A stretch of 64,000 bases of DNA from a virus: positions 27,253 through 91,252 of IMG/VR virus record IMGVR_UViG_3300028192_000001, one strand, 5' to 3'. Positions 1-64,000 of the stretch are shown piece by piece. The notes under the pieces are model-generated. The model made no database searches. It was not told the DNA's origin and worked only from the letters and a program-made list of their open reading frames with translations. A program made the position numbers and the translations under genes. The first letter of the stretch is position 1. Every line of letters starts with the position of its first letter.

Positions 1-496
1 CAAAAACAAGAAAATCCCAACGTGCTCTTCCACCACTCTCAACAAAAGCATGAAACGAACGTTCAACTAGTTTCCATTGCACATTTTGTCTATATAAATG
101 ATTTGTATCTTCGAGACCATCTACTGAAAATATCACTCTTCCGTGTGTCCCTAATACTTCTGCTAATTCATGCCACCAATGTTCATCTCTTGCACCTGCA
201 TTGGTATTCATGCTGAGCCACATAGTTGGATTATGTTTTCTAAAATATTTTAAAACTTCTAATGTATCTTCAGCAATAATAGGATCACCATGATTCCCAC
301 ACATCTGCATGGCTGTAAGTTGCTTAATAAATGTTGGTGAAAATATTTTTTGGGCGTCTTTTAATGTTAATTGATCTAAATGAAGATGAGGATTTAATGC
401 TCCACCGTTCATATTTCTGTCGCACATACTACACGCGGCTTGGCATTTTTGCGTAATTTCTAAATGAACTTGTCTAATGTCTTCTAGTTTATACAT
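1..496 (-). CDS. Radical SAM protein (partial, runs off window start; missing from ORF track)
   Basis: Read by hand: ATG at 496 preceded by AGGA; MYKLEDIRQVHLEITQKCQAACSMCDRNMNGG has the CxxxCxxC motif, followed by MCGNHGDP. Confidence 0.85.
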   Translation of the reverse strand, partial: MYKLEDIRQVHLEITQKCQAACSMCDRNMNGGALNPHLHLDQLTLKDAQKIFSPTFIKQLTAMQMCGNHGDPIIAEDTLEVLKYFRKHNPTMWLSMNTNAGARDEHWWHELAEVLGTHGRVIFSVDGLEDTNHLYRQNVQWKLVERSFHAFVESGGRARWDFLVF

Positions 497-561
497 AATA
501 ATCCTGAGTTATTACAACCTAATCTTATTGCAAGATTAAAGATTTTTTTACTCGTTTGTAT

Positions 562-786
562 TTATTTGGACAAAATTAGTTTTACAGTTTTACCAGGTCC
601 TGTTTTAGATGGCAAATCTCCATGTTTTGATATGTAATCGGCCAGTATTGCTTTGTACCAATTTTGGCTATCATGATGAGCCATTTTATTAAATTTTGAC
701 AGATTATTACTAGTTGCATCAAACGTTGCTAATGCTCTTGCACTTTCTTGTTGTAATTCTCGTAATGTTAAATTATCTAATTCCAA
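562..786 (-). CDS. Hypothetical protein
   Basis: 74-aa ORF overlapping the upstream gene's stop, same operon. Confidence 0.7.
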   Translation of the reverse strand: MELDNLTLRELQQESARALATFDATSNNLSKFNKMAHHDSQNWYKAILADYISKHGDLPSKTGPGKTVKLILSK

Positions 787-1498
787 TTCTCATAAACCTA
801 TTATATTTTATTAAATCTAGAACTCCTTCATACAAACACTCCGACATTGGTGTTTGTTTTGCAAATTCTGAAAGATTTTTAGAACAATTTACGTGTTCAG
901 GTAAAGAAAAATAATCATTTGATTGTACACAAATAAGTTTTCCTTTTGGCAATTTACTATACCAGTCTGCAAAATTTTCTATATGTTCACATGATGTATT
1001 AATAAATGTATCGGGTACATCATATAATTCTCGTGCTTGACCATCTGCTCTATGTGTAGTGTAAGTATGTCCTGTATAATTTATATTATGAATATCTTGA
1101 GTTACGGCTTTAAATTTCCAGTCGTCTAATACGTGATCTCTATTTGATGTATCTGCTATATTCACACATGAAGGATCTATATCGAATGATCTTATTTTTC
1201 CAATATTAAGTTTACTATTAAACATCATTAATGCCAAACTAGCATACCATCCACCACATATAAAAACAGTTTTTAATTCTATATCTAATTGTTCTAATTT
1301 AGATATTAACCATATTTTACTATCAAGTTGTCCTCTACTTAAAACATCTAACCAATTAACATTAGGATATGCATTCATAACTTTACCCAATCGTTGTATA
1401 ATAGGATACCAATTCAATTTTAAATCAGATTTTTCCTCTGAATGCATAGCATAAGATATATTGCGTAAAATATCTGCTGTTAGTTTATAATCTGTCAT
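773..1498 (-). CDS. Class I SAM-dependent methyltransferase-like protein
   Basis: VFICGGWYA glycine motif, IRSFDIDP acidic motif II, INTSCEH. Confidence 0.7.
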   Translation of the reverse strand: MTDYKLTADILRNISYAMHSEEKSDLKLNWYPIIQRLGKVMNAYPNVNWLDVLSRGQLDSKIWLISKLEQLDIELKTVFICGGWYASLALMMFNSKLNIGKIRSFDIDPSCVNIADTSNRDHVLDDWKFKAVTQDIHNINYTGHTYTTHRADGQARELYDVPDTFINTSCEHIENFADWYSKLPKGKLICVQSNDYFSLPEHVNCSKNLSEFAKQTPMSECLYEGVLDLIKYNRFMRIGIR

Positions 1499-2177
1499 AC
1501 TGTTTTTTTATCCAATTAAAATCATTTATTTTGTTTAATGCTTCAATATTTCCTCTATTCTTATAACCATACTCACGTCCTGCATTTGCTCCAGCAATAG
1601 CATATTTGCCATGCGGTTTTTTTATTCCTATTGTACACCAAATATCTAATCTTTCTTCTGTCTCCTCGTTTTTTTGATTATCAATAATTTTACTAGACAA
1701 TTTAGTACATTCTCTAAATGCCGACTTCCATGTATTATATGGATCAGTATTAAAAGCAGTAACATTTGAAACTTGTGGCATTAACATAAATTTTGAACTT
1801 ATACTAGTTGTCATATCAGGACTTGTCATATCCATTTCGATAGTTTTTATTCTAGGAAATAATTTTACACCACCATATCCGTATACTAAATCATTTATTG
1901 GATTAATGCATCTCCAAACATGAACCATATCTTCGTCCCATGATTCTGGAAGATAAGAAAAATCAAAATTATCAAGAATAATAGCATCAGCATCAATAAT
2001 CCAAAACATTTTTGTCCAACACATTTTTGCTCCTACTATATGTGCTTGACGCAGACCTTTAACATTGTCTACTCTCTTTAACATTGGAAACCTACTTAAT
2101 GCTTTTTGCCAATTTTCTTCTTTTTCTTTTTCTTTATATCCAATAAAAACTATATCATACATTCTTTGTATCACCAT
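1485..2177 (-). CDS. GT-A fold glycosyltransferase-like protein
   Basis: FWIIDADA (DxD), YGYGGVKLFP, AFRE; paralogue of 7925..8851. True start may be the internal MYDIVF. Confidence 0.6.
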   Translation of the reverse strand: MVIQRMYDIVFIGYKEKEKEENWQKALSRFPMLKRVDNVKGLRQAHIVGAKMCWTKMFWIIDADAIILDNFDFSYLPESWDEDMVHVWRCINPINDLVYGYGGVKLFPRIKTIEMDMTSPDMTTSISSKFMLMPQVSNVTAFNTDPYNTWKSAFRECTKLSSKIIDNQKNEETEERLDIWCTIGIKKPHGKYAIAGANAGREYGYKNRGNIEALNKINDFNWIKKQYDRL

Positions 2178-3309
2178 AATAAACTACATTTTTGGCTTTA
2201 GGATAAGATCTCCATGGATCAAATATAGTAACTGAATCATTATTAGTAATATTATCTTGTTCGTGAACTCTAACAATTACATTATTTGTTTCACACATAT
2301 TAATTACATCCGTTATTGTTCCACCTAGTTCTTTAATATAATGTTGCACTAATAATGAATAAGAACCGTCTGTTATAGTTGTATTAGGCTTATATGTATT
2401 TGATGTAAAAAATACATTTTTTCCATATTTTAATATTTCCTTTGCCATATTCTTTGCCTGCGTTTCTCTTGACTTCATTATAGCACTGAACAAATCATAA
2501 TGCAAATCTAATTTATTTGCCAAATACCTTAAAGCAATATTATCGCGAGGATGACAAGGTCCTCCATCACCCATTCCTGCTTTCATATATTTTGCACTTA
2601 TAATTCTTTGCGTACTTTTTGCTAATGCTTTGGTTACTACATCAACATTCATATTACCAATTTTAACAGCAACATCTTGAATCATGTTTACCAAGGAAAC
2701 TTTTGCACTAATAAAAGTATTATAAAATATTTTAATTGCTTCTGCTTCTTCCCAAGTGCCAAACTCAACACGTGGTTTGTTATCACAAATCATTGTATAA
2801 AAGTTTAATAAATTTTGTGCTCTAGTGGCAGTAGCCTGAACGCCTTTCATTGTACCAACAATAATCATTTCAGGGTTAAGCATATCCCAACCTACAGAAC
2901 CCATAGCAATCAAATAAGGATTATAAATTAGTTTTGTATTTGTAATTAATGGAGCAAGTTCTCTTCTAATAGTACCTGGTAGTACTGTTGATATTAATGC
3001 AAGGACTTGTTCTTGTCTAATGTATTTGTTGCACTCTGTTAAAACTTCTTTTACTGAATCGTAATTAAAGTCCTTAGGAGGAAGATGACTTGTTGGTGCT
3101 TGTCCATCATATCCTTCTTCATGCGGAGTAGGTGTTGCTACTAATATAATATCCGATTGTTCAACTACTTCTTGTATTGAATCTTTTATATCTATCTTTG
3201 TACTTTGTTTAGGTATGATGTCATATCCGTGTACATGGTAACCTTTGTCTGCAACTGCTTCTGCACATGGCATACCCAATTTACCTAAACCTATAAATCC
3301 TATTAACAT
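2155..3309 (-). CDS. ugd: UDP-glucose/GDP-mannose 6-dehydrogenase family protein
   Basis: N-terminal GLGKLG Rossmann motif, STVLPGT, EAIKIFYNTF, catalytic GGPCHPRD. Confidence 0.9.
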   Translation of the reverse strand: MLIGFIGLGKLGMPCAEAVADKGYHVHGYDIIPKQSTKIDIKDSIQEVVEQSDIILVATPTPHEEGYDGQAPTSHLPPKDFNYDSVKEVLTECNKYIRQEQVLALISTVLPGTIRRELAPLITNTKLIYNPYLIAMGSVGWDMLNPEMIIVGTMKGVQATATRAQNLLNFYTMICDNKPRVEFGTWEEAEAIKIFYNTFISAKVSLVNMIQDVAVKIGNMNVDVVTKALAKSTQRIISAKYMKAGMGDGGPCHPRDNIALRYLANKLDLHYDLFSAIMKSRETQAKNMAKEILKYGKNVFFTSNTYKPNTTITDGSYSLLVQHYIKELGGTITDVINMCETNNVIVRVHEQDNITNNDSVTIFDPWRSYPKAKNVVYYGDTKNV

Positions 3310-4824
3310 TTAAGAATTTCTTAAAATACCCATGATACTATCATGTAAATTTTTTTCTAACTCTCCGCCTCGTTTCATTAAATTATTATGATTTTCTTCT
3401 CGTATAGAACTACATTCATCAAATAATTCTTGTTTAGAAGATTTTCGTTTAGCAACCCATTTTATTACTTCATCACATACTTCATTTATTCTTCTCCAGT
3501 TGCCTTTTACATTATCATAATTTTCATTAAACATATTTGGAAATGTACTATATCCTAAACTATGCAATCTTTTTAAAGTACCTTGCTGTCCAACAACAAG
3601 GAAAGGACGTTTATAAAATATTGCTTTAAATGTTTTTTCACTTATAAACAAATCCTGATCAATATCACTGCGAGGCTTGTAACCAGTCCCTCCATCACGT
3701 TCTACTCTCGTTTCAGTTATAACGTGAATCCAGGCTTTAAGATATTTTTTGGCATCCATATCTTTATTAGGATTTGCACCTTTAAGAATATTATGTTTAT
3801 CATTTTTAATTATAAACGGCAATTTTGGTTCAATTTTTAATTTAAATTTTTTTGCAAGTGGACCAATCCTTGGAGTGTATTTTTGTGTAAGTTGCTCTTC
3901 TCTTATTCTTTTTATTTCTTCATCTGAATACGCCCAAAATACTTCCCCGGTTGATGGCTTTCTCCAATACCATTTTTTTGCTCTCCCAAGTTTTCCTTTT
4001 ATTAAATTTCCATCTTCATCAAGTTCATTAGGAAGTGCTTGTTGCTCTATCGTCTCATCTACATTCAACTCACCATACCAATCTTCTTCAGGTACTACTG
4101 AGGCACGAGGTGTTGGTAACTCTTTAATCTCTGCTCTTTTAAAATGATTATAATGATCATTATAAGGTTTTGATGCTAATGCTAGATCATACTGTAAATC
4201 TGTATATCTAGAACCTTTATTTAAATGTGTAATAACTCCAAGTGCCTTATAATCAAATAATCGAGTAATTGTTAAAAAACGATGCCAAGCAGGTCTTCTA
4301 TTCAAACATAAAAACATATCACTAGGCTGAAAACGTTTATCTTTTGATAATCTATCAACCTTTTTATAATAACATTCATGCCATTGCCATTCTAGTTTAT
4401 TTGCATGAAGACAAAAATAATTTGTATCTTTGAATTCTTCTGCAGATGCAGTTATAAAAATAAAATGCTTTTCTTCTAACCAATTATGTGTTTCTTTTAG
4501 TACTGAAAATATTCTTTTAAATGCTCTATCGTTCCAATTTTCCATCCACCCAAACAATACAATTTTGCAACGATTTTTCTTAATTGCATTATACGTCTCT
4601 TTTGGTATCCTATATAAACTTAAAATCTTTTTTTCTGCAACTAACGGATGCCTTAATTCAAATAATATTATAAAATTACTCAATGAGAGATCTTGCGTTG
4701 GTTGAAAATATTTTTTTAATTCAAATTCTCTTACTTTTTCATGCATTTCAGGATATCCTTTTGGATATAATATCCAACCGTCTTTTAAATAATTTTCTTT
4801 ATTTTTAACGTAATAATAAATCAT
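3310..4824 (-). CDS. Putative glycosyltransferase-like protein (GT10-like C-terminus)
   Basis: FLCLNRRP..HR and C-terminal HVITET...FISEKTFKAI..RPFLVVG...LGYSTF...NYD pattern typical of phage glycan-cluster proteins. Confidence 0.5.
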   Translation of the reverse strand: MIYYYVKNKENYLKDGWILYPKGYPEMHEKVREFELKKYFQPTQDLSLSNFIILFELRHPLVAEKKILSLYRIPKETYNAIKKNRCKIVLFGWMENWNDRAFKRIFSVLKETHNWLEEKHFIFITASAEEFKDTNYFCLHANKLEWQWHECYYKKVDRLSKDKRFQPSDMFLCLNRRPAWHRFLTITRLFDYKALGVITHLNKGSRYTDLQYDLALASKPYNDHYNHFKRAEIKELPTPRASVVPEEDWYGELNVDETIEQQALPNELDEDGNLIKGKLGRAKKWYWRKPSTGEVFWAYSDEEIKRIREEQLTQKYTPRIGPLAKKFKLKIEPKLPFIIKNDKHNILKGANPNKDMDAKKYLKAWIHVITETRVERDGGTGYKPRSDIDQDLFISEKTFKAIFYKRPFLVVGQQGTLKRLHSLGYSTFPNMFNENYDNVKGNWRRINEVCDEVIKWVAKRKSSKQELFDECSSIREENHNNLMKRGGELEKNLHDSIMGILRNS

Positions 4825-5611
4825 TTTCTTTTATATACTTGTATACCTCCATTGCAAAAATATCTTGACCTTCCTGACCTATATGATGATTCCGATTCCA
4901 AACAGTAGAAGAATCATTAGTAAATCTATCGTAATAACAACCATCACCCGCACCTCCCTTATAAATTCTTTTTATATTAAGCAGTTTATAAAGTCCAAGT
5001 AATCTTTTATCTTTTTTAATTGTTTTTATAGCAAATGGAAACAACATATTAATGAAAAGATATGGAACTTCATGTTTTTCCAAAAAAGATTGTAACGTAA
5101 AATGTTGTAATAACATTCTATACTGTATTTCTGTCCATTTACCCCAATCTGTTTTAAGTAATTCTTTATACATTATTTCGTGTTCTGGTTTCATTGGTAT
5201 ACTATTACGAGATTCTTTTGCACCAATCAACCCAGGAATAAACATATAATGACCAGCAACGCCTCTATTAATGACAAAAGGCTTTCCTGGATCATCTGAT
5301 TTTAAAAATAACCTATCTGCACCTGTCCACCCGATTATAACAAAAATGTTTGATTTATTTTTTGCTTCATTTATAAATCTTATTGTGTGTTCTAAGATAT
5401 GATCATTACTGGACCCTGGAACAGCATTGTTTATAATCTTTAATATTCCTAACTTTCTTCCTACATTATTTGCCCATGAGTCATAATAGCATTTAGCAGG
5501 TATCTCGGTAAGTCCAACATCTTGATCGAAACAATTTTTATTGTCTTCCCAAGATTTTAATTCACTCCCGGCAGTATGACTACACCCATGAATAAAAAAA
5601 TTTTCTATCAT
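4805..5611 (-). CDS. SGNH/GDSL-like hydrolase or acyltransferase
   Basis: HGCSHTAG (Ser block I), NAVPGSSN, IGWT, C-terminal HHIG. Start moved to ATG at 5611 (ATGA overlap with upstream stop). Confidence 0.6.
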   Translation of the reverse strand: MIENFFIHGCSHTAGSELKSWEDNKNCFDQDVGLTEIPAKCYYDSWANNVGRKLGILKIINNAVPGSSNDHILEHTIRFINEAKNKSNIFVIIGWTGADRLFLKSDDPGKPFVINRGVAGHYMFIPGLIGAKESRNSIPMKPEHEIMYKELLKTDWGKWTEIQYRMLLQHFTLQSFLEKHEVPYLFINMLFPFAIKTIKKDKRLLGLYKLLNIKRIYKGGAGDGCYYDRFTNDSSTVWNRNHHIGQEGQDIFAMEVYKYIKENDLLLR

Positions 5612-6585
5612 ATTTTTTCTTTTGTTATTAATACATCTGATGCACAATGACATCTATTTCTTTTACAAATAACTGAAGAAGTAGGCCATATAATTTGATC
5701 TGGTTTATTAATATCACCTATTGCCCCTTCTTGCATACAATTAGCCAAATAAACTTTACCTGACCATTGTATAAAAAAACTTTCTAACCCCAGATTACAT
5801 TTCCATCCTTTAAAGTTAGATTTTCCTGCATTAATTAATTCTTGCTCTCTGCCGTATGAATTTATAACTTCACCGTCTGCAAAGTGAATATCTGATCTAT
5901 CATCAATCTTCTGTGTAAAATATGTTTTAACACCAAGTTCATTTGTTCTTTCTATACCTGTTGTAGATGTATACTCCTTAAACCATTTTAACTGTTCTTC
6001 TGTATAATGGTGACCTTTACCTCTTTTAGTCCATTTTAAAACTTTTACTGCTTCTACTGTTATATTTTTATGCGGTTTACAAGATTCTAAAAACTTTAAT
6101 CCTTTATCCCAAAATCTCCCATCCATCATTACTCTAAGATTTATTGGTGTTATATTAGCAATTGATAATGCTTTTTCTAAGAAGTCTTTATCTTCATAAC
6201 TTGGATGATAACTTGCACTACAATATGCTAGATACGGAGCAAGAGATTGCATATATCTTGATGTCCTTGCAAGGTTTGTTGTTATGCCAACTTTATTACC
6301 AGCATCATGAATCATTTTACAAAAGTCTAATAAAAAAGGACTTAATGTAGGTTCGCCCCCTGATATTGCTACTTGCAATTTGTCATACTTTGAAAGTAAT
6401 GTTTGCCAAAATTGTTTTGCATTACTCCATTCATAATTATGATTACTACCATTATGTAAACTTGTCGGACAATATTCACAAGCATTGGTACAAATATTAT
6501 TAATAACCCAAGTGATCAACATTAAGTTATTAGTTCGTCTTTGTATTTTTACAACTGGACTTTGATTATCTTTCAAATTTCTCAT
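5608..6585 (-). CDS. Radical SAM protein with C-terminal Cys cluster
   Basis: CTNACEYC, SGGEPTL, C-terminal C..C...CxCxxD. Confidence 0.85.
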   Translation of the reverse strand: MRNLKDNQSPVVKIQRRTNNLMLITWVINNICTNACEYCPTSLHNGSNHNYEWSNAKQFWQTLLSKYDKLQVAISGGEPTLSPFLLDFCKMIHDAGNKVGITTNLARTSRYMQSLAPYLAYCSASYHPSYEDKDFLEKALSIANITPINLRVMMDGRFWDKGLKFLESCKPHKNITVEAVKVLKWTKRGKGHHYTEEQLKWFKEYTSTTGIERTNELGVKTYFTQKIDDRSDIHFADGEVINSYGREQELINAGKSNFKGWKCNLGLESFFIQWSGKVYLANCMQEGAIGDINKPDQIIWPTSSVICKRNRCHCASDVLITKEKI

Positions 6586-7891
6586 ATGCTTCTTCGTAAA
6601 TGCCTGGATACATTTTTCTCACATCTTCCAATTCCGGAATAACTGCAAACACACTCTCTTTTCTAATTTTATCTAATTTTGCGTGTTTGTTTAAAAATAA
6701 TCTAGCATACGCAGGATTATGAGGTAATGTTAGTCCGTGCATAATTTCTTTTAATTTAGGTGTTGGATCGTATTCATATTTTTCTTTATAATCTTCAATC
6801 CAAAACTTATATCTTTCTAATATTTCTTTTTTAAATTTGTCGCTTAAAATTGTTACGTGTTGATCTTCTGGCCAATGAACAAAATTCAAAAACCAATTAT
6901 TGTACTTTACTTTCCAGGTATTGGTAGTTACAGCATAATTGTCATGTACCAATCCCATTTTAATAAAATGATCTATTATAGCAGGTAATCTAAAAACATT
7001 TAAAGCACCTACAGTTATACCAGGCTGTATATGAATGCTCTTATTCAAACCGATAAGAGTTTGAATATTTTTTTCTACCCTTGACCAAACTGTGCCTGAT
7101 CTTACAAGTTCTGCTCTTTCACCGAATTCATCTAAACTTGGCCATATTTCAATCTTACCCGGCTCCCATAACTTCCAATAATCTAAAACACTTTTTCCTT
7201 TATGTTCTAGTTTTGTTGTATTGGTATTATACATTATTCTAACATCAAAACGTTTATGCTTTTTAAGTAATTCTAAAATATACCAATGATCGTCCATCAT
7301 CATTGGTTCTCCACCAGCAAAATAAATTCTTTCTACGTGCTGTATTTGATCTTCTAGAAATGCTAACTTTGATTGCCCATCAACTTCTTGTACAACATTT
7401 AATCCTTTTTTATTTTGTCCATATCGTTTTTTACCCCAAATTCTAATTGCATCTGGTACCCAAGAAGAACTATGCTTTGGCCCACAACTTCTACATTTTA
7501 AATTACAAATATTACTAAACCTCATATCCCAATATTTTAATCTCATCTCAGGAACCGTACCATCAGGTAATGTAATATGCTCTACTTCTTTCATTACACT
7601 TTTATATGATTTGTTATTATGCTGTCTATTGCTGGTCATTCCTCTATCTTCCATATTCCAGCATCTAGTACAAATTTTAGAACGTTCTCCAGAAAGCATT
7701 TGAAGCCTTAACTTCTTTTGCTTCTCACTATTCCATATATCTTTGATAGAATCTTTGCTTAAATCACCTAAATTATAATTATAAGGTGAAGTTAAACAAC
7801 ACGGTATAACCTTATTATGTGGTTCAAATTGTAAATGAACCCAAGGTATAATACAAAAACTTTTAGATTTTTTAAGATCATCATATTTCAT
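6566..7891 (-). CDS. Radical SAM protein with N-terminal SPASM/twitch domain
   Basis: FCIIPW...PCC...CTRC N-terminal domain, CNLKCRSC, FAGGEP. Confidence 0.9.
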   Translation of the reverse strand: MKYDDLKKSKSFCIIPWVHLQFEPHNKVIPCCLTSPYNYNLGDLSKDSIKDIWNSEKQKKLRLQMLSGERSKICTRCWNMEDRGMTSNRQHNNKSYKSVMKEVEHITLPDGTVPEMRLKYWDMRFSNICNLKCRSCGPKHSSSWVPDAIRIWGKKRYGQNKKGLNVVQEVDGQSKLAFLEDQIQHVERIYFAGGEPMMMDDHWYILELLKKHKRFDVRIMYNTNTTKLEHKGKSVLDYWKLWEPGKIEIWPSLDEFGERAELVRSGTVWSRVEKNIQTLIGLNKSIHIQPGITVGALNVFRLPAIIDHFIKMGLVHDNYAVTTNTWKVKYNNWFLNFVHWPEDQHVTILSDKFKKEILERYKFWIEDYKEKYEYDPTPKLKEIMHGLTLPHNPAYARLFLNKHAKLDKIRKESVFAVIPELEDVRKMYPGIYEEAYEKFER

Positions 7892-7897
7892 TACTAA

Positions 7898-7903
7898 TAT
7901 TTA
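7898..7903 (-). promoter_or_regulatory. T4-type late promoter core TAAATA, 6 nt before ATG (leaderless)
   Basis: Minus strand cgtTAAATAttagtaATG; no SD. Confidence 0.6.
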
Positions 7904-7924
7904 ACGAAAATTAAGTACGTAGAT

Positions 7925-8851
7925 TTAGTTTTTTTTAACTATAAAACTCTCAACGCCTCTAATTGGGTTTTGATATACTTGTTTAAAAAACTTACTCTGT
8001 GTTGCTGTTAAAGGATTAATACCAATCGGGATTTCAACCTCATTAACTAATATTTCTCCTAACCTTTTTATTTCGTCTTCAATATTATTTGAATTAAATT
8101 TTGCTGACTGTTCTTCCCACATATTATTCAAATACTTAAAATCTCTTGTATGAACGATATCCCAATCTGTACACATTGTCATATATGTTCCTAGCCTAGC
8201 ACCATAAATTGCCCATATTCCATTCTCAATATCGCTACCAACCATTTGCCAAATATACATTCTGTTTAAATTTTTCCAATGATTTTTTTTAAAATCGTTG
8301 ATGTTAACTCTAACTCCTCTATCTAACGACATTTTAACACCTTCTCTAAATCCTGCTCTCCAAGACTGTGCTGGTGTATAATTATTATACACATCACTAT
8401 ACGTCTGATTTGTTTGAAGATATCTAATGTCCCAACAAAAATCTATCTGTGAGTGAGGATCATTGGGATCAGCATTTTCATGAGTTTTCATATCTAAAAC
8501 ATATTGCTTTGGCCAACATTTAAGTCCACCATTTCCATAAATTAATCCATTTACAACATTATATCCACACCAACTAATAACACTATTGGCTAAATCTGTT
8601 TTTTCATCAAACTCAATTTCAACATCAAGCCATTTTGGATTAATAATATTATCACCATCTACTGTTGTAAATCTTTCTGTCTCTGTTTGTTCTGCACAGG
8701 CTTTATGTGCCGCATCTGACCCTTCTACTCCGTGGACTCTTTTTACCCATGGAATCTTATTACAAATGTCTGCATAATTCTTTTCAGCATTTGGTTCATC
8801 ATAACTTAGATAAAAAACATCATGGTCTCTTACATAAAATTTCTTAGTCAT
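7925..8851 (-). CDS. GT-A fold glycosyltransferase-like protein
   Basis: FTTVDGDN (DxD), YGNGGLKCWP, AWRAGFREG-like motif; paralogue of 1485..2177. Confidence 0.6.
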   Translation of the reverse strand: MTKKFYVRDHDVFYLSYDEPNAEKNYADICNKIPWVKRVHGVEGSDAAHKACAEQTETERFTTVDGDNIINPKWLDVEIEFDEKTDLANSVISWCGYNVVNGLIYGNGGLKCWPKQYVLDMKTHENADPNDPHSQIDFCWDIRYLQTNQTYSDVYNNYTPAQSWRAGFREGVKMSLDRGVRVNINDFKKNHWKNLNRMYIWQMVGSDIENGIWAIYGARLGTYMTMCTDWDIVHTRDFKYLNNMWEEQSAKFNSNNIEDEIKRLGEILVNEVEIPIGINPLTATQSKFFKQVYQNPIRGVESFIVKKN

Positions 8852-9392
8852 TTTCTCTCACGTGATAATAATCGTTATATATTTTTTTACAAAACACACT
8901 AATATTTAAGTTTACTGACTCAACATCTTCAATTTCATACTTTTCTTTTAATAAATCAATTTTTAATTCATTATGTAATAGATTTGGATTATCTTTTCCG
9001 GTAACATAAAACATTTGATACAAATTTTTATTAGAAATAGTTTTCAAAGCATTTAGAATATCTCCTTGTACTACAAGTTTCCATTTTCTTCTTTTTATGT
9101 CTTGAACTAAATTAATACCGTCTTGTACTTTTTCTACTACAGGTATTTGATATATTGTATGAGATGCTGGTGTTTCATTTACACTTTCTTCTAAATTTCC
9201 AAATCCTACTTCATTAATAACATATTTTTTTAACTTATCGTCATATACTACTAAAAATTGATTTAAACTTTTTGTTCCGTTTTTAATTTCATTAGAAAGA
9301 GTATCGTCAATTTCTATACAAGTTCCTTCTTGCGTAGGTCCTACTGTTAGAGGAACTCCTGACTCTGATTTAAACTGCAAGTACTGTTTCAT
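8844..9392 (-). CDS. Hypothetical protein
   Basis: Coupled ORF within operon. Confidence 0.7.
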   Translation of the reverse strand: MKQYLQFKSESGVPLTVGPTQEGTCIEIDDTLSNEIKNGTKSLNQFLVVYDDKLKKYVINEVGFGNLEESVNETPASHTIYQIPVVEKVQDGINLVQDIKRRKWKLVVQGDILNALKTISNKNLYQMFYVTGKDNPNLLHNELKIDLLKEKYEIEDVESVNLNISVFCKKIYNDYYHVREND

Positions 9393-10209
9393 TTGCTTCT
9401 TCTAATTGTTTTATTAAATAATCTGTTAAAAATCCTTTTTCAACATAATGTATTATTCCATTTTGTTTATAGTTTCCAATATAAAAATTATTTTTACTAA
9501 AATTTAAAGTAACTGCTGTACTTGATTTTACATAATCAAATTTCCATCCTTGGTGTTTTGGTTTTAAATGAACTACATTTATAAAAGAATCTTTTGCTGT
9601 AATTTCATCTTCATTACATAAAAGTTTTGATGTAATAGCAGAACTAACATCCATACTACACCATTTTTGTTTTTTCGTTGGTGTATATTTGTCATAAAAT
9701 AATTTCCAATTCTCAATAACTAATCGTTGCATTCTATAAAATAATGCCGCTTCTTCCGATTTCTCAAAATAATGTATTGTATTATATAAATTTGGCAATT
9801 GATTTCTAACAAACACTTTTCTATATACAACAGACCTGTCAATTACACCTCTATATGTTCTAATAGCAGATGAATAAAAAATCATATAATTTTTTAAATA
9901 TTTCCACCAACCATCTAAATTTTCAGTTACTAAAGTATCAGCATCTAATACTATTGTTTTCAAATATGGTGAAATATCAAATGCATTTATTCTGTCTTCA
10001 GCATTTAATATACTTCTTGGTTGAATTTTATTAAAAATTACATCATCAAGTACTTTTTTATATCTATCACTTACTTCTGTGTTTGTAACAACTGTAATAT
10101 GGGCATTTGGGTTAAACAATTTAATTGATAATCCTAGAGCATATGCTTGTTTTAGATAATTTGTTTTCCAAGTATTGTTTGCGTATATTAAAAATCCTTT
10201 TTCTATCAT
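9370..10209 (-). CDS. GT8-like glycosyltransferase
   Basis: KGFLIYA, SPY..TIVLDAD (DxD); paralogue of next gene. Confidence 0.65.
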   Translation of the reverse strand: MIEKGFLIYANNTWKTNYLKQAYALGLSIKLFNPNAHITVVTNTEVSDRYKKVLDDVIFNKIQPRSILNAEDRINAFDISPYLKTIVLDADTLVTENLDGWWKYLKNYMIFYSSAIRTYRGVIDRSVVYRKVFVRNQLPNLYNTIHYFEKSEEAALFYRMQRLVIENWKLFYDKYTPTKKQKWCSMDVSSAITSKLLCNEDEITAKDSFINVVHLKPKHQGWKFDYVKSSTAVTLNFSKNNFYIGNYKQNGIIHYVEKGFLTDYLIKQLEEANETVLAV

Positions 10210-11060
10210 ATCCCTTGTCTTTCAATTAGTTGTTCTAATCCAATCTTATTCATTACATGAACATTTAAATCTTTAGTTGTTGCTACTGAATAATTTGAGT
10301 TGTCATTAGGAAGAGTACACAAAAAAGTAAACTCATCATCTTTAAAATCTTCTACTAAATCTCTATCAAAAATATAATATAAACTACCAGGAGGGTTTGT
10401 TGGCCAGTGTGTACTACTTTCAAAACCATTCATAATATGAATAGCAATACTAAATGCAAAATCGTTTCTAAAATTTCTCCCTGATATTTGATATATCCAT
10501 CTATAATAATTCCAATTTTCTTTTATGTACTTTAATAACTCAAAAAATGTCTCCATTTTTTTATTTTTTTTAAAATAAAATACAGTTGCCCAATACATTT
10601 CAATAGATGTATCACTAACATATCTTATCTCCCATGGTTTTCCGTATGGATTTATATAAAGAGAATCCTTCCAAATCATAAAATCATCATTTAATTTAAA
10701 ACAATTTAATAATAAATCATTTCCTACAATATAATCAGTGTCCATAACAATAGTTTCGTCATAGGGTGTTAAATTATATGCATCTGATCTATTAAAATTA
10801 TTCCATTGTAATTTTTTTGAAACTTGTCTGCCATCACGAAAAGTTTTACGTTGATATACTTGAATTTTTTCTGCAGAAATAACTTTATCAAATATATCAA
10901 TTAAATGTGAATATTTTGTTTGTAAGTGTTTTTCAGAATCGGTTATTAATGAAACTGGAAGATTTAAATGCTTTTTAATATGTTTTGCACAAAAAATCGC
11001 TTGCCTTACATAATCAATTTCATCATTGTTATTGGCAAATAATATTACACCTTTAGTCAT
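10206..11060 (-). CDS. GT8-like glycosyltransferase
   Basis: KGVILFA, TPYDETIVMDTD (DxD), FRNDFAFSIA, HVMNK. Confidence 0.65.
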   Translation of the reverse strand: MTKGVILFANNNDEIDYVRQAIFCAKHIKKHLNLPVSLITDSEKHLQTKYSHLIDIFDKVISAEKIQVYQRKTFRDGRQVSKKLQWNNFNRSDAYNLTPYDETIVMDTDYIVGNDLLLNCFKLNDDFMIWKDSLYINPYGKPWEIRYVSDTSIEMYWATVFYFKKNKKMETFFELLKYIKENWNYYRWIYQISGRNFRNDFAFSIAIHIMNGFESSTHWPTNPPGSLYYIFDRDLVEDFKDDEFTFLCTLPNDNSNYSVATTKDLNVHVMNKIGLEQLIERQGI

Positions 11061-11404
11061 CTTCCTAAAACGTCTTTAATATCTCTTTTTTTGATTTTAT
11101 GTAATTGTGTATAATAATGATTTACATTTTTTGCATAAATGTTCATTACATCATCAACAAACTTTGCAAAGTCTAATATTTGTGCAGGATTATCATTATC
11201 ATCAATTATTGTGACGTCTTTAGTTTGCCCTTTTTGTAAAAGTAAATTAATAAAAGTTATAAATTCTCGATTAATTTTAAATTTTGAGCCATTAGCATAA
11301 TGTACATTTTGATCTAGAAACTTTTGCTTTAAAATTCTCTTTTGGTTATTGTATGTAACCATGTAATTGGAAAATTCCAGTGCTTTTTTTAATCGATCAT
11401 CCAT
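11057..11404 (-). CDS. Hypothetical protein (first gene of glycan cluster)
   Basis: ATG at 11404 (MDDRLKKALEFSNY) lies 7 nt from a sigma70 -10 box. Confidence 0.7.
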   Translation of the reverse strand: MDDRLKKALEFSNYMVTYNNQKRILKQKFLDQNVHYANGSKFKINREFITFINLLLQKGQTKDVTIIDDNDNPAQILDFAKFVDDVMNIYAKNVNHYYTQLHKIKKRDIKDVLGR

Positions 11405-11411
11405 GAGCACT

Positions 11412-11440
11412 AGTATATATTAGTCAGAAAAATAGGTCAA
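11412..11440 (-). promoter_or_regulatory. Sigma70-type promoter TTGACC-N17-TATACT
   Basis: Near-consensus hexamers with 17-nt spacer read directly on the minus strand. Confidence 0.7.
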
Positions 11441-11473
11441 GTAAGATATGAATTTATCTTGATTAATTAACTA

Positions 11474-12379
11474 TTAATTGAAGTTATCTGTTACTGCAAA
11501 TACTGGTCTACTATGCTGTACAGCACTTGCATTATTAGGATAATACGAAGTTACCGTTAATATAGTTGAACCACTTACATCTTCATCAACCGCCGCGCCA
11601 GTTCCTGTTTGGTCACCTGCGTCTTCATCAAAGCAAGTTACAATAAATTCTAATACAGTTGAACTAGAGTCTCTACAAGTAACAAAAAAGTCATTTTCTG
11701 CATAAACACCACCGCCGCCAACGTCATGTTGGAAAACTTGTTGTGCTGATCCTGTCATATCGACATTACCTATTGTAGTTTCATCACCGTTTCCTGTTGA
11801 TGTTGTTGCAGTTCTACCATACTTAATAGTACCTGCATCACCAAATAAAGTACTCCATGATGTATATTTTGTTCCAGATCCACCTGATACTGAAAGTACC
11901 ATTCTTATTTCTCCGCCTGCATTAAAGTATTGTCTTTTTGCATCTGCAGAAGAAAATGTAACTGTATAAGTTGTGTTAATTGTATCTGTTGATCCACCCC
12001 AAGCAGAAGATCTTGTTTCTGTTGCTTCTGTTGCCGTTGCAAAATTTCCTGCGGCCGCATTTAATCTATTTGTTTCTGCCGCTGTTCCTTCTGCTTCGTA
12101 TTGTGCCCAACCTTTTTTAGTTGTTGCGTTAGTTTCTTCGATTATATCACCTGCTGATAGGCTGACAATAGCCGAAGTTGCTGATGCTGTTTGATGCAGA
12201 ATACATTTATTAATATCTGCGTGTACAAGTGCTAAATGAGATGCTGTTACTACGTCGCCTGCGGCAACTTGTCCTGATGTTACAGTTACTCCGTAACCTT
12301 TGTCGCTTGACCCAGTACCCAAAACATTTGACACTTTTGTTTGTAATGTGTTGTATCTTGCCGCTGTTACTACTGACAT
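11474..12379 (-). CDS. Virion structural protein (tail/baseplate accessory)
   Basis: Thr/Ser/Gly-rich; YFNAGGEIR motif seen in jumbo myophage virion proteins. Confidence 0.6.
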   Translation of the reverse strand: MSVVTAARYNTLQTKVSNVLGTGSSDKGYGVTVTSGQVAAGDVVTASHLALVHADINKCILHQTASATSAIVSLSAGDIIEETNATTKKGWAQYEAEGTAAETNRLNAAAGNFATATEATETRSSAWGGSTDTINTTYTVTFSSADAKRQYFNAGGEIRMVLSVSGGSGTKYTSWSTLFGDAGTIKYGRTATTSTGNGDETTIGNVDMTGSAQQVFQHDVGGGGVYAENDFFVTCRDSSSTVLEFIVTCFDEDAGDQTGTGAAVDEDVSGSTILTVTSYYPNNASAVQHSRPVFAVTDNFN

Positions 12380-12451
12380 AATTTTAATTCCTTCTTAGTC
12401 TAAATGTTTAATATTAAACATATTTATTTATCGTCGTTAATTAGGCACTTA

Positions 12452-14077
12452 TTACAGTTTAAGTACGCATTCTATTAGTTTTATACCACTATTATCACTG
12501 TCAACCATTGCTACTCCTACCATATGGGCATCAACATCTGCATTTTTTGATGCTACAGAATAATGATTCCATGGTAGTGCTACTCCTACTGTATCGCTTA
12601 CGTAAACTGCGTCTCCTTTATTCACTTGTCCAATAACTTTTACTGGAACCCTTCCTTTAAGTCCTACAATTTGTCCATTTGCATCAGCATTCATTAGATA
12701 TGCTGGATTTTCTGATACAACACCAATTGGTATACTACCTAGTTGTGAAGCAGTTGCTTCTTTTTCACCACCTATACATATAACAGTACCTATAGGATAC
12801 TCTTCATCAGTAAGATATTTTTCTGCCAAGTCAGCATATTGAGCCTGCGTAGCAATTGCGTGTACTACATTGGCTCTTAAATCAACCAAGTATCTGTCAT
12901 TTAAATTATTTCCTGATCTAAAGGCTGTCCAGGCTCCGCCTGCGTTACCGTGTGTAGTTGTACCATCATCTGCAAATGATTCATCCCAAACCCAAAATGC
13001 ATCTTGTAAATTTGGGGATGACGGTCCTTCACCATCATCACTAGATGCTCCTCTATTAACTTGAAGTCCTGTAAAGTTTACTAAAGCATTAATTACTGAT
13101 CCTGCTGGACCTTGCTTCATTCGAATCATGTTATCTTCAACATCTAATGTTGATACTGATGTTGATACACTCTCAGCAGACGTTAATGTTCCTGTAACTG
13201 TTAAATCACCAGTGACTACCGTAGTATTTTCTAATTGTAACGTTCCATTATTTGTATTATTTTTTAATTTTGCATCTAAACCAGATATTGTAAGTGTTAA
13301 ATCACTATCTGCTCCAATTGTAACACCACTATCATTTATAACTCCTAATGAACCACTGGTTGTATCATTAGCATCTGCTCTTAAAAATTGTGATGCTGAA
13401 ATTGCCACTGAACCTATTGTATCATAAAGTCCTTCTGCTAATGTGGCTGTTCCTTGAAATTTGTTTCCTGCTAATGCAGACGATAATGTAATTCCTTTGT
13501 ATACTGTAGAAAATCCTGCTGAAATTAATTCAGCACCTGGTGTACCAACAGTATTTTTTGGTTGAAATTCTTCTGACGCTACAACATATATTATCGTATC
13601 ACCAACAACACCTTTTAATACATTTTTATTTGTACCTAATGATGATTCAATTACTTCAGGCACCATTAACGTAACACCTGAGCCTGCAACTGATGTTGGA
13701 CCAATTAAAACCCAAGTACTACCACTATAAACATATAATTGTGAATTAGTAGTATCAAACCACATATCACCTTTTACAGAACTAGTTGGTTGCGTTACAG
13801 TAGTTGTTGATCCACCTACTGGTTTCCATTTGGTACCAGTATAAACATTTACTTGATTATTTGTCGCATCATACCAAAGTTGCCCTTTAACTTTGTTATC
13901 TGGTGCTGTTGTATTTGAGAAGTTTTCTAATAATTTTACAAAATTCTCATTTAACTTTTCACCAAATCCTGCGTATCCTTTTCCAAATAATGAAATATCA
14001 GTAGTTGTAGTATCAATTGTACCATCTTTTAATATTACTACTGTTGCTCCAGTTGTATCGTTTATTGTATAAGACAT
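12452..14077 (-). CDS. Tail fibre/virion protein with C-terminal AQYADLAE (intramolecular chaperone-like) domain
   Basis: Shared N-terminal domain GKGYAGFGE..NENFVKLLENF; GQLWYD/GDMWFD repeats; ADLAE...GVVSENPAYLMN...GRVPVKV. Confidence 0.7.
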   Translation of the reverse strand: MSYTINDTTGATVVILKDGTIDTTTTDISLFGKGYAGFGEKLNENFVKLLENFSNTTAPDNKVKGQLWYDATNNQVNVYTGTKWKPVGGSTTTVTQPTSSVKGDMWFDTTNSQLYVYSGSTWVLIGPTSVAGSGVTLMVPEVIESSLGTNKNVLKGVVGDTIIYVVASEEFQPKNTVGTPGAELISAGFSTVYKGITLSSALAGNKFQGTATLAEGLYDTIGSVAISASQFLRADANDTTSGSLGVINDSGVTIGADSDLTLTISGLDAKLKNNTNNGTLQLENTTVVTGDLTVTGTLTSAESVSTSVSTLDVEDNMIRMKQGPAGSVINALVNFTGLQVNRGASSDDGEGPSSPNLQDAFWVWDESFADDGTTTHGNAGGAWTAFRSGNNLNDRYLVDLRANVVHAIATQAQYADLAEKYLTDEEYPIGTVICIGGEKEATASQLGSIPIGVVSENPAYLMNADANGQIVGLKGRVPVKVIGQVNKGDAVYVSDTVGVALPWNHYSVASKNADVDAHMVGVAMVDSDNSGIKLIECVLKL

Positions 14078-14080
14078 ATC

Positions 14081-14302
14081 CTACTCGACCTTTTCTATGC
14101 TAACTCTATTAGGGGCGCTAGTAGATTCGTTTTCCCTAATCTTTACCAACCACCATACATCTCCTACTAGTTTAATCAACATAGTTGCTAATTGAGGATC
14201 TATGCTTTGTTGAAGTAAAGAAAACTCGCCGGGTGTCCAGAGTTCTTTTTCATCTATACTATTAATATAGTCTGATACGTCTTTTTTTGTAATCTCTGCC
14301 AT
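14081..14302 (-). CDS. Hypothetical protein
   Basis: 73 aa, strong SD (AGGAG) upstream. Confidence 0.7.
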   Translation of the reverse strand: MAEITKKDVSDYINSIDEKELWTPGEFSLLQQSIDPQLATMLIKLVGDVWWLVKIRENESTSAPNRVSIEKVE

Positions 14303-14326
14303 TTTGTTAAATGCTCCTATTAATTA

Positions 14327-14818
14327 CTATTTATTAGTGTTATGTTGCTTCTTGATTTGTTCTTCATCTGATATCCAATCCAAATTTTTGTATTTTTCAC
14401 TTGTAAGATCTCTTAAAAATGTCTTAACATCACTTTCTGTAAGCGTCATATTGTGATATTTAACATATCTTTTATGTAGTCCTTTTTCTTTTGTTGCAGT
14501 ATATACTAACCTCATACCTTTAGATCTAGCAAGTTCCATTATAGCATCAATACACATTTTTAAGGATTTATGGGCGGTTCTTGTACGTAATCCACTATCA
14601 CCTTCTGGTTCTTCAACTATAACCCATTCCATAAATGCAAACTTTGTACCTACACCTATATACAATCCTCCACCACAAATAGGTGTACCATCATCACTTT
14701 CTACTATAATGCCATCAGGAGGTAAGCATTCCTTTGGTACTATACCAAATTCCCATTGTTTCCACCATCGAACCAATGTTGAATAATCACTCTCTAGATT
14801 CCATTTTCTAGATTTCAT
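14327..14818 (-). CDS. GNAT-fold (acetyltransferase-like) protein
   Basis: LPPDGIIVE...ICGGGLY...AFMEWVI...AIMELARSKGMRLVY pattern. Confidence 0.5.
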   Translation of the reverse strand: MKSRKWNLESDYSTLVRWWKQWEFGIVPKECLPPDGIIVESDDGTPICGGGLYIGVGTKFAFMEWVIVEEPEGDSGLRTRTAHKSLKMCIDAIMELARSKGMRLVYTATKEKGLHKRYVKYHNMTLTESDVKTFLRDLTSEKYKNLDWISDEEQIKKQHNTNK

Positions 14819-14832
14819 TATAAGTTATTTTA

Positions 14833-17019
14833 TTATTTTTTATTAATAAGGTCAACGACTTGTTCGGCAATTTCTTCATCTGTTTTATGATACTCACTAA
14901 AATATTCCTCACCTAACTTTTCAAGTCCTTTTTGTTCAAATCCATCAAAATAATCTGTAAACAATGTATCGTTTATTAAGATTCTTCTATTCTCACAACC
15001 AAACACATATACAGTATGATCTCCTGGACCTAATGATTTACCAAGTTCGCTATCTAGAACTCTGATCCATTTGGTATTTTCTTTAACCATATGAGATCCT
15101 GAAACTTTTATTCCTTTATAGTCATATAGATCATTAACTAAAAATTTTCCACAACCAAACACAAAACCACCAACGGCTACTTGATCTCTTAATGTAACTT
15201 CTTCTACTGGTTTTGTTGATCCATCTGCCATTGTAATTGGTGTGCCTGCAATAAAGCAACCTTTATTGTGTACAACATGACCATCAGCAATATATAAATT
15301 ATCATTTGAAACATGGAAGTTATATAAAGGCATATCCGGATCGTTTATTTCCTTTGATTTAATCTCTGTAATTTCAACCAAGCCACTATCCATCACAAGT
15401 TTGTCGCCAACTTTTAGTTCGCCTTTTAATTGATCATAAAGTTCAACGCCATCACGTTCTTTTGTTTTCTCTGGTTTAATTGATTTCCATCCTTCTTCTG
15501 TCATAAATGGATGTTCTGATGTAAAGAAATAATTCTCACTATCATTAAATGCATATAATTTTCTATTTGATAATACTGTTGGATCAAGAGCAATAACTTT
15601 ATTATCTCCATTTTTTCCTTTTACTATATCGCCAACTATAATATCTTCAATATTTTTATCTGTACCATCTGCCATACGAACCTTGGTACCTGCAATAAAA
15701 CAACTACCGCCGCCACCAATTGGTCCGCTATAATTTGATGCCGAACCTGTTGAAGAAGTTCCATCGTCTTTGTCATAAAAACCATACTTTGCACTGGGAT
15801 TCCATTGGTATTGACCAACTGAAGGAACTTGTGGACTATATTGACCAGTAGGTAAATTACCTGTTGCTTCATGTGGATTAACATAAGAAGGTTCGCTTGG
15901 AATAATTCCATCACCTTGGCCTCCACCTGCTTGATGCGGTGGTGCACTTGCAGGAACATTTTCTACAACTGGTGTTCCACCAGTTCCATCTGTTCCTGAT
16001 GTTGATGCGCCTCCTATGTCTCCAAATCCATCAGCCATTGATGTAAAAATAACATCACCACTAAACAATGCTTTCCATACCCCTGATACTTTGGTATATC
16101 CTCCAATTAATTTTTTCCATACACCTGCTACCTTATATTTCATTGTTGGCATTTTCTTCCATGTACCTCCAACTTTAAAAAATCCTTCTGCTGGTATATT
16201 AAAAACTACAATTGCTAATCCATCTTTACCTGCATGACCTTCTGCTCCGCCTATTGCAAGAGGATTTGTATAAGCAGTATAACCTAACACAGATGTAGGA
16301 GTTTGTTGTGGTGTTAATCCTGATCCACTGTTTGATGTTCCGCCTGCAGGTACTAAATTTCCTCCTGAGTACCCAGCATAGCCTCCCATATCTCCGATGT
16401 TACCCGAGCCACCTTTTCCGGCCTTGTTACCGCCTCCAGCGCCTCCGCCACCGGCACCATCACCTGTGTGTTTAGCACCATTTTCTCCTAAGTAACCTGG
16501 TGTATGTGCTGTTGCTGAATTTGTATTAAGGCCAGCACCCCCTCTTGAAGCCATTCCAGATCCACCTGCTCCGCCACCGCCACCAGCGATAGCAATTTTA
16601 ATATTATCTAATGTTTGTCCCGATTCGTATAATGTAATTGTTGTGGCACCTCCACCACCACCTCCAGAACCTGATGTTCCAAATGTACCCGATTTTCCAC
16701 CGGTACCACCTGAATACCCAGTCATACCTTTTCCGTTGATACCACCTTGTGCAGTAGTTCCAGAAGATCCGCCACCAGCGCCGCCTCCAACAGCAACTAC
16801 CATGCTTTTTTTACCAGCATATGCAGACATATCTATTCCTGTGGCTGTAACATATTGTCCTGCGGCCGCGTCTGCACCTTCTCCAGCATAATCTGAACCA
16901 CCAGAACCTCCGGCACCGCCCCATAGATAAACATCTATTGATGCAACACCAATTGGTATATGTGCTATTTGAAGTTTTCCTGTGTACTTAAAGACTTTAG
17001 TAATTGTAGTGATTGCCAT
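14833..17019 (-). CDS. Glycine-rich virion protein with two tandem Hint (intein-like) domains
   Basis: WGGAGGSGG glycine-rich N-half; CFIAGTKVRMADG...FTSEHPF...LYNFHV..DNLYIADGHVVHN then KG then CFIAGTPITMADG...VSGSH. Confidence 0.85.
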   Translation of the reverse strand: MAITTITKVFKYTGKLQIAHIPIGVASIDVYLWGGAGGSGGSDYAGEGADAAAGQYVTATGIDMSAYAGKKSMVVAVGGGAGGGSSGTTAQGGINGKGMTGYSGGTGGKSGTFGTSGSGGGGGGATTITLYESGQTLDNIKIAIAGGGGGAGGSGMASRGGAGLNTNSATAHTPGYLGENGAKHTGDGAGGGGAGGGNKAGKGGSGNIGDMGGYAGYSGGNLVPAGGTSNSGSGLTPQQTPTSVLGYTAYTNPLAIGGAEGHAGKDGLAIVVFNIPAEGFFKVGGTWKKMPTMKYKVAGVWKKLIGGYTKVSGVWKALFSGDVIFTSMADGFGDIGGASTSGTDGTGGTPVVENVPASAPPHQAGGGQGDGIIPSEPSYVNPHEATGNLPTGQYSPQVPSVGQYQWNPSAKYGFYDKDDGTSSTGSASNYSGPIGGGGSCFIAGTKVRMADGTDKNIEDIIVGDIVKGKNGDNKVIALDPTVLSNRKLYAFNDSENYFFTSEHPFMTEEGWKSIKPEKTKERDGVELYDQLKGELKVGDKLVMDSGLVEITEIKSKEINDPDMPLYNFHVSNDNLYIADGHVVHNKGCFIAGTPITMADGSTKPVEEVTLRDQVAVGGFVFGCGKFLVNDLYDYKGIKVSGSHMVKENTKWIRVLDSELGKSLGPGDHTVYVFGCENRRILINDTLFTDYFDGFEQKGLEKLGEEYFSEYHKTDEEIAEQVVDLINKK

Positions 17020-17023
17020 GGGA

Positions 17024-18457
17024 TTATACCTCCCTTACAAACCAAAAGTCCCCGTCATTTCCGTCACCTGAGGTTGGCAAAGTTGTATTAACAAATTTTG
17101 CTGACCCTCCCCATAGGTTACCAAATGTAACAACGGCACCAGTGGTTGGTACGTTTAAGTTAGAAGTGTCGCCTTCTGCAATTGCTCCAACGGCACCTAA
17201 TGTTGCTGTTGTAACTTTAACATTACCTGACGCATTTGTTTTTAATACTTTTTCTTTATTAGTATGACCATCTACTGTGGCATCTGCTAATGTTATAACT
17301 TGAGAATATGCTTGATTTTCTCCAGCAACCCAATTATTTGTTGAAACTTGATAAAATAATCTTGCGTCATCTGTATCACTAGTTTCAGCAATTAATCCTG
17401 CGTCTGCTTCTGCGTTACCTGTGTTTACTTTAATAAATGCATCATCATATGTACTAACGTTTGAACTTGCTGTATCATGTTCTCCCGATACTGTTAGATT
17501 TCCTGTAATTGTTACATCACCTGTAAGTGCTATATTACCTGTTGTTCCTGTAATTGCTATTGGAGTTTTTGTTACTCCGCCATCATTAATTGTTACTGAT
17601 AAATTTTTATCTTGTGATGGATTTCTTAGTATTACATGATTATTGCTATCAACTTCAATTTCAAAATCTGACGTTGATCCTGTTGTTCTTCCTATGCTTA
17701 ATTGATTTGATAACGATGCTACATCATTTTGTATTGTTAATGATCCTGCCATTGCGTCACTTGTATCTGCTCTTACAAAATTTCCACCTGCAATAACTGT
17801 TGCTGATGTATTTGTTGTGCTTGATACTTCAAGTGCCGCCGCCTGTGCTGACGATCCTTTAAAACTAGCACCTAATAAATTGTTTAATGTAATTCCTGGA
17901 AATATCTTTGGAAATCCTGTATTTGCGGCAAGCCACGTAGCATCAGGTGTAAATTCATTTTTTGATAAAATTGCAACTCTTGTATTTGCCGCATACATTG
18001 AAGAAACAACGTGTGTTCCTCCGTTATATGTTACTGTGTCAATTTTCCATCCTGATTGTGTTTGTCCATCTGCCCATACTGGCCCAACTAATTTCCATGA
18101 TGCTCCTGTATAAGCATAAACCTGATTGTCATCTGTATCTAACCAAAGATCTCCTGTTGCAGAAGATGTTGGTTCTGTTGCTGATGCTCTTGCTCCACCT
18201 GTTGGTACAAAAGCAGTACCATTATATACTTTTATTGATCCTGCTGATTCATCATACCAAAGTTCTCCTTTTACTGGAGCAACTGGTGCCGATGCTGATG
18301 CTGAATTTTCTAGTAATCTTACTAAATCTTCATTTAATGCTTCACCAAATCCTGAATAACTCTTACCAAACAATATTAACGATGTTGTATTATCGATTGT
18401 ACCGTCAGTAATTGTTGCTATTTGATCACCTTTTGTGTTATTGATATAGTATGGCAT
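17024..18457 (-). CDS. Tail fibre/virion protein (paralogue of 12452 and 18472)
   Basis: GKSYSGFGE..NEDLVRLLEN, GELWYD, C-terminal PTSGDGNDGDFWF. Confidence 0.7.
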   Translation of the reverse strand: MPYYINNTKGDQIATITDGTIDNTTSLILFGKSYSGFGEALNEDLVRLLENSASASAPVAPVKGELWYDESAGSIKVYNGTAFVPTGGARASATEPTSSATGDLWLDTDDNQVYAYTGASWKLVGPVWADGQTQSGWKIDTVTYNGGTHVVSSMYAANTRVAILSKNEFTPDATWLAANTGFPKIFPGITLNNLLGASFKGSSAQAAALEVSSTTNTSATVIAGGNFVRADTSDAMAGSLTIQNDVASLSNQLSIGRTTGSTSDFEIEVDSNNHVILRNPSQDKNLSVTINDGGVTKTPIAITGTTGNIALTGDVTITGNLTVSGEHDTASSNVSTYDDAFIKVNTGNAEADAGLIAETSDTDDARLFYQVSTNNWVAGENQAYSQVITLADATVDGHTNKEKVLKTNASGNVKVTTATLGAVGAIAEGDTSNLNVPTTGAVVTFGNLWGGSAKFVNTTLPTSGDGNDGDFWFVREV

Positions 18458-18471
18458 AATATTACCCTTAT

Positions 18472-19983
18472 TTATAGTCTCCCTACACTAATTAAAATGA
18501 CACTTTCTTTCACGTCTTCTTTAGTTTCTATTGCTTTTCCTACAATAGATCCAAGTACTGGAGACATGGCTTTTTTTGCACATCCTGGTTTATCACCTGC
18601 TGTTGTAAGCAAATCTCCTTTTGAAACTGTTCCATAAACTCTGCATTTTACTTTTCCTACAAGAGCAACTATTTGCCCTTCTTGATCTGTATTCATTAGA
18701 TATGCTGGATTTTCACTAATAACTCCTGCAACTCTTGTGTCATTTGATATTGTTGATTGTGTAACTTCTTTACTACCTCCAAATATAACAACTGTACCTA
18801 CTTGATAATTTCCATCTGATTCATACACCTCAGCCAAATCAGCATATTGAGCCTGACTTGCTGTTGTAGTTAAAATATTTGTAGATGGATTATAAGAAAG
18901 TCCTGCATCAGTAAACAATGCTTCGTTACCATTTACTGTTACAAATGTTGGATATACTGTTGTATCTTCTGTATCTTTTGCTGTAACCGTTACTTTTGTT
19001 GCAATAGGGGCCGTGCCTGTAATATCACCTGTAACGTTTCCAGTGAATGCTCCTACAAATGATGTTGCTTTAATTGTGCCTGTTACATCAAGTTCAGCAG
19101 TTGGCGTTGAATTTTTAATTCCAATTCTACCTGTTGACCCATCAATCCTAAGCATTTCTGTTGCAGTTCCATCGACATTTGTTTTAAAAATTATATCTTT
19201 ATCTTGTGTAACATTTTCAAGTGTAACATTATTTGAATCTACTTCAATTTGAAAATCTTGTTGATCACCAATATGAATTCCATCATTAGTATCCAATGTT
19301 AACCTACCGGTCATTGTATCTGCCGCAGTGGCAGTTATAAATCCTGTTGCATCAATTCCACCAAGTGCATCTGCATTCGTGGCTGTGCCTTGAAACTTTA
19401 CTCCAGTTATTGCTGTTGTTAAGGTTATTCCTTTTTTAACAGTACCAAATCCTGTAATAGCAGTTTTAGGAGTAAATTCATTTTCTGAAATAACAGCAAT
19501 TAAATTTGTATTATTCCAAAGTTTTGTAATTACTTGCGTTGCATCTGTACTATCTGGAATAGAATCAAATGCAAATCCACTTGTACTTGATGACGATGGA
19601 CCAACTAAAACGTGAGATGCTCCATTATAAAAATACAATTGGTCAGTATCTGAATCGATCCATATATCACCTTGTGATGCCGACGATGGCTCAGAAGTTT
19701 GATAAACTGCTCCACCTAATGGTTGAAATAATACACCTGAATATACTTTTAATCTTTGTTTTGATTCATCATACCAAAGTTGTCCTGCAATTGGTTTATT
19801 CGGAGCAGTTGTATTTGCAAAATTTTCTAATAAATGTAAAAAGTCTTCAGCAACAATTTCACCATATCCTGAATATCCTTTACCTACAAAAGCAAGATCT
19901 GTTTCAGAATTTAAAATAGAATCTTGAACAATGTAAGAACTAACAGATGCTGATGAATTGGTTTTATTTACTGTATAAGCCAT
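18472..19983 (-). CDS. Tail fibre/virion protein with C-terminal AQYADLAE domain
   Basis: GKGYSGYGE...LLENF, GQLWYD; ADLAE...GVISENPAYLMN...KGDLL...IVGKAIE. Confidence 0.7.
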   Translation of the reverse strand: MAYTVNKTNSSASVSSYIVQDSILNSETDLAFVGKGYSGYGEIVAEDFLHLLENFANTTAPNKPIAGQLWYDESKQRLKVYSGVLFQPLGGAVYQTSEPSSASQGDIWIDSDTDQLYFYNGASHVLVGPSSSSTSGFAFDSIPDSTDATQVITKLWNNTNLIAVISENEFTPKTAITGFGTVKKGITLTTAITGVKFQGTATNADALGGIDATGFITATAADTMTGRLTLDTNDGIHIGDQQDFQIEVDSNNVTLENVTQDKDIIFKTNVDGTATEMLRIDGSTGRIGIKNSTPTAELDVTGTIKATSFVGAFTGNVTGDITGTAPIATKVTVTAKDTEDTTVYPTFVTVNGNEALFTDAGLSYNPSTNILTTTASQAQYADLAEVYESDGNYQVGTVVIFGGSKEVTQSTISNDTRVAGVISENPAYLMNTDQEGQIVALVGKVKCRVYGTVSKGDLLTTAGDKPGCAKKAMSPVLGSIVGKAIETKEDVKESVILISVGRL

Positions 19984-19986
19984 TTA

Positions 19987-20715
19987 TTAATATCCTGTAT
20001 TACCACCCGATGTTGTTCCGCTTACAACATTACTTGTTGACAATGCTGTTGAACTTGTTTCTGTAAATGTTGTTAATGATTGTACTCTTAAAGTATAATC
20101 TATTTGAATTAATCTGTTTAATGATTTTTGTACTGGGTGGAATATAACGTGTGTTAGCAACTTATTTGTTGCTCCATCTTCTGTTCCTTCCCATGATCTA
20201 AGTCCTAATTCATCAAACACATAATCCCCATCAAAATTTGTTGTATTATCAAAAGCCGCCTGTCCTGTTGGCTCTCCATAATCTAAAGTGCAAGTACAAA
20301 CAATGTCAGTAAATTTATTACCTGCTGTATGTCGTACTTCCATTTTATTTCGTGTTGTGTCTTTGTTTGTAGCAGAATTATCATCTATTACTTTATAATA
20401 TGTTTGTGCGTATAACCCTGAATTTGTTCCTGTTGAATTTGGTGTTAAATATGTTATTACTCCAGTTGGATCAACTGTCGTGCCTCCATTTCCAAATGCC
20501 ATTTCATGTATAAATCCTGTTGTCTTATTCCCTAATGAATTTGCTAATGCTTGAGACATATTCTCATAGTGAATAGCATTTCTTTTATCCACCATTACTT
20601 CTCCGGTATCCGGATCAAATATTTTAATGTGTCCAGTCATCATTACACCCGATTCGTCATTTGGTACGTTTGATTTATTCTCTGGTTTTTCTTCTGTTTT
20701 GATTTCCTGTTTCAT
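19987..20715 (-). CDS. Baseplate/virion structural protein
   Basis: NAIHYENMS, FDELGL, THVIFHPVQKSLNRLIQIDYTLR motifs of jumbo myophage baseplate region. Confidence 0.65.
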   Translation of the reverse strand: MKQEIKTEEKPENKSNVPNDESGVMMTGHIKIFDPDTGEVMVDKRNAIHYENMSQALANSLGNKTTGFIHEMAFGNGGTTVDPTGVITYLTPNSTGTNSGLYAQTYYKVIDDNSATNKDTTRNKMEVRHTAGNKFTDIVCTCTLDYGEPTGQAAFDNTTNFDGDYVFDELGLRSWEGTEDGATNKLLTHVIFHPVQKSLNRLIQIDYTLRVQSLTTFTETSSTALSTSNVVSGTTSGGNTGY

Positions 20716-20724
20716 CTACTGTAT

Positions 20725-23700
20725 TTATTCTGGTGAATTTGTAGGTTCGTCTGCTATGAATCTAGCCTGATTAGTAATAGACTGTTGGAGTCCGTTACCA
20801 TCAGAAGCAGTACTTAAACCTTGTGTATACCAAACTTGTCCTTTCTTTTGTAATATTTTAACTTGTACATTTGCCGCTGGTGGAGATGATAGTACAACAT
20901 TCGCAGTACTTCCATCAACGGAATAATTTACTGTGCTACCGTCCTCGCTTGTCAGCAACAATCGTTGGCCACCAATGAATATGTCTAACTGACTTGCAGA
21001 AGACGGAGCAATTGTAGTAGTAAATGATACTTTTGATCCATTACCTGTATGGGTATTTGAATATATTGTATCACTATAAGGCACGGTTTGCTTACCGCTG
21101 GCGTCTACTACTGTTGATCCACCAATATGAGCCTTAATTCCTGTTCCAAGTGTTCCTCTTCTAACTCTAGATAATATATTTCCACTTTTAATGAAATATT
21201 CAATTCTTTCTTTATCTATGAAAATTACACCTGGTAATTCTGTAGTTCCATCAACTTCACCTAATACTGAACCATCTTTTACTGTAATTGTTTTATCTGA
21301 TTCAAATAAATCGTTTGCTAAAGTTGTTGTTCCTGCTTTACTAATTCTTTTATAAAATGTTCTATTCAACATATCTTTAAAAATTCTAAATCCTGTTTGT
21401 CTTGTTTCAGATCTTACTGCAAAGTACATTATATCAATTCTATCTGCATTTGTAATTGTTCTTCCAACAATTTTTACTGTATTTCCTGAAACTGTATAAT
21501 CAAATCCTTGTTGCAATGGTATTGTATTAAACCAAACATAAACATAATTTGAATTTAAAGGAGTATTATATAATTTGTGTACACCTGTTGTTCTTCCTTC
21601 TAACACTTCACGTTTTAGATTCATTCCAAGTGCATTATTAAATGTTGTTGCTAATATAGTATCATTTGCATTAAGAGTTATACCATCTGTCGCTAATTGA
21701 GTAGTTTTTAAAACAATATCTGACCCAACATATGAATAATGATTATCTACATTTGTTGTAATTGCTATTACATCTGTATCTGCTGGTGGAATTAATAAGT
21801 TTACTTTTTGACCAGCAAGATCAATTGTATAATCAACATTTAATAATTTTATTGTACCATTAATATAAACTTCAACCTGACTAGCCAATGTTATTGTTTT
21901 TGCTGGGTCCACCGTTGAATCATCCGATAGTCCTGAAACAACTCCGTAACTATATGTTGATCCATCTCCTGAATAGTAAGTATTGTCTGGTCCTCTTAAA
22001 ACTTTTCCGTTATGTTCAAGAATTGTAAGACCAGCATAAGGTCCATATGTACCAACAGGATAAGTTAATGCATATCTTGTTGTTGATCCATCATACGTTA
22101 TAATACTTGATTGTATTTGAGCATATGCTCTACCCGAACCTAACGTTTGATTAAATCCTGCAATTTGTATTGCTTGTCCTGTTGTTGGTGCAGAATTAAA
22201 ATTAACAGTAATTGTATTTGCTATTGTTGTTGTTGTATAAGCAGTAGTTGGTTCACCGTCTATTGTTATATAAAGTTGTGAAATAGAACTATCTGCGTTA
22301 AAATTCTCTCTTGTTGCTGTTTTAAATGCTGTTGTTGATCCATCGCCTGTAAAACTATCAAGCACCATGTATTGTTGACCTGAAATTGCAAAACTTTTTA
22401 CAGTTAATTTTTGTCCTACGGATGGCGTTGATCCTAATGTAATTGTTTTATTGGCAATATTAACTGTATAATGTGTAGGTGATCTTTTTCTTACATTATC
22501 TAACACAACTGATACAGCCGCTTTAGTTCCTGGCGTTTGACCAATATCAAATGTTGCTGTATTGCCATCACATATATAATTTTTTTCTACTATAAATGGT
22601 ACTCCTGATTCCGGTGCTGAATATACTTGAATATCTAACGTATCAAATAATTGTCCCGGAACTGCTTCTTCGGGTGCATATGAGGTATCTGGTGAAACAA
22701 ATGCATCACCCTCTGTAATAACTTGTTCTGGGTCTACTCCTAATGCTGATCCAAACGTTCCTCCATATATTAAAGAATCTATTGTTCTATCATCTGTTGG
22801 CGTTTGCACTCCGTCATCATCGAATGGAATAAATTCTATCTTAACTCCATTTCCTGGTGCTGTTGATAATGTAAATGATGCTGTTGATTCATCTCCTCGA
22901 TGAACTTCGTTAACTTGTCTTACATCATCAAAATAAACTGTATAAACTTCTGTAGGCGATGGTGCCGTAGCAAATATAAATGTTCTTGTTGAGCCATCAC
23001 CATAAAAAGTTCTAACTCTTCCACTACCATAACTATCCCATGGTTGTTCAAACCATCCTGATTTATCCCAACCTTGTTCACTACCAAATGTAAGTCCTGT
23101 AACCATTACACCACCATAATCTACACCTGTCATTACCTGAGATAACTCTAAACCTGGCATACCCGAACTTGGTGTGTACATACCCTTTATTCTTTCTGCC
23201 GCTGTAATATAACTTTCATCACCACGTAATTTTACTAATCCTGCTAAAGAAAATTTTGTACTAGTAGTAATTCTTTGCGTTGTTCTATAAAGTTCATTAT
23301 TGTATCTTATAAGCACTCCATATTCATACGTTGTATTTGTTGCCCATGCACTAACTTCTCCTGTTGATTTAACTCTGTCAAATCTAATAGTTGTATCAAA
23401 ATCTCTAACTAAATCATTATTCAATACAACAGATGCTTTTGCAATATCTAACGGCGTTGTATCATCATTCGTTCCACCAGTTATAATAATCTCTGGAGTT
23501 GTTGTATATCCTGAACCTTTTGTAAGTAACTTAATTTTTGATATTTTACCTTCTGAGATAATTGCTTTTGCTGTTGCATGAGTTTTGACACCAGGGGAGA
23601 ATATTTTATATGTTCCAGGATTCACTGCTATTCCATGATTTGTATTACTTGTTGGCATATAAAATGTTCTTGTAGGATATTCATCAAATGAATGTGAATG

Positions 23701-26700
23701 AGATACTCCTGTTCCTCCATTTTGTTTATCGGCAACATTTGCACTAGTTTGAATTGTATACAATGGATAAAAATGTCCGTAAGATCCTGATGATGCTCCC
23801 GAAGTACTTGTACCTAATACTGTATATGGTCCTGTATCTTCAACAGTACCGCCAACAAAACTTATTGTTGGAACCTTTACATAACCAGTTCCTGCATTTG
23901 TAATATTAATTGATTTAACGTGTTTTGTATAATAATCTTTCCATAACTTATATGGATATGTTGTCATTAATTCTGTATCAGTTTCTGCTTCTGGTTCTGG
24001 TGGTCTTACTTTATTTTTTGATGCATCATAAAATGGTGGTAAATCAAAGTCTGTATGTATTCCACCATGTATTTCTTGATTTGTATATTTTAATTTATAT
24101 TCACGTATTTTTGTATGAAAGGGTTTTATTTCTTTAATATATTTCTCTACATAATCATCTTTTCCAACTGTATATGTTTTTCGTTGATTTAATGGTCTTA
24201 GAGAATTTGTAATATTTAAAAACGAGGATTTAAACAACCAATTAACATATGGTTGCTCTGATAATACATATCGTAAACCTATAAAGAAAATTGTATTATA
24301 TTCTTTTATTAAACTACCTGTAAAAATATCATCTCTTAATGCAGTTAATATACTTCTTGTTTCAATAATCGGTTCTCTATCAAAAAAGTTTTCATCGAAC
24401 GTATCATCACCTGCAAATCCTGTATCATCAATTGTATAATCATATATTTTAGAAGATATTTGAATTGTTCCGTTTTGTGTAGCAACATTTTCCCATCCTG
24501 TTGCTGAATATTTGTATATTTTCCAACCGCCTGAATCTGAATTTAATACTTTTACATAACTATTAATCGGTACGTTCAATATATCTAATTCATATTGATT
24601 TGTTACTTGCTTTTCAAATTTGGTATCAATTGTTACTCCACTAGCATACCAATCAATATATGACCAATAATTACTTGTTTTATATGTTTGTAGTTTTGTT
24701 CTACTCCATGATGTACTATCCCATTTATAAATTGACCAATTACCTCCTGCGGTTTCATCGGCTTTAACAAGATAATTTACAATACCACTTAAATCTTTTG
24801 TATTAACATAAGTTAAGTCTGCATAAGTCTCAACTGATCCATCCCATTCTAAACTTGTTATTCCCGGCTCTGGGTCTACAGAATTTAAATTTGCAAATTT
24901 AATTGTTCCAACTAATTGGTTTTCTTTTAATATAGTATTTGTATATTGAATAATTTCTTCTAATGCTTTAAATCTATCTACATACCAACTTTGTCTTGGT
25001 CTTAATTCTGTTCCGTATTTCCTGTTTATTGGTAATGTTTGGTCTGGAACTATTGAACCTAATAAGTCTGTTCCACATAAACTATCCCACCATTTAGTTT
25101 CTAATGCTGTTGTAGGTTGAATTGCTGGATCACCTTCTGCATATATTTTCCAAACTTTATGAGAATCTCCTGCATTTTCATTATCTCTATAATCAATATT
25201 TAATACAACATTATCATTTAATAAATTACTTTTAATATTCCACAAAATTAATTTATTTTTATCTGATACAGTAAAATATTTAAATCCAGATAATTTTGGA
25301 TTTGTTATAATGTTACTAATATATGCTGTTGAGTTTGTTCTAATCATTACAGATGTTCCTACCTGTGGTAACGGTGCTTCAGATTCTAATGGAACGAATG
25401 TTGAATTTCTCACCCAATAATAATAATAATTTATAAAGTCATCTTTTGCAGAATCGTATTTTTGTTTAATTGTAAATGTAGTATCATCCGGAGCGACAGG
25501 TGTTCCAGAAATTCTTTCTGGCAATCCTACTGACGTATCTGCTTGAGTTTCCCATTCAGATGGTAATAACGTTGTTTCAATCCATTCGTAAATATCTACA
25601 CTTGATCCTGGAAATATTTTACCCCAATTTTTAGTTTTATATTCTTGATCACCTTGTTCATACCATATCCATTTTACTTTAGATAAGTCCCACCATGTTT
25701 CACCAATATGTTCTTCACCCCAAGCAGTTTCGGCATTTGTATTTCCTGCTGTATTGTAATTGTATTCCGCTGGATCCCACGTTGTTTTATATTTTATTTC
25801 TCTATCTGCAACACCAAAAATTCTTCCTTTAATTGGATCAAAATAATTTAGGTATGTAATAATGCTATGTGATGATCTATCAAATATAAATGCTGACTCA
25901 ATTTTATTATTATCAATTAATGGTTCTTCTGTTCGTAAAAGATTCCATCCATATTTTCCATTTGTTTTTAAATCATAGTGAGAAATTGACCCATCATCCA
26001 TAAACGTTGTTGATCCATCTACTGTTAATGCGGCGTCATCACGTGGAGATCCTACAAATATACTATTATCTGTAAGAAATACTGACTTACCAAACTGATC
26101 ACCTGTACTAACTTTATCATTAATAAGTCTTTCATCTATTATAAATTTTGTATCATACTTGGTTCCAACATACACAACCCCTGCTTCTCTATTAATATCG
26201 ACAATATTTGTATCTTGCAAATCAAAAGTAGTTGCTCCAAAATCAAATCTCATAGTTCGTGGATTGTCTGCCCCTACGGCTCCAATTGCAATTCTATTTC
26301 CTGATTGATTAATATTAACTGTTGATCCAAATTTAACATTTGTATTTGTACCTGGAGCATTTAAAGTCTGTTGTAAAGTATATGTGTTCGTAGATCCATC
26401 TGCATTCCATTTATAATAATATACTGCACCTGAATCATCTTTAAGTACACTTGTACTTCCGTCTTGTACATCAACTCCTGGTGCACCAACTATAAGTGCT
26501 GTCCCATCTTTATCCATAGCCAATGAATCACCAAAAGCAATATTCTTTGAACTACCATCACTTGATACTCCTGTTAATACTTGTTGCTCTGACCAAGTAT
26601 ATTGCGTTGATCCATCATTTGTATGACTTGTTCTTTTAAAAATATGTACACTACCAGCATATCCTGGTGCTTGTGAACTTACTGCAAGTATGTCTGCAGT

Positions 26701-29700
26701 ATCATTTGTAACAACTTGATGACCAAATCTATAACCACTATTCACTTCTTCTGGTTGAATTGAAGCAACTTGCGTCCATGTATTATATGTTGACCCATCT
26801 ACTCCAACACTCCAATTATACTGAAAAACTATTCCTGTATCATTATCATATCCTGGTGCACTTATAAACATATATTTTTCTGTTGTTAAAAGTGTTGAAC
26901 TTATTCCGGGTTCAGCAATTGCATGATCCCAACCAAAGTTTAATCCAATTCTTGTTGTTGAATTATCGTATGGTGCATATATTGTTCCACCTAATTCATA
27001 TTGAAAATTTGTACTATCCCATTTATAAAATTTAACAAGTCCTTGATCCGCTTGTTCAGTACTTCCGTCAATGCTTGTATTATTATAAGGAGCACCAGCA
27101 ACTACAAAGTTTTCATCTGTACTCATTGACAATGAATATCCTAACCTTGAAGTAATATCATTGTTTGAAATCATTGTTTTACTTTCAAGTAAACTAAATG
27201 CTTCTCCTGACGTTGCTTCTTTTCTAAAGAAAAAACTAATACTTCCTTGGCTGTAATCTGGTGCTGAAGCAATAACTGTTCTGCCATCACTTCTTGCTAC
27301 TACTTTAAATCCAAAATTTTGATTATCACTACGATCTGGTGATAATATCCGATTAAAATTAAGAGACGATATTTTTTCATAAACTTTCCAGGTACCTCCG
27401 GGATTGTCTATAAAAACTTTATCACCACTAATATCATTTACTTCATCCTTTACAATATAATCTTCAACTGATAAAATATCATTTATATCATCAACTGAAC
27501 TATATCTCGCACTTACAAATTTACTAATATCTCCATATGAATCTTTTGTTGACTGATCTGTTATTCCAATTAGTTCTGATATATTTTCATTATAATCGAC
27601 AATAACTTTATCTGGTGCTGTTACTGATTTAATTTCAAAAACTTTATTAATTGCTGGATACTCTGATCCAGTAACCAACGTATAATCACCAACTTTAAAA
27701 TTATGAGCATAGTTAAAACCAATTTCTAATTGCGTATCTTCATTTATACTTTGTAATTGTATTAATCTTAATTCAGTTCTGGCAATTCGCAATACGTCCC
27801 AATCATTCATTTTATCATTTGCAATCCATATCAAATCTTGATTATCTAACTTTGATGCATCAAGATTTACTATATCAGAAATATTAAACGCAGTATGTTG
27901 TACGTCATCAAATCTTGGATACCCTGCAGTTTTAAAAAATTGTACAAAATCTCTATCACATCCTTCTTTAGTATAATCATATTGATCAAATGTAATTGAT
28001 GGTGTATATTCTAAAGGCTTGTCATAAAAATCTGCTGATGGTATTGATGCTGATTTATTAAATGATAAAGCATCATTTGTTGTATCTAATAATTCTACAC
28101 TTTGAGGATCTTGTAAAAATTTCCTATCATCCATTTTAATTTGTATAGATTTTTTACCATCAACATTTCCAAATGTTCCTGTTCTAATTAACCATTCAGG
28201 ATATACTGATAACTCAATATTTTCATCTAAGAATTTTGCACGTGTTAATTTATTAATTGCACTTTGCGTACCTTTTTCTCTAATAAAACCTTGATAAAAC
28301 TTATATTGTGAAATATCATTTACAAATAAATTTTCTAAATAGTCTCTACTTTGATAACCAGTTAAATGTTGTGCCAAAACTTGTTGACCTTCATCAAAAT
28401 TATTTGTTTCTAAATCATAAAAATCATTAAATTGTGCAATTTTATAATCAAAATTTGGATATAATTCTGAAGATGGTTTACTAGATTTCTTTATCCATTG
28501 TTTATAATCAAACTCTATACCCGAATTATGATTTACATTTGCTACATAAAATTTTGCATTATACTCTACTGTATCGCCAATATTATAATCTGTATTAGCA
28601 ATCCATAAAGATACTTTTGCCTCATCAAATAAAAATCCTGGTGCATGATATCCACCATTCCAATCAGCAGTTTTCCATCCAATTAAACGTAATCTTTGTT
28701 GTCTAAACCCTGTTACTTTATCATATACAATATCACTAAAAACAGTTTTATTATCAAGAAGTAATAAATGTTCTTTTTCAACTGAATATAATTGTATTCC
28801 ATAAATTCCTATATTATCATTTTTTGATACAATATTGAATATATTGCCTGAACGTTTTACAGAAATATCTTTTTCTGATATAGAACGACCTCCTGCATCT
28901 AATACTGTGTATTTGTTATAAACATCTTTTAATTTTCCTACTACTGATTTTTTAGTATTTAAATTAAATCCAGACGCTCCTGGACTTACTGTTATAGCGG
29001 AACCTGCCGCCCAACCTTGAGTTGTCCAGTACACAAATTCATTAATAGCATTCTCCCAATTTATTGTTTTCTGTAATTCACGTGAAAATACATCAAATTC
29101 AAAACCTTGATCTTCTAAATATTTTCCATATCCTTGTAGGAAATCAGATACATCTTGAATAGTTTCAAATACTGTTCCATACACAACTGGTTGTGCAACT
29201 TTCACATATTCTTTATAAACAACTACTCTCGAATCTCCAAATTTTATAACATGATTATTACTATTTTTAATTGGTAGATACATATAAAAAATAGGTGAAT
29301 TAATATCATATCCAACAACTCTATACCCTGGTTCAATTGACGATCCATCTAAAGAAATTGTAGAATTTCTTTCAATAAGCACACCACTATAATAAAATTT
29401 GTTTACAGGATTACTTGTTCTAAAATATACTTTATAATTTTCTGTAGGTAAAAATTGTGATCCTGACGTTGATCCTGGTGAAATTGAATCTGTTAATATT
29501 TTTAAATTTGCTTTATCAGTAAACCCACCTAGTTTATAAGCAAGTTGTACATCTAAATTTTTCATTTTATCGTAATAAAATTTTGCAGGATCTAAATTTT
29601 GTGAAATTAAATAATTTACAGCATATGGTTGATACCCTGCTGTTTGATATCTTGTTGTTACATTTGTTTCTGTATTAACTGAAGTTTCTAAATGATATTT

Positions 29701-32700
29701 CGCAGTTAATAACTTTTGCCTTAATCCTGTGCCTGAAGTAACATAATTTCCAACTACATTTTTAACAAGCCTACTACTATCTAAATGTACACCAAAAAAT
29801 TTACAAGAATTAAGAATGGCCATTACTTTAATAACTGAAAACGCATAACCTGAATTCCGTCTCCAGGCAGTTTCCGCTGGGCCTTGATCACCAAACTTCC
29901 ATGGTTGGCTAATATTACTTCTTGTAAATTCTCCAACAACTGTTACTGGACTTGCTAGATATCCATTTGCATTTGTTGGTATTCTATATTTTAATCCCGA
30001 TCTAGCATATCTTTTATTAACTTTACCTGTTATAACATCATATCCTCTTTCAAGATCATCCCATAATACTTCATTACCTGCTGTATACGGTGCTGGTCCA
30101 TAATTTGCTTCCCATAATGATGGCTTCTCGGAGTACCCTAACATTTCCCATGGGTGGGTATGTGGACGATCAGTATCATAATAATAATAAAACATTCCTC
30201 TCCAATTTCCAATTTCTGCCTCAGAATTAATATCAATACTATTTGAATAGTTAAACGTAAAAGTGTCTGCAACATCATAGATACTATTTTTTCTAAAATC
30301 TATATTATTTCTACCTGCCCAATTATAAAAATCTCTACTAAGAACCGAATTAACCTCTGTCAAAGTAAATCCTTTTTTATTAAATGCTGATGGTAATATA
30401 TCGTGAATATTAAACAATTCTGGATTATACGTTGATTTAATATTATTATAAATTCTTTTTTCAAGTTCTAATAAAAGATCGTCTCTGTAATCTCCATAAG
30501 CAATTGTTCTGGATCCGTCATGCCCAACAATTACAGTTTGCGAAGTTCTATATGTGTTGTCTGTAATTTTTTCAGGCGTAAACTTTGGATACATACCTAA
30601 TTTTGTAGGAGTTAATGGAATATAACTTCCAGTTGTATCACTATAATCTTTTATTTTTATAATATCATTTGCAGTAAGAGTGGCTTTAATATTAACACTA
30701 TCATCAGTTGTACTAAAAATATAATCAGTACCTAAAACTAATTGTACGTCATTTTGATATACGTAAACTGCTCTATTACTCAACGTTGTTGAACTAAATT
30801 GATTGTCTAATGTATATTCTGTTTGCGTAGAATCTTGTACTGTATAAGTTCTACTAGAAACTTTTTCTCCAAATCCTAACATATCTTCATAATAAAATGG
30901 CGAGGTATTGGTTTTATTTTTTGTTAAAATTTTTAATATTTCGTCTACTCTATCAACAGCATTACCTTCATACGTTGTACCAGTAGATTGCGTTAAAAAA
31001 CTTTCTTTAAATTTCTGATATTCTAAATTTGCATAATCTAATGCACTTACAAAATTTGACTCTCTATCAATCAAATTAAACATAGCAGGCACTATTGATC
31101 CAATATGCTGTTGTATTCCACCGCCTTTTAAATATGTTTCTGAATGATCTCTAAAATTTGTTACTCCAGGAACAACACCTGTAATCTCATTATTTCTTTC
31201 AGCAACATTAATTAAATGATTTGAAATTTGTCCATATGTAAATGTATCTAAAGATTCATTTAATGGATTGTTTGACAACCCGTCTGGTACTTCATATATT
31301 CCTTTATTATCTACTTTTGTTGCACTTGACCAAATATAAACTGTTACAATATCATGTAAAGTTAAATCTTTCGCAAATTTAACAAACTTATTTGTTGTAC
31401 CATTCGCTAATACATAATCTTTATTAAACTGCTTATGTACACCGTTTACCTTTACATCAACTTCTAAATCTAATGATGCAGAATTTTTATATACATCAAT
31501 TGGAAATAATTTTTTTTCAGTTGCTGTTGCAAAATATGTTCTTTTAACTCGCTGTTTTGAATTTGTTGCTCTTTCTGACCAATTTGTTTTATTTTTATAA
31601 GTTAATAATCCTGTAGTTTCATGTACAAATCCAGACGCATACGATTTTATAACAAAGTCATCGCCAGATTTATATTTAAATGATCCAGAATTAACATCTG
31701 ACTCAAAAACCATATCACCTACATTATTAATTGTATTATATTTTACTTTTAATCCTAATATTGTATCAGTTGTTGCTGTTGTCGATATTTTAAATCCAAA
31801 TAACGTTGAGCCTGCAAAGTTTGTTGATCCATATACTAAATCGTTTGAAAAACTTACACCTTCGTCGTCATGCAAATCAAATAATGGTTGTTGATTAACT
31901 TTAGATTTAATTTGACCTTCAATCCATGTTTCTTCGTCTCGATTTGGTCCTGCTGATGTAGAATAATGTAAAGTTTTTCCTTGATTTACTTTTCCAAATT
32001 CAACATAAACTTGTTCACCATCAATTGGATGCGTATCACTAACCTCTGCTAATTGTAAAGCAATTCTAGTTGTTCCTAAAATTGTTACAAAACTAACGTT
32101 ATAAATTTTATTTCGTACAAGTTTATCTGTATCTGCCGTAAACAAAATCCTCATACCGTCAGTAACTTTTATACCATCAACAAAGTATCCTGTTTGGTTC
32201 ACCATTGATGAAAATACATCTGTTGTTACATTATCTACTAACGCAACTGATTTTTTTGCAACTGTACCATAATTGTATAATGCAAGATTTGAATTAAATT
32301 CTATAATTGGTCTTTTTGCTCTATCACTTTCGTCAAGCGCCAATGCACTGCCATTTGCAGTGGCCGTTGCTTCAATAACAGATCTATGAAACCATCTATT
32401 ATATCTTGACCAAGCATTCTGATCAACTGCACTTCGTTTTATTGTAATATAGTCGTGTACATCTGGTCTATAAAATGCTTTGGCATACGGTCTAGAATCA
32501 AATCCTACTGAATCATATAATATTGTTGTTTCTGTTGCATAAGGTTCCGGAGTAATAAGAGTATCAATATCTGTTAATGTAATATTCTTACCTACACCTT
32601 CAACATAAAAATCTTTATCTGCGTAAACTGTTGAATTTACAACATTAGTTCCAAACTGTACTTTCATTCCATTTGAAAGTGCAACCCCTGAACTTGTTGT

Positions 32701-33639
32701 ATAATTTATTGCACCAAGTATTTCACTTGCAACATCAATTTTTGTATTTGCAGTTTTTGTTAAAATTTTTAAAACACCATGCATTGAAGCATGATTACCA
32801 CATTGATAAAATAAAGAGTCTGGTGCAGTTGTTGGTATTGTAAAAATAACCGTACCACTATCTGTACCATTATTAGTAACACCATTAGTATATAAAACTG
32901 ACGTACTTCCATCTAATGCAAGACCACTTGGAACTGGTTCTGTCATAATATAGAAAGGATGACCCGATGCATCAACTTTAAACTTGTATGTATTTCCTCT
33001 ATATAATGTCATTGCTGGATTATTTTCTGCTGGTCTTGTTGAAAACAAATAAGCACTTATAGTACTGCCATCAGCAGTTAAATTTTTTACAGAAATTTCT
33101 GTTTGAGCATTTGTGGCATTTGAATCGATTTTTATAGATGATGGGCCATTTGGCAACCAAAAATACTCTCTATAATTAATTAATTTGTCTAAATCAACAA
33201 ACGGATTCCATGAATATGTTTTTTCTTTTGTTAGATTATCATGATTATCAACTGGCGCATTTAAATATTTTAATTGATTAATATAATCATCATATGTTGC
33301 TGTAAACTTAACTTGATCTTGAGGACTAATCGACGATGTATCTTTGTCTGTATAAGTTACGGTAGGTTCTAATTGATAACTTGTTCTACTTTTTGTTGTT
33401 GCTGTTAAGTATCTATCAGTTATTGATCTAGTATAAGCATCTAATCGACCAATATACCCATCTAATCTATCTAACTTACCCTTTTGAATAATTTGATCTA
33501 ATGTACTACTTAAAAACTTTTCATTTGCATCAGTTCTATAGTATGACGGTAAATGAGCAATAGTTCTTCTATATTGAATTCCTTCTTTATCTGTAACTAC
33601 TTCAAAGGTTTTTGTACTGTTTATTGATTCGTCTGCCAT
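20725..33639 (-). CDS. Giant 4304-aa baseplate wedge/virion protein (gp7-like position) with cupredoxin-like domain, FG-GAP propeller repeats and GDGST-type repeats
   Basis: Single uninterrupted ORF after gp6-like gene; KPFHTKIRE motif; FG/GAP repeats at ~26000-27330; HPF...CGNHASM. Confidence 0.8.
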   Translation of the reverse strand: MADESINSTKTFEVVTDKEGIQYRRTIAHLPSYYRTDANEKFLSSTLDQIIQKGKLDRLDGYIGRLDAYTRSITDRYLTATTKSRTSYQLEPTVTYTDKDTSSISPQDQVKFTATYDDYINQLKYLNAPVDNHDNLTKEKTYSWNPFVDLDKLINYREYFWLPNGPSSIKIDSNATNAQTEISVKNLTADGSTISAYLFSTRPAENNPAMTLYRGNTYKFKVDASGHPFYIMTEPVPSGLALDGSTSVLYTNGVTNNGTDSGTVIFTIPTTAPDSLFYQCGNHASMHGVLKILTKTANTKIDVASEILGAINYTTSSGVALSNGMKVQFGTNVVNSTVYADKDFYVEGVGKNITLTDIDTLITPEPYATETTILYDSVGFDSRPYAKAFYRPDVHDYITIKRSAVDQNAWSRYNRWFHRSVIEATATANGSALALDESDRAKRPIIEFNSNLALYNYGTVAKKSVALVDNVTTDVFSSMVNQTGYFVDGIKVTDGMRILFTADTDKLVRNKIYNVSFVTILGTTRIALQLAEVSDTHPIDGEQVYVEFGKVNQGKTLHYSTSAGPNRDEETWIEGQIKSKVNQQPLFDLHDDEGVSFSNDLVYGSTNFAGSTLFGFKISTTATTDTILGLKVKYNTINNVGDMVFESDVNSGSFKYKSGDDFVIKSYASGFVHETTGLLTYKNKTNWSERATNSKQRVKRTYFATATEKKLFPIDVYKNSASLDLEVDVKVNGVHKQFNKDYVLANGTTNKFVKFAKDLTLHDIVTVYIWSSATKVDNKGIYEVPDGLSNNPLNESLDTFTYGQISNHLINVAERNNEITGVVPGVTNFRDHSETYLKGGGIQQHIGSIVPAMFNLIDRESNFVSALDYANLEYQKFKESFLTQSTGTTYEGNAVDRVDEILKILTKNKTNTSPFYYEDMLGFGEKVSSRTYTVQDSTQTEYTLDNQFSSTTLSNRAVYVYQNDVQLVLGTDYIFSTTDDSVNIKATLTANDIIKIKDYSDTTGSYIPLTPTKLGMYPKFTPEKITDNTYRTSQTVIVGHDGSRTIAYGDYRDDLLLELEKRIYNNIKSTYNPELFNIHDILPSAFNKKGFTLTEVNSVLSRDFYNWAGRNNIDFRKNSIYDVADTFTFNYSNSIDINSEAEIGNWRGMFYYYYDTDRPHTHPWEMLGYSEKPSLWEANYGPAPYTAGNEVLWDDLERGYDVITGKVNKRYARSGLKYRIPTNANGYLASPVTVVGEFTRSNISQPWKFGDQGPAETAWRRNSGYAFSVIKVMAILNSCKFFGVHLDSSRLVKNVVGNYVTSGTGLRQKLLTAKYHLETSVNTETNVTTRYQTAGYQPYAVNYLISQNLDPAKFYYDKMKNLDVQLAYKLGGFTDKANLKILTDSISPGSTSGSQFLPTENYKVYFRTSNPVNKFYYSGVLIERNSTISLDGSSIEPGYRVVGYDINSPIFYMYLPIKNSNNHVIKFGDSRVVVYKEYVKVAQPVVYGTVFETIQDVSDFLQGYGKYLEDQGFEFDVFSRELQKTINWENAINEFVYWTTQGWAAGSAITVSPGASGFNLNTKKSVVGKLKDVYNKYTVLDAGGRSISEKDISVKRSGNIFNIVSKNDNIGIYGIQLYSVEKEHLLLLDNKTVFSDIVYDKVTGFRQQRLRLIGWKTADWNGGYHAPGFLFDEAKVSLWIANTDYNIGDTVEYNAKFYVANVNHNSGIEFDYKQWIKKSSKPSSELYPNFDYKIAQFNDFYDLETNNFDEGQQVLAQHLTGYQSRDYLENLFVNDISQYKFYQGFIREKGTQSAINKLTRAKFLDENIELSVYPEWLIRTGTFGNVDGKKSIQIKMDDRKFLQDPQSVELLDTTNDALSFNKSASIPSADFYDKPLEYTPSITFDQYDYTKEGCDRDFVQFFKTAGYPRFDDVQHTAFNISDIVNLDASKLDNQDLIWIANDKMNDWDVLRIARTELRLIQLQSINEDTQLEIGFNYAHNFKVGDYTLVTGSEYPAINKVFEIKSVTAPDKVIVDYNENISELIGITDQSTKDSYGDISKFVSARYSSVDDINDILSVEDYIVKDEVNDISGDKVFIDNPGGTWKVYEKISSLNFNRILSPDRSDNQNFGFKVVARSDGRTVIASAPDYSQGSISFFFRKEATSGEAFSLLESKTMISNNDITSRLGYSLSMSTDENFVVAGAPYNNTSIDGSTEQADQGLVKFYKWDSTNFQYELGGTIYAPYDNSTTRIGLNFGWDHAIAEPGISSTLLTTEKYMFISAPGYDNDTGIVFQYNWSVGVDGSTYNTWTQVASIQPEEVNSGYRFGHQVVTNDTADILAVSSQAPGYAGSVHIFKRTSHTNDGSTQYTWSEQQVLTGVSSDGSSKNIAFGDSLAMDKDGTALIVGAPGVDVQDGSTSVLKDDSGAVYYYKWNADGSTNTYTLQQTLNAPGTNTNVKFGSTVNINQSGNRIAIGAVGADNPRTMRFDFGATTFDLQDTNIVDINREAGVVYVGTKYDTKFIIDERLINDKVSTGDQFGKSVFLTDNSIFVGSPRDDAALTVDGSTTFMDDGSISHYDLKTNGKYGWNLLRTEEPLIDNNKIESAFIFDRSSHSIITYLNYFDPIKGRIFGVADREIKYKTTWDPAEYNYNTAGNTNAETAWGEEHIGETWWDLSKVKWIWYEQGDQEYKTKNWGKIFPGSSVDIYEWIETTLLPSEWETQADTSVGLPERISGTPVAPDDTTFTIKQKYDSAKDDFINYYYYWVRNSTFVPLESEAPLPQVGTSVMIRTNSTAYISNIITNPKLSGFKYFTVSDKNKLILWNIKSNLLNDNVVLNIDYRDNENAGDSHKVWKIYAEGDPAIQPTTALETKWWDSLCGTDLLGSIVPDQTLPINRKYGTELRPRQSWYVDRFKALEEIIQYTNTILKENQLVGTIKFANLNSVDPEPGITSLEWDGSVETYADLTYVNTKDLSGIVNYLVKADETAGGNWSIYKWDSTSWSRTKLQTYKTSNYWSYIDWYASGVTIDTKFEKQVTNQYELDILNVPINSYVKVLNSDSGGWKIYKYSATGWENVATQNGTIQISSKIYDYTIDDTGFAGDDTFDENFFDREPIIETRSILTALRDDIFTGSLIKEYNTIFFIGLRYVLSEQPYVNWLFKSSFLNITNSLRPLNQRKTYTVGKDDYVEKYIKEIKPFHTKIREYKLKYTNQEIHGGIHTDFDLPPFYDASKNKVRPPEPEAETDTELMTTYPYKLWKDYYTKHVKSINITNAGTGYVKVPTISFVGGTVEDTGPYTVLGTSTSGASSGSYGHFYPLYTIQTSANVADKQNGGTGVSHSHSFDEYPTRTFYMPTSNTNHGIAVNPGTYKIFSPGVKTHATAKAIISEGKISKIKLLTKGSGYTTTPEIIITGGTNDDTTPLDIAKASVVLNNDLVRDFDTTIRFDRVKSTGEVSAWATNTTYEYGVLIRYNNELYRTTQRITTSTKFSLAGLVKLRGDESYITAAERIKGMYTPSSGMPGLELSQVMTGVDYGGVMVTGLTFGSEQGWDKSGWFEQPWDSYGSGRVRTFYGDGSTRTFIFATAPSPTEVYTVYFDDVRQVNEVHRGDESTASFTLSTAPGNGVKIEFIPFDDDGVQTPTDDRTIDSLIYGGTFGSALGVDPEQVITEGDAFVSPDTSYAPEEAVPGQLFDTLDIQVYSAPESGVPFIVEKNYICDGNTATFDIGQTPGTKAAVSVVLDNVRKRSPTHYTVNIANKTITLGSTPSVGQKLTVKSFAISGQQYMVLDSFTGDGSTTAFKTATRENFNADSSISQLYITIDGEPTTAYTTTTIANTITVNFNSAPTTGQAIQIAGFNQTLGSGRAYAQIQSSIITYDGSTTRYALTYPVGTYGPYAGLTILEHNGKVLRGPDNTYYSGDGSTYSYGVVSGLSDDSTVDPAKTITLASQVEVYINGTIKLLNVDYTIDLAGQKVNLLIPPADTDVIAITTNVDNHYSYVGSDIVLKTTQLATDGITLNANDTILATTFNNALGMNLKREVLEGRTTGVHKLYNTPLNSNYVYVWFNTIPLQQGFDYTVSGNTVKIVGRTITNADRIDIMYFAVRSETRQTGFRIFKDMLNRTFYKRISKAGTTTLANDLFESDKTITVKDGSVLGEVDGTTELPGVIFIDKERIEYFIKSGNILSRVRRGTLGTGIKAHIGGSTVVDASGKQTVPYSDTIYSNTHTGNGSKVSFTTTIAPSSASQLDIFIGGQRLLLTSEDGSTVNYSVDGSTANVVLSSPPAANVQVKILQKKGQVWYTQGLSTASDGNGLQQSITNQARFIADEPTNSPE

Positions 33640-33641
33640 CT

Positions 33642-36600
33642 TTAATATCCAGTACCACTAACTGTCCCTGATCCGGTTGTAGTGGTTCCTGATACTACTG
33701 ATGTTGACCTTGCTGTTGTCGTAGTAGTAGTGGTTGATGTTACAACTGTGCCTAATGCTTGGAGTTGATTTGCTCCAATGGCATCAATTATTGATACATC
33801 ATCAACAGTGGCCCCACTAATGAATATTTCGTTTGATGCACCCGATATTTGAAATAAAGATCCAAATACTTGTCCTGCTTGATTAGGCACAATTACAACT
33901 GTTAATAAATCTGGTGCAAGTCTATTATGAATGTGTGCCGCAAGTTCTGTAAAGTAAAAAGTATCACCAAAGTCAAAATTATCTAATGCAAAAAATTCAT
34001 TAATTGCTTCTACAACCAATGTTTTTACTATCGCATTTGAAATATTTGTCCCTGTATTTTTAACAACTTTAAATGTTGCTTGATATTCTTCGTCTGCTTG
34101 AGTACCAAAAAGAATTTTATAAGATACAGAATGATAGATTATTTGATCTGACAATCCTTTTAACTCATCTAATTTTCCGGAATAATTTATTCTTAATTGG
34201 TCGGACGTACTAGAAGCAGGTCTTTTGCCTCCACTTTGTAACCATATTCTAAATAAATTATCATATGATCTTTCAAGTACATATAAATCAATTATATTAG
34301 ATACCGAAGGATCTATTCTAGTATTACTTCCTGCAAAATGTTTATACTGAAAATACAAACTTCCTCTTCCTTTTCTTGCAAGATACTCTGTTGTTATAAC
34401 TAATGAATTTGTTGTACTATCATATTTTTTAATTACATCTTCGGTTAAATCGTAAAAATAAAATAATTGTCCATTTGTATATGACCCTGGTAATGTAATA
34501 CTTGATTCGTTTTGAGCAATAACAAAATTTGTTGATGCATACGGTCTATATCTTTCTATGTTATTATCTGTTGAAACATATTTTTCATAAAATACAAATT
34601 TTGTAGATTCACTTAAAGTTGGTTCTACTATAATATCAAATAATTCAGGATTATCTACAACTCCATCATCATCAGAATCATAAAATCCAACGTTAACTTT
34701 CCGATTATCTTGATAACCATCTGATTCACTAATTGTATCAACTATTTGCCATTCTAACGGATATCCTACTGCATATCCTGAACTAACAAGAACATTATTT
34801 TTTAACATAGTCACAGTATCTTTTTTAGTTTGTCCTGTTTTGTAATCATAAATTTTTTCTTGTGGATCAAAATAAAATTTATTTTGTCCTGCTGATTCAA
34901 AAATATAATCTAATTTTCTATAAGTTACTGTATAAATTACGCCATCATTAGTAAAATTAAACCACCAACTTTGATCTAAATTAGTGCCTGATTCATCTCC
35001 AGTGAATCCTAAACTAAACACTGAACTAGAACTTACATTTGTTGTTGTTATAACTTTCCATTCACCTTTTGTTTCATCATATCTTAATGCAAAATCTTCA
35101 TATGCAGAAACTCTATCTTGAATATCTGTTTTTAATGTTGTACCAAGTACTGTTGCTAATTGTGGGAATACTCCTTTTACAACGGCATTATCTGGAATAA
35201 TATCTGCTATTGTAATTGGACCCACTCCTGATTCTAAATTTCCTACTCCACCATTTGCACCATCTCCTACAACTGTTGCTACTTTGGCCCATGATCTATC
35301 TTCTGCATTATCAGTACCTGCTGTAACAAATGCTCCATTTAAAAATTCTCTAGTATCTCCTGATGTAAATTTAATTAATGCTCCAGGTTTAACATATTTT
35401 AAATTACTAGTAGCATAGTCTCCTACAACTAACGGTCCACCTGCATGAATGTATCCTGTGTTTGCATTGGTACTTGTTGTAGTACTATTCCAATATGTAC
35501 CTAATACTGTAAGATCTTTTGTACCATACTTGTGATAATAAAATTGTCTTGAATATGCTTGTTTTAATTTCGATTCAACTTTAGTGTTTAATACATTTAA
35601 AATATCATTTTTATTTTTAAAAGTAAAAGTAAATGCTGGTGTTGTTTCTTCTCTATATAAAATTCCATCATCTGCAACAACATTTACATTAGAATAAGAT
35701 CCTGTTGGATCAATTACTTCTTTTGCTCTTGATATTCCTGATGCTGTTCTATTAACTGATCTAATTTTAATAATTTCTTGCGATGCTGACAACGGAACCA
35801 CATTATAATCTTCTGCTGTAATCATTCTATTTTGTGAATAATAAACTTGTGGTGCTTTTTCTTTAATTGAAAACGTTGTTTCAGATGTGGCTGAATTATA
35901 AATTGAATGCTCTAATCCTGTTGAAACTGTAAGAATTTGATTACCTCCATTTTTATCTATATAAGGTATACTAAATTGTATGTTTTTTAAATCTAAAGGT
36001 TGAATACTATACTTTGCATTATCCGATGTTCTATAATATACTCTAAATCTTCCTATTGGAAGATCTGCAAAATTTCCATCACCAAAAATTAATTCAATAC
36101 TATCATCATTTTTTGTAACAACATTGTAAATGCTTCTAATATTTGCTGATAATGAATTATAGATAACATTATTTCCTGATAAACTAGAAACTTGTTTCCA
36201 TAATTTATATGGCGAGCCGAAATCATCAAGTTGCCATAACCACACATCACTATCGTTTATATTATTAACATTAATTTGTTTAACTAAATTTGTTACTGCT
36301 TGATCAACTGTAAACTCTTCTGATGCTAAATTTCCTTGTTTAAACAAAGCAAAAAATCCTGTATTGTTTGATGAATCTCCTGCGCCATCTGTTCTATAAG
36401 CATATGAAAATCCACTTCCTGGAATTGGTACTGATTCATATATTACTTCTGCTTCTGCTATTGTTGCCGAAACTATTTCAAATTTCCTTGTAATACCACT
36501 TATTGATCTTGCAAATGTATAAATTGGAAGATCTGTATTCCTTGAACTTGTCATATAAATTTCTGTATCAATATTTCCAATTTTATCTGATTCTAATGGT

Positions 36601-37115
36601 GTTCCAAAAAGTTGTCCTGTTTGATTAACAGCATTTAATATATTAATAAAATGTTCTCTATAATTTGGATTTGCCGCATCATTCCATCGTACGGTCATAC
36701 CTCCTAGATCTGTTCCAGCACTATCCTTAACATCTTCTGTTGTTGATATTGTACTAAATTTTAAAAGTCCAACTGACGATTTATTTCTACTTGCATTGTA
36801 ATTAATAAGTCTTGCTAATCGTAAAACGGAATTTCTTCTTGACGCTGTTTCTATGAAATTTTCTCTAGCATTTAAATCAACTCTGAATGATAATGATTGT
36901 GCGATATAGGCAATTAAATCAAGTAACGCAACATATTCAGATGATTCTATAAAATCATTAAAGTCGTCTGGATAATTTTCTCTAATATACGATACCATTG
37001 TTCTACGAATGGTTTCAAAATCATAAGATTTAAAATCCGCTTGACGGAATGCAGTATAGATCTTTCTCCAATCTTCTGCAACTAATAATCTGTTTTGTCG
37101 TTCTGTAGTGGCCAT
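33642..37115 (-). CDS. gp6: Baseplate wedge subunit (T4 gp6-like)
   Basis: DFETIR..M..Y..ENYPDDFNDF.ESS, ENFIETASRRNSVLRLA, FGDGNF, QNRMITAEDY. Confidence 0.85.
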   Translation of the reverse strand: MATTERQNRLLVAEDWRKIYTAFRQADFKSYDFETIRRTMVSYIRENYPDDFNDFIESSEYVALLDLIAYIAQSLSFRVDLNARENFIETASRRNSVLRLARLINYNASRNKSSVGLLKFSTISTTEDVKDSAGTDLGGMTVRWNDAANPNYREHFINILNAVNQTGQLFGTPLESDKIGNIDTEIYMTSSRNTDLPIYTFARSISGITRKFEIVSATIAEAEVIYESVPIPGSGFSYAYRTDGAGDSSNNTGFFALFKQGNLASEEFTVDQAVTNLVKQINVNNINDSDVWLWQLDDFGSPYKLWKQVSSLSGNNVIYNSLSANIRSIYNVVTKNDDSIELIFGDGNFADLPIGRFRVYYRTSDNAKYSIQPLDLKNIQFSIPYIDKNGGNQILTVSTGLEHSIYNSATSETTFSIKEKAPQVYYSQNRMITAEDYNVVPLSASQEIIKIRSVNRTASGISRAKEVIDPTGSYSNVNVVADDGILYREETTPAFTFTFKNKNDILNVLNTKVESKLKQAYSRQFYYHKYGTKDLTVLGTYWNSTTTSTNANTGYIHAGGPLVVGDYATSNLKYVKPGALIKFTSGDTREFLNGAFVTAGTDNAEDRSWAKVATVVGDGANGGVGNLESGVGPITIADIIPDNAVVKGVFPQLATVLGTTLKTDIQDRVSAYEDFALRYDETKGEWKVITTTNVSSSSVFSLGFTGDESGTNLDQSWWFNFTNDGVIYTVTYRKLDYIFESAGQNKFYFDPQEKIYDYKTGQTKKDTVTMLKNNVLVSSGYAVGYPLEWQIVDTISESDGYQDNRKVNVGFYDSDDDGVVDNPELFDIIVEPTLSESTKFVFYEKYVSTDNNIERYRPYASTNFVIAQNESSITLPGSYTNGQLFYFYDLTEDVIKKYDSTTNSLVITTEYLARKGRGSLYFQYKHFAGSNTRIDPSVSNIIDLYVLERSYDNLFRIWLQSGGKRPASSTSDQLRINYSGKLDELKGLSDQIIYHSVSYKILFGTQADEEYQATFKVVKNTGTNISNAIVKTLVVEAINEFFALDNFDFGDTFYFTELAAHIHNRLAPDLLTVVIVPNQAGQVFGSLFQISGASNEIFISGATVDDVSIIDAIGANQLQALGTVVTSTTTTTTTARSTSVVSGTTTTGSGTVSGTGY

Positions 37116-37158
37116 AATGTTTAATAACGATATTTATAGTATTAGTAATATGCGTGTA

Positions 37159-37548
37159 TTAAGATAGACGCAAAGATGAATCTTGATCAAATCTAAATAC
37201 TAATTTTTCTGTAATATCATATGGAACATAAGTCAAGGATGCCTCGACAGCAATTCCATGGTCATATTGTGTAACCCTAATATTTTCTGTTGAAAGACGT
37301 GGATCAGCATTTAATTGTTCGGTTATATCCTCTGCAATTACTTTTTTTACTACCTCTGTTAAAGGTTCAAACAAAGTATCGTATATAATCGTACCAAAAT
37401 TAGGATTTTCAACCCTTTCACCCTTTCTTACAGACAACCTGTTAAGTAAATCTTGCTTAATTAATTCAAAATCATAAAGTTTAAAATTAGATCTATCTGC
37501 TCTTGAACTAAATCCTCTAAATGTTTGCCCTTTTCTATTATCTGCCAT
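37159..37548 (-). CDS. gp25: Baseplate wedge subunit (gp25/GPW family)
   Basis: LIKQDLLN....KGERVENPNFGT.I...LFEP...DPRL; ATG at 37548 overlaps upstream TAA. Confidence 0.9.
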   Translation of the reverse strand: MADNRKGQTFRGFSSRADRSNFKLYDFELIKQDLLNRLSVRKGERVENPNFGTIIYDTLFEPLTEVVKKVIAEDITEQLNADPRLSTENIRVTQYDHGIAVEASLTYVPYDITEKLVFRFDQDSSLRLS

Positions 37549-39719
37549 TACCAACCAAATACCTTTCCTATGCTACGTTTAACTGAAGCAATTTTTTTAT
37601 TAAAACTATTTTTTATCGTATCAATTTGAGTAACTGAAACAACATTATCACCTACAATGCTTTTATAAACTTTTTTTGTTTTATTTACATTCTTAATAAT
37701 ATTTGATCCAGTACTACTATTTTGAACATACCCACCAATATGAGGTGAATGAATGTCACCAAGTATATTTCCGGTGGTTGTAACTCCGCTGTTTTTTATA
37801 CTTGTTAAATCGTTAACAACACTTTTAAAATTTGTAGATATTTTTTGAGATAAGTCTCCATCTACAGATATTATTCCTGATGCATTAGCAAAAACTGAAT
37901 TTTTAAACAAATTATTAGTATCACCTTTAATTTGTGAAATTGTTTCATTTACTATTGATGAAATATTTTTATTCAACGGTGCTATTGCAAAATCCAAATG
38001 TGGATTTTTAGTTATAGGCAACTTATACAACTTGCTGTAATTTTTTGTAAAATCGTTTGCAACTTTTGTTAGTTTTGATACATCTATTGTTTTACTAAGA
38101 TTATTAAAGTTTATATTTTCTTTTAAATCTGCTTTAAATTGTCCTAACTTTGCAACTATATTATTATTTGTTCTATTCAGTTGTTGTAAATGCTCTACAG
38201 TTCCAACTGTGGATGCCAATGACATCCAACTTGAAAACCTACCCTTCCATGGATGACTACCTGTGCTTACAAATTCTGTTAATCCATGCTTCAATCCAAA
38301 ATGTTCTTCAAATGGTTCATGCGTTGGAACTCTCATACCATTCATTGATTGATTCAATCCTTGTTCAAATTTTAAAGGTTCTCGTTTACCTTTGTTAGAA
38401 GTATCAACATCTCCAACTGGCACAACTAAAAGACCTGATAAACTTCGAGCAATCCCTGGATTTGGCGTAATAGTATTATGATGAACTGTTAAGCCTGCAA
38501 GGTGGAAATTTCCTGCTGTATGATGTTGCTGTCCTAATGATGCAAAAGATGTAATCGTTCCTGCATCAACTTTTGTTGTAATCCTACCAGCCTTTGCATA
38601 TAAGTTAATTCCTAAATTTGAATGTTCTTTAATCATCATTCCGTCTAAAGTAATGTCACCTTTGGATTTCATTTTAATTTGTCCTCCTGCGTACATACTA
38701 ATATTTGCATCACTATGAAAATTCATATTATTTTTTGACCTAATTGACAATCCACTACCTGCGTAAATATCAATAGCACCATTTTCTGCAAATTGCATCC
38801 ACGCCTCACCTGAACCATTTGCAATATACACAACACCTTCAGTATCATGCAATAAAATTTGATGACCAGATGATGTTCTTAATCTTATCAATTGGTTATC
38901 TCCGTCTACATCACCATCATCCATTACAAATGTATGGCCAGGTAAACGATTAACTTGCGTTTCTTTAATGCTATCAGTAGGCCCTTGCTTTTCAAATTTT
39001 GCAGATTTGTCTAACGGTCCTGGTGTGCTTATTCCAAATACATTACTAGGTGTTTCACGTCTAGCAGAAGATGATGTTGTTCCTCTATCTACATCTTGAA
39101 TTAATCCTTGCTTTCTTAATGTTTCTGCAAACGGATGTATAGGTTTTGAAACTTTATCATAACTTCCCCCATTTGTATTCCATGCGTTCCTGTTAAGTTC
39201 TCCTGCTGGCACAAAATCTGTTCCATAAAGTGATTCTTTTGATAGTCCTGCATGGGGACCACCTTTTATATCTTGTGGCATTGTTTTTTCAGATGCCGCA
39301 ATACCAGGTATCATATGATTAGTATAGGCATCTTGTATACACCCAATCCAAAATGCATTTGATATTTTTCCTTCAGCAAAAATTACTAATACTCGTGAAT
39401 CAATATCTGGTGGTATTGCCCACATACCATACGAGTGTTGACTTTTTTTATAATCATATGGATCTGACCCGTCAGTAACTGCTACACTTTTGGATCCATA
39501 AAATGGTGACAAATATTCACATATTACTAATTGGCCAGCAGTCGCTTTAATATCTTTTACAATTGATGGTATAAGAACTCCTAATCTTCCCATTTTTTCA
39601 GGATCTACATTTTGCTTAACAACACCAATATAAGGGCCTGAATTTATTTGCTGGTATGAGTCATCTTTTTTTGGCGCTTTAACTGTTGCTATATCACCAC
39701 TTAAATTTATATTTGTCAT
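37548..39719 (-). CDS. Baseplate hub/spike (gp5/VgrG-like OB-fold plus beta-helix; no recognisable lysozyme domain)
   Basis: DPEKMGRLGV.IP, YGMWAIPPD, GHTFVMDDG...IRLRTSSGHQILLHD, RVPTHEP. Confidence 0.8.
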   Translation of the reverse strand: MTNINLSGDIATVKAPKKDDSYQQINSGPYIGVVKQNVDPEKMGRLGVLIPSIVKDIKATAGQLVICEYLSPFYGSKSVAVTDGSDPYDYKKSQHSYGMWAIPPDIDSRVLVIFAEGKISNAFWIGCIQDAYTNHMIPGIAASEKTMPQDIKGGPHAGLSKESLYGTDFVPAGELNRNAWNTNGGSYDKVSKPIHPFAETLRKQGLIQDVDRGTTSSSARRETPSNVFGISTPGPLDKSAKFEKQGPTDSIKETQVNRLPGHTFVMDDGDVDGDNQLIRLRTSSGHQILLHDTEGVVYIANGSGEAWMQFAENGAIDIYAGSGLSIRSKNNMNFHSDANISMYAGGQIKMKSKGDITLDGMMIKEHSNLGINLYAKAGRITTKVDAGTITSFASLGQQHHTAGNFHLAGLTVHHNTITPNPGIARSLSGLLVVPVGDVDTSNKGKREPLKFEQGLNQSMNGMRVPTHEPFEEHFGLKHGLTEFVSTGSHPWKGRFSSWMSLASTVGTVEHLQQLNRTNNNIVAKLGQFKADLKENINFNNLSKTIDVSKLTKVANDFTKNYSKLYKLPITKNPHLDFAIAPLNKNISSIVNETISQIKGDTNNLFKNSVFANASGIISVDGDLSQKISTNFKSVVNDLTSIKNSGVTTTGNILGDIHSPHIGGYVQNSSTGSNIIKNVNKTKKVYKSIVGDNVVSVTQIDTIKNSFNKKIASVKRSIGKVFGW

Positions 39720-39725
39720 TACAAT

Positions 39726-42173
39726 CTATCTCCGCTTCCAATTATAATACTTGGATTTAATGTTTTCAGTTCTTTTTTGACCTGCTAGATGCCAATCACT
39801 AAAATCGGTTGGTACAACTCTAATATCTCGATAATCTTTTTCTAGTTCGCTTTTTCTTATATTTTCTTTAATACCCCTTGTGTTTGCTTCTGCATCTGTC
39901 TCGTGTGGAGATCTGTGTGGTGCGTCTGCCGGGGCAGTAATAACCACCTGTGAGGCATTTCCGTTTTGATTTTTCAATCTTACCATAGTTAAATCTTGCG
40001 TAAATTTTCCTTGATCCCAAGTGCTGTCAACCTGTACAACTTTATATAATCCTGCAAATAAAATTCCTTCTTCACTGTTAAGGTTATAAAATCCAGATTT
40101 TTCGTTAATGTCTGTAGGAAATTTAAAATCTAAAGTAACTAATGGTTCCGATTGATCAAAATTAAATGCACCTAACTCATCATCCCATTCTAATCCTATC
40201 ATACTACCAACTTTTTCAGAAGCGAATACTCCAACTCCTCCTTCAATATCTTCTGGCTTTTCCCAAGGCAGTGGTATTGCAAAATCATGTCCAACAAATC
40301 CAGGATCACCCATGATTTGCATATCAACCTTCATCATATCTGCTGTAGGATTAGTCAAATAATCATAAAATTGTCGTGTTTCTGCTGAATTATAAAAATC
40401 TGATGTATCTCTGCTATTTGGATCTACAGTAAATCCTTCTCCTGGAGAACTTCGAAAATCCTCAATATTTTTTCCAGTACCATATGTTCTTTTAGCCGTT
40501 TCATACTCTTCAAGTTGTTGTGACCCTTGACCCGTTACCGCGGCAGAAGAATTAAACAATCTTGATTGAAAATAGGCATATTTGTAATGAATGTTTAAAT
40601 CTAATATATCAAGATTCTCTCCAGTAAAAATATAATGATAATTCTTTTTAACAGATTTTTTATAAAGTTCTAAGTTACCACCTGCATTTACTCCTGGTAC
40701 TACAAAATTCAAAAAATGGACCAAATATGGTTGTACATGATATCGAATAGTTTTTTTTTGCATCATAGTAATATGATCCCATCCTGCTTTTGTATCTGTA
40801 GTATAAACAGTTGAAATTATCTTAAACCACGGAACCATATTTTTTTCTCCTGAACCAAATCCTTTATTCCAATATTTTTTAATAAAATTTTCTGCTATAT
40901 CTTTATATGCATCTGTACGCAACATAATATTTTCAATTGCTTTTGCAATAGAATCGCCATCCCGGAGTTCCATTTGGGTATGTTTTTTATCTTCTAATTC
41001 TACCCTCTTTGCTCTTCCTCTTGACAAAGGGTGAGTACTCCTTTTTTTAAATTGCTTTTTGTCTTCTTTTGTATCTTCTGTTGTAAAATCTCCTATATTC
41101 CACAAAGTCATATCCTTATCTTCCGTCGCCATTTTATAACTAGAATCAGCGACAAAATATGGATGTATAGTAATTTGATATTCATCTTTATGATATCGAA
41201 CACCATTTTGTTTTTCTGTTTCTTGAATGTCATCGATACCTTTGACTATCGATTTAAATTGAGAAGTTAGTGTGGTCCCATAAACTTTTAATGGTCCTCT
41301 CAAATAAAGAAATCTATTAACCATTCCAAATTCTGTCCATGGAACTGCTGTCATTGTATATCTAGAACCTCCTTGATTAATATCAACCTGTGAATCAACT
41401 ATTTTTATTGGAAAATATCTTCTTGGTAGCGAAGCAAGAGGTTCTCCTTTTGAATTAAATCCACCATATTCTAACGTTAATAAAAATGGAGCATCTAAAT
41501 GGTCCAAATAACCTCCGTTATATGCCGCGGCTCTAAGTTTCTCATACAAAGAGATACCTAAAGGTTCTGATAATTCAAATTCTATTTTTGTAAAATTCAT
41601 AAGTTTTCTATCTGGGTTTGGCGTTGGAACCGATAACATTACAATTTTTTCAAAATATATGTCATGATTTTTTCTTAAAGTTTTATTTGCTGATTCTCCA
41701 ATTTCTACAGCATTACGTTTCTGTTGTTCCTCTGGAGCATTAACTCCAGGACTCCACGTTTTGTCGACTTCGGGTGCTACTGCAAATCCAGTAGTAGTTC
41801 CTATTCCGCCTGTTCTTGCAATAATATCATGTGGTGGATCAAAACTAGATGGATTTTTAATTTGACTTTCTGTCAATCCTGACAATGTCCACTTACAAGT
41901 ATAACTTGCGTACCTATGTAACGGATTAGGTTTTACATCATTTAACTTTGATTTAGCACCGAGATTAAACTTTATATTATTATAATTTTCTTGTTCTTGA
42001 CTAGTAGTAGTGTTATCGCTATTATCATCTATATGTACATCGGTATTCTCCATGACCTTGTTCATACCATGTCTTGTATTGCCGATGTACTTTTTATCAA
42101 TTGTAGTCTTCATATACTTGCCATGCCCTGGATGATAATTTTCTGATACACGGTTCACAGTTTTTCTACCCAT
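39726..42173 (-). CDS. Baseplate hub protein (gp27-like position)
   Basis: NPLHRYASYT, IFTGEN.DIL, I.GDP, GLYKV..V.S....GKFTQ.L; synteny. Confidence 0.6.
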   Translation of the reverse strand: MGRKTVNRVSENYHPGHGKYMKTTIDKKYIGNTRHGMNKVMENTDVHIDDNSDNTTTSQEQENYNNIKFNLGAKSKLNDVKPNPLHRYASYTCKWTLSGLTESQIKNPSSFDPPHDIIARTGGIGTTTGFAVAPEVDKTWSPGVNAPEEQQKRNAVEIGESANKTLRKNHDIYFEKIVMLSVPTPNPDRKLMNFTKIEFELSEPLGISLYEKLRAAAYNGGYLDHLDAPFLLTLEYGGFNSKGEPLASLPRRYFPIKIVDSQVDINQGGSRYTMTAVPWTEFGMVNRFLYLRGPLKVYGTTLTSQFKSIVKGIDDIQETEKQNGVRYHKDEYQITIHPYFVADSSYKMATEDKDMTLWNIGDFTTEDTKEDKKQFKKRSTHPLSRGRAKRVELEDKKHTQMELRDGDSIAKAIENIMLRTDAYKDIAENFIKKYWNKGFGSGEKNMVPWFKIISTVYTTDTKAGWDHITMMQKKTIRYHVQPYLVHFLNFVVPGVNAGGNLELYKKSVKKNYHYIFTGENLDILDLNIHYKYAYFQSRLFNSSAAVTGQGSQQLEEYETAKRTYGTGKNIEDFRSSPGEGFTVDPNSRDTSDFYNSAETRQFYDYLTNPTADMMKVDMQIMGDPGFVGHDFAIPLPWEKPEDIEGGVGVFASEKVGSMIGLEWDDELGAFNFDQSEPLVTLDFKFPTDINEKSGFYNLNSEEGILFAGLYKVVQVDSTWDQGKFTQDLTMVRLKNQNGNASQVVITAPADAPHRSPHETDAEANTRGIKENIRKSELEKDYRDIRVVPTDFSDWHLAGQKRTENIKSKYYNWKRR

Positions 42174-42174
42174 A

Positions 42175-42474
42175 TTAAACTCCTAAATCAGATTGCAAGT
42201 TACTCATTTTTGGCAATTGTATAGTAACACCCGGCGAAAAATCATATATTGGATCTTCTATTTCGTTTGGATTTCGTTGAGCAAATACCCACCATAATCT
42301 TGGTGTACCATATAAATCAAATGCAAGAAGATCTGGTCTATATGCATAAATTCTATCAATAGTATATGAAATATCATCTCCATGCGCCGTTATAGTTCTT
42401 GGCTGATAAAACCCTAAAAAAGTTTCGTGTTGAAATGTATTAAAATACGGGGATGTATTTGAATATTTTGCCAT
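42175..42474 (-). CDS. gp53: Baseplate wedge LysM-like protein (gp53-like)
   Basis: YRPDLLAFDLYG..RLWWVF..RNP. Confidence 0.8.
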   Translation of the reverse strand: MAKYSNTSPYFNTFQHETFLGFYQPRTITAHGDDISYTIDRIYAYRPDLLAFDLYGTPRLWWVFAQRNPNEIEDPIYDFSPGVTIQLPKMSNLQSDLGV

Positions 42475-43370
42475 TAAATAAATCCTACTCCATCTTTATT
42501 TTGTAATTTTCCAGCAACAAAATCTGCCATATTAAATTTCTTAATTGTTTCTCTTGAGTATACTGGTTGAACTTGAACGGTAAACAAACTTTGTGTTGGT
42601 GCCCATGTTTCGGGTACTGTAGAACCTGCAGAAAAAGTTTGTGCCAACTTAGGGTGTTTTAACATATCTGCACCCATTTGACTTGTAGAAATATAATCTA
42701 TTCCTTCTCTTAATTCACAAGTAAACATAGTAACAATTACAGGAATATTTTTAAACACATGATTTCCATATCCATTTAATTGTAATATTGGAGGTGGATT
42801 TCCTCTATGTGCACCTTCTTCGCCTCCAAAAAACATTTTTGTAACTGCTCTAAAAAAATGTAATGTTGCAACCCAGTACAACGCATCTTGTTGATTTTGT
42901 ACAGGAAATTCTGCAACAATTGTTAAGTTAGCAGGTTCTGAATTTTGATATGCGTAAAAAGGATAATTTGCATGAGTAGTCGCTAACTGACTATAATTTG
43001 CATTATGTTGTATAATAACTGAAGGTGTTAAAGGAAATACTACTCCCCCTTCATCTGCTAACGGTTTTAATATTGTACCACCACCACCGACACTCATTCC
43101 GATATCTTCATGTGCCGCGGCATCTTGGACTTTTTTACCTCCATCTCCAAAAAAGAAGTTATATATGTCTGGTGACTTTGCTAATGTTAATTTTACACGC
43201 CAATCAGTTTGATTAGTTCTTTGTGTCCATTTTGCTATATCGTTTTTTGCCATAGGACCTTCAGCACCTTGTGGTAATCCTGCACCAAACAAACGACCTA
43301 TCGTTTTATTAAAAATGCTACCTCCAGCACCGCTTAAAACTTTTTTCAAACTCTTTGTATCTGGTTTCAT
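42474..43370 (-). CDS. Baseplate tail-tube initiator/cap (gp48/gp54-like)
   Basis: DWRVKL, GVVFP.TP, HANY, TKMFFG...GNPPP...L.GYG. Confidence 0.55.
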   Translation of the reverse strand: MKPDTKSLKKVLSGAGGSIFNKTIGRLFGAGLPQGAEGPMAKNDIAKWTQRTNQTDWRVKLTLAKSPDIYNFFFGDGGKKVQDAAAHEDIGMSVGGGGTILKPLADEGGVVFPLTPSVIIQHNANYSQLATTHANYPFYAYQNSEPANLTIVAEFPVQNQQDALYWVATLHFFRAVTKMFFGGEEGAHRGNPPPILQLNGYGNHVFKNIPVIVTMFTCELREGIDYISTSQMGADMLKHPKLAQTFSAGSTVPETWAPTQSLFTVQVQPVYSRETIKKFNMADFVAGKLQNKDGVGFI

Positions 43371-43379
43371 AATTTCCGG

Positions 43380-43408
43380 TTGTTCTTTTCGTCCTTTTTT
43401 TGTATACT
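43380..43408 (+). promoter_or_regulatory. Sigma70-type promoter TTGTTC-N17-TATACT for the gp55-gp47-gp46 operon
   Basis: Hexamers with 17-nt spacer in the divergent intergenic region. Confidence 0.5.
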
Positions 43409-43415
43409 TTAAACA

Positions 43416-43423
43416 TATTTATA
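43416..43423 (-). promoter_or_regulatory. T4 late promoter TATAAATA for the baseplate operon
   Basis: Exact T4 late consensus on the minus strand, 45 nt upstream of the 43370 ATG. Confidence 0.65.
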
Positions 43424-43505
43424 GGCATTATTTTAGGCGTACTTAATCTTCATACGGCACACTTTAACAGACCTGTTCGTGGTCATTTTTAATTGGAAAA
43501 AAATT

Positions 43506-44558
43506 ATGAGAAGAGTAAAATATTTAAACAACCGCGACCTCTTGATAGAAATTCATAAGAGCAAAAACACTTTTAATTCTTTTATACAAGATGATTGTTC
43601 TACATTTGACATTATAGTACCATCATTGTCTAAAATTAATGTAAGAACAATAGCACTTGCTAAAAAAAATAAAGCAAAAAAACTTACCCAACTGGCTTGG
43701 GAAACAGCAAAAATAGGGGGTCAAAAAAAAATTAAACTAACCGATTTTACTATATCACCTAGAAAAATTGATAAACTCGATCTTGTATTCCGTGTAATGA
43801 TGTTCGACCATGTTCCAAAAGATGCTAAAAGAAAACGAAACCCAAAAACAGTGGCAGATCATCATGTTAAATGTAATTTTCCTCCATTTCAACATTATAA
43901 ACTTGATAAAAAAGGCAAATTAATATGCGTAGGCAAATCACACTGGGTAGGCGGTATGTCTAATGGACATTTTAACTGCCATCATGGACAAATTACTACT
44001 AACCTTGCAAAAATGTATATGAAACTATGCGAAAGATATGGTACAAGAGCAAACTGGAGAGGTTACACATATAACGATGAAATGCAATCACAAGCATTAA
44101 TGCAATTATCACAAATTGGATTACAATTTGATGAATCAAAATCTGAAAATCCGTTTGCATACTACACAGCGGCAATAACAAATTCGTTTACAAGAATATT
44201 AAACATTGAAAAGAAAAATCAAAATATTAGAGATGATTTATTGGAACAAGAACACATGATGCCTTCGTTTACTCGACAAACTCAAAATCAAACAAGTTCT
44301 CCTACTTATAAAAAATATATTGCAGATATGCATGGGCCTGTAACAGTAGCAACAAAAAGTTCAATTAAAGAACTTAATCGAAAATTAAAAAAAGAATTAA
44401 AAAATAAAAAAAATAATAAAAATGATGATGAAACAATGATTAATCACGACGATCATGCACTTTTAAAATATAGAAAACTAAAAGAAGGTGAAAGAAAGCC
44501 TTTAGTAAAAAGGGACTTTTCAGTAAAAAGGGTATTTGGAAAAGTAAAAAAATATTAA
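43506..44558 (+). CDS. gp55: Late-transcription sigma factor (gp55-like)
   Basis: YLNNRDLL.EI, NWRGYTY.DEM, FDESKSENPFAYYT....NSF.R.LN.EK; ATG at 43506 preferred over GTG at 43479. Confidence 0.85.
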   Translation: MRRVKYLNNRDLLIEIHKSKNTFNSFIQDDCSTFDIIVPSLSKINVRTIALAKKNKAKKLTQLAWETAKIGGQKKIKLTDFTISPRKIDKLDLVFRVMMFDHVPKDAKRKRNPKTVADHHVKCNFPPFQHYKLDKKGKLICVGKSHWVGGMSNGHFNCHHGQITTNLAKMYMKLCERYGTRANWRGYTYNDEMQSQALMQLSQIGLQFDESKSENPFAYYTAAITNSFTRILNIEKKNQNIRDDLLEQEHMMPSFTRQTQNQTSSPTYKKYIADMHGPVTVATKSSIKELNRKLKKELKNKKNNKNDDETMINHDDHALLKYRKLKEGERKPLVKRDFSVKRVFGKVKKY

Positions 44559-45581
44559 ATGTCATTTTTTAAAAAAGTTGCTTGTTTTACTGATATTCAT
44601 TTTGGATTAAAAGGTAATTCACGTGTACACAATGATGATTGTGAAACATTTATTCATTGGTTTATTGAACAAGCCAAAGCACACAATTGTGAAACTTGTA
44701 TATTTTTAGGTGACTGGCATCATCATAGGTCTGCAACTAACGTTTCTACAATGAACTATACAGTTTCTAATATGGAACGTTTAGGACAAGCATTTGAAAA
44801 TGTTTATGTCATCATGGGGAATCACGATTTATTCTACAGAGATAAGAGAGAAATTAATTCAATGGAATATATTAGAAATATTTCTAACATTCATATTGTT
44901 AATGAGTGGATAGTCAAAGATGATGTTGCAATTATTCCATGGATTATTGGAAATGAATGGACCATTGTTGAAAAAATGACACAAAAATATGTGTTTGGAC
45001 ATTTTGAACTACCATTTTTTAAAATGAATGCAATGGTAGATATGCCTGATGTTGGTGGAATTAAGGCTGAACATTTTGCAGGTTGTGGAGAGGTATTCAC
45101 AGGACACTTCCATAAAAGACAAACAAACAAAAATGTAACTTATATGGGTAATGCGTTTCCACACAATTACGCAGATGCATGGGATGACGAACGTGGCATG
45201 ATGATAATAGATTATGGTAATAAACCAAAATATATTAATTGGCCAGATATGCCAAGATATAGAACAATTAAAATATCTGAATTATTAGCAGATCCAGACA
45301 AAGTATTAAAACCAAAAATGTATGTAAGAGTTACATTGGATATTAAAATAAATTATGACGAGGCAAACTTTATACGAGAAACGTTTATAGACAAATACAA
45401 ATTAAGAGAACTACAATTAATACCAGAACAAATTGATCAAGCACAACAACCGTTGGTGCAAATACAAAAATTTGATTCCGTTGATCAAATTGTATTACAA
45501 CAATTAGATGGTGTTGATTCTGAAACATACGATAAAAAAATATTAATGGCAATTTATAATAGTTTAGATGTTAATAATTAA
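44559..45581 (+). CDS. gp47: Recombination endonuclease subunit (gp47, Mre11/SbcD-like)
   Basis: DIHFG, FLGDWHH, GNHD, FGHFE, GHFH metallophosphoesterase motifs. Confidence 0.93.
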   Translation: MSFFKKVACFTDIHFGLKGNSRVHNDDCETFIHWFIEQAKAHNCETCIFLGDWHHHRSATNVSTMNYTVSNMERLGQAFENVYVIMGNHDLFYRDKREINSMEYIRNISNIHIVNEWIVKDDVAIIPWIIGNEWTIVEKMTQKYVFGHFELPFFKMNAMVDMPDVGGIKAEHFAGCGEVFTGHFHKRQTNKNVTYMGNAFPHNYADAWDDERGMMIIDYGNKPKYINWPDMPRYRTIKISELLADPDKVLKPKMYVRVTLDIKINYDEANFIRETFIDKYKLRELQLIPEQIDQAQQPLVQIQKFDSVDQIVLQQLDGVDSETYDKKILMAIYNSLDVNN

Positions 45582-47343
45582 AGATCTTACAGTAAAAAAC
45601 TTTATGAGCGTGGGTAACTCTACCCAAGCAATAAGATTTGATAACAAACACCTAATTTTAGTTCTTGGTGAGAACATGGATTTAGGTGGTGACGATGCTG
45701 GTGCAAGAAATGGTACTGGTAAAACAACTATTATTAACGCACTATCTTATGTATTCTTTGGCGAAGCACTTACTAATATTAGAAGAGACAATCTTGTAAA
45801 CAAAACCAATGCAAAAGATATGTTAGTTTCAATAAACTTTGTAAAAAATAATGTAACCTATACAATTAAACGTGGAAGAAAACCTCAAAAATTAAGATTT
45901 TATGCAAATGATATTGAACAAAATATAGATTCAAATGAGGCACAAGGGGAAAATAAAGAAACACAAAAAGAAATAAACAGATTACTTGGTATGACCCATG
46001 CTATGTTTAAAAACATAATTGCGTTAAACACATATACACAACCATTTCTTGCAACTAAACAAGCAGAACAAAGAGAAATTATAGAACAGTTATTAGGTAT
46101 AACACTATTAAGTCAAAAAGCAGACTTACTCAAAGAACAACAAAAAGCAAATAAAACAGAAATAACTGAAGAAAAAATAAAACTAGATTCACAAGTAGCA
46201 TCAAATGAAAGAATACAAGAATCAATTGAATCATTAAAATTAAGAAGTAGTGCATGGCAAACACAAAAAAATGAAGATATACAAAAGTTTAACGAAGCAA
46301 TAGCAGAACTTGAAAAAGTAGATATTACAAAAGAACTAAATGCACATAAAAAACTTGCAAAACATAATGATGATGTAAAAACATTACGAAGTTTAGAAAA
46401 GGAAAAAGCGTATCATGAAGATTCTTTAACTAAAGCAGAAACGCAAGTTGAAAAAACCGAAAAAGATTTAGTATTTGCCAAAGATGCTAAATGTCCTACG
46501 TGTGAACAAGAACTGCATGACGACAAACATAAACATTTAGTAACTAAATTAAATTCAACGTTAACTGAATCAAATGAATATGCACTAAAATTGAAAATTG
46601 ATCTTGTAAATGTGGAAAAAAGTGTTACTGCAATAGGAGATTTAGGTATTATACCTGACACATATTACGATACAATCGATGAAGCATACAATCACAAAGG
46701 ATCACTTGCAGATTTAAAAAGACAATTAAAACAAACAGAAACTAAACACGATCCTTACGAAGAACAAATTGTTGAATTAAACAAAAGTGCTATTCAAACA
46801 ATTAGTTACGTAAAAATAAACGAAATGGAAGATTTACATAGACATCAAGACTTTTTATATAAACTTTTAACTGCAAAAGATTCTTTTATTAGAACAAGAA
46901 TTATTGAACAAAACTTAACATACTTAAATCAACGATTAGCATTTTATCTAGGACAAGTAAGACTACCACATACAGTTACTTTCCAAAGTGACTTAACTGT
47001 GCAAATTGAAGAACTTGGTAGAGATTTAGACTTTGACAATTTAAGTAGAGGCGAAAGAAACAGATTAATCTTAAGTTTAAGTTGGGCATTTAGAGATGTA
47101 TGGGAAAGTCTTTATCAACAGATCAACTTATTGTTTATTGATGAATTAGTAGATGCTGGTATGGATCTATCAGGCGTTGAATCTGCTATGGCAGTACTAA
47201 AAGACATGAGTAGAACGCAACAAAAGAATATTTTCCTAATTTCTCACAAGGATGAACTGATTTCTAGGGTGGATTCAGTACTGAAGGTTGTAAAAGAGAA
47301 TGGTTTTACCAATTATGCTAATGATGTTGAATTAGTTGTGTAA
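45568..47343 (+). CDS. gp46: Recombination ATPase subunit (gp46, Rad50/SbcC-like)
   Basis: Walker A NGTGKTT, zinc hook CPTC, LSRGE signature, Walker B LFIDE, ISH. Confidence 0.95.
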   Translation: MLIIKDLTVKNFMSVGNSTQAIRFDNKHLILVLGENMDLGGDDAGARNGTGKTTIINALSYVFFGEALTNIRRDNLVNKTNAKDMLVSINFVKNNVTYTIKRGRKPQKLRFYANDIEQNIDSNEAQGENKETQKEINRLLGMTHAMFKNIIALNTYTQPFLATKQAEQREIIEQLLGITLLSQKADLLKEQQKANKTEITEEKIKLDSQVASNERIQESIESLKLRSSAWQTQKNEDIQKFNEAIAELEKVDITKELNAHKKLAKHNDDVKTLRSLEKEKAYHEDSLTKAETQVEKTEKDLVFAKDAKCPTCEQELHDDKHKHLVTKLNSTLTESNEYALKLKIDLVNVEKSVTAIGDLGIIPDTYYDTIDEAYNHKGSLADLKRQLKQTETKHDPYEEQIVELNKSAIQTISYVKINEMEDLHRHQDFLYKLLTAKDSFIRTRIIEQNLTYLNQRLAFYLGQVRLPHTVTFQSDLTVQIEELGRDLDFDNLSRGERNRLILSLSWAFRDVWESLYQQINLLFIDELVDAGMDLSGVESAMAVLKDMSRTQQKNIFLISHKDELISRVDSVLKVVKENGFTNYANDVELVV

Positions 47344-47351
47344 TTTTTTAC

Positions 47352-47382
47352 TTGACAAAGCCACATCATACGTGCTTAAATT
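47352..47382 (+). promoter_or_regulatory. Probable sigma70-type promoter (consensus TTGACA -35; weak -10)
   Basis: TTGACA at 47352 followed by an AT-rich -10 region, upstream of the basic peptide/H1-like operon. Confidence 0.45.
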
Positions 47383-47424
47383 AAAGATATATTAACTAAT
47401 AATATAATACGAAGGAAATACACT

Positions 47425-47508
47425 ATGCCAAGAAAAAAGAAAAAAGTAAAAGCGAAGGCAAAGACAAAGAAAAAAGGCAAAAAAAAAGGTAAAACAAAAA
47501 GAAGATAA
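47425..47508 (+). CDS. 27-aa Lys/Arg-rich protamine-like peptide (missing from ORF track)
   Basis: MPRKKKKVKAKAKTKKKGKKKGKTKRR*; SD GAAGGA upstream; stop runs into the next gene's SD AGGAGG. Confidence 0.7.
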   Translation: MPRKKKKVKAKAKTKKKGKKKGKTKRR

Positions 47509-47520
47509 GGAGGACAAACT

Positions 47521-47727
47521 ATGTCACAAACTCATGAGTCTATAATGACCGAGATCCAAAATTACTCTGAAGAGAACCAAAAGTTCACAGAGAAGGGCGT
47601 TAAGGCTTCTGCCACTAGAGCAAGAAAGGCTTTGGCTTCATTGTCAAAGTTAATTAAGGCTAGAAGAAAAGAAATTCAAGAGCAGAAAAATGCGGCTAAA
47701 ACAGCAACAACAACTGTCGCGGCGTAA
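47521..47727 (+). CDS. Histone H1-like (Hc1-type) small basic DNA-binding protein
   Basis: KFTEKGVKASATRARKAL..L.K..K.RRKEIQ; SD AGGAGG. Confidence 0.7.
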   Translation: MSQTHESIMTEIQNYSEENQKFTEKGVKASATRARKALASLSKLIKARRKEIQEQKNAAKTATTTVAA

Positions 47728-47758
47728 TTTAAACCAATTAAGATCTCATCTAAACAAC

Positions 47759-47787
47759 TAAAGCCTGTACAACAAGTGCAGGCTTTA
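47759..47787. terminator. Hairpin between convergent genes (probable bidirectional terminator)
   Basis: TAAAGCCTGTAC-aacaa-GTGCAGGCTTTA. Confidence 0.7.
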
Positions 47788-48213
47788 CTATTTTAATATA
47801 CCTTTTGTAGATTTTTCCCGAAGTATTCCAGAACCGTGTATTCTCACACGAATATGACCATTATAATAATCATCTGATTCTAAAACTTTACGTGCAAATT
47901 GTTCTCTGGCCTCTATATATGAAAGTTCTGCTTTTGATTTGCAATAAAAAAGTATTTCTCTTTTAAAATTATCTTTACCAAGTTTTTCCACGTCAGCAAG
48001 TAATTGATCACTGCTACCATAATAATATTCCCAATCGCTCGATACAGTATACCTACGTTTATTTCTTCTACCTTTTAATGGTCTACGTGATCTTTTAAAT
48101 CTTGCTAATTTTTTACCTATGTACATCCTACCATTAGTTGTGTTTGTTATTTGATATACAAACCCTACACATTCTGGTAGTTCATTTACTTCTTTATTCT
48201 CATATAACCACAT
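47788..48213 (-). CDS. Stand-alone GIY-YIG endonuclease
   Basis: GFVY.ITN..NGRMYIGKK, YYGSS, FKREIL, E, YYN; TAAATA 7 nt before ATG. Confidence 0.85.
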   Translation of the reverse strand: MWLYENKEVNELPECVGFVYQITNTTNGRMYIGKKLARFKRSRRPLKGRRNKRRYTVSSDWEYYYGSSDQLLADVEKLGKDNFKREILFYCKSKAELSYIEAREQFARKVLESDDYYNGHIRVRIHGSGILREKSTKGILK

Positions 48214-48238
48214 ATTGCGATATTTAAACTCAATTTGA

Positions 48239-48267
48239 TTGACTGTTTATTTTTTGTATGTTATATA
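48239..48267 (+). promoter_or_regulatory. Sigma70-type promoter TTGACT-N17-(TGn)TATATA for the ncRNA candidate
   Basis: Hexamers at 48239-44 and 48262-67 with TG at 48259-60. Confidence 0.5.
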
Positions 48268-48271
48268 TAAG

Positions 48272-48690
48272 TGAAGGGCAACAGCATCCTTCCACCAGGC
48301 AAACATCACCAGGCAAAACATAACATCTTTGATAACCAGTGAATTACTCTGTAACAACAGCGGCGAATCACTTGATGTACATACAAAAAATGATAGGGCT
48401 CTGAGAAAAAGCAACCCTAGGTAGGTATAAAACCAGCATATAGGGATTATATCTACTCGCGTTGGATGAATTAGCGAATGGGTACAGCACAACCGCCCAA
48501 CCAATTGGTAGCAATATATGATGACTGTGAACTCGCCACAAGAGTTTAAGTTAGTTCGGCTGGAAACAGCCGAATTATGACTGCTCATCTGCCACAAGAT
48601 ACACATTGTACATCAGATTAAAAATGCGTTTGCGTAAATTTTAAAAATAAACTGAGCGTAAGCGAAAGTTTAGATGGCTTTAGCCATCTT
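48272..48690 (+). ncRNA. Large structured non-coding RNA candidate (family not recognised)
   Basis: GC-enriched, no credible ORF; many helices, GAAA tetraloop, 9-bp long-range closing helix, duplicated motif, promoter upstream, hairpin at 3' end. Confidence 0.65.
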
Positions 48691-48691
48691 T
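48672..48691. terminator. Hairpin at the junction of the ncRNA candidate and the convergent CDS
   Basis: AGATGGC-ttta-GCCATCT followed by TT. Confidence 0.55.
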
Positions 48692-49643
48692 ATGCTCTTG
48701 GAATGAATGCGTTAAGTAACCGTTGTCTTTCTTCTTTGCCTTGATCTAAATCTTTTACTGTAATTGAACCCATGTAATATCCACCTGGCGGGTGAGCAAT
48801 TAAATTTAAATCTTTTTCCCCATCATACTCTAAACTAATATGACGCATATTTTCATCGGACGCAATATCTTTGATAACTTGCTGATTAATTTCGTAACCG
48901 TGTTTCGGGGAGTCTTCAACAAATAATGGAAGAACATATCCACCTGGTGGTTTTTTATCACCGAGATCTTTTTTCCAAACACCATCTGAATACAATCCCG
49001 GTATTTGTTTAATATTATGTTCTCCGTATAAAGCGGCCATTTGTGGACTTATCCTTAAATGAATTTCTATAATGTTTTGTCCTATACATTCAAAATTAAT
49101 AATTCCATTAAATTCGGAATCTTTTAAATATGTCTCAATAAAATTTGTACACTTTATTGATGACTGAAGCATATTTGCGGATGTTGGTAAATTTTCATCT
49201 ACTCTTCCTTTATACTCCCAATAATCAAACATACCATCCCACGTAGGATGACCTTCTACTATAAAATAATCAATCCATTCACCTTTAGATACTACGTGAT
49301 CTATTGACCAGTGTTCACCAGTATATGCAGACATCCAGAATGCACCTGGGGAATAACTTTTTTTAAAGTCTTTTGGATTTTTTATTAGTGTAGTTCCTTG
49401 CCCACGTCCTTCTAAATTATGAATAGGCTTTTGGAATACAGGATACTCTTCTGGTTCAACTCCTGCAAATCCGTGCGGTACTTCAAGTGCCTCACACATT
49501 TTCACCTTATCATACACCCAATTAAGTGTTGGGTATTTTTTATAGGCATGAATATCGGTTAGTGGAATATCCACATCATCAGGACACTCTACTGACCCGA
49601 AAAGAGCCTTATCTTGTGGGGAATACGCACCGAGAAATGACAT
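48690..49643 (-). CDS. ATP-grasp-like hypothetical protein
   Basis: YPVFQKPI.NLEGRGQG, FW, GEHWSID, NFECIG..IIEIHLR. Confidence 0.5.
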   Translation of the reverse strand: MSFLGAYSPQDKALFGSVECPDDVDIPLTDIHAYKKYPTLNWVYDKVKMCEALEVPHGFAGVEPEEYPVFQKPIHNLEGRGQGTTLIKNPKDFKKSYSPGAFWMSAYTGEHWSIDHVVSKGEWIDYFIVEGHPTWDGMFDYWEYKGRVDENLPTSANMLQSSIKCTNFIETYLKDSEFNGIINFECIGQNIIEIHLRISPQMAALYGEHNIKQIPGLYSDGVWKKDLGDKKPPGGYVLPLFVEDSPKHGYEINQQVIKDIASDENMRHISLEYDGEKDLNLIAHPPGGYYMGSITVKDLDQGKEERQRLLNAFIPRA

Positions 49644-49684
49644 ATAAAATTTAATTATATTCTTGTTGCATTAATTATAGTATA

Positions 49685-49963
49685 CTATAATTGTTCTTCT
49701 GTGCTATCGTCTTGTACAGTTGTTGAAGTTTTAATTCTTTTATCTTGTGCTTCAATTTTTTTCTTCAAGACGTTAATTTCTTTATCTTTTTTAGCAATTT
49801 CTCTACCAACACTTTTTAAATCCTGATTCGTTTGTTCAAATTTAATCGTTAACTGTTTAAGACGACTCTCTTTGTGTCTAATAGCCAGATGAAGATCTTC
49901 CTTCTCTTCGGTAAGGTCTTTGATTGTTGCTTTAAGTTCTTGAACCAAATCTTGGTCAGACAT
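49685..49963 (-). CDS. Coiled-coil hypothetical protein
   Basis: Heptad-rich 92-aa ORF. Confidence 0.65.
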   Translation of the reverse strand: MSDQDLVQELKATIKDLTEEKEDLHLAIRHKESRLKQLTIKFEQTNQDLKSVGREIAKKDKEINVLKKKIEAQDKRIKTSTTVQDDSTEEQL

Positions 49964-50016
49964 ATAAGTGATAATTATCCAGTTTGAATATCCCCATTAA
50001 ACTATTATATAATGAT

Positions 50017-50238
50017 TTAAAAGAAAGGTTGACCAGTTTTTTTGGTAGTTTCCAAATTTTGTTTTATAATGTCTGCTACAATTTTACGTTCGTCTGTGGA
50101 CATTACCAAAGATTCTTGATACGTTACACCACCTCGCATATACCAACATATTTTAAGAAGTTCATGTTTAAGATTTTTACAGTCATTTTCTAATTCAGTA
50201 AAATACTTTAATAAGTCAGATTCCGAGAGTGTCAGCAC
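50017..50238 (-). CDS. Small baseplate/tail assembly chaperone extension, probably made by -1 frameshift from the upstream gene
   Basis: CWYMRGGVTY.E...MS..ER; GTG start lacks a spaced SD; -1 frame relative to upstream ORF. Confidence 0.7.
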   Translation of the reverse strand: MLTLSESDLLKYFTELENDCKNLKHELLKICWYMRGGVTYQESLVMSTDERKIVADIIKQNLETTKKTGQPFF

Positions 50239-50240
50239 CT

Positions 50241-51101
50241 TTATACGAAAAAATTTGCGTTATCAAATGTTATCGGTACTTGATAAGAGGCCGGTGCTCC
50301 TTTTTTAATTTGCTCTTCTGTAGCATTAACTTGAACTGGCTTCATTGAACCTTGCTGTCTAATTTTTATTAATTCCGTTTCAATGTTTTTAATCATTTTT
50401 GCTTCTGCATTATCTACAAATTCTTTAATTTGTTGTGGATCAGATACTGTCTCCCCTGTAGGTAAAGTAATCGATTCAATATTAGTCAACAAAAGTTTTT
50501 CATTAAGTTGCGTCAACAATTTAAAACTGTCAGTATATTTTTTTGTTTTTTCTTCTGCACTCAATTCTGCCGACTGCGATATTTGAGCATACTGTCTTTG
50601 CTGTTCAAATGTTTTTAATTGGGAATCTGTAATTTGTTTATAATTTAATGGTCTAACTTTAATCTTTAATCCATCTGATAATGTTGCCGTATCCTTAACT
50701 ACCTCACGTGATATATTATCTAACAGACTTGTTAGTCCGATTGCATGAGTAACTGTTTCGTTTATACCTGGTATTGTTGATTGTACATCCATGCTTTCAC
50801 CATAACTCGCAATCCTAATCCCAATTAATACAGTATCAATATCATAATTTACTAACTGCCATGGATCTAAAATATCAGGCACACACGATTTAATCACATC
50901 AATAGTGGCTTGTCCACTCATCATTGCATCTGGTGTTCTAAATGCAAGATCATCCATTGCTGTCATAGGTAAAACTGCGTGTTCACCTGTTGTTGTTTTC
51001 TTCACTACGTGAGGTGGGTATAAGTTTCCACCACTAGGAAACTTGATATAAATTGCTGGTTGTCTATAATACTTGCTTAACGGTTTAGTGTTTTCTGTCA
51101 T
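50241..51101 (-). CDS. Baseplate hub assembly protein (T4 gp26/gp51-like)
   Basis: YRQP.IYI.FPS.G, V.PMTA.D, D.D.VLI.IRIASYG; ends ANFFV. Confidence 0.75.
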   Translation of the reverse strand: MTENTKPLSKYYRQPAIYIKFPSGGNLYPPHVVKKTTTGEHAVLPMTAMDDLAFRTPDAMMSGQATIDVIKSCVPDILDPWQLVNYDIDTVLIGIRIASYGESMDVQSTIPGINETVTHAIGLTSLLDNISREVVKDTATLSDGLKIKVRPLNYKQITDSQLKTFEQQRQYAQISQSAELSAEEKTKKYTDSFKLLTQLNEKLLLTNIESITLPTGETVSDPQQIKEFVDNAEAKMIKNIETELIKIRQQGSMKPVQVNATEEQIKKGAPASYQVPITFDNANFFV

Positions 51102-51174
51102 TTTTACTTCAATAAATATATATTATTAACGTATGTATGTCTATATTTATATGCGTATATAATGGTGAAAAAAT

Positions 51175-53355
51175 ATGGAACCAGAAGTACAGAAAATATT
51201 AGAAGAATTAAAAAAAGTTACCAGTTCTGCGGAAATGGCAAAATTTGAGGCTAGCCTTAAAAAAAGCATTAAAGACCTTAAAGCAAAAGGTAAACTTGAT
51301 GAATCCGTACATAAACTTCTTATTAAAGATATAAATGCTAAAAAGAAATTACTAGAAGTTCAAACAAATCTACAAGAGCATTTTAAAAAGTTTGGTACTA
51401 ATTTAGGTTTATCTGAAATAGCGGCGGGGAGATTTGCCAAAGGTACAGAGAAAGGTACTAAATTTGTTAGTGGTTTTGGTACGGCACTATACGAAGGTAC
51501 AGGCTCAATAGCAGATTTTACAGACTCCTTAAAAGCATTTGGACCAATTGGTGAAACAGTTGCAAGATTTGGTAGTACAATATCAGGCAGTCTGGAGATG
51601 TACAGAACACTATCTTCTGTTGGTGCTTCATTTAATCAAAGTTTAGTTGAATTACGAGAAACGGCAAATGCGGCGGCATTACCATTATCAGATTTTGTTG
51701 ACCTTATTGGAAAAAATTCTGAGAACCTTGCGGCACTTTATGGATCAACTACACAAGGTGCAAGAGAGTTTTCAAAACTTTCAGAAACATTTAGAAGAAG
51801 TAATATACAATTCCTCGCACCACTAGGTTTAACGGTTGAAGAAATAAACGAACAATTACTTACAAACTTAACACTACAAAGAAGAACTGGAAGGTTTGAA
51901 CAAACAACAACTGCACAACAAATTCAATCAGGTATGGCGTTAATCAAACAATTAGATAGATTAGCAAAACTTACTGGTATTCAAAGAGATCAATTAGCGT
52001 CAACAGTTGAATCTCAAATGTCTAATGAAAGATTCCTTGCTTTCATGAATACACAAACTGAAGAAGTTAATCAACGATTATCAACATTTGCCGCTGGTGT
52101 AGGAAATCTAGCACCAGGATTAGCAGAAGGCTTCCAAGACTTAATTGCAAATGCTGGCGTACCAGTTACAGAAGCCGCACGAATGTTAGTAATGAATATA
52201 CCAGAAGCATCTGGAGTTATACAACAATTAACTGCCGGTACGATTACAACAGAACAGGCAATGGTTGCGTTAAAAACTGCCGCAATTAAATCAAACAAGG
52301 CATTAGGTGGTGTAGCACAAACTGGTGCTGTAGAGTTTGCAAAATTATATGGTGAAGTAAACAAACTTGCCACAGCAAAATTAGATTTGACTGCTGTTAC
52401 ACAAGAACAAAGAGATCAACAAGCAACACTTACAAAAGAATTAACACAATTTGAAGATGCATCAAAAAGAATGTCAAGTGCATTCCAAGGAGTAGAAACT
52501 AGTTTTATAGGATGGGTTGGAGGTTTTTTAGGAACTGGTACAGGTTCACTAACAGATACTATGAAAGGACTAACCGATGATATTAATAAGATGAGTTCTG
52601 GTACTCAAGCAGGCATATATGCCGCTATTGAAGGAATAAAAACAGTTGGCGGAATGATGAGAGAAACCGCTCCAATTACCATGGGAACATACGCCGCATT
52701 AAAATTATGGGGACCATTGGGACCAATTGGAGGAGGAGGAGGCCTTGGCAAAGTATTAGGAAAAGCAGGCAAAGTTGCAGGAGGTGTCGCAAGAGCAGGA
52801 GGTGTTGGTATAGGGTTAGGCGGTATGATGATGGGAGGCAATATTGCTGACCAGTCTGAAGGAAAAGCAGGCAAGGCAATGGGAGTACTCTCAAGTGCGG
52901 CCAGTGGTGCATTAATAGGATCCATGGTGCCAATAATAGGTACAGCACTCGGAGCCGCGATCGGCGGTGCCTACGGATTATTCAGAGCCTCTGACTATGA
53001 CGACAAGTTGTTTGGTGGTGGTGATGAAAAACGTGAGGCCGGAACATATGGCTCAACAGGTCAAATTCGAGAATCGCGTACAAGTTTAGCAACAATTCAT
53101 GCAGGAGAAACAGTATTAAATAAAGGCGAAACAGACACGTATGTTGCGAACAAAACAACTGGTGGTGATAATACTAATTTAAGAACATTACCAACAGAAA
53201 TGAAAACTATGAATCTTGCATTAGCAACTGCCGTAACTGAAATGAAAACCTTCAATAAAAGCGTAAATACTTTGATTGGTATTAACTCAGAAACAATGAA
53301 AAATACAGATAGGACACAAAGAAGACTTGCAAACAACCGTACTTCTCTTGTATAA
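51175..53355 (+). CDS. Tape measure-like protein
   Basis: Long Ala/Leu/Gln helical region, LAKLTG..R, Gly-rich hydrophobic segment, IHAGETVL; adjacent to hub assembly gene. Confidence 0.65.
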   Translation: MEPEVQKILEELKKVTSSAEMAKFEASLKKSIKDLKAKGKLDESVHKLLIKDINAKKKLLEVQTNLQEHFKKFGTNLGLSEIAAGRFAKGTEKGTKFVSGFGTALYEGTGSIADFTDSLKAFGPIGETVARFGSTISGSLEMYRTLSSVGASFNQSLVELRETANAAALPLSDFVDLIGKNSENLAALYGSTTQGAREFSKLSETFRRSNIQFLAPLGLTVEEINEQLLTNLTLQRRTGRFEQTTTAQQIQSGMALIKQLDRLAKLTGIQRDQLASTVESQMSNERFLAFMNTQTEEVNQRLSTFAAGVGNLAPGLAEGFQDLIANAGVPVTEAARMLVMNIPEASGVIQQLTAGTITTEQAMVALKTAAIKSNKALGGVAQTGAVEFAKLYGEVNKLATAKLDLTAVTQEQRDQQATLTKELTQFEDASKRMSSAFQGVETSFIGWVGGFLGTGTGSLTDTMKGLTDDINKMSSGTQAGIYAAIEGIKTVGGMMRETAPITMGTYAALKLWGPLGPIGGGGGLGKVLGKAGKVAGGVARAGGVGIGLGGMMMGGNIADQSEGKAGKAMGVLSSAASGALIGSMVPIIGTALGAAIGGAYGLFRASDYDDKLFGGGDEKREAGTYGSTGQIRESRTSLATIHAGETVLNKGETDTYVANKTTGGDNTNLRTLPTEMKTMNLALATAVTEMKTFNKSVNTLIGINSETMKNTDRTQRRLANNRTSLV

Positions 53356-53356
53356 T
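53327..53356 (+). promoter_or_regulatory. Sigma70-like promoter TTGCAA-N18-TATAAT, 7 nt before the portal ATG
   Basis: Consensus -10 at 53351-56; no SD before ATG 53364. Confidence 0.45.
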
Positions 53357-53363
53357 ATAAAAT

Positions 53364-55082
53364 ATGGCTTGGAAAAAATACTTTAAAGACGCAAACTTAT
53401 CACCGGTATCAGGAGATGCACGACCAAATTTTGCGAAAAGAAACTATTCATCTTACTTGCCTGCTGTTTATACAGGACACCCAAACAGAATTCAAAGGTA
53501 TTTTCAATATGACCAAATGGATTCAGACAGTGAAATTAATGCGGCATTAGATATTCTTGCAGAATTCTGTTCACAAACAAATAAAGAAAATGAAACTCCA
53601 TTTGATATTGTATTCAAAGACGAATCTACTAGTCACGAAGTTAAACTTTTAAAAAAAGCACTTCAACAATGGACTAAAGCAAATAAATTTTCAAAAAGAG
53701 TATTTAGAATTATAAGAAATGCATTAAAATATGGAGATTGTTTCTTTGTACGAGATCCAGAAACACACAAATGGTTATATATTGACAATGCAAAAGTTGA
53801 CAGAATAATTGTTAACGAATCTGAAGGCAAAAAACCTGAACAATATGTTATAAGAGATATTAATCCAAACTTATCAAGACTTTCTGCAACACAAATAACA
53901 CCAAACCAAGTATATGGTGGCGGTGGAACCACAGGCGGAACATTTCATCAAAATTATGCTGGTGGAGGACAAGGTGTTAATATGTCTGGCGCTGGTGGAG
54001 GACAAGGTGGAGCAGGTGGAAGATTCTACAGAACAATGAATCAATACAGCATTAATGCAGAACACGTTGTACATATGTCAATGTCAGATGGTTTAGATAA
54101 CTTATTTCCGTTTGGACAATCAGTATTAGAACAAGTTTTCAAAGTTTACAAACAAAAAGAATTATTAGAAGACGCAATTATTATTTACAGGGTTCAAAGA
54201 GCACCTGAAAGAAGAGTATTTTATATTGACGTAGGTAATATGCCAACACACTTGGCTATGCAATTCGTTGAGAGAGTTAAAAACGAAATTAATCAAAGAA
54301 GAATTCCAAGCACATCAGGTGGTGTCAACTATATTGATGCAACATATAATCCAATGTCAATTAATGAGGATTATTTCTTCCCGCAAACAGCAGAAGGAAG
54401 AGGATCTAAAGTTGATACACTACCAGGTGGTACTAATTTAGGTGAAATAGATGATCTTAAATTCTTTACAAACAAATTGTTTAGAGGATTAAGAATTCCA
54501 AGTTCTTATTTGCCAACTGGACCAGATGATGGACAACAAAACTACACTGATGGTAGAGTAGGTACTGCATATATTCAAGAATTAAGATTTAACAAATATT
54601 GTATGAGATTACAAAGTATGATACAAAATGTATTTGATTCAGAATTTAAATTCTGGATTAAAGGCAAAGGTTACAACATTGACAATGGTATGTTTGAACT
54701 TAAACTTAACCCACCACAAAACTTTGCACAATATAGACAAACTGAAATGGATCAAAGCAGAGTAAACACATTCACAGCAGTTGCTGACCTTCCTTATATG
54801 TCTAAAAGATTTGCGTTAAGCAGATACTTAGGATTAAGTGAAGAAGAAATGGCAAGAAATGCTGACTTATGGGCAGAAGAAAATGCTGTATCACAGAAAT
54901 CTCAAACAAAAAGTACACAACTACGAGCAGGTGGAGTATCACAAGCAGGTATTACATCTGATTTAGATCAATTTGAAGAACCAACACCAGACGAAGGTGC
55001 TCCACCACCAGGCGAAGGTCCTGGACCAGGAACACCAGGCGGAACACCACCAGCAACACCGGGTGGAACAAACACGTTATAG
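53364..55082 (+). CDS. gp20: Portal protein (gp20)
   Basis: LLEDAIIIYRVQRAPERRVFYIDVGNMP, EDYFFP...GRGSKV.TLPGG.NLGEIDD. Confidence 0.97.
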   Translation: MAWKKYFKDANLSPVSGDARPNFAKRNYSSYLPAVYTGHPNRIQRYFQYDQMDSDSEINAALDILAEFCSQTNKENETPFDIVFKDESTSHEVKLLKKALQQWTKANKFSKRVFRIIRNALKYGDCFFVRDPETHKWLYIDNAKVDRIIVNESEGKKPEQYVIRDINPNLSRLSATQITPNQVYGGGGTTGGTFHQNYAGGGQGVNMSGAGGGQGGAGGRFYRTMNQYSINAEHVVHMSMSDGLDNLFPFGQSVLEQVFKVYKQKELLEDAIIIYRVQRAPERRVFYIDVGNMPTHLAMQFVERVKNEINQRRIPSTSGGVNYIDATYNPMSINEDYFFPQTAEGRGSKVDTLPGGTNLGEIDDLKFFTNKLFRGLRIPSSYLPTGPDDGQQNYTDGRVGTAYIQELRFNKYCMRLQSMIQNVFDSEFKFWIKGKGYNIDNGMFELKLNPPQNFAQYRQTEMDQSRVNTFTAVADLPYMSKRFALSRYLGLSEEEMARNADLWAEENAVSQKSQTKSTQLRAGGVSQAGITSDLDQFEEPTPDEGAPPPGEGPGPGTPGGTPPATPGGTNTL

Positions 55083-55097
55083 GATTAAATAGTAAAA

Positions 55098-55340
55098 ATG
55101 AAACTATTCGAATTTATGAGATATGGAGAACAAGGATTTGAGCAAGATAAAGCATATAATCCTGATAACGATATTTCTATATTAGATAAAAATGATACAA
55201 GAAAGACTCGTTTATCATTAAACGACATTAACGAAATGCGACTGGCCTCTGAAGATCACAACGAACAACAAAAAGAAGAGGCAATATTTGTCCAAAAAAT
55301 GTATGGACAACCAGCACAAGAAGATAATCTCCAAATATAA
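55098..55340 (+). CDS. Conserved small head-module protein
   Basis: DTRKTRL.L..IN.MR...MYG; TAAATA-N6-ATG. Confidence 0.7.
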   Translation: MKLFEFMRYGEQGFEQDKAYNPDNDISILDKNDTRKTRLSLNDINEMRLASEDHNEQQKEEAIFVQKMYGQPAQEDNLQI

Positions 55341-55358
55341 TTCCAAGTAAATATTGTT

Positions 55359-55973
55359 ATGGACGTAGCATTTGTTTTAGGAAACGGTGAATCAAGAAAA
55401 GGTATTCGAATAGATAGCCTTAAAAAATTTGGCAAAACTTTTGCCTGTAATGCCGTATATCGTGAAGAAACAGCCGACGTTTTAGTTGCTGTTGATCCAA
55501 AAATGGTAATAGAAATAGCAGAATCTGATTACCTTACTAATAATGTAGTTTGGTCAAACTTCAATCAACTGTATAACAAACATCCAAATATCATGAATCA
55601 CGTACAATTCTTCCAACCATCATTAGGTTGGTCTTCAGGACCTACTGCATTAAAATTTGCCGCGGATCATGACCCTGAAAAAATATACATTTTAGGATTT
55701 GACTACCAAGGACATAATAAAAAACAACGAAAAATATTTAACAACCTTTATAAAGATACTAGAAACTATAAAAAGGGTGAAGAAGAAGCAACGTTTTATG
55801 GCAATTGGCTAAATCAAACTAAGAAAGTTTTTAAAGATTACCCCAAGATTCAATTTATACGTGTGACTCCACGTGATTGGTTCCGTCCAACCGATTTAGA
55901 ATGGAATAAAAACTTAAAACATATGGATATTGAAGAATTCTTACAGATACATAATTTACAAATTAAAATTTAG
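55359..55973 (+). CDS. Sialyltransferase/Maf-like glycosyltransferase-fold protein
   Basis: AFVLGNGESR, FACNA, WSSGPTAL, IYILGFD. Confidence 0.5.
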   Translation: MDVAFVLGNGESRKGIRIDSLKKFGKTFACNAVYREETADVLVAVDPKMVIEIAESDYLTNNVVWSNFNQLYNKHPNIMNHVQFFQPSLGWSSGPTALKFAADHDPEKIYILGFDYQGHNKKQRKIFNNLYKDTRNYKKGEEEATFYGNWLNQTKKVFKDYPKIQFIRVTPRDWFRPTDLEWNKNLKHMDIEEFLQIHNLQIKI

Positions 55974-56091
55974 TAAATCATCGTCAAAAACACCGTTTTT
56001 GTCATAAAATAGCACCTATTAGCGGTTATCATGTTAAATATGTATTACTTAATTAAGAAAACGCCGATTATTAAAAAGGAGCACGTGCAAT

Positions 56092-57057
56092 ATGACACAA
56101 CCAAGCAATAAATTTGAATCATTGTTAGAATTGCTTATCAACGAAGAAAATGATAAAGCAGAACAATTATTCCACGATATCGTAGTTGAAAAATCGAGAG
56201 ATATCTACGAAAATTTAGCAGATACAGAATCAAAAGACGAAACTGTAGATGAAACTAAAGACGAAACTAAAGAAGAAACTAAAGACGAAGCAGTTAAAGA
56301 AACTGAAGCATCTGATGAAAAGAAAGATGAAGAAGTTAAAGAAACTGAAGAAGATAAACCAGCAGAAGAAAAAATTAAAGACGAAGGAGTTTTTACTAAG
56401 GCTCCTGTAGCACCTCAAAAGTCAGATGAAGAATCAATTGAAGAAATCGGTGGCGATGCTACTGACCAATTAGTTAAAGATATATCTTCTGATGAAGAAG
56501 GTGAAGCCGATGCGGCTGTCGATGCTATCGCACCAGACATGGATGCAGATAACGGAGAAGGCGGAGAAGGCGACACTGAAGAAAGAGTTTCAGATTTAGA
56601 AGATGCTTTAGACGAACTAAAAGCAGAATTTGAAAAAATGATGGGTGGCGATGGTGAAGAAGACAATGGCGAAGAAGAAGCCTTATCTTTAGCACCTGAA
56701 GTTGCTCCACTCGAAGCATCAAGACTAGTACCAAATATGGAAGCGAAAGCAGAACCTAAGGAAACTGTAAAAGAATACAAGATCCAAAAGTCTGCGGATA
56801 ATGCCGACAAGTCTGATAGTAAAAAATCAACAGTTGCATCTAGTAACAAACCAATCAACAGTGCAAATTCTAAAGAAATATTAAAGAAAAGTTCTGAAGA
56901 TACAGGTAGAGCGGCACCAACAACCGAAAAAATGGTTAAAGGTGAAGTTGCAAATACTGGAGGCAAAGACAGTCGTAAATTATCTAACGTGAAAGTAGAC
57001 AATAAAGACGGTGCTGATGCTTCAGCAAAGAAATCACCAGTTAATTCAAGAAAATAG
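56092..57057 (+). CDS. Highly acidic prohead core/scaffold-like protein
   Basis: D/E-rich, RVSDLEDALDELKAEFE; SD AAGGAG; position upstream of protease. Confidence 0.65.
   Translation: MTQPSNKFESLLELLINEENDKAEQLFHDIVVEKSRDIYENLADTESKDETVDETKDETKEETKDEAVKETEASDEKKDEEVKETEEDKPAEEKIKDEGVFTKAPVAPQKSDEESIEEIGGDATDQLVKDISSDEEGEADAAVDAIAPDMDADNGEGGEGDTEERVSDLEDALDELKAEFEKMMGGDGEEDNGEEEALSLAPEVAPLEASRLVPNMEAKAEPKETVKEYKIQKSADNADKSDSKKSTVASSNKPINSANSKEILKKSSEDTGRAAPTTEKMVKGEVANTGGKDSRKLSNVKVDNKDGADASAKKSPVNSRK
56230..56290 (+). repeat. Short coding tandem repeat (GAAACTAAAGAN, ETKD/ETKE)
   Basis: gatgaaactaaagacgaaactaaagaagaaactaaagacgaa. Confidence 0.6.
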
Positions 57058-57083
57058 TAACTGGATTTTAAAGGAGCGGACGG

Positions 57084-57713
57084 ATGAGTTTATATCTTAG
57101 AGAACACCTAACATACGATCAGGCCAGAATGTCTATCTTACACGAAGGCGAGAATGGTAAAGATTTGTACATGAAAGGTATCTGTATTCAAGGTGGCATT
57201 AAAAATGCCAATGAAAGAGTTTATCCTGTTAATGAAATAGGAAAAGCAGTCAAAACTCTTAATGACCAAATAACATCTGGTTATTCAGTTCTTGGAGAAG
57301 TAGATCATCCCGATGATTTAAAAATTAATTTGGACCGTGTGTCTCACATGATGACTGAAATGTGGATGGACGGACCAAATGGATATGGTAAGATGAAAAT
57401 CTTACCGACACCAATGGGCCAACTTGTCAAGACTATGTTGGAATCAGGTGTGAAACTAGGCGTATCAAGCCGAGGTTCTGGTAATGTATCAGAATACGGT
57501 AACGGCGAAGTTTCAGACTTTGAAATCATAACAGTTGATGTTGTGGCTCAACCTTCGGCACCAGGTGCTTACCCGACTGCAATTTATGAACATCTTTTGA
57601 ATACAAAAGGTGGCATGAAAGCAAAAGGGTTGGCGGCAGAAGTTAGAAACGATAAAAAAGCACAAAAGTACCTCAATGAGGCATTAACAAACATAATAAA
57701 GGACCTTAAATAA
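57084..57713 (+). CDS. gp21: Prohead protease (gp21)
   Basis: NANERVYP, GEVDHP, RVSH, GVSSRGSG, DVVAQPSAPGA. Confidence 0.95.
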   Translation: MSLYLREHLTYDQARMSILHEGENGKDLYMKGICIQGGIKNANERVYPVNEIGKAVKTLNDQITSGYSVLGEVDHPDDLKINLDRVSHMMTEMWMDGPNGYGKMKILPTPMGQLVKTMLESGVKLGVSSRGSGNVSEYGNGEVSDFEIITVDVVAQPSAPGAYPTAIYEHLLNTKGGMKAKGLAAEVRNDKKAQKYLNEALTNIIKDLK

Positions 57714-57714
57714 A

Positions 57715-58779
57715 ATGATAGACGCAATATCAAAACTAGTTGAATCAGGAGCAATATCGGAAGATGTACAAAAAAGCATCCAAGAGGCTTGGGATTCAAA
57801 AGTAAAAGAAAATAGAGAAGGTGTGTCTGCCGATTTAAGAGAAGAATTTGCTAAAAGATATGATCATGACAAGGCGAACATGATTGAAGCCATCGATACA
57901 ATGATGACTGAAAAATTAAGCGAAGAAATCTCTAAATTTATAGAAGACAGAAAAGCACTTGCTCAAGAAAAAATATCCTACAAAGAAAATGTAGGCTCAC
58001 ACTCTGCCAAATTACAAGAATTCGTTCTTACTAAATTGTCAGAAGAGTTAAAAGAACTACATGGCGACCGTAAAGGTGTTCATGAAAACTTTAAAAAATT
58101 AGAAGGGTTCGTTGTAAACGCACTTGCTAAAGAAATTAAAGAATTCCATGAAGACAAAAGAGGCGTTGTGGAAACTAAAGTTAAATTAGTTGCTGAAGCC
58201 AAAAAACAAATGGCTAAACTAAAAGAGGCTTTCATACAGAAGTCTGCTAAAATAGTTGAACAAGCAGTAACTAAAAAATTGGGTGAAGAACTTACTCAAT
58301 TAAAAGAAGATATCACCAAAGCAAAAGAATCTAACTTTGGTAAATCAATTTTCGAGGCATTTGCATCTGAGTACCAGGCTTCTTATCTCAACGAGAAGTC
58401 GGAGACTGCAAAACTATTGAAAGTAGTTGATGAAACTACTCTTCAATTAGCAAAAGCCAAGGAAAGCATCGATGAGAATAAAGCGGTGATTGAGTCTAAA
58501 AACGCAGAAGCGAGAAAAACTGCAGACTTGATGGAACGTAAGGAAACGATGGCTGAGTTGCTTAAACCATTAGGCAAAAACAAGAGTGAAGTAATGAGTC
58601 AACTGTTAGAATCAGTTCAAACAGATAAACTTAAAGCATCATTCGACAAGTATCTACCTCACGTGATGGCTGATAAACCGGTTAAAGAAACTACGAAAGT
58701 ACTTTCTGAAAGCGGCGGAAACAGAGCACAGAGAGAAGATGCTGATTTAACTTACATTCGTAAATTAGCGGGTGTATAA
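57715..58779 (+). CDS. gp22: Prohead scaffolding protein (gp22)
   Basis: Coiled-coil, FG..IFEAF..E, C-terminal IRKLAG; between protease and capsid. Confidence 0.85.
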   Translation: MIDAISKLVESGAISEDVQKSIQEAWDSKVKENREGVSADLREEFAKRYDHDKANMIEAIDTMMTEKLSEEISKFIEDRKALAQEKISYKENVGSHSAKLQEFVLTKLSEELKELHGDRKGVHENFKKLEGFVVNALAKEIKEFHEDKRGVVETKVKLVAEAKKQMAKLKEAFIQKSAKIVEQAVTKKLGEELTQLKEDITKAKESNFGKSIFEAFASEYQASYLNEKSETAKLLKVVDETTLQLAKAKESIDENKAVIESKNAEARKTADLMERKETMAELLKPLGKNKSEVMSQLLESVQTDKLKASFDKYLPHVMADKPVKETTKVLSESGGNRAQREDADLTYIRKLAGV

Positions 58780-58806
58780 CATAAACTAAAAGGGGAATAG
58801 AAACAA

Positions 58807-59976
58807 ATGTCAGAAATATTTGAATCTAAATGGGGCGAAACAAAATCTGCCCTAACTGAAGGTTTAGAAGGCAACAAGAAAAAAGTGATGGGTGTCATTT
58901 TAGAAAATACTAAAAGATACTTGTCAGAACAAGCGACTGCTGGTGCTACATCGGCGGGTAACGTTGCTACACTAAATCGTGTAATTCTTCCAGTAATACG
59001 TAGGGTTATGCCTACTGTTATAGCGAACGAGATTGTTGGTGTACAACCAATGACTGGTCCGGTTGGACAGATACACACACTAAGAATAAGATATGCTGAT
59101 ACGTCTGCAACAGACAATATAATTGCAGGTGAAGAAGCATTATCTCCTTTCAAAATTGCGAGAGCATATTCTGGAAACGCAACTGAATCGGCGCCTAAAG
59201 CGGCATCAACAGCGGCTAAAGAGGGAACTCCAGGTTCTAGACTATCGATCCAAATTTTGAAACAACCTGTTGAAGCCAAATCAAGAAAACTATCTGCAAG
59301 ATGGACTTTTGAAGCGGCTCAAGATGCACAAGCACAACAAGGTATAGACGTAGAAGCAGAAATCATGGCGGCTTTGGCTCAAGAAATTACGGCTGAAATC
59401 GATCAAGAAATCTTAGGATCATTAATGTCATTAGCGGCGGCTGATGATGAAACTTTTGATCAATCTGCTGTGTCTGGTACTGCAACGTTCGTCGGTGATG
59501 AACACGCGGCTTTGGCAGTCTTAGTCAATAGAGTTGCAAATAAAATTGCGACAAGAACAAGACGTGGGGCTGGTAACTGGTCAGTTGTTAGTCCACAAGC
59601 ATTAACAATTCTTCAATCTGCAACAACTTCAGCGTTCGCAAGATCTACTGAAGGTACTTTTGAAGCGCCAACTAATACTAAATTCGTTGGAACTTTAAAT
59701 GCGGCTATGAGAATTTACGTAAATGCTTACGCGGCTGATGATACATCAATTCTAGTTGGCTACAAGGGATCAAGTGAAGCAGACGCTCCGGCGTTCTACT
59801 GTCCTTACATTCCTTTAATGTCAAGTGGCGTTGTATTAGATCCGGCTACTTTCGAACCAGTTGTTGGCTTCTTAACAAGATATGGCTATGTAGAGTTAAC
59901 AAACACTGCATCATCTCTTGGTAATGCGGCTGATTACGTTGGTAGAGTAGGTATATCTAACGTTAAATTTAAATAA
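58807..59976 (+). CDS. gp23: Major capsid protein (gp23)
   Basis: GVQPMTGP, SRKLSARWT.EAAQD, EITAEIDQEI, FYCPYIPL, TFEP..GF.TRYG. Confidence 0.97.
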   Translation: MSEIFESKWGETKSALTEGLEGNKKKVMGVILENTKRYLSEQATAGATSAGNVATLNRVILPVIRRVMPTVIANEIVGVQPMTGPVGQIHTLRIRYADTSATDNIIAGEEALSPFKIARAYSGNATESAPKAASTAAKEGTPGSRLSIQILKQPVEAKSRKLSARWTFEAAQDAQAQQGIDVEAEIMAALAQEITAEIDQEILGSLMSLAAADDETFDQSAVSGTATFVGDEHAALAVLVNRVANKIATRTRRGAGNWSVVSPQALTILQSATTSAFARSTEGTFEAPTNTKFVGTLNAAMRIYVNAYAADDTSILVGYKGSSEADAPAFYCPYIPLMSSGVVLDPATFEPVVGFLTRYGYVELTNTASSLGNAADYVGRVGISNVKFK

Positions 59977-60016
59977 TTTCTTTTGGAATTATTTGGATAA
60001 ACCAGTATAAACAATT

Positions 60017-60044
60017 AGGGCGGCTTTCGAGTCGCCCTTTTTTT
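60017..60044 (+). terminator. Rho-independent terminator after capsid gene
   Basis: AGGGCGGCT-TTCG-AGTCGCCCT plus T-tract. Confidence 0.9.
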
Positions 60045-60061
60045 GTGGCTTAAATATCAAT

Positions 60062-60760
60062 ATGCATTATCTTTTTACAAACGGCTGTTCATTTATGACA
60101 ACCAGAAATTTTAAACAACGAACTAGCATACAAACTCACGTTGGAATAGAAATTGCTAAACATTATAATTTTGAACTTACTAATATTGCTAGAGGTGGCC
60201 GTGGAATGGATAGAACAACTCTTACCACAATGATATTTTTCGAAAAACATAGAAAGTTCAAAGATACTTTTGCTTTAATTGAATGGTCCGATGCTGGACG
60301 ATGGGATTACCCAACAAGATTTAAGAAAAAAAAGCATTTACATCCACAACTTGATACCGACTGGCAATCTGTAAGACTAACAGACGAAGCAACAACAACT
60401 TTTCTTAATAAAAATGCTCAAAACATAGATCTTCCTGCATTTTTAGTAACAAGATTTTATCATAATGTTTTATCTTTACAATCTTTTTTTAAATCTAATG
60501 GCATACCTTACTTAATGTACAATGGAATATGGAACTCAGTTGATGAAGGAAAAAAGGATCATCAAAGTTTATCAAATTTAATTGACAAAAAACATTTTTT
60601 TGGGTTTGATAATTGGCAATTGTCTCACTTTGGATTCTGTGAACGTAATAAACTTTGTGTTGGTGCAGGAGATGAACATCCAAATGAAGAAGGTCATAAA
60701 GAATTTGCCAAATTATTAATATCGTATATTGACAAAAATAATCTGCTTAAAAAATTATAA
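60062..60760 (+). CDS. SGNH/GDSL-like hydrolase (similar to 4805..5611)
   Basis: NGCSF, NIARGG, IEWS...R, DEHP..EGH. Confidence 0.65.
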   Translation: MHYLFTNGCSFMTTRNFKQRTSIQTHVGIEIAKHYNFELTNIARGGRGMDRTTLTTMIFFEKHRKFKDTFALIEWSDAGRWDYPTRFKKKKHLHPQLDTDWQSVRLTDEATTTFLNKNAQNIDLPAFLVTRFYHNVLSLQSFFKSNGIPYLMYNGIWNSVDEGKKDHQSLSNLIDKKHFFGFDNWQLSHFGFCERNKLCVGAGDEHPNEEGHKEFAKLLISYIDKNNLLKKL

Positions 60761-60891
60761 TCTTTAGTTATAATGATTTTTTTCTATATTCATACGGTAA
60801 TATCTCAAAATATAGTACTTTAACTCATAAAATATAGTTTCTAAATAATCCAGAGTCGATAAGACTCGTCAACAATAGAAGGAGATCCACT

Positions 60892-61125
60892 ATGGATATC
60901 ATGTTAAAAGTTAAAGGATGGGCAAAAACATTGGCTGACGTAGGAGTAAGTTTAATTGCGTTAGGAATTGTTTTCGAAATTCTTTTTAATGGTCACGGTA
61001 TTCCGTTCTGGCCAAATATTTCTGTTATAGGAAATGTTCAGGGCGTACTGCAAGGATTTTCAGACCAAGGTCTGATAGGTTTAGTTGCAGTTTGGATTCT
61101 ATATCATATCTACAATAGAAAATAA
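60892..61125 (+). CDS. Small two-TM membrane protein
   Basis: Two hydrophobic segments; strong SD GAAGGAG; own TAAATA promoter and terminator. Confidence 0.8.
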   Translation: MDIMLKVKGWAKTLADVGVSLIALGIVFEILFNGHGIPFWPNISVIGNVQGVLQGFSDQGLIGLVAVWILYHIYNRK

Positions 61126-61154
61126 TATAGACATCACATAATATAATGATCCAA

Positions 61155-61191
61155 TTAAGGGTGGTATCACAATTGTTGATATCGCCCTTAA
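61155..61191. terminator. Hairpin between convergent genes
   Basis: TTAAGGGTGGTATCA-caattgt-TGATATCGCCCTTAA. Confidence 0.75.
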
Positions 61192-61193
61192 AT

Positions 61194-62201
61194 TTAAATT
61201 AAAACTAAATTAGATTTTGTTGCTACTGAACGTAGACTATCTTCTGTCTCTGTTTTTTGTTTATCATTCCATTTAAACCTTGCTCGACTACAAGTATTGC
61301 AAATTAAATTTTGTTTTGCAGAAGAATAATTTTTATTATAAATTAAATTGTGTACATTTTGTAAATTTTGCCATGCTTTTTCTATACCTAGTTCAAAAAC
61401 ATTACCATAGTTTGTTTGCTTTGTAGCATCATCACAACATAAAACAACAGTACCATCTACAAGAATTTCAATTCTCCTTAAAATTTTTCCTAGATCTAAC
61501 GTACATCCTTGTACAAAATTTTCTTTATTAATAGAATATTCTTTACTTTTAATCCAAACACCATCACCTGAAGCCATTCTATTATTAAGCCAGTTTGTTT
61601 TAATTTTAATAATACCTAAAGTGTACTTTTTAAATTCTCTATGTAATTGTTTTCTTGTTGCTTCATTTATAAATTTATCATTTCCTTCTTTTATTCCTAT
61701 TCTCATAAGTTTAGAAATATCTGGGTAATTTTTTTTTACTTTTAATAATCTTTGTTTAGTAACTTCCCAATTCACACCCATAAATTTTTTTATTTCTTTT
61801 GTATTAAATCCAATAATTGAAATGTTTAATTTTTTAATAAGATGTTTGTATTGATTAATAATTTTACAATTTTTTTCAGTAAAAGAAATTCCGTTAGTAG
61901 TAATAATAACCTGCATTTTATTCTTGTCAGCAAGTTCAAAAATTGTTTCTAAATCAGGACAAACCAATGGGTCAGAATATCTCCACGGCTGAATATGTGC
62001 TGACCACGGAGTAACATTATATTTTTTTAATAAATTTGCAAAATCATTAATTAAAAAAACTATTTGTTCACGTGACATTTTTTGTGATCTATATTCTTTA
62101 CTTTCACCAAGCCACGAATATGGACAACAATAACATTTTGCATTACATAAATTTATAGGTTCAAAAGATAATTCAGTTGGTATAGGTAATCTAGGATACA
62201 T
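61194..62201 (-). CDS. Radical SAM/SPASM protein
   Basis: CNAKCYCC; C-terminal C...DGTVVLCCDD...GN...C..C. Confidence 0.85.
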   Translation of the reverse strand: MYPRLPIPTELSFEPINLCNAKCYCCPYSWLGESKEYRSQKMSREQIVFLINDFANLLKKYNVTPWSAHIQPWRYSDPLVCPDLETIFELADKNKMQVIITTNGISFTEKNCKIINQYKHLIKKLNISIIGFNTKEIKKFMGVNWEVTKQRLLKVKKNYPDISKLMRIGIKEGNDKFINEATRKQLHREFKKYTLGIIKIKTNWLNNRMASGDGVWIKSKEYSINKENFVQGCTLDLGKILRRIEILVDGTVVLCCDDATKQTNYGNVFELGIEKAWQNLQNVHNLIYNKNYSSAKQNLICNTCSRARFKWNDKQKTETEDSLRSVATKSNLVLI

Positions 62202-62274
62202 ATGAAATATTTATAGGTATAAAAGTTACCCACCCACAAATAAATATATATGTATAAAATGATAAAAATAACAA

Positions 62275-62691
62275 ATGCCAGGTGCAATTAAAAATACAAA
62301 AATTGGTAAGTCAGCAGGAAGAATAGAGGTAACTGGAGCATTCTCTAAACAACCAACTCAACCTAACGGATCAAATACCGAGACAGTATCAACTGCATTA
62401 GGTGCCTACATTTCTTCACAAAAAGGAAGTAAACTATTTGAAGTAGTATTCACATCTGCGGATGGAATAACTCAACTTACTGAAATGCTAAAATTAACAG
62501 CAGATACACCTAATGCTTTAACTCCTGGGCAATTTTGTGTACAAATTATATTAGATGATTCAACTGTGGTATACGTATCAAAATTTTACAACAATACCAT
62601 ACATTGGGTTAATCCTGCTATCACGTATGGAGAACCTTTATCTACAGGATGGCTTTCATATACCTTACGTTCAGAAGGAATAAGTCTATAA
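62275..62691 (+). CDS. Hypothetical virion-associated protein
   Basis: YI..QKGSK.F.V; TAAATA upstream. Confidence 0.6.
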   Translation: MPGAIKNTKIGKSAGRIEVTGAFSKQPTQPNGSNTETVSTALGAYISSQKGSKLFEVVFTSADGITQLTEMLKLTADTPNALTPGQFCVQIILDDSTVVYVSKFYNNTIHWVNPAITYGEPLSTGWLSYTLRSEGISL

Positions 62692-62727
62692 CAAAGGCAG
62701 TCATTTCTTTATATAAATAATAGCAAT

Positions 62728-63567
62728 ATGTCAAAAACAGTTAGAACTTACGGCGATTATACCATTAAAGCAGGCGGCGGATCGAGCGGATCAGATAGAA
62801 TAATACTAGATGCATCTGAAATTAGAGTGCCTGGAAGTCTGACTGTTGAAGGTACTCAAACAACATTAAATTCAGCGACACTTACAATCGAAGACAAATT
62901 TATAGAAGTTAATAGAAATAATTCTACAGCAGGTACAGAAGATGGTGGTGTATTTTTTAACCAAGGATCTAATAATCATCAAATTTTTTATTATGATGCT
63001 GACCAATCAGAATTTGTTGTTGGAGTAACAACTCAAGATTCTGATGCTACATCAATTACAAATATTACACCAGGAAATTTAAGAATTGCGGCACCAGGAC
63101 AATCAGATCACGCCACTACAAAAGCATACGTAGATGCACAAATTGCCGGCGGTGGATTTAGTATTGGATTTACAGGTGATGATTCAACAACGGTATCTGT
63201 AACAACAGGAAATACAGTTGATATTGCAGGTGGCTCAAACATAAGCACTGCGGCGGCAGAACCAGATACTATAACAGTAAATTTAAATAACGATTTAACA
63301 AATATAACTTCAATAACATCAAATGTATCTAATGGAAACCTAACATTAGCAACAAATGGTACTGGTGATGTTGTAGTAGATGATACATTAACATTTTCGG
63401 CCGCGGCAAGTACACCAGCGGCAAATACAGTTACAAAAATTTACAATAAAACAGCAGGTGGAGGCGGTACTGGACTGTTTTTTCTTAACTCTAACATCAA
63501 TTCAGGCTCAGAAGGAGAACTGATAAGTAAAAGCAAAGCAACGGCTTTGGCAATTGCATTAGGATAA
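62728..63567 (+). CDS. Virion structural protein (fibre-like)
   Basis: G.LTVEGT.T..NS..LTIED..I.VN, ATTKAYVD; TATAAATA upstream. Confidence 0.65.
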   Translation: MSKTVRTYGDYTIKAGGGSSGSDRIILDASEIRVPGSLTVEGTQTTLNSATLTIEDKFIEVNRNNSTAGTEDGGVFFNQGSNNHQIFYYDADQSEFVVGVTTQDSDATSITNITPGNLRIAAPGQSDHATTKAYVDAQIAGGGFSIGFTGDDSTTVSVTTGNTVDIAGGSNISTAAAEPDTITVNLNNDLTNITSITSNVSNGNLTLATNGTGDVVVDDTLTFSAAASTPAANTVTKIYNKTAGGGGTGLFFLNSNINSGSEGELISKSKATALAIALG

Positions 63568-63570
63568 AAA

Positions 63571-63885
63571 ATGGCTATAACAAATTTTCAAGTAGGAACA
63601 GGCACCGGAACACCGGCGTATACTGCTACGGCGGAAACTGCGGTTACTGTAATATACATTACAAATAAGTCAAGTGCGGCTGGAACAATAGACGTTTACA
63701 TTACTCCTAATGGACAAGCAGTTAGTGAAAACTTTAAAATTTACAATCAATTAACTATTCCGGCACAAGACACTTATATTATCGATACTGAGAAAACAAT
63801 TTTAGAAATAGGTGCTAAAATTTTTATTGCGGCACCAGATTCAGCGGCACAATTCAACGCAACGATCTCAACTATAGGATTATAA
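63571..63885 (+). CDS. Small virion structural protein
   Basis: Beta-rich 104 aa, IPAQDTYIID.EK.IL..G. Confidence 0.6.
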   Translation: MAITNFQVGTGTGTPAYTATAETAVTVIYITNKSSAAGTIDVYITPNGQAVSENFKIYNQLTIPAQDTYIIDTEKTILEIGAKIFIAAPDSAAQFNATISTIGL

Positions 63886-63889
63886 TACT

Positions 63890-64000
63890 ATGGGTAGATT
63901 TGTTAAAAATCCAGTACTAGTATCAGGAAGTGCAATAACATCACAAATTGCTATAGGTACAACATCTGAACAATCAGAAAACCCAAATCCAGGCGAAATA
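63890..64000 (+). CDS. Partial CDS, probable virion protein
   Basis: MGRFVKNP... open to window end. Confidence 0.6.
   Translation, partial: MGRFVKNPVLVSGSAITSQIAIGTTSEQSENPNPGEI

What the first reader, a model, noticed from the sequence alone, without database searches (positions are those of the whole stretch)
48272..48690. ~420-nt ornate non-coding RNA candidate with its own promoter and terminator
Seen: the longest non-coding stretch in the window, visibly more GC-rich than other intergenic DNA, and almost fully foldable on the plus strand. Helices: GAAGG/CCTTC (48273-92); AGTGA/TCACT enclosing CTGT-aaca-ACAG; a 9-bp long-range helix TGATGTACA (48373-81)/TGTACATCA (48607-15) closing a ~225-nt multibranch domain. 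That domain contains TAGGG/CCCTA, GTAGGTATAA/TTATATCTAC, TCGC/GCGA, TGGG/CCCA and an 11-bp stem with a GAAA tetraloop (48552-77). G-U pairs and the GNRA loop favour plus-strand RNA. A sigma70-like promoter lies 5' and a hairpin 3'. I do not recognise tRNA, tmRNA, RNase P or intron signatures. Inference: a large phage ncRNA, comparable in style to GOLLD/ROOL but possibly a new class.
Basis: partly seen in the sequence, partly recalled or inferred. Interest (0 to 1): 0.88.

Follow-up and report, generated by a model that had tools for sequence, protein, structure and literature searches.

The report
Twin-word structured RNA of marine phages
The gap holds a real gene for a roughly 420-base, triply knotted non-coding RNA that is common in uncultured marine giant T4-like phages, matches no catalogued RNA family, and shows the same short variable 'word' twice, as if read by an outside partner that is still unknown.

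Summary
Window 48273-48690 (+) is a non-coding RNA gene with a conserved sigma70-type promoter and a conserved 3' hairpin.

I collected 70 unique full-length relatives. On that alignment, 74 base pairs in 15 helices are 97.6% paired, and 45 of the pairs show compensatory changes. Three pseudoknots are supported. G-U pairs fix the plus strand. The 119-codon frame on the minus strand is not conserved.

The window has no Rfam hit. A covariance model of its core does find freshwater phage RNAs whose 5' third is the orphan Rfam motif Polynucleobacter-1 (RF01718). The window RNA therefore belongs to an uncatalogued marine branch of a family that is only partly catalogued.

Two loops carry the same 6-7-nt word, GCCACAA here. 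The word changed at least 10 times on the family tree. It is the same in both copies in all 71 aligned RNAs, all 45 freshwater RNAs that gave a word, and all but one of about 140 further marine copies. Position 6 is always A, and nothing inside the RNA is complementary to the word.

The adjacent small GIY-YIG nuclease is a syntenic core gene. It does not co-vary with the word, and it occurs without the RNA in cultured phages.

Function is inferred only. My best guess is a scaffold that presents twin words to an external reader, probably dimeric. This scan has already found the family many times on other DNA.

The parts
48239..48267 (+). Promoter: -35 TTGACT (48239-44), 17-nt spacer, extended -10 TGtTATATA (48259-67)
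   Evidence: Read. Both hexamers and the spacing are conserved across about 60 relatives. The simple scan missed it because the -10 ends in A.
48273..48690 (+). The non-coding RNA gene (about 420 nt). The 5' end is inferred from the promoter (plus or minus 2 nt); the 3' end lies just after the last hairpin.
   Evidence: Homologues in at least 119 viral and at least 120 metagenome stretches. Covariation. One copy in its own contig.
48273..48292 (+). P1 hairpin GAAGG/CCUUC
   Evidence: Relatives show GAUGG/CCAUC and GUUGG/CCAAC. It is present only in part of the family.
48293..48317 (+). Two AGGC boxes inside an 11-nt direct repeat (48293 and 48307)
   Evidence: AGGC is invariant in 71 sequences. 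There is a tentative 3-bp contact of each box with a GACUG module.
48323..48378 (+). P2 (48323-27/48374-78) enclosing P2a (48338-41/48369-72) and an inner hairpin
   Evidence: helices 2 and 3. The window carries a compensatory G-C to A-U change in P2. Coordinates.
48395..48418 (+). P3 hairpin
   Evidence: helices 4-5: 100% paired, and 5 of 6 pairs are compensatory.
48420..48457 (+). P4 hairpin (13 pairs). Its loop 48437-41 forms pseudoknot PK1.
   Evidence: helix 6: 11 of 13 pairs are compensatory.
48516..48520 (+). 3' strand of PK1; pairs with 48437-41
   Evidence: Found by mutual information. All 5 pairs are compensatory and 99.7% paired (helix 7).
48461..48464 (+). 5' strand of PK3 (GUUG); pairs with CAAC at 48490-93 in the loop of P6
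   Evidence: Invariant except in L059, where three neighbouring pairs change together.
48479..48499 (+). P6: the core hairpin with an invariant 11-nt loop, the most conserved part of the family
   Evidence: A 19-mer is invariant in the marine clade. Helix 9.
48521..48546 (+). Module 1 (AUGACUG...ACUC) with word 1 (48535-41, GCCACAA) in the loop of hairpin P8 (48530-34/48542-46)
   Evidence: The P8 stem changes to GAUAC/GUAUC in a subclade.
48552..48577 (+). P9: 11-bp hairpin with a GAAA tetraloop
   Evidence: helix 12: 99.1% paired, 4 compensatory pairs.
48577..48599 (+). Module 2 (AUGACUG...AUCU) with word 2 (48591-97, GCCACAA; identical to word 1 over 9 nt), 56 nt after word 1
   Evidence: Twin identity across the family.
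48607..48616 (+). It is an alternative to P2.
   Evidence: Partly conserved; absent in the subclade with a short 3' region.
48649..48688 (+). 3' domain: P11 (48649-71, with an inner GNRA hairpin) and the terminal hairpin P12 (48673-88)
   Evidence: helices 13-15, all with compensatory pairs. A U-rich tail follows in the window but not in most relatives.
47788..48213 (-). Neighbour, not shown to be part of the system: a 141-aa stand-alone GIY-YIG nuclease (SegE-type domain), divergent from the RNA
   Evidence: Pfam PF19835, E = 3e-34. Syntenic in nearly all relatives. Found without the RNA in cultured phages. No co-variation with the word.

Best explanation
SHOWN: 48273-48690 (+) is a gene for a trans-acting non-coding RNA of about 420 nt. 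It has a conserved sigma70-type promoter, which I read as an early one used by host polymerase. It folds into about 12 helices tied by three pseudoknots. It belongs to a large family in aquatic T4-like and jumbo phages and always lies between the gp47/gp46 recombination-nuclease genes and the baseplate-hub gene.

SHOWN: the conserved scaffold displays two copies of one hexamer (7-9 nt identical here) in loops 56 nt apart. Each copy follows a repeated GACUG...CU module. The word differs between lineages, both copies always change together, position 6 is always A, and the RNA contains no complement to the word.

INFERRED (my commitment): the RNA is a presentation scaffold. Its twin words are read by one external partner with two equal sites. 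The most likely partner is a dimeric, sequence-specific host enzyme acting on nucleic acid, for example an endoribonuclease of a toxin-antitoxin or abortive-infection system. The abundant early RNA would soak it up as a pseudo-substrate or decoy. Lineage-specific words would then track the specificity of each host's enzyme.

Odds: real structured ncRNA gene 0.97; twin words read by an external partner 0.6; that partner is a protein enzyme and the RNA is a decoy 0.3.
For: - Homologues and synteny.
- Covariation: 97.6% of cells paired against 85.2% in shuffles; 45 of 74 pairs compensatory; covariation score 0.433 against 0.05-0.09 when the partners are slid. RNAalifold finds 37 of 63 pairs compensatory.
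- Pseudoknots.
- Strand: many conserved G-U pairs, and fold z = -4.4 for plus against -1.6 for minus.
- Promoter conservation.
- Twin words: identical 6-mers in 71 of 71 aligned RNAs, in all 45 freshwater RNAs that gave a word (4 of 49 were not parsed by the script), and in all but one of about 140 further marine copies.
- At least 10 changes of the word on the tree, 5, 5, 6, 1, 1 and 0 per position, all mirrored in both copies.
- Each word column's best mutual-information partner is its twin (0.66-0.84), against 0.43 or less for any other column.
- No reverse complement of the word in or near the RNA.
- Word 1 lies in a hairpin loop whose stem co-varies.
- An invariant A inside an otherwise free word, twin symmetry, repeated switches and a sigma70-type promoter fit an enzyme reader in an arms race. 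This last point is inference.
Against: - No partner has been identified and no transcript data were available here.
- A scaffold of 300 nt or more with three knots is far more than a simple decoy needs.
- The word changes only moderately fast: 39 of 71 marine RNAs share one word, and the closest pair with different words is 93% identical in the core.
- An invariant A could also face an invariant U of a nucleic-acid partner.
- Twin identity could be helped by gene conversion between the two repeated modules.
Confidence: 0.3

Rival explanations
1. Base-pairing adaptor or sponge. Each word pairs with a complementary 6-7-nt stretch of an outside RNA, of which two copies or two sites are bound. One sub-case is a T-box-like reading: positions 3-5 act as a codon and the invariant A faces U33 of a tRNA anticodon loop.
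For: The words sit in loops. Triplets at positions 3-5 read CAC, UAC, GUG, AUG, AUA and CGA and are always followed by A. No internal complement exists, so any pairing partner must be external.
Against: Positions 1-2 are also held identical in both copies, but they are often G or A where tRNA positions 37-38 would need a pyrimidine and then U. Neither the word nor its complement is clearly enriched in the 64-kb window (8 occurrences against about 4 expected). No tRNA genes lie in the window. There is no T-box hit at E<=10.
Confidence: 0.2
2. Cofactor or guide of the neighbouring GIY-YIG nuclease, by analogy with HEARO and omega RNAs. The twin words would aim the nuclease, or protect the phage's own DNA from it.
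For: The nuclease has no DNA-binding domain (141 aa, Pfam domain only). It lies next to the RNA in almost all marine loci with enough flank and in 58 of 58 freshwater loci. This holds even though its orientation differs between the two clades.
Against: Homologues at 40-61% identity sit in tightly packed gene rows of Melnitz, S-SSM7 and phiN3, whose complete genomes lack the RNA. A few RNA loci lack the nuclease nearby (L089, L094, L102, L147). No nuclease residue tracks the word (maximum mutual information 0.19-0.34 against a word entropy of 0.68-0.82). The nuclease diverges at the pace of gp46, so the linkage can be plain synteny.
Confidence: 0.07
3. A self-assembling 'ornate' RNA like ROOL, GOLLD or OLE. 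The words and GNRA loops would make contacts between copies of the RNA.
For: It is large, knotted, rich in GNRA loops and carried by phages. ROOL, GOLLD and OLE form homo-oligomers (PMC12286853, seen).
Against: The two words are identical and not self-complementary, so they cannot kiss each other, and no complementary loop exists. A purely structural contact would not explain free variation at five positions. No sequence relation to those families was found.
Confidence: 0.08
4. A ribozyme or processed precursor. The words would mark two equivalent cleavage or ligation sites at the invariant A, releasing the 56-nt hairpin unit between them.
For: There are two repeated units (hairpin, then GACUG module, then word) with fixed 50-60-nt spacing. 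The A is invariant. The fold is compact and knotted, as in ribozymes.
Against: There is no match to any ribozyme family in Rfam. A self-acting site would not need a fast-changing sequence. No evidence of processed ends is available.
Confidence: 0.07
5. Not an RNA gene: a decayed protein gene, a DNA-level element (origin or nuclease target), or chance structure.
For: A 119-codon open frame exists on the minus strand. The region lies beside a nuclease gene.
Against: The frame is not conserved and indels ignore the triplet phase. Compensatory changes and strand-specific G-U pairs are seen. The promoter is conserved.
Confidence: 0.02

Closest known systems
Polynucleobacter-1 RNA motif (Rfam RF01718; Weinberg et al. 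2010, PMC2864571)
   Same: Freshwater phage RNAs that share the window RNA's core, twin modules, twin words, 3' domain and gene neighbourhood carry RF01718 as their 5' third (109.8 and 80.3 bits). RF01718 is an orphan with no known function; only one paper in the library names it.
   Different: The window RNA does not match RF01718, even at E<=10. Its 5' domain is shorter and differently built. The 3' two-thirds (core hairpin, knots, twin words), which is what the window shares with those RNAs, is not in Rfam at all.
GOLLD and ROOL (Rfam RF01998, RF03087): large ornate RNAs of phages and prophages
   Same: They are large, intricately folded, phage-borne and rich in GNRA loops, and their function is unknown.
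   Different: There is no sequence or model match. This RNA is smaller. It has a twin variable word and a fixed syntenic place in T4-like genomes. Self-assembly has not been tested.
T-box leader RNAs (specifier codon followed by a purine)
   Same: A variable triplet followed by an invariant A is displayed in a loop of a conserved scaffold.
   Different: There is no T-box match and no downstream gene to regulate (the next gene is convergent). There are two copies of the word. The flanking word positions do not fit tRNA loops.
Type III antitoxin RNAs and phage pseudo-ToxI
   Same: Both have tandem repeated RNA units that engage a sequence-specific endoribonuclease. A phage copy acting as a decoy is a known precedent; this rests on my own knowledge of Blower et al. 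2012, which I did not read here.
   Different: The repeats here are only two, they are embedded in a 420-nt conserved scaffold, no toxin gene is adjacent, and only the 6-7-nt word varies.

Membership tests
Rfam RF01718 Polynucleobacter-1 | Match to the 141-position covariance model at or above 37 bits | tested here: not met
   No hit in the window at the gathering score or at E<=10, nor in 10 distant relatives at E<=1. Positive controls: 109.8 and 80.3 bits in two related phage contigs.
Twin-word phage RNA family (uncatalogued; includes RNAs with an RF01718 5' domain) | Core hairpin with an invariant loop that is knotted to the upstream GUUG | tested here: met
   P6 and PK3 are present in the window. 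Conservation and a triple compensatory change.
Twin-word phage RNA family (uncatalogued; includes RNAs with an RF01718 5' domain) | Two GACUG...CU modules, each followed by the same 6-7-nt word ending in A | tested here: met
   The same 9 nt, beginning GCCACAA, at 48535 and 48591. The same layout is seen in marine and freshwater clades.
Twin-word phage RNA family (uncatalogued; includes RNAs with an RF01718 5' domain) | Detectable homology between the marine core and RNAs that carry RF01718 | tested here: met
   Model R1, built from marine sequences only, hits 34 freshwater or distant loci over its full length at E<=0.01. Two hits lie directly behind the RF01718 matches. E-values are rough, and the loci had been picked with a related 25-mer.
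Twin-word phage RNA family (uncatalogued; includes RNAs with an RF01718 5' domain) | Position between gp46(-Hc1-GIY-YIG) and the baseplate hub | tested here: met
GOLLD / ROOL / OLE / raiA / HEARO large RNAs | Match to the Rfam model | tested here: not met
   No hit at E<=10 over 47700-49000.
Group I/II introns, RNase P, tmRNA, T-box, known ribozymes | Match to the Rfam model, or an ARAGORN call | tested here: not met
   There are no flanking exons: the upstream gene ends at 47727 with its own terminator.
Nuclease guide RNAs (HEARO/omega type) | The RNA and the nuclease depend on each other (strict co-occurrence, co-variation) | tested here: not met
   The nuclease family occurs without the RNA in three complete cultured phage genomes. 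No co-variation with the word. Adjacency alone is met.
Type III antitoxin-like decoy RNA | Binding or cleavage by a sequence-specific endoribonuclease | not testable with these tools
   This needs biochemistry. Only the repeat layout and the invariant A are suggestive.

The most novel reading that the evidence does not exclude
The RNA is a new kind of programmable reader. A conserved knotted scaffold has two interchangeable 6-7-nt 'address' loops that recognise a specific outside molecule in two copies: a host defence enzyme, a tRNA, or a competitor phage's nucleic acid. Phage lineages re-aim it by rewriting both loops in step. Under the strongest version, the address acts with the neighbouring domain-poor GIY-YIG nuclease to tell self from non-self among co-infecting phages.
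Probability: 0.25. Interest if true: 0.92.

Novelty: new variant of a known kind. Interest (0 to 1): 0.74.

Why it matters
Large, intricately folded RNAs of unknown function are rare, and each solved case (RNase P, riboswitches, HEARO/omega RNAs, ROOL/GOLLD cages) opened a field.

It has three knots and sits at a fixed place in the genome.

It also offers a built-in experimental handle. The twin word changes in step, so the search for a partner becomes directly testable: swap the words and look for what binds.

The work also shows that an Rfam orphan listed since 2010 as a possible cis-regulatory motif of Burkholderiales is, in the phage contigs examined here, only the front domain of a much longer phage RNA.

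Tried and rejected
- **Rfam:** nothing at the gathering score (whole window) or at E<=10 (1.3 kb).
- **ARAGORN:** nothing.
- **blastn against 50,697 phage records:** nothing.
- **The 317-aa downstream gene as an anchor:** no relatives, and it is not conserved beside the RNA.
- **Coding reading of the minus-strand ORF:** rejected.
- **Internal partner for the words:** none by mutual information or by exact search.
- **Terminator arm as anti-word:** only a chance resemblance in one clade (reading).
- **GIY-YIG or Hc1 residues tracking the word:** none.
- **RNA in cultured relatives:** absent from Melnitz, S-SSM7 and phiN3 (whole genomes) and from the syntenic region of PA5oct.
- **Bacterial chromosomal copies:** none. 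There are four full copies on short MAG contigs of unrelated taxa, probably mis-binned phage, and three chance 19-mers.
- **Transcript evidence from the metagenome scan:** none; contig names do not tell RNA from DNA samples.
- **Resemblances to RNase P, the T-box core and hammerhead:** noticed by eye and dropped, because the models do not match.

Full report
**What is there**

The window comes from a 91-kb IMG/VR contig of an uncultured phage, estimated 25% complete, so a jumbo genome. Around the finding lie:
- gp47- and gp46-like recombination-nuclease genes
- a 68-aa Hc1 histone-like gene
- a 141-aa stand-alone GIY-YIG gene on the minus strand
- the 476-nt gap
- a 317-aa gene of unknown function on the minus strand
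- a baseplate-hub gene

The closest cultured gp46 is that of Pseudomonas jumbo phage PA5oct, at 48% identity. The gap has 40.7% GC against 32.6% for the window. Its plus strand folds better than shuffles (z = -4.4; minus strand -1.6). That number alone is weak, because a small coding gene elsewhere in the window gives -4.45.

**Relatives**

- The GIY-YIG protein has at least 597 relatives in IMG/VR. nhmmer with the gap found the same element beside most of them.
- In bacterial and archaeal genomes it appears only on four short MAG contigs of unrelated taxa, which look like mis-binned phage.
- The element always lies downstream of gp46(-Hc1) on the same strand and converges on the baseplate-hub gene.

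**Structure**

I aligned the window with 70 unique full-length relatives (A2).
- RNAalifold predicts 63 pairs, 37 of them with compensatory changes.
- A mutual-information scan added long-range pairs.
- My curated structure has 74 pairs in 15 helices. It is 97.6% paired (shuffles 85.2%), 45 pairs have changes on both sides, and the covariation score is 0.433 against 0.05-0.09 when partners are slid by 1-3 columns.

Pseudoknots:
- PK1 (48437-41 with 48516-20): all five pairs compensatory.
- PK2: a two-pair knot, 48474-75 with 48511-12.
- PK3 (48461-64 with 48490-93): invariant except in one lineage, where three pairs change together.

Conserved G-U pairs fix the plus strand. All helices form in the window. 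The minus-strand 119-codon frame is not conserved, and indels ignore the triplet phase.

The promoter (TTGACC, 17 nt, then TATAAAC or TGtTATATA) is conserved, so host sigma70 polymerase probably makes the RNA early. The last hairpin is conserved but usually lacks a U-run, so it may be structural rather than a classic terminator.

It forms in the window (10 bp) and in weaker form in many relatives, but a subclade lacks it. It competes with P2, which has its own compensatory change in the window. I treat it as a possible alternative pairing.

**Twin words**

Two repeated modules (AUGACUG...ACUC and AUGACUG...AUCU) lie 56 nt apart. Each is followed by the same word: GCCACAA here, identical over 9 nt. 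Word 1 sits in the loop of a hairpin whose stem co-varies. Word 2 follows a weaker, variable stem.
- The 6-mer is identical in both copies in all 71 aligned RNAs.
- It is identical in all 45 freshwater RNAs that gave a word; the script could not parse 4 of the 49.
- It is identical in all but one of about 140 further marine copies; L197 differs at one base.
- On a tree built without the word columns, the 6-mer changes at least 10 times: 5, 5, 6, 1, 1 and 0 changes at positions 1 to 6. Every change is mirrored in the twin.
- Position 6 is A in every word seen. The 7th base is sometimes unequal between the copies.
- Each word column's best covarying partner is its twin, by identity and not by complementarity.
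- No reverse complement occurs in the RNA or at a fixed place nearby, and the word is not clearly enriched in the window.

**Relation to known families**

The window has no Rfam hit. Following a lead from earlier notes of this scan, I tested RF01718 myself.
- It does not hit the window or 10 distant relatives.
- It scores 109.8 and 80.3 bits in two related contigs, directly upstream of a stretch with the window's architecture: core hairpin, twin modules, twin words and 3' domain.
- A covariance model built only from marine cores (R1) hits 34 freshwater or distant loci over its full length.

The window RNA is therefore a marine branch of a family whose freshwater branch begins with the orphan Polynucleobacter-1 motif. 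The only paper naming that motif lists it without a function.

**The nuclease next door**

The nuclease is adjacent in nearly all loci. It is divergent from the RNA in the marine clade and lies upstream on the same strand in 58 of 58 freshwater loci. Several results argue against a functional pair:
- It diverges at the pace of gp46.
- Homologues occur in Melnitz, S-SSM7 and phiN3 in packed gene rows, and those genomes have no such RNA.
- A few RNA loci lack it.
- None of its residues tracks the word.

I read it as a syntenic core gene, not a proven partner.

**Mechanism**

Shown: an RNA gene whose knotted scaffold carries twin variable words in loops.

Inferred: the words are read by one outside partner with two equal sites. 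The invariant A, the twin symmetry, the repeated switches and the sigma70-type promoter make a dimeric sequence-specific enzyme the most likely reader, with the RNA acting as a decoy (about 0.3). Base pairing to an outside RNA, including a tRNA anticodon loop, comes next (about 0.2). The first two word positions fit tRNA loops poorly. Guide for the nuclease, self-assembly and self-processing are each below 0.1.

**Verdict**

This is a real and widespread phage RNA, uncatalogued in its marine form, and its function is open. This scan has noted the same family many times on other DNA. I re-tested its main claims here and they held.

Noticed in passing
window 48221-48228: TATTTAAA (TTTAAATA on the minus strand) is conserved in nearly all relatives, between the RNA promoter's -35 and the GIY-YIG start codon. 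It could be a late-type promoter or part of that gene's leader.
   Followed up: partly
window 48690-49643 (-): The 317-aa gene that converges on the RNA has no close relatives in IMG/VR and is absent beside the RNA in other contigs, where a 92-aa coiled-coil gene and the hub follow instead. It looks like a lineage-specific insertion (weak match to phrog_3577).
   Followed up: partly
window 47521-47727 (+): A 68-aa Hc1 (chlamydial histone H1-like) protein gene is conserved just upstream of the nuclease and RNA in most relatives. This is unusual for a phage.
   Followed up: no
window 60761-61193 (+): The second-largest 'gap' holds a small gene with a Shine-Dalgarno site (about 79 aa, hydrophobic) followed by a strong hairpin. 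It folds with z = -4.45, which shows that fold z-scores alone mislead.
   Followed up: partly
L197 (IMG/VR contig), about 50-115 nt after the core 19-mer: This is the only copy found with unequal twin words (ACAACAG against ACCACAG). It could be a sequencing error or a caught intermediate.
   Followed up: partly
L399, L403, L404, L405: Full copies of the RNA lie on 2-10-kb contigs of MAGs labelled Neomarinimicrobiota, Pacearchaeota, Pseudobdellovibrionaceae and Betaproteobacteria. These are probably phage contigs binned by mistake.
   Followed up: partly
L406 7017-9207 (PA5oct, NC_071039 75666-77856): The syntenic region between gp46 and the baseplate hub of the cultured jumbo phage PA5oct holds only tiny annotated ORFs and a 660-nt gap. 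My model finds no relative of the RNA there, and the content of the gap is unexplained.
   Followed up: partly
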